Part shown: positions 1 to 64,000 of the stretch, one piece after another
Layout of the letters: the number at the start of each line of letters is the position of its first letter
Position numbering within the stretch: the stretch's first letter is position 1
Assembly: GCA_030264375.1 (NCBI GenBank)
Contig: JASCQW010000132.1
Coordinates: 77,766,882 to 77,830,881 of the forward strand
Length of the DNA stretch: 64,000 nt
Reading direction: 5' to 3'
Source: Carcharhinus longimanus
Lineage: Eukaryota
Notes under the pieces: generated by a model
What the model was told of the DNA's origin: nothing
Seen by the model: the letters and a program-made list of their open reading frames with translations, nothing else
The model's database searches: none
Program-made: the position numbers and the translations under genes

Positions 1-76
1 TGATCTTATTGAATGGTGGGGCAGGCTCGAGGGGCTAGATGGCCTACTCCTGCTCCTATTTCTTATGTTCTTATGT
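1..76 (+). mobile_element. CR1/HER1-like LINE 3' end
   Basis: Typical 3' UTR 'gatcttattgaatgg..gcaggctcgaggggc..gatggcctactcctgctcct' with (ttcttatg)n tail; near-identical to 12903-12975 and 58905-58985. Confidence 0.85.
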
Positions 77-339
77 AAACCTACTTCCTGGACCAAGTTT
101 TTGGTCATGTGCCCTGATCTCATCTTTTATAACTTGGGTGTCAAATTTTGCTTTGTTGTGCTGCTGTGGGAAGTCTTATTTTACTATGTTAAAGGCACAA
201 TATAAATACATGTTGTTGTTGGCGAGATGGTCTGTAAGTTTGCAGACAACAGTCATTTGAGGGAGTGCCAGAACTATGCAGAAAAAGGGAATTTTGCAAG
301 TGGACCAAACAGTTCTGGGGGTGGGCCAAACCCTGCTTG

Positions 340-900
340 ATGGCCTTTAACTTAGATAAGTACATTGTATTCCACTTGGAATCAATATCATGTACTTATG
401 CAAATTAAAATCTGTTGTGAGAGAAAGGGATCTTGGCATTTTTGATAATTGGAAGGCAGAGTACTGCAGAATCTGGAAAACTGAAATATAAGCAAAAACT
501 GCTTGAAGTACTCAGCGGGTTACAGCAGGTGCTGAGTTTTTTCAACATTTTCTGGGTTTTTTTGGCTTTATTACTCATAGCTTACATTTAATGACTGGTG
601 CCAAAATGCCATAGTCAACGCAAATTGGTTGTGTAATATGAGCTATTCAAGATAAAACAAAGTGCATCAGTTTGTAATTGTACTTGTACAAGATTGTGAT
701 TAGACTGCATTAGACATACCGCATCCTTCGCATGAAGAATGCTTTAACAGCTTTGGAAAATGTATAAAGAAGGGCCTCCACAATAGTTCCCAGTTTAAAA
801 GACCTCAGTCATTCAGAAATGCTAAAATCTAAGCTTATTCCTCTTCAGAAATAGAAAGACTTCGGGGTGATTGATAAAGGTATGGAAAATTGTTAGAGGG
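340..900 (+). mobile_element. Highly degraded CR1-type LINE RT C-terminal remnant
   Basis: Recognisable traces 'gagaaagggatcttggc' (ERDLG), 'ttggaaaatgtataaagaagggc' (LEKVQRR) and 'agacttcggggtgattgata' (RLRGDLI); many stops. Confidence 0.5.
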
Positions 901-1261
901 TTTGAACATGTTCCCCTTGAGAAGCTATTCTCAAGCTACGTTGGGGGAGGGAGGGTGAAGGCCACTGGTTATGTTTTCCTGAGGGATAGGATTTCTGCAA
1001 AACAAGACTGGTTGGTATGATGAGTGCAAACTGTCTGTATGCCTTAATGAGAGAGTTAGGTTGGTTCCTCACTGGCAAGATCACATCTTATAAAAGGTAG
1101 GGAAAGTACCTGGTATTTTGAGCATGGTTTATGTTATTCTTTGGACACATTTTAATTGTCTGAGAGGATTAAAGAGGAATTACCCAGCTTTTCTTTTCCC
1201 TGAATGGACGTGACCAATAGCAGGCACCACAGTTGTGTGAGACAGGCTGTGAACCGGCTGT

Positions 1262-1388
1262 GATCTGGAGGAGGGAACCGAGTGTAGGGTGTCGAAATTT
1301 GCTGATGACAACAAGATTGGGGGAATGGCAAATTGTGCGGAGGGTGTGGAGAGTCTACAGAAGGATCTAGATAGGCTGGGCGAATGGG
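1262..1388 (+). mobile_element. CR1 LINE reverse transcriptase fragment running into a gap
   Basis: DLEEGTECRVSKFADDNKIGG..LQKDLDRLGEW (FADD catalytic motif). Confidence 0.9.
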
Positions 1389-1716
1389 NNNNNNNNNNNN
1401 NNNNNNNNNNNNNNNNNNNNNNNNNNNNNNNNNNNNNNNNNNNNNNNNNNNNNNNNNNNNNNNNNNNNNNNNNNNNNNNNNNNNNNNNNNNNNNNNNNNN
1501 NNNNNNNNNNNNNNNNNNNNNNNNNNNNNNNNNNNNNNNNNNNNNNNNNNNNNNNNNNNNNNNNNNNNNNNNNNNNNNNNNNNNNNNNNNNNNNNNNNNN
1601 NNNNNNNNNNNNNNNNNNNNNNNNNNNNNNNNNNNNNNNNNNNNNNNNNNNNNNNNNNNNNNNNNNNNNNNNNNNNNNNNNNNNNNNNNNNNNNNNNNNN
1701 NNNNNNNNNNNNNNNN

Positions 1717-1891
1717 GTTGGAGCCTTGGGAGAGAAGAGAGTAGACTTGTGTATTAGTTCTACCAGACACTATAATGTTAGTTTATTTATTATTGTCACA
1801 AGTAGGCTTACATTAACACTGTTTCTCTATATTGTATTAGTTAATAAACCGTTCCTTGTTGAAGCCACGAGTTGCCTTTAGATTTACTACA
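1717..1891 (+). mobile_element. Probable LTR 3' portion (solo LTR interrupted by the CR1)
   Basis: aataaa at ~1843 followed by 'tagatttactaca' (CA end), the same layout as the LTR end at 13182; contains a reverse SINE-tail fragment at ~1783-1822. Confidence 0.35.
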
Positions 1892-3619
1892 ATTTCCCTC
1901 TGAAACCCTGCAGAAGGATGGTGGGGTTGGAGGAGTGCAGCCTGTAAAATGTGACAACAAGGCAGCTGTGGATTGTTTGGTGTTATCCTATCACCATGTC
2001 TTTTTACTGGTAGAAGGGCAGGTGGAGGACAACCTGCTCACCCAGTGGCTAAGTGAGCTATTTAAGTGCCAATTGAGGGTCTCTTCCAGCTACCATGGCT
2101 TTGTACCAGTGACAGCTGGGCCCTACACTATGTGGGGAAGCCATGTGGTGAACTCTGGCAGCCTCGCTGTGGATTCAGGTGCGAGCAGGGGTTTCCTATT
2201 TGACCCATAGGGAATCTCAGTACCAATGGCTACCTCTGCAGGAGCCCTTCCCCTATCTCACTGAGACCTACCTGACTGGTTCCACAATCCCAGTCCTTAC
2301 CTATCTGGTTGGAAGGGTGACCTGATTCAGTGGTGTCCTCATCATCCAGGTGTGGCTATTCCTCCGAATGGTGCTGCTGACCTGTCAGCCCTCTGGCTGA
2401 TAGCTCGGGGAGCAGTGGCATTCTTTAAAGGAATGCTTATCCCCACCACCAACATCCCACGCACAACAAGTAACTAATGAGTTGTCATACATCTGAAAAA
2501 TGCAGCCAGGAAGACATTGCCCCTGGCTTCAGAATGTGTCATAGGGGTCCCCTTGGCACTGACAAAATTCCTCGGAGATCACGAGGAAGGGACGAAGGGT
2601 CAGGTCAGGGGATGGAGGGCAGTTTGGACCTTTGGGGTGGAGATGTGTTGGGTTAGCCCAGAGGGTAGAGAAGATGATTCAGAGGAAGTTTCAACTCTAC
2701 AGATGAAAAATTGGATATTTTGTTAAACGAGTTGGAAGAAAGGCTTGTGCATATTCTAGGATGTGGAAAATCGAAATCTCCAAGGAAACTATAAACTTTG
2801 GCTTGGAAACAAGTTGCAGCAGTTCTTAATGCCTAGGATGGTGGATCAGTGCCATCAGACGCTGAATGATTTAATGCATTCAACCAGAGTGAGTGTGTAT
2901 GTAATGTGTATATACAATATATATATAAAATATATCCACAAAGTAATTTCTGAAACTTAAAATGCTATCTTATGACTTCAAAAATTAAGAAAGGGCAGAA
3001 ATATTTGTTTTTCCCCTAAATCCTTGAGCTGACTTTCCTTGAGGTGCCAAATGCAGTTGCCCTGGAGATGCAATGAAATAATTCTATTCAATCTTGATAA
3101 GACCCAGAAAACTTTCTTTTCTAACTTAAGAAGCATCAAAAATGCTAGTGCTTTGGATATGCTATGAACTAGTTCCATCAAATCCCCATTTGACAATATA
3201 GTTTCTTTGCAAACTTTCTGAATTGTAAAATGCAGTTGCCTTGGAGATGGCTTTGACTTTGTCAGAAGTGTTATAATGGAACAAAGGGTCCTCAGGATAC
3301 AAGCTTTCAATTGTTTCCAGAAGTTGTAAAATGTGTCACGGGATCAGACAGTCAGAATTTTAAAACAAATTTCCATTTCTTCTTATGGGTGAAGCAGGTC
3401 TATAATAACTGCAAGAGCTCACAGACTGGAGGCTGGTATACATTCAGGTCCTTTGAAAACAGGAGGAGCACATATTGGGGCTGCTGTCTCTCCAACCCCA
3501 TGTTAAACAATAGTGTTTCAGATGTGGGAATGAGTGAAGGTTAAGAAAGCTTAACTGATCACACCATGAAGCTGACAGTTAATTTATTACAAAAAATAAT
3601 TGTACCTTTTTTTGCTCTC

Positions 3620-4257
3620 ACAGATGCCATGGTCATATCAGAGGCCAATGTAGGTGAGTCTGCTGCAGCAGCAGAGATACCTGAAAGGGATGCAATGGAG
3701 GTAAGTACATTGCAGCAGTGCAGCACTTCAGCTACAGCTGAGGAGCGAGAGACCCTGCAGGAGTGTAAGATTTCAGGCTTGATGAGGATTCAGTGTTAAC
3801 ACTAAATTTATTAATGATGGCGGAAGGGGAGGCCTCTTAAGGCAGCTGTGTCAGAGGGAGGACAGACACTTCATGCCTGCGGCATTGGCAGCAGAAGCTC
3901 CTACATCTCCACAGCTTCAGGGAGCTTGTAGACCATACAGGTGATGATGAAGACATAGAGTTTATCCTTCACCGCCTGAATCAGGATCTGTCACAGAAGG
4001 GTGAAAGTTGTGAGGCCAATTCACAGCAGCAATTCGAAGCCATAACAGATGTTTCCCAGTGGCTGCAAAGCTTAACTGAGGTCAATACCCAGCATGTGCA
4101 GATTTCTCAGGGGCAGAATGACCTTATGAAACAGCACAATGAATGTATGAAACAGCAAAATGAGTCTCTTTGTGAGGTTCTTACTGAAACGCTAACACCT
4201 ACTGCTGCACCTTCTGGCCAGGAGCTTCTCAGTTCCCAGATGGTTGCTGCTGAGTGA
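3620..4257 (+). mobile_element. Probable Harbinger Myb/SANT partner-gene C-terminal exons (relic)
   Basis: Frame 3841-4257 is open: ...GDDEDIEFILHRLNQDLSQKGE..WLQSLTEVNTQHVQISQGQNDLMKQHNECMKQQNESL...; acidic then coiled-coil-like; converges on the transposase at 6000-6490. Confidence 0.45.
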
Positions 4258-4857
4258 GCTTTAGCACTTGTATCTTCTATCCACAGCTGCCCAATGTAGA
4301 GAAACCTGTTGGGTATGCTTCTGGCGCACAGGAGGTTACATCATGTGGATGGGGAATGGTCCAAGGGCAATGGAGAAAGAATGAGGGTCCATCCCCTTTC
4401 TGTTCAACTCTGTCAACTTCATCTATCCTCTTTTTTTCAAGTTGAATATTTTGTTCCTTTCATTGTTCTGTGTTCCTTTCTTATGGCACATCTGGCCACT
4501 GACTTGTCTGTAAACTGTGTTTTGTTACATTTGACTTAGTTTGTGTTTATTAGAACATTTGTGCCTTCATTTAAACATTTAGCTGTTTAGATTTGTTATT
4601 TATTTGAGCTATGTTATTCAGTTATAGTTATCTTCCATTCAAATGTTGTAATTTGATATTGTAATAACACATTTGTAGCAGTCTGTGAAGTTTTATGAAA
4701 AGCATTTATTAACGAAAATAATGAGATACCAAATCTTTTATCTGTGACAGCACAGCAACCTTTAACTTAAGCAGCTGCACTATGACATTTTGAATAAGAA
4801 CTTGCTCAACTTTTTCAAATTTTTAAAAATAAAATGAAACTTTTTTAAACTTTACAA

Positions 4858-5935
4858 AGAACAAGAACAAAAAACAGTACAGCACAGGAACAGGACCTTC
4901 GGCCCTTCAAGCCTGCGCTGCTCATGCACCCAACTAGACCATTCGTTTGTATCCCTCTATTCCCAGTCTGTTCATGTGGCTATCTAGATGAGTCTTAAAC
5001 AATCCCAACATATCCGGCTCAACCACCTTGCTTGGCAGTGCATTCCAGGCCCCCACCACCCTCTGTGTAAAATATGTCCCCCTGACATCTGTGTTGAACC
5101 TTGCCCCCCTCACCTTGAANNNNNNNNNNNNNNNNNNNNNNNNNNNNNNNNNNNNNNNNNNNNNNNNNNNNNNNNNNNNNNNNNNNNNNNNNNNNNNNNN
5201 NNNNNNNNNNNNNNNNNNNACATGTTCCCCTACTGAAACTTTGGCGACCTGACTGGGCTCATTCCCCAGTATTAGGTCCAGTATTGCCCACCCCTCTAGT
5301 TGGACTATCAACATATTGTTCCAAAGAACCTTCCTGTACGCATTTTATAAATTCCTCCCTGTCCAGTCCCCAGCCTGAAGCGATTTCCAGTCTATACAAG
5401 GGAAATTAAGGTCTCCCACTACAAATACCCTTTTTTTTTGCACCTATCCAGAATCTCTTTACATATCCATTCCTCAACTTCCCGTGGGCTGTTGGGAGGC
5501 CTGTAGTATACCCCAGCATAGTGACTGCGCCCTTCCTGTTTCTGACTTGTTACACAACCCTTCTAAATTTTCCACCCTCTGTACTTCTGTAACATGCTCT
5601 CTAACCAGTATTGCTACTCCCCCACCTCTTCTAGCCCCTTCCCTGTCATGCCTAAAACACTTATACCCTGGAATATTCAGCTGCCAGTCCTGTCCTTCTT
5701 TTAACCAACTCTCCGTCACTGCAACCACATCCAATTTCCACTCAAGCATTAAGGCTCTAAGTTCGTCTGTCTTGCCCGCTACGCTCCTTGCATTGAAGCA
5801 AATGCACTCCAGACCTCCAGGCCCACTGAGGTCACCCTTCCCCAGAATGCTCTTCCTCTTAGATGGCCTTGTCCTGGCCCTAAGCTCGTCTCCAGCCTCT
5901 ATGCTTATTGACCTATTGTTTTGATCCCCACCCAC
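4858..5935 (-). mobile_element. CR1 LINE: ORF2 endonuclease and 3' end, with a gap between
   Basis: ORF 5474-5935 CFNARS..DVVAVTESWLKEGQDW..GYKCFRHDR..RGGGVAILV (APE endonuclease); FTQRVVGAWNALP C-terminus; (ttcttg)n tail near 4860. Confidence 0.92.
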
Positions 5936-5999
5936 CTTTTACCACAAGAACTTTTACTACAGAAGTTCTCTTATTTTGAGAAGGACTGAGGAACATTTA

Positions 6000-6490
6000 A
6001 TTAGTTTTTAAAGCTCACTGGCCAAAATCAATAGTGATCAAGCACTCTTGATCTGCCATTGCGGCATCTCTTGCTGCCTTCAATGGAATATGTGTTCTTT
6101 CCACAACCTTAATAACCTTTGGGACTCCAACAATCTTGTGGAATTTGAAGGTCCTCCCCTTCATCCTCACAGGGGATATGCAAAAGAAACTAGCTCTGAA
6201 GCCAAAAAATTGCTTTGGTTACCTGGTGAATGCAAGCCCAGATGCAAAGAACTTTAATATTGTTGTGAATTCTATTCCACTGTTAAGGCAGTGCGGCATT
6301 TCAGATTTGGCATCAGGTCTTCCTTCAACATTCCATAAAGGCATCACATTGCTTCTTTACTGAGGCACAGTTCCCTGAAATACAACTCCTCTGACATCAT
6401 TTTATATGATGTCCTTTGTCTGTATACTCTCTGTAGTGGGTAATTGATCCACATCCTCAGAGGATATTTGTCCAATTCTCCTCTCATGGT
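6000..6490 (-). mobile_element. Harbinger/HARBI1-like DDE transposase pseudogene
   Basis: Manual translation QRVYRQRTSYKMMSEE..LSKE..LKEDLMP...TALTVE..LKFFASG, then FHKIVGVPKV..ERTHIPLKA (compare AGFPxVxGAIDCTHV); stops and frameshifts present. Confidence 0.75.
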
Positions 6491-6780
6491 TCTTTTGTCC
6501 AAGTTGAACCCTCAACCGAAGTAGGGTGGTTCCAATAAGCAAAGCAGAAATTGTGATGTGCCAGCGTTGAATATGACTCCAGATCAAGTTTGCAATCTGT
6601 GCTGGATTCTAGTTTATATCAGCTTACAAGAGGCTTGCATTTATCCTTTGAAGCATAGTACTGTTCTAAAGCATTTGATCAGTCTGTCCCTTCGTCAGGT
6701 GGGTGGGAGTTCTGATTACAAACAGGGCACAAAGGTACAAGGTGGAACACATCTTGGGTTCATGTCACACTATCTGTAAC

Positions 6781-7330
6781 CCCCACAATTTGCCTGGACT
6801 TGCAAAATCTCACTAACTTTCCNNNNNNNNNNNNNNNNNNNNNNNNNNNNNNNNNNNNNNNNNNNNNNNNNNNNNNNNNNNNNNNNNNNNNNNNNNNNNN
6901 NNNNNNNNNNNNNNNNNNNNNNNNNNNNNNNNNNNNNNNNNNNNNNNNNNNNNNNNNNNNNNNNNNNNNNNNNNNNNNNNNNNNNNNNNNNNNNNNNNNN
7001 NNNNNNNNNNNNNNNNNNNNNNNNNNNNNNNNNNNNNNNNNNNNNNNNNNNNNNNNNNNNNNNNNNNNNNNNNNNNNNNNNNNNNNNNNNNNNNNNNNNN
7101 NNNNNNNNNNNNNNNNNNNNNNNNNNNNNNNNNNNNNNNNNNNNNNNNNNNNNNNNNNNNNNNNNNNNNNNNNNNNNNNNNNNNNNNNNNNNNNNNNNNN
7201 NNNNNNNNNNNNNNNNNNNNNNNNNNNAAGCTTGTGGTGTTTGCTACAAATAATCCTGTTGGACTTTAAGCTGATGTTGTGAGACTTCTTTCTGTTTTTA
7301 CCCCAGTCCAACGCCGGTATCTCCACATCT
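6781..7330 (+). mobile_element. Penelope-like element terminal repeat, core hidden in gap
   Basis: 'aagcttgtgg..cctgttggactttaagctgatgttgtgagacttct..ccccagtccaacgccggtatctccacatc' matches the arms at 14176-14390. Confidence 0.7.
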
Positions 7331-7639
7331 CAAGCATTTGAGACAGCCAAATTAAATACTTGCAAAAGTAAATGCAGAGGTCCTTTTCACATATCTCAAG
7401 TTTAAGAGACTTGTAATGATCAATCTTGCATTAAAAAGACTCTTAAAACTGAAAAAGACCACACCCTGCATTAAAATGCATCATGAACACAAATTCTACA
7501 AATTAACTTTATCTGAAGCTTATTACAGATGTTTCCATAATTAAACACACCTTGTTACAAATTAAAGCACTTTTTTAATGGAGTGAATTGTATAATAAAA
7601 TTGTAAAAATCTATCTTTCTTACACTTTCCACTCATTAC

Positions 7640-8030
7640 ATTTACTTTCAACATATTTTAAGCATATAAACAAAAAATTCACTCACATTAAGAATCTCTC
7701 GGAAATGTCTCTCTTTATTGTAGTTTGACCAAGAATGAAAAGTGTCCAAAGGAATCAACATTAATTCTTGCATATTGAAGGGGCAACTATGCGAAATTTG
7801 CGTTATCCCATCAATTTCAATTGAAGCGCTTCTGCTTAGTGTTGTCAACTGGGTAGCAAAACATCCCAAATTGGAAATTTGAATCCAGCATCTTTATAGT
7901 GTATCTGCATGGGGACTTCCAAGGGGTCCCAATGCACAATACCTTGTTTGTTTTGCCAGAGTGACGGTAAATTATGAGCAAGTTAATGTTTTTAGTTTTG
8001 CACATGCTGGCTGATTCAATCCCGTATGTA
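7640..8030 (-). mobile_element. Possible degraded GIY-YIG (Penelope-type) endonuclease remnant
   Basis: CKTKNINLLIIY..GK resembles the TCxSxNVVYLI motif; heavily decayed. Confidence 0.3.
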
Positions 8031-8049
8031 CCCTGTCTATTATAAACAA

Positions 8050-8372
8050 TCGAATCATGGAGTCCCTACAGTGTGGAAGGTGGCCATTTGGCCCATTGAG
8101 TCTGCAATGACTGTCTTACCCAGGTCCTCTCCCTCTTAACTCCACCCGTTGACTATTCAATCTCGCCTACACATCATGACACACACCATGATACACTAAG
8201 AGGCAATTTAGCATGACCAATCCACCCAACCTGCACATCTTTGGAACGTGAAAGGAAACTGGAATACCCAGAGGAAACACATGCAGACATGGGAAAATGT
8301 GCAAACTTCACACAGACTTCACCCAAGGCTGGAATTGAACATGGGTCCCTGGCCCTGTAAGGCAGCAGTGTG
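8050..8372 (-). mobile_element. HE1/V-SINE-like tRNA-derived SINE
   Basis: 'caatttagcatgaccaatccacccaacctgcacatcttt' core and 'ggaattgaac..gggtccctgg' reverse B-box. Confidence 0.85.
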
Positions 8373-8469
8373 CATGGTCCATGATTTTATTAGCCACACG
8401 TTGGGACATAGGCCAACATACTTGGCATTGCACCAGCACTGAAAGTTTTACACAATGTTAATCAATTGT

Positions 8470-8860
8470 GTGGTGGGTAGAACAATCCCAAGTTCTCTAA
8501 TAGCGATGCTAATAACTAATTTATGATAATCTGTTTAGCTTGTAACATAGCTCATTTACACTTGCTAGTAATGACATGCAAACCTAAGCAGGTATCCATT
8601 CTCTGCAAACAGAAAATAATATGCTCGAGCCTTGTGCCCTTTTTGAATATCAGAAGCATGATAGTTCATTGTTACTTTCGCCATGACACTGCCTCGATCA
8701 ATCAGAGACAACTTGCCAACATTCGGCACCCTTTTCTATTGTAGTATAAATTGTTGAGATTGTTTGAAATTTAGCGTTTAGCATTTGTCCTGATCAGTGC
8801 ATCATGAAAACCTTCTGCCACTCTCTCTTTCAGCAACATTCAATTTCTGCATAACCAAGC
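8470..8860 (+). mobile_element. Penelope-like element 3' end (GIY-YIG C-terminus plus terminal repeat)
   Basis: NNPK...FMIICLACNIAHLHLL...ILCKQK resembles the Penelope endonuclease tail (FKII.RAR...HL.LLEA..I....P.LCRQK); degenerate hammerhead-like motif at ~8787-8817. Confidence 0.6.
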
Positions 8861-9769
8861 CTCTGATTCTAAACTGCACAATATTTTCTCCCTCATTATA
8901 TTTATCCCATCCAATATTTCATACTCCTTCTCTGGAACTGCAACGTCTGCTTCATTGTCTAGCTATGTGAAAACAGACATAAAGGCCAAGATTTTTGCCA
9001 AGATGCAATTGCTTTGTAATGTATAGAGATTAACATAATGAGTGGGAACAAAAAAAAAGCCACATACTCTGGGATGATTGAAATAGAGAGAGAAAAAGAA
9101 TTTGATCTTTCAGTTTCAATGGCTCCATAGTCTATAACTGTAATGGTTTCTTTTGATAGCTGAGTCCTTGGTGGATGCTTGGTTGAGCTTCAAATACTGT
9201 TGAACCACTTAGCTCCGCAGGGGATTACACGTGCAGTTTGATAGCTTTACAATGTTATTAAAGGATATCTGTCTTTGCTGTTGTTTCTCGACAAATGCTT
9301 ATGACTAACTGAAAAATTTTTTCAACGTGAGGTGGATTTGAGTAATAACTTTATTAGATTGTTAAGTTTAATTTTTTAAGTTTTTTCACATCCATTCCAA
9401 CAATTTCCTATTGCAATTGGAAGGCCTCTGAAATCTGTCCATAATGGATACAGAGTAAGCGGTTATGGAGGATGCATGAGAAGCATTAAAGAAGCATGGG
9501 AGGGTAATAAGTGTAAATGGGCATGTAGATTGGAGGAGGGTTGAGGGTTTGATTTGACATTTATGATTATAATTGGGCTGACGTGCTTGTAAATAAAAAT
9601 GAGTGTTCCAACTTACTGACTTTACTATTTACCTGCCCCCATTGTCACCTTAGGCCTGCCCTTGAAGATGGCATGCCCAACCCCATCCTGCCTCTGCCTC
9701 CCCAGAACAAAAATATAGGGAGTGGGAAGTGGGGGTTCCTTAGTGGAGACAAGTTTGTGGAGTCAGGAT

Positions 9770-10570
9770 ATTCACAAAGATTTGACACAAAATATTCATT
9801 GAGAACCACGCCTATGTCTTCTACTTCCACGCATGTGTTCACTTTTCAGTCTCTATCTATATTCTTTCCTTAGTTACCCTTTTACCCCTTATGTCTTTAT
9901 AAAACATCTTTGTATTTTTGTTGATTTTACTTACCAATAAATTTTCTTGCTCTCTTTTTACTTTCCTAATTTCCTTTTCCCCTTGTGCTTCTTAATGTCC
10001 ATTGGACTTTCTTCAGCATTGAATTCTCAGCATTTAACATAAGTTTCCCTGTTGTGCCCGATCCTACTATGTAAGCTGTTTAATATTTAATGGGGGTATA
10101 GATTTGGATGTCCCACTATTTTTCTTTGTGGGAACTTATTTTTTCTTAAACTCTCTCTATCTCCTTCTTGAACATCCCCAGCATTCAGTTCACTTTTGCA
10201 TAAGCACATCTCAGCTCCGTAAAATTGCCCTATTCCCAACGTGAAGCTTTTACTCTTGGTGTACCTTTATGCTTTTCCATAAGTATGCTAAATTGAACTG
10301 ATCAGGATCACTGCCGTCTAAATGCTCTTCTATTGATGTTCCTTCCTCCTACTCAACTTAATTCATGAAAACCAAGTCCAGAACTGTCCCTTCTCTTCTT
10401 AGGCTTGCTAGGTATTAGCTAAAAACATTCTGCAGAATGCTTTTTGACAATTCCATGCCTGCTATACCTCTAACATTGCGTTCATCCCAGTCAACAATGG
10501 GATAGTTGAAATCGACTACAATCATTGGCCTATTGCTTCTGCAATACTCAGCAACTTGCCTACGCATTTA
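9770..10570 (-). mobile_element. Old CR1 ORF2 (endonuclease-linker region) remnant
   Basis: VEVEDIGVVLNEYFVS, plus reverse traces of DFNYP and LDLV motifs. Confidence 0.65.
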
Positions 10571-10629
10571 GCAATAACCTGCTCAACGATGCTCAGTTTA
10601 GGTTCTGCCCTGGTTATTCCGTTCCTGAT

Positions 10630-11145
10630 TTTCAGTCGGGTTCAAACATGGACAAAAGAGTTGAATTCCAGAGGTGAGGTGAGAGTGACCACTCTTGACA
10701 TCAAGGCAGTATTTAACCAAATGTGACATCAAGAATCCCTAACAAAACTGGAGCCAATAGGAGTCAGGCAGAAAACTCTCTGTTAGTTGGAGTCATACCT
10801 GGCAGAAAAAAGGATTATGGTGGTGGTTGGAGGTTAATCATTTCCATTCCAGGACATCAAAATGCTCTCCCTTTGGTGCCCCTATGACCTGCCCAACTTT
10901 ATTCATGAATACCAAGTCAGGAACTTCCCCTTCTCTTCTTGGGCTTGCTATGTACTGGCTAAGGCTAGCGTCCAAGCCCAAACATCTTCTCTGATGATTG
11001 CACAATGTTCATACCATTTGTGATTCCTCAGATACTGAAGCAAGCCATGTCCAAATGCAACAGGACCTGGACAATATCCAGGCTTCGGCTGACAATTAGC
11101 AAGTAATATTTACTCCACATAAATGCCAGGCAATGATCATCTCAA
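10630..11145 (+). mobile_element. L2/CR1-clade LINE RT fragment
   Basis: WTKELNSRGEVRVTTLDIKAVF..LESYL; 'ctgatgattgc' (ADD); MQQDLDNIQA.. Confidence 0.75.
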
Positions 11146-11396
11146 AGGCCTATGGCATGCTTGTATTTTAAGAGGTTCCTTTCTATCAGTTCCCATCTGA
11201 ACTGGTCTTTGTCCACCCTTACAGTTACCAGATGTTAGTGCAGACTGCCACGTGTGAGCACTCGCATTTCAGAATAATCTTGCTAGGTGCACTTGTAAGT
11301 GGGCTACATTTTCTTTTAATAACAGCCTACACACTATTTCTAATAGTTTCCTTGATTTCTGGAAGGCATTTTAAAATTCTTTTTGTTGCATTCCTG

Positions 11397-12600
11397 GTTT
11401 ACTTTGACTTATTTTGCAGATGATTCCTTGGCATATATATATTTTCCTGGTTTCCTCCTCCGACTCTCCAATCTCTTCAGGGTCACGGTCAAGAGAAAAG
11501 AAAGCTAGTATCAGTCCAGAGTGTTAAAAAAAATCACAACTCCTTGCCTTTGCTAATACCGAATTTCCGCAGTCAGTTTGACCTTAATGCAATTGATGGC
11601 AATATGGTCTTTTGGAAACTGTTCCTTGAAGCCAGATCTGGGTTTGAGTTATTTTTTCTTTTGGACTATTTTATCAGAAAGTACTTCTCGTCACCAATTT
11701 TCCTTAAAAGTGCTTTTTGTTGGCAACCTTACTAGAAAACACACCTTGCTGGAAAACACACCTTGTAACCAGTCTTCCATTTCTCTTGCTGTGCAAGTAA
11801 GCTGATCGCATTAATATATAACATTTCTCAAATTCCCTCAGTGTTTGACTTCTGTGCTCTGTGGATTTTGCTGCCATCTCTGTGCATCTCAGGTCTCTCC
11901 TAATGGTGTTTAGTGTTTTATCTTCTTTAAAAACCGTGTGGCTTCTTACTGAAGGTTTTTAAGATGGGTAGAATAAAAAGTTAGTATTGTAAGTGAGAGT
12001 TCAAAACAACAAGGCATAAGATCTTAAGTTGCAAAGAGAATTATGATGCATTGTAAACTCAATGACTTAATAGTGAAAAAGTCTTCTACATGAAAAACAT
12101 TGGTTTAATCATTGCTTTAATTAGAAATACAACATTGCCTGCAGTAAATAATTAATGTGATAAGATCATATATTACTGAGAGTATCATTAGTCATTGGAA
12201 ATCTATAGGGTTGACAACACCTTTAATATTTACAGTACAGTTACCATTTTTAAATGATTAATTAACTAAAAGTTTTAAGTATGAGGAATGTTCAAGTTTG
12301 TGAGGCAGATTGCCTTCAGTGGAAAATATCCTTAGAGGCTGAAATAGAATGATACAGTAACATTTTGGTTAGTCTTTGAAGCACCGCTTCAAGGAGATAT
12401 TATTAGCCATGGGTTCAGTCCATGAGGGAGAAAAAAGCAAAGGAATAGAGTGAAGAAAAGTTTAATGCAAATTGAATTCTTGTTTAACATATGATTGTGG
12501 TGAAAGCTAGGAAACTAGCTGCTGTGATTAGTCAAAAATCGTTCCTTCTGGTTATGAGCTGCTTATAAACAGGAGAAGATAATTGAAAATTCAATTCATT
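11397..12600. repeat. Local segmental duplication, copy 1
   Basis: Colinear similarity with 16300-17490, including identical 'aattatgatgcattgtaaactcaatgacttaatagtg' and 'gtttaatgcaaattgaattcttgt'. Confidence 0.92.
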
Positions 12601-12602
12601 TT

Positions 12603-13182
12603 TGTTATGATGGCCACAAAGGGCACAGGTGATTGCCAATAGATCTTCCCATGAGCTTTTTGGAGTGTGAGGTTATNNNNNNNNNNNNNNNNNNNNNNNN
12701 NNNNNNNNNNNNNNNNNNNNNNNNNNNNNNNNNNNNNNNNNNNNNNNNNNNNNNNNNNNNNNNNNNNNNNNNNNNNAACAGTGGAGGCTACCTCATTAAA
12801 TGTGTTTAAGTCACAAATAGATAGATTTTTAACCAATAAGGGAATTAACGGTTATGGGGAGCAGGCGGCTAAGTGAAACTGAACCTGCTAACAGTTGAAC
12901 CATGATCTTATTGAATGGCGGAGCAGGCTCGAGGGCCTAGATGGCCTACTCCTGCTCCTATTTCTTATGTTCTCATGTAACTCCTTTACTGAGCAAGCGA
13001 AGGCCCACACAATGGGAAGTGAGCAGTGGGGCTGGGGAGGAACCTGTTGCTTCAACTCAGACTGGTATCCTATAGGTCCCTGCTTTTTGAATTGCATGTT
13101 GTAAACTGCAGGTATGGCTCTTCCTTGTATTATTGTTAAAGCATTTTTGGTGACAGAAGACTGGCCTTGCACAATTATTACA
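12603..13182 (+). mobile_element. Gypsy 5' LTR interrupted by a CR1 3' fragment
   Basis: Starts TGTTATG exactly where the duplication similarity ends; ends 'attattaCA' followed by PBS-like 'ttggcaatgagga' (compare tggcgacgagga). Confidence 0.65.
12677..12975 (+). mobile_element. CR1/HER1-like LINE 3' end
   Basis: VEATSLNVFKSQIDRFLTNKGINGYGEQA plus 3' UTR and ttcttatg tail. Confidence 0.9.
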
Positions 13183-14175
13183 TTGGCAATGAGGAGTAAA
13201 AACAATTTTTTTTCTCTCCAACCTAGCTCCATTGTCAAAAACAAGCAACTTTTCTCCAGTAGAAAAAAGCCTCTTTTCAGGAAACTTGAACCTTACAAAA
13301 CCAATGGGAAAGACTGGCCCAACATATACAATGCATGCGTTACTTCATCTGCACCAACAACGTTGAAGGAAACAAAAAACAAGAAGTAATTTTACTGATG
13401 GCATGCGAGGCTCTGACTTTCAGCGTGACAAACAGTCTGATGTATCCAAATGGCTTTGACTTGTAAACTTTAAATGAGCTAGTAGACTTGGTGAAAAACC
13501 ACTGAAACCTGAAGTCGTCTGTTATTTATCCTGCAGAGATGCTGCTTTTACATGGCAGGGAGAATCCTTGGGGAATCTGAATTGTTACTGAATTTCTGGA
13601 CAGATTACGGAAATTAGTGGAACATTGTGAATTTGGACTGCCTGTAAACTAAGTGTTGAGAGACATATTGAAATGTGGCATAAATAACCTGACTACGCAA
13701 AAGAAGCTATTGGCAGAACCCAACCTGGACTTCAAAAAAGCCACTGAAATAGCTCCAATGATGGATAACACTGAAAAAAGGTACTCAGGACATATAAGGG
13801 ATATCAGACAGCAACGTCCTCCAATTAATAGGAGGGGCCCCATGTAATCAGTTCTCAGTGGAGAATGGTTACATAAACAAAATGTTAGAGGGTGCCTTAC
13901 AACAACAAAGCTCTAATAACACTGCCAGACAGTGAAGAAAAGACAGTGACAGCCCCAAAGTTTGGGGAATATTATTCCAGAGGCCAGACAATGGACGATT
14001 GCTAGCACTGCCAAAGGGCACAGCCAAAGCAAAATTTTAAGAATCTGCAAGATGCATGCCATCTAGTGAAGAAGCCAAGGTCTGTACCTGACCATACCAT
14101 GCAGGTATACCCACTTCCAGAAACAGGGGCATGACAACTGAATTGCATCATTACAACAAAGGTTGCTCCAATAGT

Positions 14176-14400
14176 CACGATATGGAAATGCCAGCATTGG
14201 ACTGGGTTAGGAACAGTAAGTAGTCTCATAACACCAGGTTAAAGTCCAACAGGGTTATTTGATAGCATGAACTTTTGAAGAATTGCCCCTTCATCTGACT
14301 CACCTGATGAAGGGGCGACACTCCGAAAGCTCGTGCTACCAAATAAACCTGTTGGATTTTAACCTGGTGTTGTGAGAGTACTTACTGTGCCTGTCCCAGT
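14176..14400. mobile_element. Palindromic element of two inverted Penelope-type termini inserted in the Gypsy
   Basis: 14213-14296 is the imperfect reverse complement of 14300-14388; interrupts KVAPI|VVELLV; possible target duplication ccaatagt (14168-14175) / ccagtagt (14396-14403). Confidence 0.85.
14301..14335 (+). ncRNA. Minimal (Penelope-type) hammerhead ribozyme motif
   Basis: cac-CTGATGA-a-gggg-cgaca-ctcc-GAAA-gc-tc-gtg: both catalytic boxes, stem II, short palindromic stem III and stem I cac/gtg. Confidence 0.75.
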
Positions 14401-16299
14401 AGTGGTAGAACTGCTGGTGAAAGGTTATCCCTTGAAACTGGAGATGAACACAGGGACTGCATTCTCCATTATTAGGACAGGCTTCCAACTTTTGAGCTTG
14501 GAAGACATGAATGTCAGACCAGCCATCTACATGGGGAATTCTTTACAAATAAAAGGCATCACAATGGCCCCAGTAACTTGCAGGCAGCAATCAGCTCATC
14601 TTTCACTCATTATTGTATGGGGGCAAGGACTAAGCCTTGTGGGGAGAGATTGACTCCAGCAGATCAGGCTGAACTGGTTGAAGATCTTCAGGCTAGGCGT
14701 GGGGGCACTGTATGAAACTATCAGTAGATGCCCTGGAATTTTCCATGGAGGACTGAGAAAAATAAAAATGGGCCAAAAGCAAGAACTATGTGGCCCCGAA
14801 GCTATACCTAAATATTTCAGAGCATACTCCCTGTTGAAGAAGGTAGGGACTGAACCCAAACAAAGTTTAGACATAATAAGGCCTCTGCAATTTGCAGAAT
14901 GGGGAGTGCCTGTAGTCCGTGTTCTTAAGTTGGATAGGTCGGTTTGTCTCTGTGGGGATTATAAGCTAACAGTCAATTGAGCTTCCAAACTTGATGAGGT
15001 ACCCCATGCGCTGAATTGAAAACCTGTACCCTAAGTTAGCAGGTGGCCAGATGTTCTCCAAGTTGGACATGAACCTTACCTATTTTCAGCTTGAATTGGA
15101 TGAGTCTTCCTGAAAATGCGTGATGGTCAATACACCCAAGTGATTGCACAAGTATTACCAGTGGCCCTTCAGGTCTTGTCAGCATGCGCCACATTCCAAC
15201 CATTTATGGAAAACATACTCCAAGGGCTACCCAGAGTGACAGTCTACCTGGAAGATGTCCTGGTCACGGGGGCTTCAGAACAAGAGCACCTGGCAACTTT
15301 AAAGAAGTCTTATAGAGATTCTCAACAGCCAGAGTACAGAGGGAAAAATGTGTCTTTCAAGTGACTGAAATGACCTACTTAGGCTATTGGGTAGATGGCA
15401 AAGGTTTATACTCAATAGCGGATAGGATGAAGGCCATTAAGGAAGCATCAATCCAAGAAACAGCACAGAGTTAAATCCTTCCTGGCATTAGTAAATTGTT
15501 ATGGAAAATATATCCTAAATTTGGCTTCCATGCATATTCCTTTGCATACCCTACTATAAAAATACCAAAGATGGTCCTGGGAGGTGCCACAGGTGGAAAC
15601 ATTTGGCAAAGTTAAGCAGTAGTACTGTCATCTAAAATATTGGCCCATTTTGATTCCAAGGAAGAACTCATTCTAATATGTGATGCTTCTACATACAGGG
15701 TTAGGGCAGTGCTTGACCATTGCTGGAAAGATGGGACGGAAAGGCCTATCACATATGCATCTAGGACTCTTTTGGATCCTAGCAGAGGTATTCTCAAATC
15801 AAGAAAGAGTGATTGGTAAATAGTATGTGGTGTGAAAAAGTTCCATCAGGACATCCACGGTTGATAGATCACAAACCCTTATTGGGACTTTTTAAAAAGA
15901 TAAGGTGATTTCCTCCATTGCCTCCACCTGAACAGAGTATTTATCTTGAGACTTATGGCCTTTCAATACCTTCTACAGCAGCATCCTGGAACCCAGATAG
16001 ACAACACCAATATGCTGGGTCACTTCCCATTGCCCACAAGCCTTGCTCCTCTACCAACATTAGAAGAGGTCATGATGACCCTAAATGTTTTGAAGACTTT
16101 GCTAATGTCCACAAGACAAACTAAGGCCTGGACACAAAAGGATCCAATCTTGAATAAAATAAAGCATATATACAGTGGGTTCTGAGGACAACGCTGCATC
16201 AATTACCCTTCGTCACTCTCTCTGGAAATAAAAGTGCTCCATTCAGTTCACATGGCCAGACCCAGGCCTGCCTTTGATAGGCCTCAGGCCAATCAGCAA

Positions 16300-17490
16300 G
16301 TTTACTTCAACTTCTTTTGCAGTTGATTCATTGGTTTAGATTTTTTATCTAGTTTCCTGACTTCAACTCTCCATTCTCTCCAGGTTTGTGCTCAAGAGAA
16401 AAAACAGTAAGGTTGCTCCAAAGTGATTTCTTTTAATTTTAAGAAGTAATTGCTCCTTTTAGCCTTTGCTAATACCCAATTCCCATGGCGACTTTTATCG
16501 TAATGTAATTGATGGTGGTGTGATCTTTTGGGGACTGTTCCTTGACATTAGGTCCAAGTTTGAGCTGATTCATTTTTGGACTATTTTGTCAGAAAATGCT
16601 TTTTGATGCCAATTTTGTCTAAAACCGGTCCTTGCCGATGATCTTGCTAGAAAACACACTTTGTCACCTTTCCTTTTCTTTTGCTGTACAAGTGAGCTGA
16701 CCACATTAATATATAACATTTCTGAAATCCCCACATTGTTTGTTTTCTGTACTTTGGGGATTTTGCTACCATCTCTATGTTTATATCTCAGGCCTCTACC
16801 TGTGGCACTTCATGTTCTTCCTTTTTAAAAACAATATGATTTTTTACTGGAGGTCTTTAAGATGGACAGAATGAAAAGATAGTACTGTAAGTGAGAGTTC
16901 AAAAACAGTAAAGCATGAGATCTTTGATTGAAAAGAAAATTATGATGCATTGTAAACTCAATGACTTAATAGTGGAAAGGTCCTCTTGATTTAATCACTG
17001 CTTTAATTAGAAATACAATATTGACTGACGTAAAGAATTAATGTTGTAAGATGATACAAGATTACAGAGAATATCATTAGTCAGTGGAAATGTATAAGAG
17101 TCGATAACACCTTTAATATTTACAGCACAGTTACCATTTTTTAAACTGAGTGAACTAACATTTTTAAATATGAGGAATGTTTTATTTCAGTCAGGCAAAT
17201 TGACTTCAGTGGAAAATAACCTTAGAGGCTGAAATAAAGTGATTCAGTAACATTTTAGTTAATCTTTGGAGCACCTCTTCAAGAGGATATAATTAACCAT
17301 GGGTTCAGTCCATAGGGGACAATAAAACAAAAGAATAAAGAGAAAAAAGGTTTAATGCAAATTGAATTCTTGTGTAACATATGAGTGTGGTGATAGCTAG
17401 GAAGCTGGAGCTGCTGCGATTAATCAGAAATCACCCCTTCTGGTCATGAGCTGCTTATAGACACAAGAGAATAATTGAAAATTCAGTTAA
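16300..17490. repeat. Local segmental duplication, copy 2
   Basis: Colinear with 11397-12600. Confidence 0.92.
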
Positions 17491-17719
17491 TTTTATATTC
17501 ATATTTCTTAAAATCAAAGGAGTGATGAACTCCAAAGAGAAAATATTAGAATCCCAAGCTCTCAGTAGTAGTTAAATTTATGGACATGATTTTTGGTTCA
17601 TAAATTAATGCTGTTTCTGCCACAGAAGGATATATTAAAGCACTAACTCACAATATTATATTAACTTGTATGACAAAGTTTTTCCCAGCCTTATCTTTAT
17701 ATTAAGTAATAGTATTCTT

Positions 17720-18010
17720 CTCTTGGTGAGTGCTGCTAATCCGATGGGTGCAAGACTGTTTTATTATTACGTGGTGAAACGTTCTCTTGTTGTCAAAAAG
17801 ATCTTTCACATGAAGCTAACTTGATAGCCTGTGCACAAAAGCACTTCTTGGTAAAGCACTAAGATGATCCTGATTAATGGGCTGCACAGAGTTTGTCAGT
17901 CACCAGTGCTTAGGTTTAGGGGGGAAAGAATGAGTCATGGTTCCTGTCTCTGACAATGTTCAGTGAAACCTATTAGGAAGTGTATGCTTATATGGCTGAA
18001 TCTTCTGTTC
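17720..18010 (+). mobile_element. Ancient Deu-domain SINE remnant (SacSINE1/AmnSINE1-like)
   Basis: 'ggggaaag..ttcctgtctctgacaatgttcagtgaaacctattaggaagtgtatg' resembles the Deu core; similar trace at ~28630-28780. Confidence 0.4.
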
Positions 18011-18790
18011 AGAGTTGGATCCTCTACTTCCGATCTGTTTGGACAAATAAAATGCGCACTTACTTTCCTCTAATTTTTCGAGGCAATCTTCCAATGGAGG
18101 ATCCTGCAGAATTCAGTCAGTGTGGGAAACCTGCAAGGGAGCAGCAGAGAGAATCGATGAAGAATTCATGCTGCCTTTTAAAGGAACTTGCTNNNNNNNN
18201 NNATTCTGTAAGTAAGGAGCTTAAATATCCCAAAGCTTCAATGAAAAGCTACAAAGAGGAAAGACATGGATAAGGTAAACAGGTAGGTGGGCGGTGTAGT
18301 AGGTGCATAGGGAAGTCGGGTCATGAAGGGCTGTCAAGTTGAGGGGTGTCAAGTAGGGTTAGGGGGAATTGGAAGGGAGTTGAGTTGTGTGACTGGGTTA
18401 GGGTGATGGGGTGAGTCAGGTTGGTTTGGGGACCAGTCAGGTCAAGCCAAGGGCAGATCAGGGGGAGAGTGGGGGTTCAGGAGGTGGTGAGGAAGTCATG
18501 GGGGAATTTGTGGGAGGTGGAGGGGTATCAGTGTGAGTAATTGGGGGGTCAGTTTTAACTTTTGCTGGGTAATTATTCCAAGTAATTGAGTCAGAACCAT
18601 TTGAAATCACTGAATTGAACAGAGTTGGTGACCTTGATGGAAGTTCTCAGGGAGCAGGAGAATCACCCCTTAGAAGTTCAAACTTCCTGAACAATTCTCA
18701 CAGAACCCTTGCAATGAGACATCTAACCGGTTGCACATATTCCAGGGCATGTCCCATCTCCAACCTTCCAGAGATCGGATAGTCCAGGCC
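18010..18790. mobile_element. Non-autonomous Harbinger-like/MITE relic
   Basis: G-rich internal tract typical of the MITEs in this window; no coding capacity. Confidence 0.35.
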
Positions 18791-18994
18791 TATGTGTCAA
18801 GTTCACGAAGGACTGTGCCTTTGACTGTCATGCCTTCCATGGTTGTAAGCTCAGTGTTTAGGTCTACATAGAAGAATAGCCAGTTAGGGAAAGTCATAAA
18901 GGATCACTGTAGTCCATGGAATAGTACAATATCATCAGTCAAGCCTAGAAGTTATTATTAATACACTAATCAAGAGGTTTTTTTTCCTAACCAT

Positions 18995-19760
18995 CCCCTC
19001 AGGATTAAGAATGACTTCCACTCTGGTTCAATATGTTCTGAAATGGCTGATTTTTCTGATGCACAATCTACAGATTCTGCCATATGTGGGTTTGAGGGTT
19101 GCATGGATGTTTAGAGATTTTGTGTGCTCCCTCTAACCCCTTGACTTTGCCTCTGTACATTCCTAACAAAGCCTCTTCATATATTTGGTACTTTCTGGGA
19201 TGAGCCTTCTTCATTTTAATCACTCAGAAGCCAGGATCTCCCAATGTTAGCAGGAATATTTGACCTTTTCATGGCTGCTTTGTGGACATCCCTAAAGCAT
19301 TTCTGCTCTCTTCCTGGAGTCACAACAAGGTCTGAGTGGGGCAATTGCCTCAAGGGTTTGGTGTCAGACATATGAATTATATGTGCTGGCCAACGGAGCT
19401 GGTTTTGAGTGATTAGCACCTCAATGTTGGACATGTTGGATTGGGAGAGGACAGTGCTGTTGAACTGCCTTTCTTGTCACCAGAGTTGAAGGATCTTGCA
19501 AAAGCACTGCTGGTGGTACTACTCCAGTGCTTTGAGGTGTCTGCTCTTGGCATCCACGTCTCTGAAGCATATAATAGCCCATCAGCACAGGTGTCACTGA
19601 TGCCTAATAAACCATGAGCCAAGCCCTGGTTTTGAGATATTGCTCCTCAAACGCACTTTTCATTGGTTGGCTGAAGATATAATGGCGATAATGATGAATT
19701 TTGTCATCTATGTCAGCATTTGTCAAGAGGAGGCTCCTAAGGTACAGAAAACACTTGTCA
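18995..19760 (-). mobile_element. RTE-clade (BovB-like) LINE RT C-terminus
   Basis: LLYASETW; NIEVLITQNQLRWPAHIIHMSDTKPLRQL. Confidence 0.85.
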
Positions 19761-21379
19761 AGAGTTAACTGAGCATTATTGAATGTTTATGAGATTCATA
19801 AAATAGAATCATGATGATGTTGGTGTTTTAAAGAGCATTCATAAAGTATGTGCTACATCAACATGCAATGTAGTGCCCAGTGGAGCCATAAGAAAACTAA
19901 TGAACAATGTTCCTTCTCAGTTGTGCAACTGCTCAGCAACCCAAAACCCCATGCAGACTGCATTCAAGTTGACCCCTTCAAACTACCATGAATGCATTGT
20001 TATACAAAAACATTTTGTAAAGTGCTGGACACTGAAAGAAATCATCCAGGAACCCAAATAAGAATTACAGGAAATGTTGCAAATAAGGCTGTGCAACTGT
20101 TAACTTTTGAGGAGCTTTTTAAATCCCTTCAATGGAGGGTATCAGTTAAATAAGGACAAGCACAAGATTGGAGTTTTAAGCATTACCGACACTTGTGAAA
20201 GAACTAAGGAACCAAGAGACTTATAATTTGTAATGGATTTTCAAGCAGGNNNNNNNNNNNNNNNNNNNNNNNNNNNNNNNNNNNNNNNNNNNNNNNNNNN
20301 NNNNNNNNNNNNNNNNNNNNNNNNNNNNNNNNNNNNNNNNNNNNNNNNNNNNNNNNNNNNNNNNNNNNNNNNNNNNNNNNNNNNNNNNNNNNNNNNNNNN
20401 NNNNNNNNNNNNNNNNNNNNNNNNNNNNNNNNNNNNNNNNNNNNNNNNNNNNNNNNNNNNNNNNNNNNNNNNNNNNNNNNNNNNNNNNNNNNNNNNNNNN
20501 NNNNNNNNNNNNNNNNNNNNNNNNNNNNNNNNNNNNNNNNNNNNNNNNNNNNNNNNNNNNNNNNNNNNNNNNNNNNNNNNNNNNNNNNNNNNNNNNNNNN
20601 NNNNNNNNNNNNNNNNNNNNNNNNNNNNNNNNNNNNNNNNNNNNNNNNNNNNNNNNNNNNNNNNNNNNNNNNNNNNNNNNNNNNNNNNNNNNNNNNNNNN
20701 NNNNNNNNNNNNNNNNNNNNNNNNNNNNNNNNNNNNNNNNNNNNNNNNNNNNNNNNNNNNNNNNNNNNNNNNNNNNNNNNNNNNNNNNNNNNNNNNNNNN
20801 NNNNNNNNNNNNNNNNNNNGGGGTTGGGGTGGGTACTCTGTCCTCCATCATTCATTGAATCAGATCTTTTCAACCATTTCCACACTTTTAATGCCTAGCT
20901 TCAGAGAGCTTTGATCACATGTCATTGCTAAAGTCAATTTTTGTTTTCAGCATCTGAATATTGAGTACCTGAATATTGCTGAAAAAAGAGACATGGTGAA
21001 GTTTTTTATCTCGCACTTATCAGAACATTTCACAAGAATACCAGTATATGGGGAAAATAACAATTTATACTGTATGAAAAGAATGGTTGACAGGTATCTG
21101 AACATTGCCTCAGAATTTACCTGTGTGAGAGAAAAAGAGGCTCCAGAGAGAATGAGCTGAACCAAGGTCCAGCTTTTTATTAGTCAATGGTTTGGATTCT
21201 TATTTCATCGAAGTTCAACCCCTGTTTTATGTGTGCATGTGTATGTGATAAATGTGTGTACATATTTGACAATCTCCCTTTTCACTTTCGCTCCCTCATT
21301 TGATGTATAGGTTCGGCCATGGCTGGGCACTGCCTGGGCCTCACTGCCAGTACAAAGTGCACTTCAGAAGATGATCAGC

Positions 21380-22170
21380 TTCTGACCCCATTTAATGTTT
21401 CTGCAACTGCTATGTCGCAACCCATAGTTTGGAAAGAGTTGATTTAAACCCTCCAAATAGCATGGGCTAGTTGTCCTGAGGTTCAACACTGCTTTAGTGA
21501 AATGTAAAGCAGTTGAGAGGAACCTGCCAGTGGTGCATAGATAAATATAGCTCCCTGGAGGAGTGGGACATGTGAGCCTTGCTCATTGGTTCCTGACATC
21601 AGCCTCTGCCACAGTGGCTGTGCCAATCTGCAGTGCCATTCTGGTAGTGCCAGAGGTGGGTCTTCTGGGGAGCTCTGTTGGGTGTTCCACTTATGTGAGG
21701 AGACAGGCTGCCCCAGTGCTTGTGGGGGAGGTGGGTTCCTCGTATTCATGAGATGGGGGGCATGCCCTCATCAAGTGGTGGGTATGGGGGGAAGGTTCCA
21801 TTTATCGATGAGGAGAAATAATTTTTTAGCACAGATCCTCACTGTCCACAGGGATAGCGCCAGAGGACTGGAGAGTGGCAAATGTTGTTCCTCTTTTCAA
21901 GAAAGGAAATAGGAATGACCCTGGTAATTATAGGCNNNNNNNNNNNNNNNNNNNNNNNNNNNNNNNNNNNNNNNNNNNNNNNNNNNNNNNNNNNNNNNNN
22001 NNNNNNNNNNNNNNNNNNNNNNNNNNNNNNNNNNNAAGACTCCTACCTGTATAGTCCCCCCTCATCCTAACCCCCTCTCATAGACACCACTCGGGCCCGA
22101 TCTCCCTCTCAGGCCCCGTCCCCTTGGCACTCCATGGGCAAACTGGCAGTACCCAGACAATGAGCCAAGG
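21380..22170. mobile_element. Harbinger-family MITE fragments with a short CR1 piece (~21855-21935)
   Basis: ggcagtgcc/ggcactgcc-like motifs; CR1 trace 'gactggagagtggcaaatgttgttcctcttttcaagaaagga' (DWRVANVVPLF). Confidence 0.45.
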
Positions 22171-23407
22171 ACCTACTTTCAGGCAGAGCACACATGGCAC
22201 AACAGACCTCAGAGTACAGGGCAAAAGTTTAAAATTTGTGAACAATATAAAACTTGGAAGTACTGTGAAGTATGACGAGAATATTGTAGAACTTCAAAAG
22301 GACATAAACAGTTTGGTTGAATGGGTAGGCCACCTGACACCTCTCCTTACAGAGGAGGTAGATAGGCAATGTGTACAGCAACCCCTCCATGCCAGCCAAT
22401 TTTCCAGTTGTAAACTTCTGGTCTTTGAGAGCAAATTCCAGTGGATTAATCCATATAGTATGAAAATCACACCTGAATACAGAATTGATACAGAGTTATG
22501 TTTCTGTAGGATATGAGAAAGTCATTTACTGTTTTGGCTAATGGTTCTTCATCCTTTGATGCTTCAAAGTCATTTTTGAATGACTTTTTAAATGAATTTT
22601 TGAATATACATATATTGTATACTTTTTCCATACAATTATGCAAAGTGTAAATCAAAATTTACAAGTTTTAGATATTGATTGTTATCAACGCCAGGAAACA
22701 ACGTCTGGGCTTCAAGTACAAATGCAAAATGTATCATTCTTCTCAGTATATATTGCTCAAGGGATTGAAAGAGGAAACAGTGTTCGACAATAATTAAAAG
22801 TCAACAAAGGTGCCCAACAATTAAGGCAGATTATTCACAAAGCAGGAAATTGATTTTTCTTCATTACGCAGAAGTACATTGTGTACTCTTGGAAATTATT
22901 TAACAGTGTAAAACCCAACATGGTATGATCTACATCTGGCAGTAACATAGACTCTTTGAAAAGATAACTGTGCCGAGCTACACTGTTTTAAAAGTTGTTG
23001 ATTAGGTTTTGCTTTTCAATGAAGGAAGTGGGGTTTGGTTAGATTGCCATACTTCAAGTTCTTTTTATTACAAATGGTGCAAATAGGAACCTAAGGATAT
23101 TCAGCGAAGGTGACAATAGATGTCATACCCTTTGGAAGGGGCAAAACGTTTATCTGAACAATATCAGACCAACTTTGAAATGTTTGCGCTAGTTCATTTA
23201 GAACTTGCTGGTTACAATATAAACTGCTCAGAGCATTGTTCAGTACCATAATCCAATTACAGCCTGAAAATAGAGGCTATTATTAATGCAACTGAATAAA
23301 TAATTAAGCAATATACCCCAGATACTGGAGATTTAAACGATAAACAGAAGATGTTCAATACACTCAACAGACTGGGCAGCATTTGTGGAGAGAGAAATAG
23401 AGATAGT

Positions 23408-24690
23408 AAGGCAAATTTTCCCAGGTAATGGAAGTGGTGTTTCAGTGTGTGCAAGGAGTTAAATCTCCAGAAAGTGACATCGGCTCAGGATCCCAAGATC
23501 ATCCCTTGCTCTGCTAGTTTTCACCCGGGTAGGTTTGAATGCAAGTCAGAAACCACTTTGCACTTATCAGTTCAGCATTTAAAGGTTATAATAAGCAATT
23601 AGACTCTGGTTCAACCAAGGATTCTGCATTTAACAGATTTATTTTCTGAGATGTCAGCACCTCGCCAGGTGAGTGAGGACAGTGGGGAGTGCTTCATCAG
23701 TGAAAGTGACATTGTGAAAAGCTTTTGATCAATGTTACTGAAGAACTGCAGCCATGACTAGGTGAGAAGCTGCTCCTCACAGTGCTCCCTCTCGGAGAAT
23801 GCTTTCAGCACTTGGCAGGTGACATCCAACTTCTTGGCGATCACTTCACCAATCATGGGGTTGTGCTTCCCTGCTGCCAGCCTCCACCACAGCATGGGGG
23901 AAACTCGTGCAGCTTTGCCCACACCTCTGATGAATAGCAAAGCAGCAGCAACAGCAAAGTCAACAGCATCATCAGCAGCAGGAGCCACTCCGACAGCAGC
24001 ACCAGCTGCCTTCTCCTCAGCCGCAATCTGCTCCACAGAGCAGAGGGGACAAACATGAAGATCCAGTTCCAAGGACAACTGGCACAGGCTTAGCTCTCTC
24101 GACATCTGTGAGAAGTCAGAAGGTGAGGCAAGTGTTTGAACCATTTTCAGGGCATGCAATGCCAGTGATCAGCAAGGTGCCTGTGATTGGACTGCTTCCC
24201 CCCAGGGCTCTGCTTTGCCCTAAGGTTAGGTGCTCCTGCAAGGAAAGAAAGCAGAGAGTAATACCTGTTAGCAATAATGTGTGTGAATTGGGGGGTAGGA
24301 TGTAATTATGGAAGGTAACAGTGGAACATGAGTGTGAAAGAGCAATATAATTATTGTGATTGTTGTCTCTTCAGATGAGGAGTGAGTGGAGCTGTAATAT
24401 GTGTTGTTCTGCAAACAATGCCAGGAAAGTCATGTTTGGGGTTTGCATCTGAAAGTGTTACACCACTCAACATTACATTCTCCTGAAATCCACTGCAGGT
24501 GGGAGGGGCCACACTCTTCCTGCTGACTTCCTTGGTTACTTCCATGCTTTGTTGGAGAGGCTGTCCTCTTCCTCCTATTCATTGGAAATGTTACCTCACT
24601 GTAGCCTCTCAGACTCCACAGCAGGAGCTCCAGAGAAGAGGGAGAATCCCAGCCCCCCTCTCCATTCCCCTGGTTGGCACATGTCACAAG
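23408..24690. mobile_element. Internally deleted Harbinger element (transposase 5' end on +, Myb/SANT gene on -)
   Basis: TIR-like 'ggcaaattttcccagg'; + strand poly-Q leader and RLSSLDICEK (compare RLSFLDMSE); - strand 24480-24690 SSLELLL..EVTFPMNRRKRTAS..MEVTKEVSRKSVAP (NAIF1/MSANTD-like). Confidence 0.7.
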
Positions 24691-24904
24691 GTGCTACACA
24701 GAAGCATTTTAAAACAAAATTTAACAACAAGCCAAATATCAAAACATGAGGGTAGATAAAAAGCTTGGATAAAGAGGTAGAGTATCATAAGGAGGGAGGA
24801 CTGGAGAGATTTAGAGAGAGAATTCCAGACTTTACAACGTTGGTAACCGAAGGCGCAGCCACCAAATTGCCAATTTGAGGCAATGGGGGGAGGGGTGGGG
24901 GTTG

Positions 24905-25112
24905 ACACGGTGGCACAGTGGTTAGCACTGCTGCCTCACAGGTTCTCTGGTTTCCCCCCATAGTCTGAAAGATATACTGACTGTTGAATTGGCCATGCTA
25001 AATTCTCTCTGTGTGTCCAAACAGGTGCTGGAGCGTGGTGACTGAGAGATTTTCACAGTGACTTCATTATAGTGTGAATGTAAGCCTACTTGTGACAGTA
25101 ATAAATAAATAT
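24905..25112 (+). mobile_element. tRNA-derived SINE (HE1-like head, alternative tail)
   Basis: 'cacggtggcacagtggttagcactgctgcctcacag' head; tail 'aatgtaagcctacttgtgacagtaataaataaat'. Confidence 0.85.
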
Positions 25113-25499
25113 TAAAATCAAGGATGCTCAAGAGGCCATGACTGGCAAAAGTCTGTGTCTTAGAAACCACTGTAACCCTCTAATTAAAAATTCTTCCTTT
25201 AACACAATGGATGTATCATCATACCCACCCTCCCTTACGGGTCTGGGAATCCAGAATCTTGATGCGAACACCATGGCTCAGTTAACAAGATCTGGGTAAT
25301 TGACTTGGTAAAGTGTCCCCTCACTTTGGCAGGGACCAGGGTGAGAAAATTTATCCCATGTTTCAGATTGATGAAGACACAGATGCAACAGGTTTTAGAC
25401 AAGTACAGAGACAGGGATAGATGGGGAAGGGGAGGAAGAAAAAGCAAAAGAGTTTCTGTTCAGGTAAAATGCAGAAGTGACCGAAGAGTCTTTACTAGC

Positions 25500-25790
25500 A
25501 CCCGCTGTCCAAAAAATTTGTCATGATTTGGAATTGTTGAACCTGATGTTGGATCCAGAAAATCGGTAAATATCAAACTGAAAGATGGGATAAAGTTACT
25601 CAAGCTTTGGCTAAGCTTCATCGGAACAATATTGGAGGTCCAGGGCAGAAAGGTCAGAGTGCAAGTTGGGTAGAGAATTAAAATGACATGCAACAGGAAG
25701 CTCATGCTTGCAGTCTAAATGGAGGTATTCAATAAAGGGATCCAATCAGCAATTAGTCTTCCCAGTGCAGAGAAGACTGCATTGGAGGAG
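25500..25790 (-). mobile_element. Old L2-like LINE RT remnant
   Basis: Weak traces such as 'aatacctccatttagactgc' and 'gctcatgcttgcagtc'. Confidence 0.3.
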
Positions 25791-25794
25791 ACAT

Positions 25795-26260
25795 CATTGT
25801 CCCACATCCTGCATCAGCATTGCTACTTTCATGTCTGTGGATAGTTGTGAACAAGTCACAATGGGGTCACAACCTGTTGAGCATGGCACAGAAGTGCCTG
25901 GGTAGATTATCAGAGGTATTGACAATTGAGGCCATTCATAGTTGGAGAATACTGGGAGGGCATGGTGATATTCAACTTCAAGTTGGAGATATGTTTCTGG
26001 AGCGGTCAGCAAGGTGGCAGATACTGGACCTGCAGGGTGGGCACATGAACTTTTGCGCAACCCTCAGAGACTATGCACACCCATGCACTTGTGAGGAAGG
26101 AGCCCGTTCAAGCCATGAGCATAGTCAAGTCACTGGCATGTGCATGAGTGGCTATCTCCACTTTGAGAATGAAGATCTTTTTTGGAGAATGACATACAAC
26201 AGACCACTCAATGGGTGTTTGAGATGTGCATGGACGTGCATTCCTCTGTCTTGTGTATGA
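25795..26260 (-). mobile_element. Possible Harbinger transposase N-terminal remnant
   Basis: Reverse strand resembles the LCHL..L / ALP region; decayed. Confidence 0.3.
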
Positions 26261-26287
26261 ACTCTGTAGTTCTGGGGTGGATGTAGT

Positions 26288-26572
26288 TGTTGCTAGGGGG
26301 CATAAGTATAAGGTTCATCATGAGAGATATAGGAGGGATGTCCGAGGTAGATTCTTTACTCAGAGAGTGGTTAGGATGTGGAATAGACTGCCTGCTATGA
26401 TAGTGGAGTCGGACACTTTAGGAACTTTCAAGCGGTTGTTGGATAGGCACATGGAGCACACCAGAATTATAGGGAGGGGATAGCTTGATCTTGGGATTGG
26501 ACATAGCTCGGCACAACATTGAGGGCCGAGGGGCCTGTACTGTACTGTGCTGTAATGTTCTATGGTCTATGT
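26288..26572 (+). mobile_element. CR1 LINE 3' end
   Basis: RGHKYKV..DVRGRFFTQRVVRMWNRLP; tail ttctatg. Confidence 0.9.
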
Positions 26573-26769
26573 AGATCTTTATAAAATCTCGGTGGAGCCA
26601 GTATCACTGTCTCTATCAGGTCTCGCCGTCCAAGAATGTCGGTGAAAACTACACACCTAGACTTTCTGTGAGTAGTCTGCCAGAGAATCTGGAGAGTCAA
26701 CTCAGCTGTTCATCTGGAGATCTGCACGCCAGTTTTTTTTTGTTTCAGCCAACACTCAGTGCACAGATT

Positions 26770-28580
26770 ACAAAATTCCCCCCAATGTCAGAGAGGAAAA
26801 CAAAGGTGCACAGAAAAATGGGAAACAGAGATGGCACATGACACGTAAGCAGTAAGGTATAAGGCTAAGAAGGAATATAATAAGGTTTCGCTGTGTATAA
26901 ATGTTAATGTATGGAATGTGGTAAATAAGGTTGGTGAACTGCAGGCACAGATAGACATGTTGGAATAAGATGTCATGATGATAACAAAGAACTGGCTCAA
27001 AAAAGTGCAGGATATTAAATATTCCTGAATACAAAGTACTCTGGGAAGAAAGGAGAGGAAGTTAGCGGTATTGATTAGAGAGAATATTATAGTGCTAGTG
27101 ACAGAATATGTCCTAGAGGAGTCAAGGACAGAATCTATTTGGTTAGACCTAGTGCAAAAGATACAGAAGAACAACAGAGAGGCATGAGAATTAGCAGTTA
27201 TAATGGGGGACTTTAATTATTAACAGCTTTATTTTAGGCTGGGATACTAATAATGTAAATGGCTGAGAGGCTGAAGAGTTTCTGGCATGTGTTCAGGAGA
27301 ATTTTTGACATCGGTATGTTTCCAGTCGAATGAGGAAAGAAGTACTGTTGGAACAAGTTCTGGGAAATTAGGTGGGACAAATGGATCAAGTGTCAGTAGG
27401 GGAATATTAGGAGGAAAGTGATTCTAGTATCATAAAGCTTAGCTTGGCAATGGAAAAGAACAGGAAAAATCACTGGTTAAAAATAATTAATTGGGGATGG
27501 GCCAACTTCAATGGGGTGAGAATGGATCTGGCCCATTCCAATTGGAATCAAATATTGTCAGGAAAAATAGTAACATAACAAAGGGGTGCATTTAAAGAGG
27601 AGATAGTTTGGGTATTGTCAAGGTACGTTCCTAGGAGTGGGAAGGTAAAGCAAACAAATCCAGAGCTCCCTAGATAACAAATAGAGTCAGACGAAGCTTC
27701 AAAATTTACCTTTGAAGCAAAATTTGGAAGTATTGTGAACTGTGAGGAGGACAATGATAAGCTTCAAGAGCACTTAGGCACGCAGGTGACAGATCAAAAT
27801 GAATGCAGACAAATGTGTAATGATCACTTTGGTAGGAAGAATGAGGAGAAACAATATAACTTAGCAGGGTGCAATTTGAAAAGGATGCAGGAACAAAGAG
27901 ACCGTGTAAATGTACGCAAATCATTGTAGATGACAGGACAGATTGATAAACTGTTTCTTAAAGTTTACTGGATCTTGCTCTTTATCAGTAGGGATGTGGA
28001 TTAAAAAGTAATAAGTTATGGCAAACCTGCCTATAACATAGGTTCTGCCTCAAGTGGAGTATTGCATCCTGTTCTGGGCGCCACACTTTAGGAAGGATGT
28101 GAAAGCATCAGGGAGTTTGCAGAAAAGATTCACAAGAATGTTTCCAGGGATGAGGAATATCAGTTACTTGGATAGATTGAAGCAGGGACCATTCTCCTTG
28201 GAGAAGAGAATATTAAGAGGAGGTTTATGGAGATGATTAAAATTATGAAGGGGATCTCAACAGAACATATAGAGAGAAACTGTTCTCACTGGCTGAAGAA
28301 TTGAGAACCAGAGGGCACCAATTTAAAGCGATTAGGAAAAGAGCCAAAGGCAATATGAAGAAAAATCTTTTTACACTGCAAGTGATTATTTGGTGTGCAC
28401 TGAGTGTGATGGAGATGTGGCTTACAAAAGGGAATTGGATGATCATTTGAAGGAAAAGAAAAGATAACTGGACTATGATTAAAAGACATGCGAGTGGAAC
28501 TAGCTGAGCTGCTGTTGCAGAGATCTGGCATGGCACAATGGACTGATTGGCCTCCTTTGTTGTAACTGTTCTATGATTAA
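26770..28580 (+). mobile_element. Degraded CR1 LINE ORF2 (endonuclease, then RT C-terminus and 3' UTR; internal deletion)
   Basis: NKVGELQAQID, MGDFNY, EYCILFWAPHFRKDV, RTRGHQFK; tail ttctatg. Confidence 0.85.
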
Positions 28581-28782
28581 ATATCAGGCTCTACTCATGA
28601 AATGTAGTAATCACATGTGATGCCAGCACAACAGCATCCCAGCTAGACCCTTGTGCTATGCTCAGTTAGTTGTCCTAAGTTGAATGACAAAAAGAGGACC
28701 TAAAGATTTGAAGGGTAAAGTTGGCCAGGAGCCCAGTCCTGTTTGCTGAAGAATGATCTGATTTGTGTGAAAACATTACATG

Positions 28783-29035
28783 AATCATAGAATAACTACC
28801 GTGCAGCCTATCAAATATGCACTGACTTTCCGAAAAAGCATCTTACCCAGGCCAATCTCCTGCACGTTCACCATGGCCAGTCCACCTGACCTATATTTAC
28901 TTTTGGGCTGTGGGGGGAAACCCAGTCAGGCATGAGAGAATGTGTTAACTCCATACAGAGAGTCACCCTAGACCAGAATTGAACCTGGTTCGCTGACACT
29001 GTGAGGCAGCAGTGCTAACCCATTGTGTCATCATG
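28783..29035 (-). mobile_element. HE1-like SINE
   Basis: 'ctgtgaggcagcagtgctaaccc' reverse head. Confidence 0.8.
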
Positions 29036-30657
29036 CTGCAGAGACATTTTAGCCAACATGGAATGGAATACATCACTATTTTTTCTACAGCACTGGAAGT
29101 GTCAGTTCCATTGAGTACAACATAAAAATGCAAAGCTCGATTTTTAATAATGACATCAAGTATCAAGTCAGGATGAGCACTGACGCCATGAAATGCTTGT
29201 ATGCTTGACCAAAGTACCTCCACGTCTTGACAGAGTTGTTGCTCAGCCCAGTAGCAAGTTTCACCTTAAGTAAAATAAAAATAGTAACAAATATTAGTCT
29301 AAATGTATATTAATTTTCTTGTATAAATTTACTTTTGTCTTACAGAGGCCTCATGAAATTTATATAACACGCGATGGGAAACTTAGAAGCAATGAAGCTG
29401 AGAAACCCTATTTTACATCATTCCCTGAATTGCTGAAATACAGGCTTAATACAACATTGCAGAAATGATTACTTCCAGCTCGTAAGCCCAGCAGCTTTGG
29501 AACAATGTTCCCATAAATGACTGACTTGAAGAAATCCAGTGAGGTGAACCTAAAGTACTACTGTGCATATCACACCTCTTCCAGAGGGAGGCATATGAGA
29601 AAGTCTGCCCTAACTCAAGATTAACCATGATAAAATTGGGTTGAAAATCACTTGTGAAAGGAAATATTGAAGGTGGAGGTTTTCCCAAGGTTGTGCCTAA
29701 TATTTGTACACGAAACCCTCGAGGAGGATGAAGGAGTGTCTCGTTCCCATAACAAAACTGGAGCAAAGGATACTTAGCAATCTGTGGGGATACTTCCTTC
29801 TGGGAAACTTATAGTGAGTATGTGCACATGCCAAATTCTGTAGGTAAATACAATTTTTAGATTGTGTTCATGTAAGAAATAGTTACATCAACTGGATGGT
29901 ATAATGTATGTTCTCCACACTTGTACAGCAGCTTAATGTGAAGACTCCACGTTTTCACAATATTTCTGCAGCCACTTGAAATTGCCTTGCCAGAATTTGG
30001 GTGGGAGAGCATGGGGGAAGAAATGGCTGTGAAGTTGAAAGTTTCCCCGAGTTAATGGGGTTGTATCATAAGTTTACAACATGTGGAGTTATCTAATAAA
30101 ACTTGAATAGTCTCACAAGGGAATGCCTAACAATAAAAATAGTGTTTGACTTATGTAATACAGCACATAAAAAATTTGTTTTATTCTGCTTTCCTGGGAA
30201 TAAGGGAAGAGTCAAACCATAGCCAGCGTCTTGAAGGATGCATGATTAACTGCTTTCAACATCACACACATCTCCTCCGCCAAGCACCAATACAGCTGCA
30301 CGCATCTCAGAGGATGCAGAAAGTGAGGTTGGCACAATATTTGGGATTCTGTGCTAGATATTCTCTTGCAGGTAGTTTATGATCACTTGTCTTAAAGAAT
30401 TTCTTGTCTCCTACGTGTATTCTCCTTTTTACAACAGGTGGACTGAGAAGCACTCTGTTAAGAGGAGGAAAGAAAACCTCAACACAGCAGTTTGAAACGT
30501 CAATGGTTTCAAACTGCTGCCTAAAAATTAAAGAAATCATTTACATTGAAAATTGCAGGAATGCCAAAGTTTTAACAATGAAATCCAGAAAGCCCAGAAA
30601 AATACAAATTGTTCCAAAGGTACACAAGTTAAGCCACAGTTTAAGAGTGAACATGTC

Positions 30658-31572
30658 ATGGGCGATTCTCCCAAGAAAATTCTAAGTGTTGAATTTGCAT
30701 AAAAACTGCAGTCAATCACGCTGATTTTTTCAGCAGGGGTTTCAAAATGAACCTCCCACACTCTGCACTGCTGAGTGCACTAGTGTATATCATGGTAAAA
30801 ATCATGGGGCAGGGCTTATACCTGCTGGAGAGGCCGGTAACAAAACGGTGAGCGGGCCACTGTGCGTGCGCCCATCTGTTAGTGCCGAGATCAGCACATG
30901 TGCAGTGGCCCTGCACTGCTGGCCTCTTGATTGCTGGGCAGCCCTGCAATGCCAGCCATGCGGCTCCCATGGCCCCCCAAAACATGCCTGGGTCAGCCTC
31001 CATTCAACCCCATTCCTGGCTCATCTTGATGTTCCCCTCGTCCTTGGTAGCCCTGACCCACCCCCTAGCAGGCTGACCCAATGACTGGCCACCCTCCCTC
31101 TGTCACTCAGCCCAAATGCAGGCTGGCAGCAGGACACCCCCATCCCCATCGATTGCCCTGCCCCCTTGGCACTGTCCTATGCTCAGTGGGCAGTGCCAAG
31201 ATGCCACCTGGGCATTGCACTTGGGCGGTGCCAGGAGCACAGGCTGGCACTACCAAGGTGATAATGTCCAAGAGGCATTCCCCCAGTGCCCGATCCTTTG
31301 CAGGACCTCAATCCAGCAAGGTTGGGCCACCATTTCCCCGCAAGTGGAGAGCTATTTCAGTCCTGGGCCCACTAATAAGATTCAAATGGTATGTAAATTT
31401 ACACATGCCTGAACTATTGTAGCTCCATGCCAATTTCTGAAACTGAGCTGATGGCGCCTGAAATCCAACTACTGGGAACATGCCAAGGTTGTGACACCCA
31501 GTAAGAAGCTCACGAAACGGCCTCCACCAGTATCTCCCAGACTGCTGCGCTGCTAGGATCATTGCCCCCATC
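30658..31572. mobile_element. Non-autonomous Harbinger-like MITE
   Basis: Begins 'gggcgattctccc'; internal 'atcatggggcag' with 'attgccccca' at the far end; ggcagtgcc arrays at 31165-31260. Confidence 0.6.
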
Positions 31573-32364
31573 ATTTTTACTGTTCAGGTCTAGACATCTG
31601 TTGACTTCTCCTCAAGATGTTATTTCAAGCTGCTAGGCATTCAGATTTTAGAGGACGTAATACCAAGTAAGATTATCTACGTTTCATTTGTCTGTTGAAG
31701 GAAGGTCATGGGTGCTTTGTAGAGGGTTTTTTCGTTGAAGTGTAACAAACTCAATTTATGTCTAACACCACTAGCTTCCTTAATCCATATGATGACAAAT
31801 GTATTTTGTCAAAGAGATGATAAATTATATAGGGAGCTCTTGGGGATAACTCAGAGTTTTTGTGATGAACTTCAATCAATGTTGAATCCATAATGCAGTT
31901 AAAAATCTCACAAACCCAGTTTAAACATTTCCCAATATATGTTATATATTTCCCAATATATGCTATATTCTGTTAGTAAATTTATGCAAAAGTTGTTGAG
32001 AAATCTGTATCGATACAATGGTAAAATTGAAAAAAAACATTATGGGTAATTGGATTGGGTTTGACTATGAATTTCTTATGATCTAAAAATAAATAGAAGT
32101 TGGGAGCTCAGCCAAGTTTTCACTTGTACTGTTGACTGTCACAACTATTTTATTGCCTGAAATGTGGTTTCAGGTTTGATGGATTTGTGTCATTCTAAGT
32201 TGAACCTAATGGACTATTTGAATCAAGATTGGTTCACTTACCCTGAGTACATTCTAAATTGAGTGGTAGATGTTATTTATCAAAATTCACTAATCATTGA
32301 CAATACCCTTGTGCTGAATCATTTCTTACAACATTGTCAATTAAAGAACACTTCAACATGTAAA

Positions 32365-32720
32365 GGATTTTTTTAAATCCTTGTGATATGGACATCGATG
32401 GCACGTGTGGCATTTATTACCCATTCCCTACTTCCCTGAGACGATGCTGGTGGTTGAATTGACTGGCTCTGGGAAGTTAAATGTTGAACAATTTGTCTTG
32501 GGATTGGAGCTATATGTCAGGTAGTCCAGGTAAGGATGGCTGGTTTCCTTTCTTAAAAGGACATTAATGAACCAGCTGCGTTTTTAAACTTTGTGGTCAT
32601 TTTTTTGGCAGATTACATATTTTAAGAAGTAGTTCTAGGTCTTTTAAAACTGAATTCAAATTCTCTAACTGCTGTTGTGAGATTATTGGCCTAAGCCTCT
32701 CAATGACTGATCTAGCAATG
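32365..32720 (-). mobile_element. SINE with L2-like tail
   Basis: 'gcatttattacccattcccta', 'ggtttcctttcttaaaaggacattaatgaaccag'; same family as 45750-46095. Confidence 0.65.
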
Positions 32721-32721
32721 T

Positions 32722-33225
32722 AGGGGGTGACTCTGCCAAAAGGCTGAATTGGTAAGAAAACTGGTCTAGATCATGACTGTCTTTTCAGTGCAACTTCAGA
32801 CCTGAATCTCCCCACTGTGCGCAATGCAGAGATCACAATCATAAATATCATTAAAGTCCTGGGGCTGGGGAGCTATTTGCACCAGAGGCAGACAGCTCTG
32901 GAACTCTGCACATGCGCAGTGGCCCCAATCTGTCACTCTCTCCATTTGCTGACCAGCTTAATTGCTGGGAGCCTGGGACCTCCACAGGACTGCCCTTCTA
33001 CCCCCATGCGGCCCAATAGCAGCCCCAATGGCAATTCCCTGGGAGAATCGCCCCCATAATGCCTAAGCTACCAAATACGTGAACGGGATCATTATGGCTG
33101 GAATTCTCTGTAAAGGTCCCCCAGTGCCAGTGGGAACGGAGAATTTGGCAGCCATCCAAATCTCCATTCACTGAAGCGGGACCGGAAAATCCCAGCCAAG
33201 GGCGAGGTCAAAAATTCCAGTCCTT
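32722..33225. mobile_element. MITE fragments
   Basis: 'gggagaatcgcccc' TIR-like end; short unit 'tggctggaattctc...aaaattccagtcc' at 33095-33223. Confidence 0.5.
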
Positions 33226-34669
33226 CTCTCTGAATGGTGTTTGACTACTTATATATGGTTAAGAGAATGGTTAAACACAGACAATCAAGTGGAAAATATA
33301 AAGCAATGGGAGAAGGAGAGATAAAGGTAAAAGCATCAACTGCTCCAGAGTTCAGATAAATAGGGTCAGCATGCTATCCTCATTTTCCATCTATTGAACC
33401 TAATAACAATAACCTGAGGAATATCATTTCTTTGCTCCTTTCAACACTGCCCTCTAGACATTAATTGAACGCTCCAGGGAAAATCAAAATGGGTAATTGC
33501 TTTCCCCAAAGGTGATTACTTCAGTGGAACTGAATGTCACCTACTTCAGTCTGTGATCAACTCCAGCCTGGCTACAAAATAATCAGTGATAAGTAACCCA
33601 CCATGTCTCAGCCACATGACATGATACTGATTGAAAACTGATTTACCCATGTTTATTATAATTCTAAACATGTGAGAATTTCCATTAAGTTTTCTATGAA
33701 GAAGGATGTAGTACAATCGACCTCAATTTTAGAAGTTATGTAGTCTTGTACTAATTAGTCAGTGTGGAATCCCAATGTTTCTCTAAAGTGTAGTTTGATG
33801 TCAAAGATAGTTATTTTAAAAATGTTGCATGTTTTGTTGATTAGCAGAATATAATTATACAACAAGGTTTAAATGAAGTAGAGTGGGAGGAGGCTTATGT
33901 GGAGCGTAAATATTGACATAGACCAGAAAGGCGAAATGGCATGTTTCTTTGCTGTAAATTATATATAATTAGCATCGTAATTTTATTCAATCAGGTGCAG
34001 ACTTATTTTCCTATTAATGTTTTCCTTCCTTCCTTTTGCTAAATGTATTGACTCATTTCTAGGATAAAGTTCTATGGATATTGGTTCCTTACAGGAATAT
34101 CATTCAAGTGCTATTGGTGATATGATATTTGACATTGAATGTCTATGGTTTTTCATCACAAAACGCTTTCTTATCCCTATTCAACTTACTTACAAGTGCT
34201 TTCATCATTGATTAGGAATGGTCTTTTCTTGTGGCATTTTGAACCCCACCCTCAAATATGGACCAGGACATGGTTGTACCCAATTAAGGATGGGGTGCAG
34301 GCATTCAAACCTGGAGGGTTAAGCTGGATGTCATGGCAGGTGAGAGCGGGAGAGGGAGTTCAAAATGGGGGCACCTTTTCTCCAACTTTTTAAACTTTAA
34401 ATAGAAAAATAACTTTTGCATCCAGGCCACCATTGTATGTCACCATTTTGATGGGCCTCTACAGAATGGCCTGCAGCCGCGACTGCATCCGGGCATGCCG
34501 GGAGAGCTTCCAGTTTTGTCTGAAGAGTTGTTCTCCAATCAGACCCCACCTCCCTGCGTAACACCCCCTAGTCTGCCACTGCACGGTCATCTTTAGGCTC
34601 CTGGTCACAATGGCCCCTGGTGCCTGTAGCAACCTGGAAGCTGACTGCAAAGTCCCAGTGGCTTCCTTT

Positions 34670-34860
34670 AGTTGGCTTTAAATGGATGTTTTTTGGGCTG
34701 GAGGAAGGATTGTGGTGGAATGCCCCAGGGGCCAGGATTTGGACCCTTGCTATATATTAATGACTTTGGTGGATGGGACACAATTTCAAAGTTTGCAGAT
34801 GACACAAAACTTGGAAGCATTGTGAACTCTGAAGTGGACATGACAAATTGGTGAAGTTAT
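34670..34860 (+). mobile_element. CR1 RT fragment
   Basis: GMPQGPGFGPLLYINDF..ISKFADDTKLG. Confidence 0.85.
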
Positions 34861-34879
34861 GGAGAAGAAACGTTATTAA

Positions 34880-35795
34880 CTCTGGGCTAAGTCTTACCAA
34901 AAAATGAGAGTGTTGTTTCTGGTGAGAAAACCAGCATGTTTATCTGCAGAAATTGGTCGGTTTTCCATTCAGATTTTATGACATTCTTCCAAAACAAGTC
35001 AAAAGTGTGTGTTTCATACTGTCATACAGGGAGATGGAGCCTAAAAATGCTGGCAAAACCTGGCTGCACAGAGATTGGGGTGCCATCTTTAAAGAATGTT
35101 CCAATCATAACCTGTGTAAACCTCCACCCCACCACCCCCCTCCCCCCAGGCCACCACAGAGGACTCTGGGGCTCCCCTCACTGCCCTGGAATGGAGTCAG
35201 CCCATTCCTCCCCCAGTCATCAGCCTGTATTCTTCCTCCCCGTGATCATCAGCTTCTTCTCTGCCGTGCCTCCCTCCACCTCCCATAAACACAGTCTAGC
35301 CAGTGGTCAGGGGTGAAGGAAGCATAAAGTGGGGTCATGAAAGGGGGACTTGTGGGGGAGTCATGAAGATGGACATGCGGGGGTCATAAAGGGGGGCTTG
35401 CAGGGAGTCAAGGGGGACCCACTGGGAGGGCCCTAACTATACTTCCAAACACCAGGGGCTTTAGTGGCCTCCAAGCCCCCACCCCCAGCATGCCCATTAT
35501 GCCTCGTCTCCAATTTTGGAGACCAGTAGTGAATCTTGCCTGGTTCCTGTTTCGCCTGCTGGAAGATCCAGCCTTGAACGGACTCAGCATATTTAAATGC
35601 TCATTTAAATCTGCGGATCTGTTTCCCACCCTTACTGAGTGGGAACCAGATTATGTTGGGAGTGGTGGGTGGGAAGATACCAATGAGGTTTCATGTTGGT
35701 GCAGAATGCACTAAACAACTCACCTGCGATTCTCCAGCTCCGTTCCGCTCTAATGCATTCTGCACCAGGCATGACATAGCCAGAAAATCGTGGCT
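34880..35795. mobile_element. Harbinger-like MITE
   Basis: Same family motifs ('gcatatttaaatg', repeated 'gggtcatgaa' G-rich tract) as 54095-55293. Confidence 0.5.
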
Positions 35796-35879
35796 AAACT
35801 CTCCTTATAACGTCAGTCCTGCCATCCTGGAAATCAATCTGGTAAATTGCAGTCCGAGGAATCAATATGGCAATTACTG

Positions 35880-36210
35880 ATTTATTCACGATCATGAGGA
35901 ATTTGGATAGATTAGCTAGGGAGAAATTGTTCCTACTTGTGTGAGAATGAGAGGGCATAGCTTTAAAGTAATTAGCAAAAGAAGCAAAAGTGTTGTATGA
36001 ATGCTTTCATGCAGCAGATGGTTAAGGTGTGGAATATGGTGCATAACACTGGCGTGTAAGCATCTTCAACTGAAATATTTGAAAAGGAATCAGATATTAT
36101 CTGAAAAGGAAATGGAGAGAAGGCAGGGGAATGACATTTTGGAGAACTGGAGCAGACACGATGAGCCAAATGGTTTCCTTCTGCCCTGTAACAAATCTGA
36201 GATTCTGTGA
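35880..36210 (+). mobile_element. CR1 LINE 3' end
   Basis: 'gagagggcatagctttaa', 'gatggttaaggtgtggaat'; gattctg tail. Confidence 0.7.
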
Positions 36211-38167
36211 TCTCTTGTTGAGACTGGCTCGTATAATGCCAGTAGAATATGAATTATGCATTATCGTGTATTAGAAAGGATTTATATTTTTCACTCCCTG
36301 AGCTTGACAGTTCCTTATTGATCTATTATTTTAATAAATATAAAGAAATTAATAATGTTATCTAAAAGGATATTTAAAGGAATTTGCATGACTAACAGAA
36401 TTTAACAAAATAGGTAACCAAAGTGGAAATGCTTGTTATAATTTAACAAAAATTTGTGAAATAGATGATAAATAGGCTAAAGAAATGTAGACAAAGGGTG
36501 TTTTTATGAACGACTGTTTTCCAAAGCAGTCCAGTCAAGATTCAGATGCTCAGGATTTGATAATAAGATCCCATGTATTTCTTAATGATCTGGAACAAGT
36601 CATGAATAGTATGGCAACTAAATTTGCAGATAATACTAAATTGATCCTACTAAAAGAATTAGGACCATAGTTTTTACCTGGTTCAAGATAGTAGGAGACA
36701 ACAAGTAAAAATATACCCCTCCTGATTAAAATAGCAAGATCTATGTGATAAGTTTTTGATAGGGATTATTATAGGTCTTGAAGCAATATCAGCTTATGTC
36801 TATTTATCTGATGATTCTATGATTGTATGAAAATATACACAAAAAAAACACCTGGGAGATGCAAGAGTGCAGAACCTATTCCACTTTTTCCTGATCACCT
36901 TGCTTCCCAATCACCCCGCTTCCCAATCACCCCATTCCCAATAATTTTCTCCCAGTTGGCCCCCAAATCACTTTCCTTTCCCATTTGGACAGTTAGCTGA
37001 GTCTACTGCCAGCAAAGTTGGAGGTGAAAATTCCAAGCCTAGTGTTTGGCAGGTTGTCTGAGCACCCTGTTAGTATTTGTAGCTTGCTAATTCAGGGCTC
37101 AACATCTTGCATACCATAGCCCTATCCATTCATGTCCAGAGATCAGCCCCTGCATCAGTGCAAATTGAAGTCTACATTGGGCAGTTTGTCTTTTCTATAT
37201 CAGTATTTCAGATTTGAAAATGGCACTTTATAAAAATCACTGTGAATTAAGTCAGATAATAGTTGAAAATCTGTAGCTGATTCTACCATCTGTATCCCAT
37301 CAAATGTGACTCTGCTTTGAAAATTGTATCAACGCAATATTTGTGCACCCACTGAGCCAGGTGAATGGTGCTGGATGTGAGGAATCCATACACTAATAAT
37401 GGATCCTCATTGTGCCTCAGAGCACACAAAGTGTTCCTGAGCCATCTATACAGCATAAGCACAGCCGGTAATGTAGGCAAATGCAATCTACATATATAAA
37501 TTCAAAGACTTCTTTGCATTAAAAGTATCTAATTTGTCTTCGACAATACTGAAATGTAATAATTCAATGCTTAGGAATTGAATTATGAGATTACAAGAAT
37601 TAAGGAGCTTTGAACGAAGAGGCATGGACTATACTTGGCATGCACTTTACTAACATGTTGCTCAAAGATGAGACTTCAGAGGTTGTGCATTGGAAACTTC
37701 ATCAACAAAGGTGAGTTATGGTGAATGTGGTAATGTAGCTTCATCAACTTGCCTTTGACCCCTGCCTTGAGGTAATTTAATTGCTTCAATTCTCTTTTCA
37801 CTTGTGAATAGGAACCAAATATATTGGCTGTGACTCAGTTATTTAGAAGATAAGCTAATTTTGTTCTTTGATGACAGATCCTAGTTTTTCCTCTTTATTT
37901 GTTCACACTTTAACATCATTTCTAGTTCTGAATCTGAAAGTTGAGCATTTTGCCTTTTGTGTCTTCACTGACAGTGATGTCAATATTTTTGTTGCAGGCA
38001 GACATTTGTCTGCTTTGTAATCTGATAACTGCCTTTCCCTCTTATTCTGTAACTTATAACAAATATATAGCATATATTAAAGGTTAATTGTCATCTATTT
38101 ACAAATCACACATCCTTTGCTCATGCACTTGGGTTTTGTAGTCCTATCAAAGAAAAAGCATCCAAGT

Positions 38168-38375
38168 AGGTAAGGTAAAATTGCCATAGTCCCAGTTGAT
38201 CATAGGCTGACTGGTGGTGATTTAACTTGAGGATCACCACACGTCAGGTGAGGGGCAAGGTTGAGAAGGCGGGACCTTCATGAATAACTTCAGTTGACAC
38301 AAACATTGAACCTGGGCTGTTGGCATTGCTCTGCATCATAAACCAGCCATCCAGCCAACTGAGCTAACAGACCCC
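38168..38375 (-). mobile_element. tRNA-derived SINE (second family)
   Basis: Reverse head 'ggtctgttagctcagttggctggatggctggtttatgatgcagag..cccaggttcaat' (A and B boxes); a related copy lies at 55720-55862. Confidence 0.8.
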
Positions 38376-38384
38376 AAACCCCAA

Positions 38385-39110
38385 ATTTCTCTAGCTTGGA
38401 CAATGCAGAATGATCATTTTCCTGAGAATTTTCTGAATGGCAAGGTAGCAAGAACAATGTGGCCAGTGAGGTGCTCAAAGCTGCATTTCAAGGATGCTTG
38501 CCAGCATGGCATGAAGACCATAAACAATGATTCTCACACTTGGGGACACTGGCTGATGACAGAGAAAACAGTAGCATTACCTGTGGGCCGGCATGCACCA
38601 CCATGATGATCAGTGTCTACAGCAGCCTAGCAACAGGTGCCAACACCAAAAACAATGACACTCATTAACACATGTTCATCATTTTGTATCTTTTTCTAAA
38701 GCAGTCCAATGAGATAGAGAATAACTCAGGTTTAAAGGGCTCTGAGATGGCTGATAAATGAACTGGAGATCTGTAGATTCTGCCTTCTGGAGCATGTGGT
38801 TCCTGAAGGATCAGGTGAATGAATGTTTTCAGTTTTGTGCACTTTCTGACTCCTGGCTTTGCCTCTGCACAATCCCAATTAAATTTTTCAATGCATCAAG
38901 TACTTCGTTGAATAAACCTCGAATTTGATCAGTGTTAAGTGAGGGACTTCCTTGCGTCGGCAGAGATACTTGATCTCTTCTGGAATAATTTCAGGATATC
39001 CCTAGTTCATTTCTGTACCACTTCATATGTGGTACATGGCAAAACCTGCCTCTCTCAGTTTGGCCTTTTCAGCCACTGGCAAAAGTTCACTATATGAAAC
39101 TACCTTATCC
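38385..39110. mobile_element. Two RTE-like LINE 3' remnants in opposite orientation
   Basis: + strand P..FL.G..KLHFKDACQHGMK; - strand similar to 19000-19400. Confidence 0.5.
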
Positions 39111-39634
39111 CCAGTGGATGAGATTTTCTGTGTGTCAATTACCATACACCAATGGAAGGATGGCAATGTTGAAGCTATACTGGGAAATAATGTGTCGTGT
39201 CATACAGTTGGTATGCATTGGCGTTCAAACTTGTACTATTGCGCAAAGTAAGGAATATATTTTTGTTGTTAATTAACTAATATTATATTGGAATTCCTAA
39301 ACAAGGTTTGCTGTGCAGTTTCTTTTCTCTGCTGCCTTTCTTGGGTTTTATCACATATACATTTCAACTCTTCCTTTGCAGGGCCCATGTTTCTTCATTT
39401 TAAAAATAATGAATACCCTAATAATATACACACTTTATAAGCATTTAACATGATGTATTATTTTATTACCAAGTTGCTGAATTTTGACTGGTTTTATGGT
39501 GCATATGAAATATTTATATAGTACCAACATAAGANNNNNNNNNNNNNNNNNNNNNNNNNNNNNNNNNNNNNNNNNNNNNNNNNNNNNNNNNNNNNNNNNN
39601 NNNNNNNNNNNNNNNNNNNNNNNNNNNNNNNNNN

Positions 39635-39710
39635 TTTTTTAACTGGTCGGCGCAACATCGTGGGCCGAAGGGCCTGTTCTGCGCTGTAATGTTCTATGTT
39701 CTATGTTCTT
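39635..39710 (+). mobile_element. CR1 LINE 3' tail
   Basis: 'gtcggcgcaacatcgtgggccgaagggcctgttctgcgctgtaatgttctatgttctatg'. Confidence 0.85.
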
Positions 39711-39774
39711 TGTAGAGCTCACCACACTATTAGATACTGTCGGCTGAGATGGAATTTGGAAAATGCTATCTGGA

Positions 39775-40092
39775 ATGGCACGGTGGCACAGTGGTTAGCA
39801 CTGCTGCCTCACAGTGCCAGGGACCCAGGTTTGATTCCCGGCTTGGTAACTGTCACTGGTCACTGTCTGTGCGGAGTTTGCACATTCTCCCTGTATCCAC
39901 GTGGGTTTCCTCTGGGTGCTCCAGTTTCCTCCCACAGTCCAAAGATGAGCAGGTTGGGTGGATTGGCCATGCTAAATTGTCCCTTAGTGTCAGGGGAACT
40001 AGTTAGGCTAAATGCATGGGGGTATGGGGATAGGGCATGGGTGGGATTTTGGTTGATGGGCCGAATGGCCTTCTGCACTATGATTCTGTAGA
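39775..40092 (+). mobile_element. HE1-like SINE, near full length
   Basis: tRNA head with A/B boxes, 'ggattggccatgctaaattg' core and CR1-derived tail. Confidence 0.92.
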
Positions 40093-40665
40093 TTTGGGCA
40101 TCCTCAAGGTACCTCAGCATTCTCCACTAACTGCACAAAGACCTGATATTGTAAAATTTGTATGTTTCCAATGAAGTTATAATGTTATTTGAGTTATTGC
40201 CACAACTAAAAACTTGAAAAGTGAACATGAATAATTTAAAATAATTATTTTAGAATGTTGTTATAAATTTACTTGACAATTATGGGGACATGTGGACATA
40301 ATGCCTACATTGTTATTTGCAGATTTTAGCATTTTAATAAAATAACGAAAGTATAATTTCCATTTATGCCATTTCATCAGGTGGGTCTTTTGAAACAATG
40401 CATGTTGTGTGGGAGAATCCCAGCATAAATAAATAGCCTTGGTTTAAAGAGCTAAAACAAAATGCATTTTTGCTCGTGTTAAATTTTTAACTTGCATTTC
40501 ATCTGTTAAAAATACCATGTAGGAATCGCACAGAATACTTCTCAACACAACAGTTTTCAGCACAGGGTTCAGACGGGTTGACTGCATGAACTTCATAAGG
40601 TGTGATACAACGGAGCAAAGAACAAAAGGGGGGGGTGGCAATGGTATTAACTGTTTACATGGCTT

Positions 40666-40860
40666 GACACAGTAAGAAGTCTCACAACACCTGGTTAGAG
40701 TGCAACCAGTTTATTTGATAGTAATCTCACAAACTTTTGGAAACGGTGTTCCTTTGTCAGGCGTGTGGAAGGTTCTGATCAGAGAAGGGCATATAAAGTC
40801 ACACTCAGTTTACAGAATACTGATTAGAATGCAAGTCTTTACAGCTAACCTGCTATTCAA
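40666..40860 (-). mobile_element. Penelope-like terminal repeat with degenerate hammerhead
   Basis: Matches the left arm of the 14.2-kb palindrome; reverse strand reads cctgacaaaggaacaccgtttccaaaagtttgtg. Confidence 0.7.
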
Positions 40861-41039
40861 GTCTTAAAGAGACTACTACGTGGCTTGAGCCATGGCATCA
40901 TAAATGGTATCATAATCTTTTGATCTAATGTAACAATGAGAGATGGAGTTATCTGTCGCTTTTCGTTTCCATGTAACTTCAGCGTTTTAAAATCATATTT
41001 CTTGGATAAGCTTGCATGGAAAAGGCAATCGAGAGTCAT

Positions 41040-41950
41040 TGGGCAAAATATTATCAAAATGGCTGAGTGTTGGTTCCAGCACGAAAAGCAGAATGATTCC
41101 CGCTGATGGCACCAGTGTGTTTCAGGCCGAATCCTATGCCTCTTTAATAATAATTTTTATATCCATAAGAATCATGCTGCCCCTGCAGCATGTTCCCTCT
41201 GATTTGCCAGCTCTCCAACAACTTAACTGCTGCAAGCGCTAGGGAGATACATATAAACGGCTCCCCAATGCTTGTTCCACAATGACTTCAAGGGCTGACA
41301 AGCAAGAAGGCAGCAACACGCTTTTCAGAGGGGGCTCTCACCAGGATTCTGGATGGAGTGGAGCAAAGGTGGGACACACTCAACTCCACTCCAGGAGATT
41401 GCCTTCCAGCAGGGTGACCACCCCCACCTGAGATGCAGTGCAGCCCTGGTCAGTGCAAGTGCTCTCCAGAATGGATAGCAATATCTGAAAAAGATGAGTG
41501 ATCTTCTTTGCTCATCCAGGGTAAGTGAACCACTCCCAGTCTTCCACTGGACCCCTTGTGAACCCCTCACATCCCCAACCCTTTCTCGCATTCAGCCACT
41601 TTGGCCTTTGCCAACATCAGCCACCAGGTTCCCCCCCAATCCCCATCCCGTCCCGCAATCACCATGTTCCGTCAGTAGATGCTACGTTCCTCACACCATC
41701 TCCCACCCAAGTCCCATGCCTGACACACCTCATAACCATCTTAAATATCAACGCTCCCACCTACATTCTTCCACTCTGTGTCATTGTAGGACAAACTCAA
41801 CAACAACAGACATCAATGGGCACAGCCAGCTGGAGCCATGCCCGAGCTGAGAACCATGATGAGCATGCCCTCGATCTGGCCAGGGAGAAGGAAGACCATG
41901 CGTGTGCCAATTTGCATGGCAATGTAAAAAAAGTAGTTGAATGTTTGTGT
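41040..41950 (+). mobile_element. Harbinger relic with Myb/SANT-like exon
   Basis: TIR-like 'gggcaaaatatt'; AATRFSE..RILDGVEQRWDTL...AALVSASAL...KKMSDLL.SSR followed by the donor gtaagt at 41521. Confidence 0.7.
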
Positions 41951-43329
41951 TAAAAAGGAAAATGAGGATGTCTATTACGTTATGTATTGAAAGTGGAATG
42001 TATCATTCAGTTTTGTTTTGTTTTGCGTAAATAAAGCAATTTGGTTCAGAGCCTGAGTTTCAGTCTGAGTTTGTTGTTTCTTGACAGGAGAGTAATGTAA
42101 CTGTGCATGATATATTCTCTTAACTGGTGCACGCCACGATCCAATCTATGGAGTAAGTGCTGTTTTGTAATGAGCTCTGGCCCATGCTATTGTCTGCCTG
42201 GGTATTAGCAGAAATAGACACACACCAGGGTATGGAGAATGCCAGCTCCACTTATCAAGTGGCTTGGGACAATGAACCAGACAAAACAAATTGTTTAAAA
42301 ATCCAAAAACGTAATACCAACCTACTTCCAGCCTTCCACAAACTCTGAAACCTGCTACTAAGAGGCAGGTTTGAGTTAGGTTCCGTATGGTTTAACCTCT
42401 CATCCTGTCAGTAAATATACTGTTTGGATTTCTTCTCCATAGCATTGCTGAGACATTGTGGATTCAAATCCTCCCACAGCATGGTAAGGTCTGGTGCTCA
42501 GCCCCCTCTTACTTTATTTTTACTCCAAAGTTGTATAAGTTAAATTTTCTTGCCCTTGTTATATTTTATATTGGAATTTGTGTGACTTAACTTCACCCTT
42601 TTGTTAATTATTGAATTATATAGTTTTAACTTTCTTGAGATTTAAAATTGACACATGTTCCTTCACTGTTCAATATTGATTTTTTTTTATGGTGATGTGC
42701 CAGTTTGTCAGGGCTTGTCCCCTTAGAACATCCAAGAATGCTAACTATACTGCAATCCATTGCATTATGTCATGTATTAACAAATGGCATTAATGTTCAA
42801 ACCCTCATAAAAAATCAGATTTCAGGTAATAGGATACCATATAAACTGGGGATCACCACCCAACACATCCTCTAAATTATCAGTCTTCTTGTAGTATTGC
42901 CTCCAATTACAATGGCTCAATTAAGTGCCATAATGCACAGCACGAAAGAGAAAGTTTACAGACTTTTTTCCTATTATGTAGCATTATATAATAATGTAAA
43001 ATCCTAAATATCTTTTGTAGCACTGTTTCTGTAATTATCTAAGCCCCATCTTTCCTATACATGTTTCAAGGATCTTAAAGTTTAGTTTTTCACATGAAGA
43101 GAATCAAATATCAAAAGAAGTTGTGTTGAAGCTGTGCCTCTTTTATTTTTGGAAATATGATTTTTCAACTTTCAACTGATTAGAAATTGTGCAATTTGAA
43201 CTGAGCAAACAGCTTTAAATGCAGTGCCACATTCCAAGATGAAGGTGACGAATTTAACAAATCAGCCTTAGGATATTGTGAAGAGAGACACATTTTCTAT
43301 AATCCAAATATTCTTCAGAACTTGTAACT

Positions 43330-43963
43330 GTCTAAGGAGGAGATATGAAAGTTACAAAATAATGACCGCCACAGACAGACACACCCAAAACCTCTTGGAA
43401 CTCCACAATGGGTGATGTAATTCACAGGAAAGCTGCCAGCCACTCGAGAGGGATTGCAAATAACACAGTGTTAAGAAAGTCTTCAGTAGAAGAAACAAAT
43501 GGTGGGCTTCCTCTCCCCTCTTTCTTTTTGGAAAGAGAGTATCGTCCAGTTTGAAAAACGTTCACTACCAGAAATCAGCATACTGAGTTCTCATAATAAT
43601 TGCAACATCCTCTACATCTGAATGTATCTAAGAAAGCAGTTAATCTAAATTGGCTGTAACTTTTAAATTCTAAGCCTTGAGAACAATTGAAGGACACGTG
43701 TGTGTGTGTCTGCAGGGCAGCTGAATGCTTAATGTAGCCACTTATTATTGTCCTTGGGATTGATGATTAACAACATTGCTCTTTCTTTGCTTCAAGAAGA
43801 CTTTATTTGATTGAGTCATTATTGCACACAGCTTAAATAGTAAAATATATTCTAATTTGGAAGAGCATACCCTCAAATAAAGGAAACTTAAATCTTTGTT
43901 ATGACCAACTGAGGAAGCTGAATAGAGGGGGGCCAGTTTACCCCATCTTACCTGGTCATAACA
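43330..43963 (+). mobile_element. Possible solo LTR
   Basis: Ends 'cctggtcataaCA'; no flanking internal region seen. Confidence 0.3.
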
Positions 43964-45024
43964 AAGTATATTTAGGGAAAGAAGAGCTATAGATAATGAT
44001 ATGTTTAGGACTTTTCCTGCAGCCATCTGCTACTTAATTCTTGACTTGAAAATCTCCTGTTTTATTAATATAAAGACATGGATTTTCTACAGGAACATCA
44101 ATGGTTGAAGACAGTAGCTTATTTGTTTTTTGACACAAATTGAACACGGTGGATCTTAGAAGAAGCACAATAATGGTTTAAAAAGTTATCTGGATATTAA
44201 CTGAGTGAGTAAAATTTTTTGATGGGGGAAAGGAGAAGGCAGAATTCCAAAGGTGCCATAGAAGATGAGCACAATAGTAATCCTTTTCAGAGTTAAGCGA
44301 GCATTAATACAAGTCTCGCTTCTTGGCAACCCAGTACTATCAGTTGTGTGGAATTGTGTGATAATTAATTATGTTTCCTATTAGAAAGCCTGTCTCTATT
44401 TGATTTGGCCTAATGTATTGTTAAATTCTCCATATTGCAGCTGAATGATTCCAAGAGGGCAGGAAAATTTCAGCCACGGTGAGCTGTACCAATTCAGATG
44501 TTGTTATATAGTATTATAAAACTAAAACCTCGAGCATGCATTTCTCATTTGTTACATTTCTGCCTCTCTCTCCTACTCCTTCCTCAGTATAATACAATGC
44601 TAAACATAGACAGTGAGGCTCCCAAATGGAAAATTGTCCTGCATGGCTCTTTCTGTGGAAAAACCAGCCTTGCTGTCAGTTGCAAAATAAAAGTTCTTGA
44701 AAAAAGTTCTTAATTTTTGATTGATAAATGAGATTCCAGAATCAAATCTAGAGAACATAAATGCAGAATATGATTTATCTCCAAGAACAATGCTATAATC
44801 ACTATTTAATAGTCAAGTCCCCTTTCCCTTCAGTGAAGAAATACTAGTTTTATTTATATAAATCAGTACTTTCAATGCTCCTTCTGTGTTCCACTGTCCA
44901 CACATAATTCTGCCAAATGATCCTTCCTTTCAGCTAATTAGACTTGGCTCACCACCAACCCCCATCTTCACTTTGCTCCATTACTTAGCACTCTATCCAC
45001 TACTCTTTAACATTCAATGGTTTA

Positions 45025-45665
45025 CCTTCACTGAATTCCCCCACTGTCAACATCCTTGGGGTTACCATTGACCAGAATGTAACTGGACTCACCACTTAAA
45101 CACAGCCTCTTGCAGAGCAGGTAGTCTAGAAATACTGTGCCGAATAACTCTCCTACTGATTCCCCAAAGCCTGTCCACCATCTACAAGTCAGGACTGTGA
45201 TGGGATACTCCCCACTTGTCTGGATGGGTGCATCTCCAACAATGCTCAAGAAGCTTGATACCATCCAGAACAAGGCAGCCCACTTGATTGGCACCATATC
45301 CAGAAACACCCACTCCCTCCACCACTGATGCTCAGTAGCAGCAGTGTGTAAAATCTACAAGATGCACTGCAGCAATCCAAAGATCCTGAGACAGCACCTT
45401 CCAAACCCATGACCACTTCTACCTAGAAGGGCAAGGGCACCAGATATATGGGAACACTAGCACCCGCAAGTTTCCCTCCAAGCCACTCACCATCCTGATT
45501 TGGAAATATATCGCAGTAGCTGGGTCAACATCCTGGAATTCCCTCCTAAATGACATAAACAATTCAAGAAAGCAGCTTGCCACCACCTTCTCAATGGTAA
45601 TTAGGGATGAACAATAAATGCTGGCCAAGCAGTGACACCCTTGTCCTATGAATGAATCGAAAAAC
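45025..45665 (+). mobile_element. L2/CR1-clade LINE 3' end
   Basis: VRTVMGYSPLVWMGASPTMLKKLDTIQNKAAHLIG; 3' UTR ending 'atgaatgaa'. Confidence 0.85.
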
Positions 45666-45751
45666 CTCCTCCAGCCCACCCAACTCCCAAAGCTGTATTC
45701 ACTCTACACCGAATGCCATGTGTCAATCCCTGACTGGAAGCTAAATATCAC

Positions 45752-46097
45752 AATGGAGAGGTGATGGCCCAGTGATATTAATGCCAGATATTAACTCAGA
45801 AGCTCAGTTAATGTTTTGGGGACTCAGGTTTGATTGCTGTCTAGCAGATGATGGAAAATCAAATTCAATAAAAAATATCTGGGATTAAGAATCTACTGAT
45901 GACCATGAAAACCATTGTCAATTGTCAGAAAAACCTATCTGATTCACTAATGTCCTTATCTGGCCTGGCATACATGAGACTCCAGAGCCACAGCTACGTG
46001 TGGTTGTCTCTCAACAGCCCTTCAAGGGCAACTAGGGATGGGCTATAAATGCTGGTCATCCAGTGATACCCATGTCCCACGAATGAATTTAAAAAAA
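45752..46097 (+). mobile_element. tRNA-derived SINE with L2-like tail
   Basis: 'gatggcccagtg' head, 'gaccatgaaaccattgtc' core; tail shared with the LINE at 45025-45665. Confidence 0.75.
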
Positions 46098-46929
46098 TCC
46101 ACTATCCAGACATTAGAATATCCATGATCAACTAATTATTGACTTATTCTGACTTTCATCACATGTTCAAGTGCACTATTTTTCATTCATAAGTTAATTG
46201 CATTCTTTTTCTGTTTTGCATCGATTATGTTCTTTATGTAAATGAATTAGTCATTATGCTCATAATTCTTTTTCTCTTGTGCCAATGGTTATGAATTAGA
46301 TACGGCTACTCATTCCACTAAATTAACTAAAAAACAGATGAGAAGGAAATTTACAATAAAGGGCACTAGTTAGCAGATTATTAATATGCAGTATGTTCCT
46401 ATTGCCTGAAGGATAGGTGTGAGCTATCCTTAAATGCTTGGTTTACATGCGCACACCAAACGAAGACAGGATATGATTTATACCTGAGAACAGTACAAAT
46501 CACAAAATACTGTAAATCAAAGCACATTGTATATCGTGTGTACTCTGGGGAACTAGGTATAGAGTGTAATCTCAGAATTGGTAAATTATTATAACTGCAA
46601 GTCTGAATTCCTCAATCAGGGAACTGAGCAAATAGACTCTGCACTACACAGTTGTACCATGTGTGGATACTCTACCCATAAGAATCTAAACAAACTTTCC
46701 ATGCTATAAATAGCAAGGCTTTACAATCCAGAAGGAGCTCCAGACATCTGTTAAGAATATTTGTTCCCCCATGATATGGAATATTGTGGTAACTCAACTG
46801 GAGAAATAATTTGCTCCTGATAACCTGAATATGGGATTTTTAATTCAAAGTTCCATTATGAACAAGACTGAAGAATTCAGACACGACACTGTTGTTCAAA
46901 ACTGATTGTGCAGAGGTAAAAAGACTTTT

Positions 46930-47635
46930 ATATAGAAACATAGAAAATAGAAACAGGAGTAGGCCATTTGGCCCTTTGAGCTTGCTCTGCCATTCATTTT
47001 GATCTTGGCTCATCATCAAATTTAATATCCTGATCCCATCTTTCTCCCATATCCCTTGATCCCTTTAACCCCAAGAACTTTATCCAATTTTTCTTGAAAT
47101 CACACAATGTTTTGTCCTCACTACTTCCTGTGGTAGTGAATTCCACAGATTCACCACTCCCTGGGTAGAGAAATTTCTCCTCACCTCAGTTCTAATAGGT
47201 TTACCCTTTATCCTCAAACTATGAGCCTTATATCTGGACTCCCTCGTCATTGGGAACATTCTTTCTGAATCTACCCTGTCGAATCCTGTTAGAATTTTAT
47301 ACATTTTTATGAGATCCTCTCTCACTCTTCTAAGCTCCAATCAATACAATCCTAACCAACTTAGTCTCTCCTCATATAACAGACCTGCCATCCCAGGAAT
47401 CAGCCTGGTAAACCTTCACTGCACTCCCTCTATAGCAAGGACATTCTTCCTCAGATTAGGATGCCAAAACTGTACACAGTACTCCAGGTGTGCCCTGTAC
47501 AATTGCAGTAAAACATCACTTTTCCCATACTCAAATCCTCATGCTATGAAGGCCAACATACCATTTGCCTTCTTTATTGCCTGCTGAACCTGCGCGCTTA
47601 CTTCCAATAACTGATGCACGAGGACTCCAAGGTCT
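46930..47635 (-). mobile_element. CR1 LINE RT C-terminus and 3' UTR
   Basis: ELRRVREDLIKMYKIL..RNFSTQGVVNLWNSLP; atagaaac tail. Confidence 0.92.
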
Positions 47636-49011
47636 GTTCAACAAGTTACAAAATAAATCGTTCCAGGACAGAATACGACATGTCAACAAGGCTTTTATTG
47701 ATCTTGAGGCTGCTTTCTCAGTAGGGTTTAAATTGAACTAAAATAAAAAAGGAAAACTGCAAAGGCTGGAATTTTTGTTTATTTTACTCTTGAAAATGTC
47801 ATCATGAAAATGCATAGAGTGATAGAGTGTCTGTTATCTAAACAAACACTCCAATCAGATGCATCTCAGATACTGTTGACTCACAATTAAGCAGTACTTA
47901 ATCCTTAAGCAATGGACAGTTCCAGAGGAAGATGAACACAATGGGCAGCATATGTAAAAGAAAACATGCTTGAAAGCACATTAGAAAATTGAAATATAAA
48001 GCAATATGATTTCACAATCAACCGGTCAAAACCAAGGTCTGCACTCCTGGCACACCCAGTTGTGAATGGTGTTGGCTAATTAAACAATTAATGGGAGAAG
48101 GAGGCCCCATGTATAATTAGCTTCAAGTGGAAATGCTGAGTCAATTATCCACTTTACATTTTCTTGAGACTCCCAGCATCCTGAGCTATACAGAATCTTA
48201 GATATAGCACTGAAGAGCTGTGTGTCAAGATTAGCTGCACCTCCATCCACAATGCTCTGGTACAGCTACCACACTGGGATCCACCCGACAAAGTGAAATA
48301 TTGCTTAGGTACGTCCTGTCTACAAAACGTGTGTCACAGAACACAGAGTATCTTGGTTGCAAGTGTGGAAAATCTAGCAGGATGTAGAAGCACAATGGAC
48401 ATTCAATTGAGATTGATTGTTCCAGTTTACTGGGTACTAAATTGAAGCTATTAGCATGAACAGTAAATGGCTGCCAGCTAGAGATTACAGAGTAGACAGA
48501 ATGTGCTATCAATTTGCATACAAAGTTAATCTGACACCAGCTGTGATGTGTTGGAGCTCAATGCTCCAGAGGAGACAGTAGCATAGAGGTATGCCACTGG
48601 ATCAGGAATCCCAAGCTAATACTTTGGGGACAGTTGGAATTTAAGATCAATTTCTAAAACTTCAAATTGAAAGCAAGACTCAGTAATGGCGACTATGAAA
48701 CTATTATCCAATAACGAGAGTACTGGTAGAATGGCAGGGATGGGAGGTTGAATTCTAGCTCCCTGGGAGAGGACAGCTGGCTTCTGCTTCACTAAACTAT
48801 AGCTAGTCCCTTGGGGAAGGGGTGCGTAGGGGTAGTGGAGGGGTGCCTTGGCAATTCTACCAATCTGCTGGAGTTCCAAATGCTAAACTTCTATGACACC
48901 TTTGGGCACTGGCACCTGCAGTCATGATGACTGCCGTCTGAGCTTTCTCCATGGCACTCAGACGTTGTTTGCTGGTGCTCTGACATCAGCCTTCAGTTGC
49001 TGCGTCATTTA

Positions 49012-49345
49012 AAAAAAATAATTTCTCGGATATGAACATCACTGGCTAGACCAGCATTTATTGACCATCCCTAGTTGTCCTTGGGAAGGTGGTGGTGAAT
49101 TACCTTCTTGAATTGTTGCCATTTTTGAGGTGTAGATGCATCTAGAGTGCTGTTAGGAAGGGGGTTTCAGGTTTTTGTTCCAGTGATCCAGTGAAGGAAC
49201 AGTGATATATTTCCAAGTCAGGACAGTGAGTGACTTGGAGGGGAATGCCTAGGTCCTGGTGTTCTCAGGTATCAGCTGCCCTTGTCCTTCTAGATGGTAG
49301 CAGTCGTGAATTTGGAAGGTGCTGCCTAAGGAGCCTTGTTGAGGT
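49012..49345 (-). mobile_element. L2-like LINE 3' end
   Basis: Reverse of the 45400-45660 type UTR. Confidence 0.75.
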
Positions 49346-49379
49346 TGCCATGCGAATAGACCTTGGGCCCTGGAGTTTT

Positions 49380-50440
49380 TTAAAAGACAAAATTGTATCC
49401 AACTCCACTACTACCTCTGGCAGCTCGTTCCAGACACTCAACATCCTCTGTGTGAAAAAATTGCCCGTTAGGACTCTTTTCTATCTCACCCCTCTCGTGT
49501 TAAACCTATGCCCTCCAGTTTAAGACTCCCCTACCTTTGGAAAACAATCTTATCTATGCCCCTCATTATTTTATAGACTTCTATAAAATCACCCCTAAGC
49601 CTCCTACACTCCAGGGAAAATAGTCCCAGTCAATCTGGCCTCTCCCTATAACTCAAACCATCAAGTCCTGGTAGCATCCTAGGAAATCTTTTTTGCACTT
49701 TTCTAGTTTAATAATATCCCTTCTATAATATGGTCACCAGAACTGTTCGCAGTATTCCAAGTGTGGCCTTACCAATGTCTTGTACAACTTCAACAAAACG
49801 TCCCAACCCCTGTATTCAGCATTCTGACCAATGAAACCAAGCATGCCGAATGCCGCCTTCACTACTCTGTCCACCTTTGACTCCAATTTCAAGGAGCTAT
49901 GAACCTGTACTCCTAGATCTCTTTGTTCTTTAACTCTCCCTAATGCCCTACTATTAAGCAGGAGCAGGATGGTGGCAAGCACTGCTGCCTGACAGCGCCA
50001 GGGACCTGGGTTCGATTACAGCCTTAGGTCATGTAGCGCTTGTACATTCTCCCTGTGTCTGCGTGGGTTTTCTCCAAGTGCTTCAGTTCCCCCCCACTCC
50101 AAAGATGTGCAGGTTAGGTGAATTGGCCATGCGAAATTGACCCAAATGTCAGAGAATTAGCAGGCTAAATACGTGGGGTTACAGGAATAGGCCTGGGTGG
50201 GGCTGTGATTAGTGTAGACTCGATGAGCCATATGGACTCCTTCTGCACTGTAGTGATTCTATGATTCTATTCTATTAACTGAGTAAGTCCTGCCCCAATT
50301 CAATTTAACAAAATGCATCAACACATGTTTGTCTAAATTAAACTCCATCTGCTATCCATCGGCCCACTGGCCCAATTGATCAAGATCCTGTTGCAATCGT
50401 AGATAATCCTCTTCACTGTCCACTATGCCACCAATCTTGA
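49380..50440 (-). mobile_element. CR1 RT fragment split by a SINE
   Basis: EQRDLGVQVH..LYKTLVRPHLEYCEQFW; resumes after 50275; target duplication-like 'ctattaa' on both sides of the SINE. Confidence 0.88.
49960..50272 (+). mobile_element. HE1-like SINE
   Basis: 'agcactgctgcctgacagcgccagggacctgggttcgatt' head; gattctat tail. Confidence 0.9.
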
Positions 50441-51145
50441 CTGTAACCTCAACCCCCTTGTTAATCAAGAATCTATCTAGCTCTGCCTTAAAGATATTCA
50501 AAGCCTCTGCTTCCACTGCCTTTTGAGGAAGACGGTTCTAGAAACTCGCAAACCTCTGAGAGAAAAAAATTCTCCTCATCTCAGTCTTAATTGAATAACC
50601 TGTAATTTTTATACAGTGACCCCTAGTTTTAGATTCTCCGACAAAAGGTAACATCGTCTCCACATCCACCCCTGAGGATCTGATATGTTTTGATCAGGTC
50701 GCCTCTTTCTCTTCTAAACTCAAATGAATGCAAACCTGACCTCTCCAACGTTTTCTCAAAAGACAACCTGTCCATTCCTGCTATTAGTCCAGCAAACCTT
50801 CTCTGAACTGCTTCTAATACATTCACATCGTTCCTTATATAAGGAGACCAATACTGTACACAGTACTCCAGATGTAGCCTCTCTAGTCTCTTGTACAACT
50901 GAAACGTAACCTCCTTACTTTTGTAATCAATTCCCCGCACAATAAATTACGACATTTTATATTGGCTTTCCTAATTAATTGCTGTCCCTGTATACCAATC
51001 TTTTGTGATGTCATGCACAAGGACAGCCAGATCTCTCTGAATCTCAGACTCTGCAATATTCCACCATTTATATAATATGCTTCTTTTTTATTCTTCCTGC
51101 CAACATAAACAATTTCACATTTGCCCACAATATACTCCATTTCAT
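50440..51145 (-). mobile_element. CR1 RT C-terminal fragment
   Basis: RGIDYKSKEV..HLEYCVQYWSPY..LEAVQRRF. Confidence 0.9.
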
Positions 51146-52359
51146 GTGGCATCGTGGCTTTTAACAAACGTATGCTGTCCGTATGTGCTTGAGTTATGAT
51201 TAGAGTCATGAGCCATGTCAAAAGGTAGCACTTTGGTTTGTTGCATGGCCCAACATTAGACTGCAGCAGAATGAAGACATAATAACTGCTGCCAAAATAC
51301 TGGGCAATAACTTGCATTATATGCTACATATTGTCAGAATGTTGAAGGAGTGAGCTCCTATGTGGTTATGGGTCATTTCAGTTGACATGTGACTCTCAAA
51401 ATTTGACCTGCACACAATCAATACTACCCTGCATAATGGGGATGTCTACAATTCCCACAAAGCAACATGATCCAGCCTGGCAAAAGAGCATGAAATGTAT
51501 TCAGCCCTCTTGCACACAAAGTTTCAGCAACAGCAGCCAGCAAACTGTGAGATGTTGGAAATGGCGCATAAACAAACTAGGCATTTAAAGATTCATGGCT
51601 ATGGTCACCCTCATAGCTTCCGACTATGGTATCCTCATTTATTTTTCAGGTGTAGATGATTGATTTCAATAAGGATATCTTTAGTAAAGTGAAATTGTCT
51701 GGCACTCTGTTCCTTGCTGAGGTTTAGGTCAGAGAATTGGGCAGGTATGGCCACCTCGTCCCCTTCTCCTGTTTATAGCACCCGGTCCCGCTCGGTAGTC
51801 TCTCCTCCTTTTCCCTCCCATGTTACACTCCATGGTGGAAGCAGTCTACTGCATCGATATGTGATAGTTACAAGTTGATGCAGAATCCTTGAAGTCAGGC
51901 CAAAGTCCTTCCACACCTGGCATCACAACCGCCTATGGACCAACAATTTTAAATAACTCCAGACACTTCAACAATTACAGAAATTAACAATTAACTTGTA
52001 AGTAATAATGAACCTTTTAAATACTGCTGGTGGAGATTCCTTCCTGCTGTTGAATAAGTGATCAACAGTGCATAAGTTAGGGCACTGAGTTCTAAAATGG
52101 CAGCACTGGTGTCAAATCACATTTACCAGCTGATTGACATTATGAACTACCTATTCTGCATTTTTCCAGCAGACCTTTCCTGCACAAACTCTAATGCTAT
52201 TAACAAACTAACGTCTAGTGTGATTTAGAGCAGAAGTGTGCATGTGTGTCACAGATGTCATTTTGGAATCAAACTGTACTTGATGCTAAAAAGGTGAATT
52301 TTGTGGTATATCATTGTTGTTTCCTTTAGATTTTCCTCACTCTTATGGAAAATATTTTT

Positions 52360-52865
52360 GATGAGGGGGAAGCAATGGCCCAGTGGTACTATCGCTGGAT
52401 TATTAATCCAGAAACTCAGCTAATGTTCTGGGGACCCAAGTTCCCAGATGCAGATGGTGTCATTTGCAAACTTACTAACCGTGCCTCCTAAATTCTTATC
52501 CAAATCATTAATATAAATAACAAATAACACTGAATCCAGCACTGATCTCTGAAGCACACCACTGGTCACAGGCCTCTACTTTGAGAAACAACCTTCTATA
52601 ACCATCCTCTGTCTTCTATCATCAAGTCAATTTTGTATCCAATTGGCTATCTTACCCTGGATCCCGTGAGGTTTAGCATTATGCACAACCTACCACGAGG
52701 GTACCTTGTCAAAGGTCTTGCTAAAGTCCACATAGACAAACCAACTGCATTGCCCTCATCTACCTTCTTGGTTAACCCTTCAAAAAAACTCAACCAAATT
52801 CGTGAGACATGATTTTCCTCTCACAAAGCCATGCTAACTGTCTCTAATCAGTCCTTGCCTCTTTA
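52360..52865. mobile_element. SINE head (+, 52360-52460) followed by CR1 RT fragment (-)
   Basis: Reverse VYVDFSKTFDKVP and SVLDSVLFVIYINDLD. Confidence 0.75.
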
Positions 52866-52897
52866 GTGTCTGTACTTTTAATCTGCTTCACACACCC

Positions 52898-53220
52898 AAT
52901 CCAAGATGGCACTAGAGCGTGGCAACTTCTTGCAAGCTGTGCCCAGCATACCCTCTAATTCTATCTTGTACTCTCATTCCATGCTTTTAAAACTCTATTC
53001 TGACTCTTTGCCAAACTCTATAACAATGCTTCAATTCAATCTCTTACCTACCTCACATTAAGTTGATCTTTCTCTACACCCTAGCTATAACTGTAACACT
53101 AAATTCTGCACTCTTTTTTCCTTCTCTATGAACGATATGCTTTGTCTGTGTGGCGCGCAAGAAACAATACTTTTCACTGTATACTAATACATGTGACAAT
53201 AATAAATCAAATCAAATCAA
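52898..53220 (+). mobile_element. Short non-autonomous Rex1/Babar-like retroelement
   Basis: 5' 'caagatggc' start joined to 3' 'ttttcactgtatactaatacatgtgacaataataaa(tcaaa)n'. Confidence 0.5.
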
Positions 53221-53715
53221 TGAACAATTGTCTCTTTCTCCTTACGTTTTTGTTATTTTCTCTGAAGTCACCTTCATCAATAATTGCCCATTACCTTTGT
53301 TAAGCCCTTAGTTTTCTTTGTGACTCACTCTGTTTATTTTGTGTCTAGTTTGCTACTCTCTAGCCTTAACATTTCCAGCATTTCCTGTTTTTACTTGATG
53401 TCCCTCTTAATAGTTTTTTAATATTCCCTTTTGAACCTGTTTTTAATAGAGCTGCTATGTTATTTCTATATTTGTGCTGTATTTTTACTGTAGACTCCAA
53501 TATATAAACATTTATACAGAAAATATCTGAAATGCTGTTTGATTTGGGGACTGATTTGAAAACAAAGTTCTGTTTTGCAAGATGGCGTTGAAAACTCCAC
53601 TTGGGGGTGGTGTTGCACAAGAATGGCTGTGACCAGAGTTAAAGTCTACTAACAAAATTTATTTCCATTTCAATCTTTAAAAGTAACAACAAGAGAAAAA
53701 ATATGAACAAACTAT

Positions 53716-53913
53716 GCTGAAATTCTCCGGCCGTTCGTGCCGGCTGGATTCTCTGGTCTTACCGATGGCGCATCCTCTGCCATGTGTTCTCAGTGGTGTG
53801 GGCTGGATTCAATGGGAATTCCCATCGACAGATTCGAAAGGTCCCGTGGCCAGTATATAGCTTGCAGCCCTCTGCCACTGAGAAAATTGCTGAGGGAGGC
53901 CAGAGAATCTCGC
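53716..53913. mobile_element. Mini-MITE
   Basis: Imperfect terminal inverted repeats 'aattctccggcc' ... 'ggccagagaatc'. Confidence 0.6.
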
Positions 53914-54094
53914 TAAATGTCGGAAATATAGCCTCTGGGCAGTTTCACTCTGTAAAATTCTGTATAAATTTTAATACTGAAAATATTACATTTCTATTTT
54001 CTGAAGTCATCTCAAGTACCTGATCACAAAATAATGGACGTGTGTGAGGTTGTTTTAATGCTATCAGAAAATGTCTAAGCTTCTTATAGTCATT

Positions 54095-55293
54095 GGGGAC
54101 AATTTCCCGGCCTCGCTGTGCCTGGTGGAGATTAAGCTGATCCAGGAAACTTGCATGCAGGCCTTAAAACGGGTTTTGCGCCTGATGCCAAACAGTTTGT
54201 GATCATCCCGGTCCCTTTTTACTGGCGCAAACTGGCTCACATCCAGAACCAGTGTGAGATGATTAGCATATTTAAAGTAGCATTTCAATATGCTTAGCCT
54301 GTTCGATTTCAGATTCTCCCAGCTCCCGGAATCTTCCAACACTTGGGTGCAGCCTAAACCCAGAGACAATCCACTGGCTGAGCCCAGGCATGATGGTCAC
54401 GCCAGGGGGCTCAGAGACCACTGAAGCCCCCAGGTGTTCGGGGACATGATGGGGCAATGCCCATCTGGCACTACCCAACTGGCAGTGCCCCCGGCACACT
54501 GTAGTGCCAATTTAGCACTGCCAGTGTGTCAGGAACAGTGCCAAAGAGGTGGGGCATGAGTGAGGGTGGGACCTGAGTGGGGGTGGAGCCTGAGTGGTTG
54601 TCATGATGGGGGTTCATGACCGGGAAGACTATAATGGGGGCGACAATGCAGGAGGGGTTTTACAGGGGTTATTTTGGGGCCATGAAGTATGGAGGTGAAG
54701 AGTGTTTGTAAAAGGGTGAAGCACGAAGCAGGGGGGTGTGAAGGTGTGGGACATGAAAGGGGACATGTTGTTGGTTATGAGAGGGCATGTCAGTGGTCAT
54801 GAAAGAGGTTCCAACACCCTGATACCAGCAATTTGTGTTGGCGAGGAGGTAGAGAAACATGCCACCGCTGCTGAGTGGTGAGGTCCTGATATCCAATGGG
54901 GTGGGCAGCGGTAGGCCAGTGCACTGTGAGATCGGGATGCCATTTCAAAATGACGCCCAATAGCTTTGCAGCCAGGGTCACTGAAGTTTTAGGTCATGCC
55001 CCTCCTACAACCAGCATGACACTCACCAGTCTCTTCAATAATGACTAAGTGTAGGACTAGTCTACAGCAAACAGACTGGCGCAGATCTCTTTGGATTTCT
55101 CTGTCAAGTGCGAGATTTTCTGAACACCTTGCAGCCTGTTTCTCGGTGGTGAGAAGTGACGTGCCATTAATTCTACCCCACGCCATTGAGAAATCTGCGG
55201 CAGAGGTGCACCATCGGTGGGACCGAAAGATTCTGCTGGCAGGAAGAGCCAGAAGATTTCGCCCTTAGTCATTTTTTTGGGAAAATTCTGCCC
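54095..55293. mobile_element. Harbinger-like MITE (nested)
   Basis: TIR-like 'ggggacaatttccc' ... 'gggaaaattctgccc'; ggcagtgcc arrays at 54455-54545. Confidence 0.65.
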
Positions 55294-55309
55294 AATTACA
55301 CCATACAAG

Positions 55310-56140
55310 TGCCAGGAAATAACCATCTCCAACAAAAGAGAATCCAACCATCTCTCTTAATATTCAAAAGTATTACCTTTGCTGAATTCCCTGATAGCTA
55401 ACATTGCCCAGAAACTGAGTTGAACCAGCCATATTAATACTGTGGTTACAAGAACAAGCCCAGAACAAGTCAAGGCTTGGAATTTTGTGGCAAATAGCTG
55501 CTGACTCCCCAGGTGCAAGTCAGGATTGTGATGGAACATTTTCCACTTGTCTGCATGAATGCAGTTCCAACAACACTCAAGAAGCTTGACAACATTCAGG
55601 AAAACGCAGCCAACTTAATTGGCACCCCAACCATTCCCTCGACTACCAATGCACCTCCCAAGCCTTAAATGTCTAGCTACTGGCCAATTAGGAAACAACT
55701 ATTTCTCTTTTTTAAAGAGAGAGAGCTCATTATATATGGTTTGAAGGGCATTAGTCCTCAAGTTGGAAGAGGCGAGGCTCCATTAACCACCACAGTCAGC
55801 ATAGGAATTGAATCCAGGGTGCCAAGACATTATCTATTAGCCATCCGAGCTAAAAGACCCCCAAAAATTTCAACTGCAAAGAAGTACAACGGCAGCAGGA
55901 CTAGAAGTATGCTCCACTTGGAGATTCCCCTCCAAGCCACACACGACCCTGACTAGGAATCATATTGTTGTTCCTTCACTGTCCGTGTGTCAAAATCCTG
56001 GGATTCCCTCCCTCACAGCACTGTGCGTTTACCCACAAAACAAGGAAGCAGCAGTTCAAGATGCTTCTTCACCACTGCCTTCATCTCAAGTCCAATTAAC
56101 TTTGAGCAACCAGCGAGAGTCATGTCCCCTAAATGAACTG
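55310..56140 (+). mobile_element. L2/CR1-clade LINE 3' end with inserted reverse SINE (55720-55862)
   Basis: Homologous to 45025-45665 (TLKKLDNIQ). Confidence 0.75.
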
Positions 56141-57257
56141 GGGGGGGGGGCGATGGGGAGAGGGGTGCCTGCATGATGCAGCTCGGTCTTATATTGTGAA
56201 GGAGTGGGACCTTTCATTCCCATTGCTAAATAAACCAACAAAATAATCAGTAGCGAATTCTTAGACGCTGTTGATATCTGATGAACTCTGGCCATGTAAG
56301 AGTGAAATGAAGAATTAATCATGGGTGCACATGTAAATATAATTGAGCCATAGTGCAAATACATAGCTACTTTAACAACAAGGCTACAGTTGTGAGGGAA
56401 TGCATTGCACGCCAAAATCTTTCATCGTGTCTCCTGGCATTTATTCTTCAGATGTTTCTGCCCTTCCAACAAGCAACAACAAACCTGTGTATGCAATCTA
56501 TTCCTTTAACTCGCTCTGCCTGAAAAAACACCTAATGATATTTGGATCTAGTTCCGGGTTACAATGACACAATCCTCAAGGAATTTCAACAGTGATCCTT
56601 TACCTTGTTAACATCCTGCCGGAGAACTCAGCTAACCCGCGGTGTAAAATCATTCTAAAAAGCCTGATGTAAAACGTTTCTTAGTCATAATGTACCCAAA
56701 GCCAGTAATTTTTAATAATCGATTTTTTGTTGATATGCACCTCCTTTAGAACCATGACGTGCCAGATTAAAAAAGAAAGGAAGATTAATACAATTGAAAA
56801 AGGTTATTTTTAAAATTTGCTTCCTGCCTAGATTTCATTTGAATTGAAAATAAATCGAAACATAGAAAAAAATGTTTGTTGCAAGTATGGCTTCTGATAT
56901 AATTACCAAGTGAACATATCCCTGGATCAAAAATATGATTGTTTTTGTATTTCTTGATTTCTAACATTCCACAGCAGCAAGATATGCCCCGAATGCAGAA
57001 TAGGATTGTCTCCCTCTTGAGAAATGCAGAGAGTAAAGGAATTGAACTGGAAACACCCTCAATCTAGTTCTTGGTTTTCCAAATCCTTCTGCAGTTTCAA
57101 ATACTTGGGAATTAAATTGTTTCTTCTCTTGCGGCCTCTATGCCTCTGCTACTGAGACAAAGTTCTGGCTGTAACCCTGGGATGGAATCTGATGCCTAAT
57201 CTAGGACAAACTGGACTGGATGGGGGGTATCCATGTAAATATAACTGAGCCACAGAG

Positions 57258-58987
57258 GATTTGGAAATCTTTAAAGTTCAGCAGAAAGCCACAAAAAAAG
57301 CTATCAAGAAAGTAAGATGGATTATGAGAGTAAACTAGCTCAGATTATAAAAATACATAGCAAGTTTCTACAAATATATAAAACGAAAAAGAATGGTGAA
57401 AGTAAACATTGGTCCTTTAGAGGATGAGAAGGGGGATGTAATGACTGGAAATGAGAAAATGGCTGAGGCATTGAGTTGGTGTCACAATGAAAGAAACAAA
57501 TCACATGCCAAGAATTGATGACAGGAAGACTATGGCACATGAGAACATAGAAACTATCATCATCAGGAAAGAGGTAGTGTTGGGCAAGTTAATGGGGCTA
57601 AAGGTAAACAAGTCTCCTGGTCCTGAAGGAATGCNNNNNNNNNNNNNNNNNNNNNNNNNNNNNNNNNNNNNNNNNNNNNNNNNNNNNNNNNNNNNNNNNN
57701 NNNNNNNNNNNNNNNNNNNNNNNNNNNNNNNNNNNNNNNNNNNNNNNNNNNNNNNNNNNNNNNNNNNNNNNNNNNNNNNNNNNNNNNNNNNNNNNNNNNN
57801 NNNNNNNNNNNNNNNNNNNNNNNNNNNNNNNNNNNNNNNNNNNNNNNNNNNNNNNNNNNNNNNNNNNNNNNNNNNNNNNNNNNNNNNNNNNNNNNNNNNN
57901 NNNNNNNNNNNNNNNNNNNNNNNNNNNNNNNNNNNNNNNNNNNNNNNNNNNNNNNNNNNNNNNNNNNNNNNNNNNNNNNNNNNNNNNNNNNNNNNNNNNN
58001 NNNNNNNNNNNNNNNNNNNNNNNNNNNNNNNNNNNNNNNNNNNNNNNNNNNNNNNNNNNNNNNNNNNNNNNNNNNNNNNNNNNNNNNNNNNNNNNNNNNN
58101 NNNNNNNNNNNNNNNNNNNNNNNNNNNNNNNNNNNNNNNNNNNNNNNNNNNNNNNNNNNNNNNNNNNNNNNNNNNNNNNNNNNNNNNNNNNNNNNNNNNN
58201 NNNNNNNNNNNNNNNNNNNNNNNNNNNNNNNNNNNNNNNNNNNNNNNNNNNNNNNNNNNNNNNNNNNNNNNNNNNNNNNNNNNNNNNNNNNNNNNNNNNN
58301 NNNNNNNNNNNNNNNNNNNNNNNNNNNNNNNNNNNNNNNNNNNNNNNNNNNNNNNNNNNNNNNNNNNNNNNNNNNNNNNNNNNNNNNNNNNNNNNNNNNN
58401 NNNNNNNNNNNNNNNNNNNNNNNNNNNNNNNNNNNNNNNNNNNNNNNNNNNNNNNNNNNNNNNNNNNNNNNNNNNNNNNNNNNNNNNNNNNNNNNNNNNN
58501 NNNNNNNNNNNNNNNNNNNNNNNNNNNNNNNNNNNNNNNNNNNNNNNNNNNNNNNNNNNNNNNNNNNNNNNNNNNNNNNNNNNNNNNNNNNNNNNNNNNN
58601 TATAAGATTATGAAAGCAATACATAAGGTGGAAGCAGGGAAGTTGTTTCCACTGGTGGGTGAAAACTAGAACTAGGGGGCATAGCCTCAAAATAAGGGGA
58701 AGCAGATTTAAGATTGAGTTGAGGAGGAACTTCTTCACACAAAGGGTTGTGAATCTGTGGAATTTTCTGCCCAATGAAGCAGTTGAGGTTGCCTCATTGA
58801 ATGTTTTTAAGGGATGGATAGATAAATTTTTGAACAGTAAAGGAATTAAGGGTTATGGTGAGCAGGCAGGTAAGTGGAGCTGAGTCTGTGAAAAGATCAG
58901 CCATCATCTTATTGAATGATGGAGCAGGCTTGAGGGGCCAGATGGCCTACTCCTGCTCCTAGTTCTTATGCTCTTTATGTTCTTATA
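57258..58987 (+). mobile_element. CR1/HER1-like LINE (5'-truncated, middle in gap)
   Basis: LGKLMGLKVNKSPGPEG; TRTRGHSLKIRG..FFTQRVVNLWN; 3' UTR with ttcttatg tail. Confidence 0.92.
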
Positions 58988-59228
58988 TAGCAAATGCATA
59001 GCTACTTTAATAACAAGACTGCAGATATGTATGTGTAACTCTGTGCATACGGACTCATGTAGATATGTATGAACTATATATAGTGTGTGTGTAAATTAGA
59101 TTTACATTTCCTGTATTGCCTTTTTGTACATAAACATTGTCCATCACGTACATTGAGGAAACTCTTCCTCCTGATCTCCCATTCCGCTGTCTGAATGTGC
59201 TATGAACATGCTTTGTGTTTTGTTAGGC

Positions 59229-60200
59229 TCCTCAGATTATTGGACTGCTATTTTTAGAAAGCTCAAGCCGTGTGTTGCCACTAGTGCGAGCTCGGATCAC
59301 ATCTCGGTGGCAGGCTGGATTTTTCTAAACATTAACCGTCTCTCTTCCTCATCCTGCACCCGAGGAACATGGCGGGTTAGGCTGGATCCGCAGCTCGCTC
59401 AGCCTCTCACCCAACTGGGCGATCTTTGACAAGACGGGAGTTCAATCGCCAGCGAAAGGTCAGTCCTGGCTCCATCTAATCCTGTAATGATATTATGATC
59501 CGCAGCTTAGAAGATCGCCTTCGATCAAGAGTTGGGAGTGGTGGAAGGCGAAACGTTTCAAGCACTCTCGCAAACTGAGGATATGAATTGTAATACTTCC
59601 CAGCAACTAGGTCTTCGCTAATACCAAGAAGTGATCTCTGACAGTGCTATGCATTACTGCATGTACACACAGGTAGTTTGCACATTCACTGAGCATCACA
59701 ATTGCAAGTTGCAGCTGCATGAGTAAAATAGATCGAGCGATGTACTTAAATTAAAAGCGATGCAATTCAGACGAGTTTGGAGAATACTTGAGTGTGAATT
59801 GTTCTTAGGGAATAATAATCAGTACCCTCACCGTTAGCCTCAGTTTCGCTCAGTTTTTCATTTGCACTCTTGTGTGTGTTAGTTTCATACAGGTGGGCAT
59901 TTCATCCATGCATAGCTGGAACTTGCATCCGTAATGTCATGTACGGTGTTGTGACGAATAAATAAAGAGTTTATTTGATGTACATGCAGTTTTTTTACGC
60001 CTGTTGGTTATTTTTGTGTAAATGATTCTAGAAATTCACACACGTCATTCTAACAACATGTACGTGATGTGATTAACTGACTCATGGCGAAAGATACTAC
60101 TTTGAGACACACAGACGATAGATCGCGAGTTCCATTTATAAGAATTTAATCTGCACTTTTATAGCTATCAGGCAGAGTTATGAAACGCCCTGGCTGATAT
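59229..60200. promoter_or_regulatory. CpG-enriched unique block (possible exon or regulatory element)
   Basis: Visibly higher CpG density than the CpG-poor background; no TE motif recognised. Confidence 0.35.
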
Positions 60201-61409
60201 ACAGCTGCGTGTGTGCATTTTGTTTTTTTTAAAAACTGGAAGTCATTTTTGATAAGCAGTCATTCGGTTTGCAATAAAATGCTGATTTCCCAATGCTATA
60301 ATTGCTATTCGGCATTCTTGCTATGCTAATATCATACATGAGGGGATGGGGTAAAGGGTGTGATTATTAATGTTGATGGGATTGAAAGGTGTATGTCACA
60401 CTCGTAGGGCATCTCACTGTATTTGAATGAGGACCATTTCATTATTAAACTCATAGGCACCACATGCACTGAATCGCCAACCTACCAAGAATCGAATTTA
60501 ACTGTGAAATGCAATATAGTGTCAAACACGCTTCTATCTCCCACTGGGTGGATTGCATTATCAATATAAGACAAAATTAGCATTCAGTTCAAACCGGGGC
60601 GTGTGATAGCTTGACAAAGAATCTATTAACATTTGCTTGCAGCAAGCTATGTTTCTACAACAGTAGTAACTTGTTCTGAAAGTTAGCAGAAATTTCTTCC
60701 CTGGGGCTATGAGAAAGGTATCTCCAGGAAGTAATTGGAAGGGAAAGACAACAGGACTATTGCACTTTAAATAAATTATCACTGCAGCTTACTTAGCAAG
60801 AAGAAAGTGACAGTTAATGCTAATGTTTCATGTATAACTCAGAAACATTTACATTTAATGACGGCTGATATTTTCCCATCACAAAAATGGTTCACCATTT
60901 TGTTTATAAATTTAAATCAATGAAAAAGGCAATTGTGAAATATTTTGTTGCAATTAATTTTGTGCAAGTCTAATTTGTTAGTCAGGATGACAAAAAAGTC
61001 AATCAAAACTCAACTAGTAATAAAGAAACTTGTGAAGCAGTTAATGAACTGCTGTAAGAAATGAAGGTTTTGTTAGTCCAATTGTTAGTCCAGTTGTGTG
61101 TAAACCTGCTGTGAAATGGCACATTAATATTTTAAGAAGCCAACATTCATTATCCATGGCCTGAAAGTTGATGTGATTTGTGGACACATTGGCACAACTG
61201 CAAGAGATCTGGAAGAATACTTACAATTTAAAAATGAACACTGAGTTAAGGCAAATATATTATGAAAAAAATACATGTAAGTGCACTTTTAAAGCCAGCA
61301 ACGCATTTTTATGGAAAAAATACAGTTTAAGTTGGGGTGGTGTATATGCAAATTTTTGTATTTTCAGGAGGACCCACATTATGGAATGGTATAATCATGC
61401 AAATAACAT

Positions 61410-62135
61410 TGGTGTCTCACAAGTGCTGGGGCAATGACCACTTCCAGTAAGAGAGAATCTAACCATTTCTCCTTGATGTTCAACAGTATTACTGAATCCC
61501 CGAACATCAACATTCTGGGGGGTATCATTGATCAGAAATTTAACTGGACCAGCTGTATACTACTATCGATATATGATCTGAGATTGGGAACCGTGTGGCG
61601 AGTAACTCATCTCCTGATTACTCAAGGCCTGTTCATTATCTAAACATTAGGAGTGTGATGGAATATTCCCAACTTGTCTAAATGAGTGCAATTCCAAAAA
61701 CACTCAAGAAGTGCAACACCATCCAGGTCAAAGCAGACTGCTTGTTTGGCATGCTATCCACTGTGTTAATCAATTTCCTCTAACGCTGACATGTCATGAC
61801 AGCAGTGAGTACCATCTACTCTAGATGTATTTCAGCAAGTCCCCAAGATTCCTTTAGCAGAACCTTCCAAGTCATGACCTCTAGCACCTAGAAGGACAAG
61901 GACAGTAGATACAGGGGAGCACCACCTCCTACAGATTCCCTTCCACGATCCTGATTTGGATCTACATTGCTGTTCATTTACTGCCACTGTGTCAAAAACC
62001 TGTAACTCCCTCCCAAACAGCACTGTGGGTGTACCAACACCAGATGGTCTGCAGTGCTTCAAGAACATAACTCACCACCACCATCTCAAAGGAATTATGA
62101 ATGGACATCAAATACCCGTGAAAAGAATTTTAAAA
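61410..62135 (+). mobile_element. L2/CR1-clade LINE 3' end
   Basis: ESPNINILG..IDQKFNWTS; homologous to 45025-45665. Confidence 0.8.
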
Positions 62136-62805
62136 TGAAAAATGTTATAGAAAAACAGGCATTCGCCCATGAAATTTGTGCCCTTTTTACAGCATTGGTC
62201 CTCTTGGTTAGGATTTTCTTCCTAAGTAGTAGGTTTGCTGTTGGTAGACAGTTGGTCTGGCATTTCCTGCTCCTACTCTGATCCCAATCCAATTTCTTGA
62301 TTTGCAAGGGCAGGGAATTGGGAGTAATTCATTCAGGAGAGTGGGCTTATAGATGCTTATGCAATAATAAAGTCCCAGCTTCTCCCTTCACAGAACAAAG
62401 ATTTAAAATTGTTGGTGGTTTTTGACTCTTGGATACCATAATTCTTCAAATGCAGACCCGTTAAATTTAGCTTATTCGGAGGATCATTGATTTCCCTGGT
62501 GTAGACTGGGTATTGATGGGTAGCACAATGAGAATGCTGATCCATTGTTCCCAGTAAAATCCTCTCCAGCCCATTCCACCTTCACAATGCTAGCACTAAG
62601 GGGACCTGAACTTCACCCTGGATGGTCAGAGACTGAAGCATAATCCCTAATCTGCTTAATAGACATCACCATTGTTAGAATCCTCATGTGCAGGCAGAAC
62701 CTCATCAAGATTGTAGGAAAAAAAATAAAATTTCCAATAACATTCTCAGTAAATAATTGGTACCACATGGGAATCAGAGTCCACGACCCTAAGGACCTCT
62801 ACTTT

Positions 62806-63092
62806 TCATAGAATCCTACAATGCAGAAAGAGGCCATTTGAGTCTGCACTGACCACCATCCCACCCAGACCCTATTCCCGTAACCATATGTATTTACCCT
62901 AACTTATCTCCCTGACACGAAGGGCAATTTAGCATGGCCAATCCACCTAACTCGCACATCTTTGGAGAGTGGGAGGAAACCCACGCAGACACGGGGAGAA
63001 TGTGCAAACAGACATTGACCTGAGGCCGGGTCCCTGTTGCTGTGAGGCAGCAGTGCTAACCACTGTGCCACCCATACCACTGTGCCACCAAG
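62806..63092 (-). mobile_element. HE1-like SINE
   Basis: 'caatttagcatggccaatccacctaac', 'gtgaggcagcagtgctaaccactgtgccac'. Confidence 0.9.
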
Positions 63093-63329
63093 CTACCCAT
63101 AACCATAATCTTGCACAACAGTATGGTACCACCTGCCCACACCAAACTTATCAATGTGCAATTCAACTTAATTTGCATCATCATCGGTACTCTTCAACCA
63201 AATCACCTACTCTGCCTCCAGAGTTTCTGCTCTGTGGAGGGGGCAAAATAATCTTTTGATTTCTCCTCAACCACTCACAAACTGGCATAGAGACAAATTG
63301 ATCATAGAGTTGATTGTATGGCTCAAATA

Positions 63330-64000
63330 TGGATAATGGGAGGTAATGGTTTAAATTCATGGAGCACTGGCATCAGTACTGAGGAAAGAGGGAACTTTTC
63401 TACTGGGGTAGGTTCCACCTGTACTGAACAGGGATCAGTATTCTGGCAGATTGAACAATTATGGGTCTAAATTAGGCTTTAAATTAAAAATGTATGGGGG
63501 TGTGTGTGGAAGATTTTAGATAGGGAGATTTGAAAATCTACAGAGAATAGTAAGGCCATAGAACAAAATAGCCTTTTTGGAGTAAAGATAATAAAAGTGC
63601 AATAGGAAGGGACAAGAAATTTAATTCATCAGGGAAAAATGATAAAATGAAAATTAAGGCTGCTTGATCTGAATGCACAAAGCATTTGTAACAAGTTAGA
63701 CAAGCTGATGGCACAATAGAGATAAATTAATTTGATCTAATAATCATGAGAGAAACTTGGCTGCAAGGTGACCAAGGTTGAAAATTCAATATTTCAAGTC
63801 ACTTGAAGTGTAGAAAAAAATAGACAAAAAGGAAAAGGAGGTGGATTAACTCGAATAATGAAGGATAATAGAAAGGCAAGAATGAGGAGGAATCTTGACT
63901 CAGAAGAGTGGAAGTGGAATCAGTAGGGGTGGAGATAAAACATGACAAGGGACAGAAAAAAACTAATGGGAGCAGTTCGTGAGACAGTTTGACATGATAG
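63330..64000 (+). mobile_element. Degraded CR1 ORF1 end and ORF2 endonuclease start
   Basis: LNAQSICNKLDKL, ETWLQGDQG, KGGGL motifs with stops. Confidence 0.7.

What the first reader, a model, noticed from the sequence alone, without database searches (positions are those of the whole stretch)
14176..14403. Palindromic Penelope-derived mini-element carrying a hammerhead ribozyme, inserted in a Gypsy
Seen: two ~85-bp arms in inverted orientation form a long hairpin. The + arm has a complete minimal hammerhead (CUGAUGA, stem II, GAAA, palindromic AAGCU stem III, UC cleavage site). The - arm has a mutated copy (cagatga..caaaa). The unit has no coding sequence and sits between near-identical 8-mers (ccaatagt/ccagtagt). 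Known: Penelope-like elements carry minimal hammerheads that can cleave as dimers, and retrozymes are non-autonomous hammerhead-bearing retroelements. Inference: this may represent a mobile non-autonomous family whose ancestral unit encoded a ribozyme on both strands (a viroid-like rod layout), or it may be an inversion product of Penelope integration.
Basis: partly seen in the sequence, partly recalled or inferred. Interest (0 to 1): 0.72.

Follow-up and report, generated by a model that had tools for sequence, protein, structure and literature searches.

The report
Head-to-head Penelope stub in shark
This real DNA palindrome is one of probably tens of thousands of short head-to-head leftovers of a Penelope-type jumping gene in a likely shark genome, most likely built anew at each landing rather than spreading as a ribozyme mini-element, and an extra G at its centre likely marks where the element's capped RNA begins.

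Summary
The palindrome, the + strand minimal hammerhead, the target duplication and the LTR-retrotransposon host are real. The minus-strand 'mutated hammerhead' is a truncated arm: it starts inside the core, at the junction. The unit is two 5'-truncated ends of a very abundant Penelope-like element joined head to head, one with the 36-nt tail and one without. That layout is published. It is not a master-driven mini-element: the exact junction is unique in the genome, 100 listed short junctions hold 69 different sequences, and the two arms of a copy share subfamily variants, with no arm-specific ones. The hairpin would bury the ribozyme (34 kcal/mol), and no excess of arms starts at its cut site. 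The mechanistic clue: arm starts pile up at an initiator-like A 6 nt before the core, about 32 nt behind a TATA-like box. The base before that A is G in 1,838 of 3,012 non-native cases but in 1 of 100 long copies, as expected for a copied cap. Arms are not nested. Likely mechanism: both cut target strands prime on capped sense RNA and run off its 5' end. The scan noted such palindromes before (82 notes, at least 11 genomes).

The parts
14168..14175 (+). Left copy of target-site duplication (8 bp; may extend to 14162-14166)
   Evidence: 7/8 match to 14396-14403; host relatives are contiguous across the site
14176..14295 (-). Tail-bearing arm: pLTR end from +2 (C3 of the hammerhead = 0) to the ORF start position; lacks C3-U4 and the 5' strand of stem I
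   Evidence: profile hit on minus strand starting at +2; arm alignment
14176..14211 (-). 36-nt 'tail', ending at the position of the parent ORF start codon
   Evidence: longer copies continue from here into an ORF; 3' ends are bimodal at +80..96 and +118..130
14296..14297 (+). 2-nt junction filler; the G at 14297 is the inferred cap-derived base
   Evidence: not templated by either arm; genome-wide G excess at this position
14298..14395 (+). Short (tail-less) arm starting at the initiator-like A (-6); right end uncertain, 14389-14395, because tail start and target resemble each other
14301..14335 (+). Minimal type I hammerhead (no helix III; AGCU palindrome); predicted cut after 14332
   Evidence: motif read from sequence; stem II variation in 98 family arms; no Rfam match
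14396..14403 (+). Right copy of target-site duplication
11397..17494 (+). Decayed Ty3/gypsy-type LTR retrotransposon (host); 1.2-kb direct repeats 11397-12602 / 16300-17494, 76% identical; many stops and frameshifts
   Evidence: self-BLAST; PF17919 RT_RNaseH_2 48.8 bits, above cut-off, read with X at stops

Best explanation
This is one old insertion of two 5'-truncated ends of an abundant Penelope-like retrotransposon, joined head to head between a target duplication, most likely assembled during that single insertion event and probably inert since. Shown here: family membership of both arms, one tail arm plus one short arm, variable junctions, arms of a copy sharing subfamily variants, arm starts piling up 4-11 nt before the hammerhead core, and a G excess directly before the A at -6. 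Inferred mechanism: the element's pLTR promoter (TATA-like box about 32 nt upstream, initiator-like A at -6) makes a capped sense RNA. The element protein, shown for the anole PLE to nick and extend both target strands and to start at two internal RNA sites, primes one strand at the tail site and the other at the short site. Both cDNAs run towards the RNA 5' end, here only 95-130 nt away. Longer arms would come from read-through tandem transcripts. The template was uncut at the hammerhead, and the finished hairpin would keep the hammerhead from folding. Identity as a de novo PLE inversion: about 0.9; twin priming to a capped start: about 0.6.
For: Abundance: 4,905 first-look candidates; all 40 scored match on both strands. 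In 136 tiles (1.24 Mb of read bases) there are 78 other loci; 20 of 47 gap-free loci are head-to-head, as are 15 of 29 loci picked without regard to the junction. Parent: an ORF starts at the tail end; RT homologs, best named from sharks, carry PF00078; a VVY..C..C..YIGET motif in 2 copies, one 504 bp before the hammerhead. De novo origin: exact 27-nt junction 1 match; 682 short-junction matches, the first 100 rows giving 69 different junctions, commonest 16 rows (counted by eye). In 57 pairs, within-copy distance is 0.141 against 0.161 for all between-copy classes, 0 of 5,000 permutations; diagnostic site +76 agrees between arms in 46 of 51 pairs; no arm bias at any of 12 variable sites. Two loci with the same 12-nt junction belong to different subfamilies. 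Twin priming: 30 of 35 pairs have one tail and one short arm; in 12 of the 30 the short arm reaches at least 5 nt further 5', so neither arm contains the other; the focal copy is of this kind. Capped start: 20 of 79 arm starts fall in -10..+2. Base -7 is C 11,470, G 1,838, A+T 1,174, G 61% of non-C against 26% expected; in long copies it is C 95, T 4, G 1 of the first 100 of 5,382. Of 19 G loci inspected, 11 are not explained by partner arm or target (by eye). TATA-like 8-mer at -32/-33 in 9 of 16 long copies. Literature: PMC11167929, PMC3846280, PMC8557442, PMC11702581 (extra G from capping in full-length L1-mediated insertions).
Against: No RNA 5' end was observed: only contigs were available. 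The G excess is partly confounded by microhomology with the partner arm: 5 of the 19 G loci, plus 1 point mutation and 2 unclear. In the first random tiles 0 of 12 short-upstream arms had G. Many arms extend 1-5 nt past -6 with native C, so the start is not a single base. Profile-derived ends are accurate to about 5 nt. The GIY-YIG-like motif was not recognised by Pfam, the RT fragment scored below the Pfam cut-off (25.3 against 29.6), and no full-length RT+EN ORF was recovered. The D. virilis Penelope promoter is reported as internal and TATA-less (PMC2377424). In vitro the anole protein showed no strand difference in RT start site (PMC11167929), so the one-tail asymmetry is not yet explained by that work.
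Confidence: 0.72

Rival explanations
1. Same de novo PLE inversion, but made by fold-back self-priming (on the first cDNA or on an antisense RNA, as proposed in PMC3846280), with later asymmetric trimming that leaves one tail.
For: Small palindromes and microhomologies are frequent at junctions; 9 of 30 pairs have nearly equal 5' extents; arms start out identical.
Against: In 12 of 30 pairs the tail-less arm has 5' sequence that the tail arm lacks, so the arms are not nested. Fillers and very unequal arms occur (-476 against +25 in L140). A pile-up at an initiator-like A with an extra G points to a sense, capped template.
Confidence: 0.2
2. A non-autonomous palindromic mini-element that spreads as a unit from a master copy with ribozymes on both strands (viroid-like or retrozyme-like).
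For: Similar lengths of about 200-235 bp, own target duplications (14 of 27 against 1 of 102 control pairings), some recurrent junctions (16 and 5 of 100 rows); some copies keep both cores whole (L005, L013).
Against: Focal junction unique; 69 junction types in 100 rows; no arm-specific variants; identical junctions in different subfamilies; focal minus arm lacks C3-U4 and stem I; forcing the hammerhead fold costs 34 kcal/mol and its pairs have probability below 1e-10 in the hairpin; no tandem arrangement.
Confidence: 0.04
3. The 5' pile-up reflects RT stalling at the hammerhead's stem I, or a splice boundary there (in D. virilis the intron ends at helix I, PMC4209133), not a transcription start.
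For: The hot spot coincides with the 5' edge of stem I; starts spread over about 10 nt.
Against: Neither stalling nor splicing predicts an extra G; a spliced template should give one recurrent upstream exon, but upstream sequence differs among the 30 loci inspected; TATA-like spacing fits a start site.
Confidence: 0.15

Closest known systems
Insertion units of endonuclease-bearing Penelope-like elements with inverted pLTR, one-sided tail and TSD (Pen2a_Av, PMC3846280; general scheme PMC8557442; D. virilis inverted terminal repeats, PMC2377424)
   Same: Head-to-head pLTRs, inverted copy 5'-truncated, 30-40-nt tail on one end reaching into the ORF start, 8-14 bp TSD, TATA plus TCACT initiator-like motif in the pLTR.
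   Different: Reduced to about 220 bp with no ORF between the arms; very high copy number; genome-wide extra G at the initiator, which I did not find described (paper searches).
Minimal type I hammerheads of metazoan PLE pLTRs (PMC4209133)
   Same: No helix III, palindromic 15.2-16.2, unpaired base between A9 and 10.1, G10.1-C11.1; that paper also reports dual motifs 100-700 bp apart on opposite strands.
   Different: Helix I is only 3 bp and helix II 4 bp in this decayed copy; the second arm lacks part of the core; activity untested.
PAc Poseidon element in vitro (PMC11167929)
   Same: Two 3' end classes about 35 nt apart match its two internal RT start sites; template uncut at the hammerhead.
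   Different: Here the ORF starts at the tail end rather than within the hammerhead; in the passages read the paper does not address head-to-head joining or cap run-off.
Non-LTR retrozymes (10.64898/2026.07.22.740005)
   Same: Non-coding, hammerhead-bearing, related to PLE pLTRs.
   Different: Defined as direct tandem repeats with at least two complete hammerheads; this unit is inverted, with one complete motif.
L1 twin priming and cap-derived extra G (PMC11702581)
   Same: Inversion made from two primed target ends; extra G at full-length 5' junctions.
   Different: L1 arms cover different parts of the RNA; here both arms cover the same stretch.

Membership tests
EN+ Penelope-like element | Single ORF with RT | tested here: met
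   ORF starts at the tail end in longer copies; RVT_1 E 1.5e-5, below cut-off; 102 homologs, the best at 72% identity and above cut-off
EN+ Penelope-like element | C-terminal GIY-YIG endonuclease | tested here: inconclusive
   VVY..C..C..YIGET-type motif in 2 copies, 504 bp before the hammerhead in one; motif label recalled; Pfam gave no hit
EN+ Penelope-like element | RT groups with PLE/telomerase clade | not tested
   No tree built; homologs carry no PLE names
EN+ Penelope-like element | pLTRs in direct or inverted arrangement with one-sided 30-40 nt tail | tested here: met
   30 of 35 pairs have one tail and one short arm; partial tandems in L041 and L082-L111
EN+ Penelope-like element | Target-site duplication | tested here: met
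   7/8 at this locus; 14 of 27 against 1 of 102 controls; empty sites
Minimal PLE hammerhead | Core CUGANGA-N / GAAA / UH, helix I and II, palindromic helix III region | tested here: met
   + arm only; stem II pair 3 is A-T 62, G-T 24, G-C 8 of 98 arms selected for an intact core
Minimal PLE hammerhead | Self-cleavage as dimer or with protein | not testable with these tools
   Indirect: no excess of arm starts at the cut site (206 against 489 for a control position, not normalised)
Non-LTR retrozyme | Direct tandem repeats with at least two complete hammerheads | tested here: not met
   Inverted pair; minus arm starts at +2
Non-LTR retrozyme / viroid-like unit | Spreads as a unit with a fixed monomer junction | tested here: not met
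Non-LTR retrozyme / viroid-like unit | Circular RNA intermediate | not testable with these tools
   No RNA holder on record
Ty3/gypsy LTR retrotransposon (host) | Terminal direct repeats; protease-RT-RNase H order | tested here: met
   1.2-kb repeats at 76%; PF17919 above cut-off downstream of protease-like and YxDD-like motifs read by eye; integrase not detected

The most novel reading that the evidence does not exclude
These mini-palindromes are a genomic record of the whole Penelope integration reaction: a protein dimer primes both target strands at the two internal start sites of capped sense RNA, each cDNA runs off at the cap (leaving an extra G that maps the transcription start 6 nt before the hammerhead core), and the two ends are joined head to head. 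That would replace antisense self-priming as the source of PLE inverted pLTRs and explain why one-unit transcripts yield only stubs while tandem transcripts yield full elements.
Probability: 0.55. Interest if true: 0.55.

Novelty: new member of a known kind. Interest (0 to 1): 0.3.

Why it matters
The locus itself is an old, inert repeat of a published layout. Its value is statistical. How PLEs make head-to-head pLTRs is stated as unresolved (PMC3846280, PMC8557442). This genome holds enough stubs (about 148,000 loci by extrapolation, about 43% of gap-free ones inverted) to read the reaction from its products. The extra G, the non-nested arms and the one-tail rule give direct predictions for the existing in vitro PLE system.

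Tried and rejected
Rfam: no hammerhead family at E<=10 in two scans; the MIR841 hit is far below its gathering score and reflects the hairpin. RNA runs: no RNA holder listed; the guessed-RNA run X1 gave only family-level contigs; neither is used as evidence. Search for a full-length RT+EN protein among longer sequences: none (weak test). Pfam on the GIY-YIG-like stretch: none. Pile-up of arm starts at the hammerhead cut site: a weak bump in tiles (8 of 79 starts in +24..+35) was not supported by pattern counts (206 against 489; fixed words differ, not normalised, and loci were not inspected). Shared junctions as a sign of a master copy: two pairs fetched; the arms differ in subfamily variants and the flanks are unrelated. 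ADAR-type one-strand editing in the focal arms: the 15 differences are mostly G>A and C>T in the left arm, several at CpG, and do not look like editing. Assembly artefact: rejected. A planned further 200 kb of random tiles was not obtained, so the census rests on 136 tiles. Sequence look-up in earlier findings: nothing; word look-up for a cap-derived base: nothing. Supplements of the papers were not read; those of PMC11167929 (Fig. S2) may bear on junction structure.

Full report
Observation. The inverted repeat is real: arms 14201-14295 and 14306-14400, 95 nt, 84% complementary, folding at -140.7 kcal/mol with z = -15. The left arm carries extra outer bases down to 14176. The + arm holds a minimal type I hammerhead: 3-bp stem I, CUGAUGA at 14304-14310, one unpaired A, 4-bp stem II, GAAA, AGCU palindrome, predicted cut after 14332. 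Rfam has no hammerhead match. The flanking 8-mers match 7 of 8. Of 10 related copies of the host element, 7 had a left-flank match reaching the site, and all 7 run directly into the right-flank sequence. The host has 1.2-kb direct repeats and an RT-type RNase H above the Pfam cut-off. Contigs of run X19 match the junction and both ends exactly; runs X20 and X23, with other organism codes, bridge both boundaries and the left boundary respectively, so the insertion is old.

Family. A genome search gave 4,905 candidates; all 40 scored matched on both strands. That set is biased towards similar junctions, so I drew unbiased samples. In 136 tiles including the window (1.414 Mb, 1.236 Mb read) a profile of natural copies found 78 other loci. 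47 lie away from gaps and tile edges, and 20 of these are head-to-head pairs; 31 near gaps or edges were not used for that share. Extrapolation gives about 148,000 loci. Of 29 loci picked with the 3' half of one arm only, 15 are head-to-head. Longer copies continue from the tail end into an ORF. Its RT part has 102 homologs, the best named from sharks (P0001 above the RVT_1 cut-off). A GIY-YIG-like motif (label recalled) lies about 500 bp before the hammerhead, but Pfam did not confirm it, and no full-length ORF was found.

Built anew or copied from a master? The exact 27-nt junction occurs once. A pattern with a variable centre has 682 matches; the first 100 rows hold 69 different centres, the commonest in 16 rows and explained by a 3-nt microhomology (counted by eye). 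In 57 gap-free pairs with one tail and one short arm, drawn from 118 loci, arms of one copy differ by 0.141 against 0.161-0.162 between copies, for tail-tail, short-short and tail-short alike (0 of 5,000 permutations). Non-CpG diagnostic sites agree within copies (+76: 46 of 51; +32 and +34 likewise), CpG-type sites vary independently, and none of 12 variable sites is arm-biased. Two loci sharing a 12-nt junction belong to different subfamilies with unrelated flanks. TSD-like repeats scored in 14 of 27 palindromes against 1 of 102 mismatched pairings. Each palindrome is therefore a separate event from one template type.

Ribozyme. In a transcript of the whole unit the hammerhead pairs have probabilities below 1e-10, and forcing the fold costs 34 kcal/mol, against 6.8 for the right arm alone. 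Both arms span the cut site, so their template was uncut. Arm starts at the cut site are not enriched over a control position (206 against 489, not normalised), although tiles showed a weak bump (8 of 79 starts). Stem II varies compensatorily among 98 family arms chosen for an intact core, so the motif was probably under selection in the active parents.

Mechanism. 3' ends are bimodal, at +80..96 and +118..130, like the two internal RT start sites of the anole PLE, whose protein nicks and extends both target strands (PMC11167929, parts 1-2 of 4 read). Of 35 unbiased pairs, 30 have one end of each kind. In 12 of them the short arm reaches further 5', in 9 the tail arm does, and 9 are within 4 nt. 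Non-nested arms cannot be plain copies of each other, which argues against simple fold-back. 5' ends pile up at -10..+2 (20 of 79 starts). Long copies have a TATA-like 8-mer 32-33 nt before the A at -6 (9 of 16), the arrangement noted for Pen2a_Av (PMC3846280, passages and Discussion read). The base before that A is C in 95, T in 4 and G in 1 of the first 100 of 5,382 long copies. Genome-wide it is C 11,470, G 1,838, A or T 1,174: G is 61% of non-native cases against 26% expected. An extra G is the known mark of a reverse-transcribed cap (PMC11702581, passages read). Against this reading: among 19 G loci of 30 inspected, 11 look untemplated, 5 can be partner microhomology, 1 is a point change and 2 are unclear (by eye); 0 of 12 short-upstream arms in the first random tiles had G; and no RNA end was seen. 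The focal copy fits the model: its short arm starts at -6 behind a filler ending in G, and its tail arm stops at +2.

Comparison. Inverted pLTR with one tail and a TSD is the typical PLE layout (PMC3846280; PMC8557442 and PMC2377424, passages read). Minimal hammerheads, including pairs on opposite strands 100-700 bp apart, are described in PMC4209133 (parts 1-2 of 4 read). Retrozymes are defined as direct tandems with two complete motifs (10.64898/2026.07.22.740005, parts 1-2 of 5 read), a test this unit fails. PMC6155905 (passages) added nothing on sharks. I found no paper describing cap-marked run-off or twin priming for PLE inversions in searches; the library lacks most subscription papers, and supplements were not read. 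The scan's own notes hold 82 similar findings in at least 11 genomes and 7 in this genome, including the twin-priming and start-site ideas. My note on these preceded those look-ups, and such notes are not independent support.

Verdict. A real but ordinary product of Penelope integration, not a viroid-like element: new member of a known kind, interest 0.30. The remaining value is the testable capped-start, twin-priming reading (probability 0.55, interest 0.55 if true).

Noticed in passing
window 7242-7329 and 40661-40872: Two more copies of the same family in the window: one tail-bearing arm and one longer tail-less single arm.
   Followed up: partly
L041:2063-2361; L082-L111: Partial tandems in which a pLTR plus about 70-90 nt of ORF is followed by a second arm that again starts near -6, often through 2-3 nt of microhomology.
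   Followed up: partly
random tiles: 31 of 78 family loci lie next to unread bases or tile edges; palindromic copies may break the assembly, so the inverted share is probably underestimated.
   Followed up: no
L217-L246: In 13 of 19 loci with G before the initiator-like A the base before G is T, as in the focal copy; possibly a further untemplated base added after the cap-opposite C (by eye).
   Followed up: no
L307, L308: The same 12-nt junction in two different subfamilies; it can be read as both arms ending in an extra G, joined by one filler base.
   Followed up: partly
L285:2493-2787; L032:5513-5638: 2 of 20 random pairs carry the tail on both arms.
   Followed up: no
window 14299-14306, minus strand: The family's antisense strand reads CAG|GTGAG, a consensus splice-donor motif, exactly at the 5' hot spot.
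   Followed up: no
window 11397-12602 / 16300-17494: The host's 1.2-kb direct repeats are only 76% identical, unusually diverged for one LTR pair; no integrase domain was detected.
   Followed up: partly
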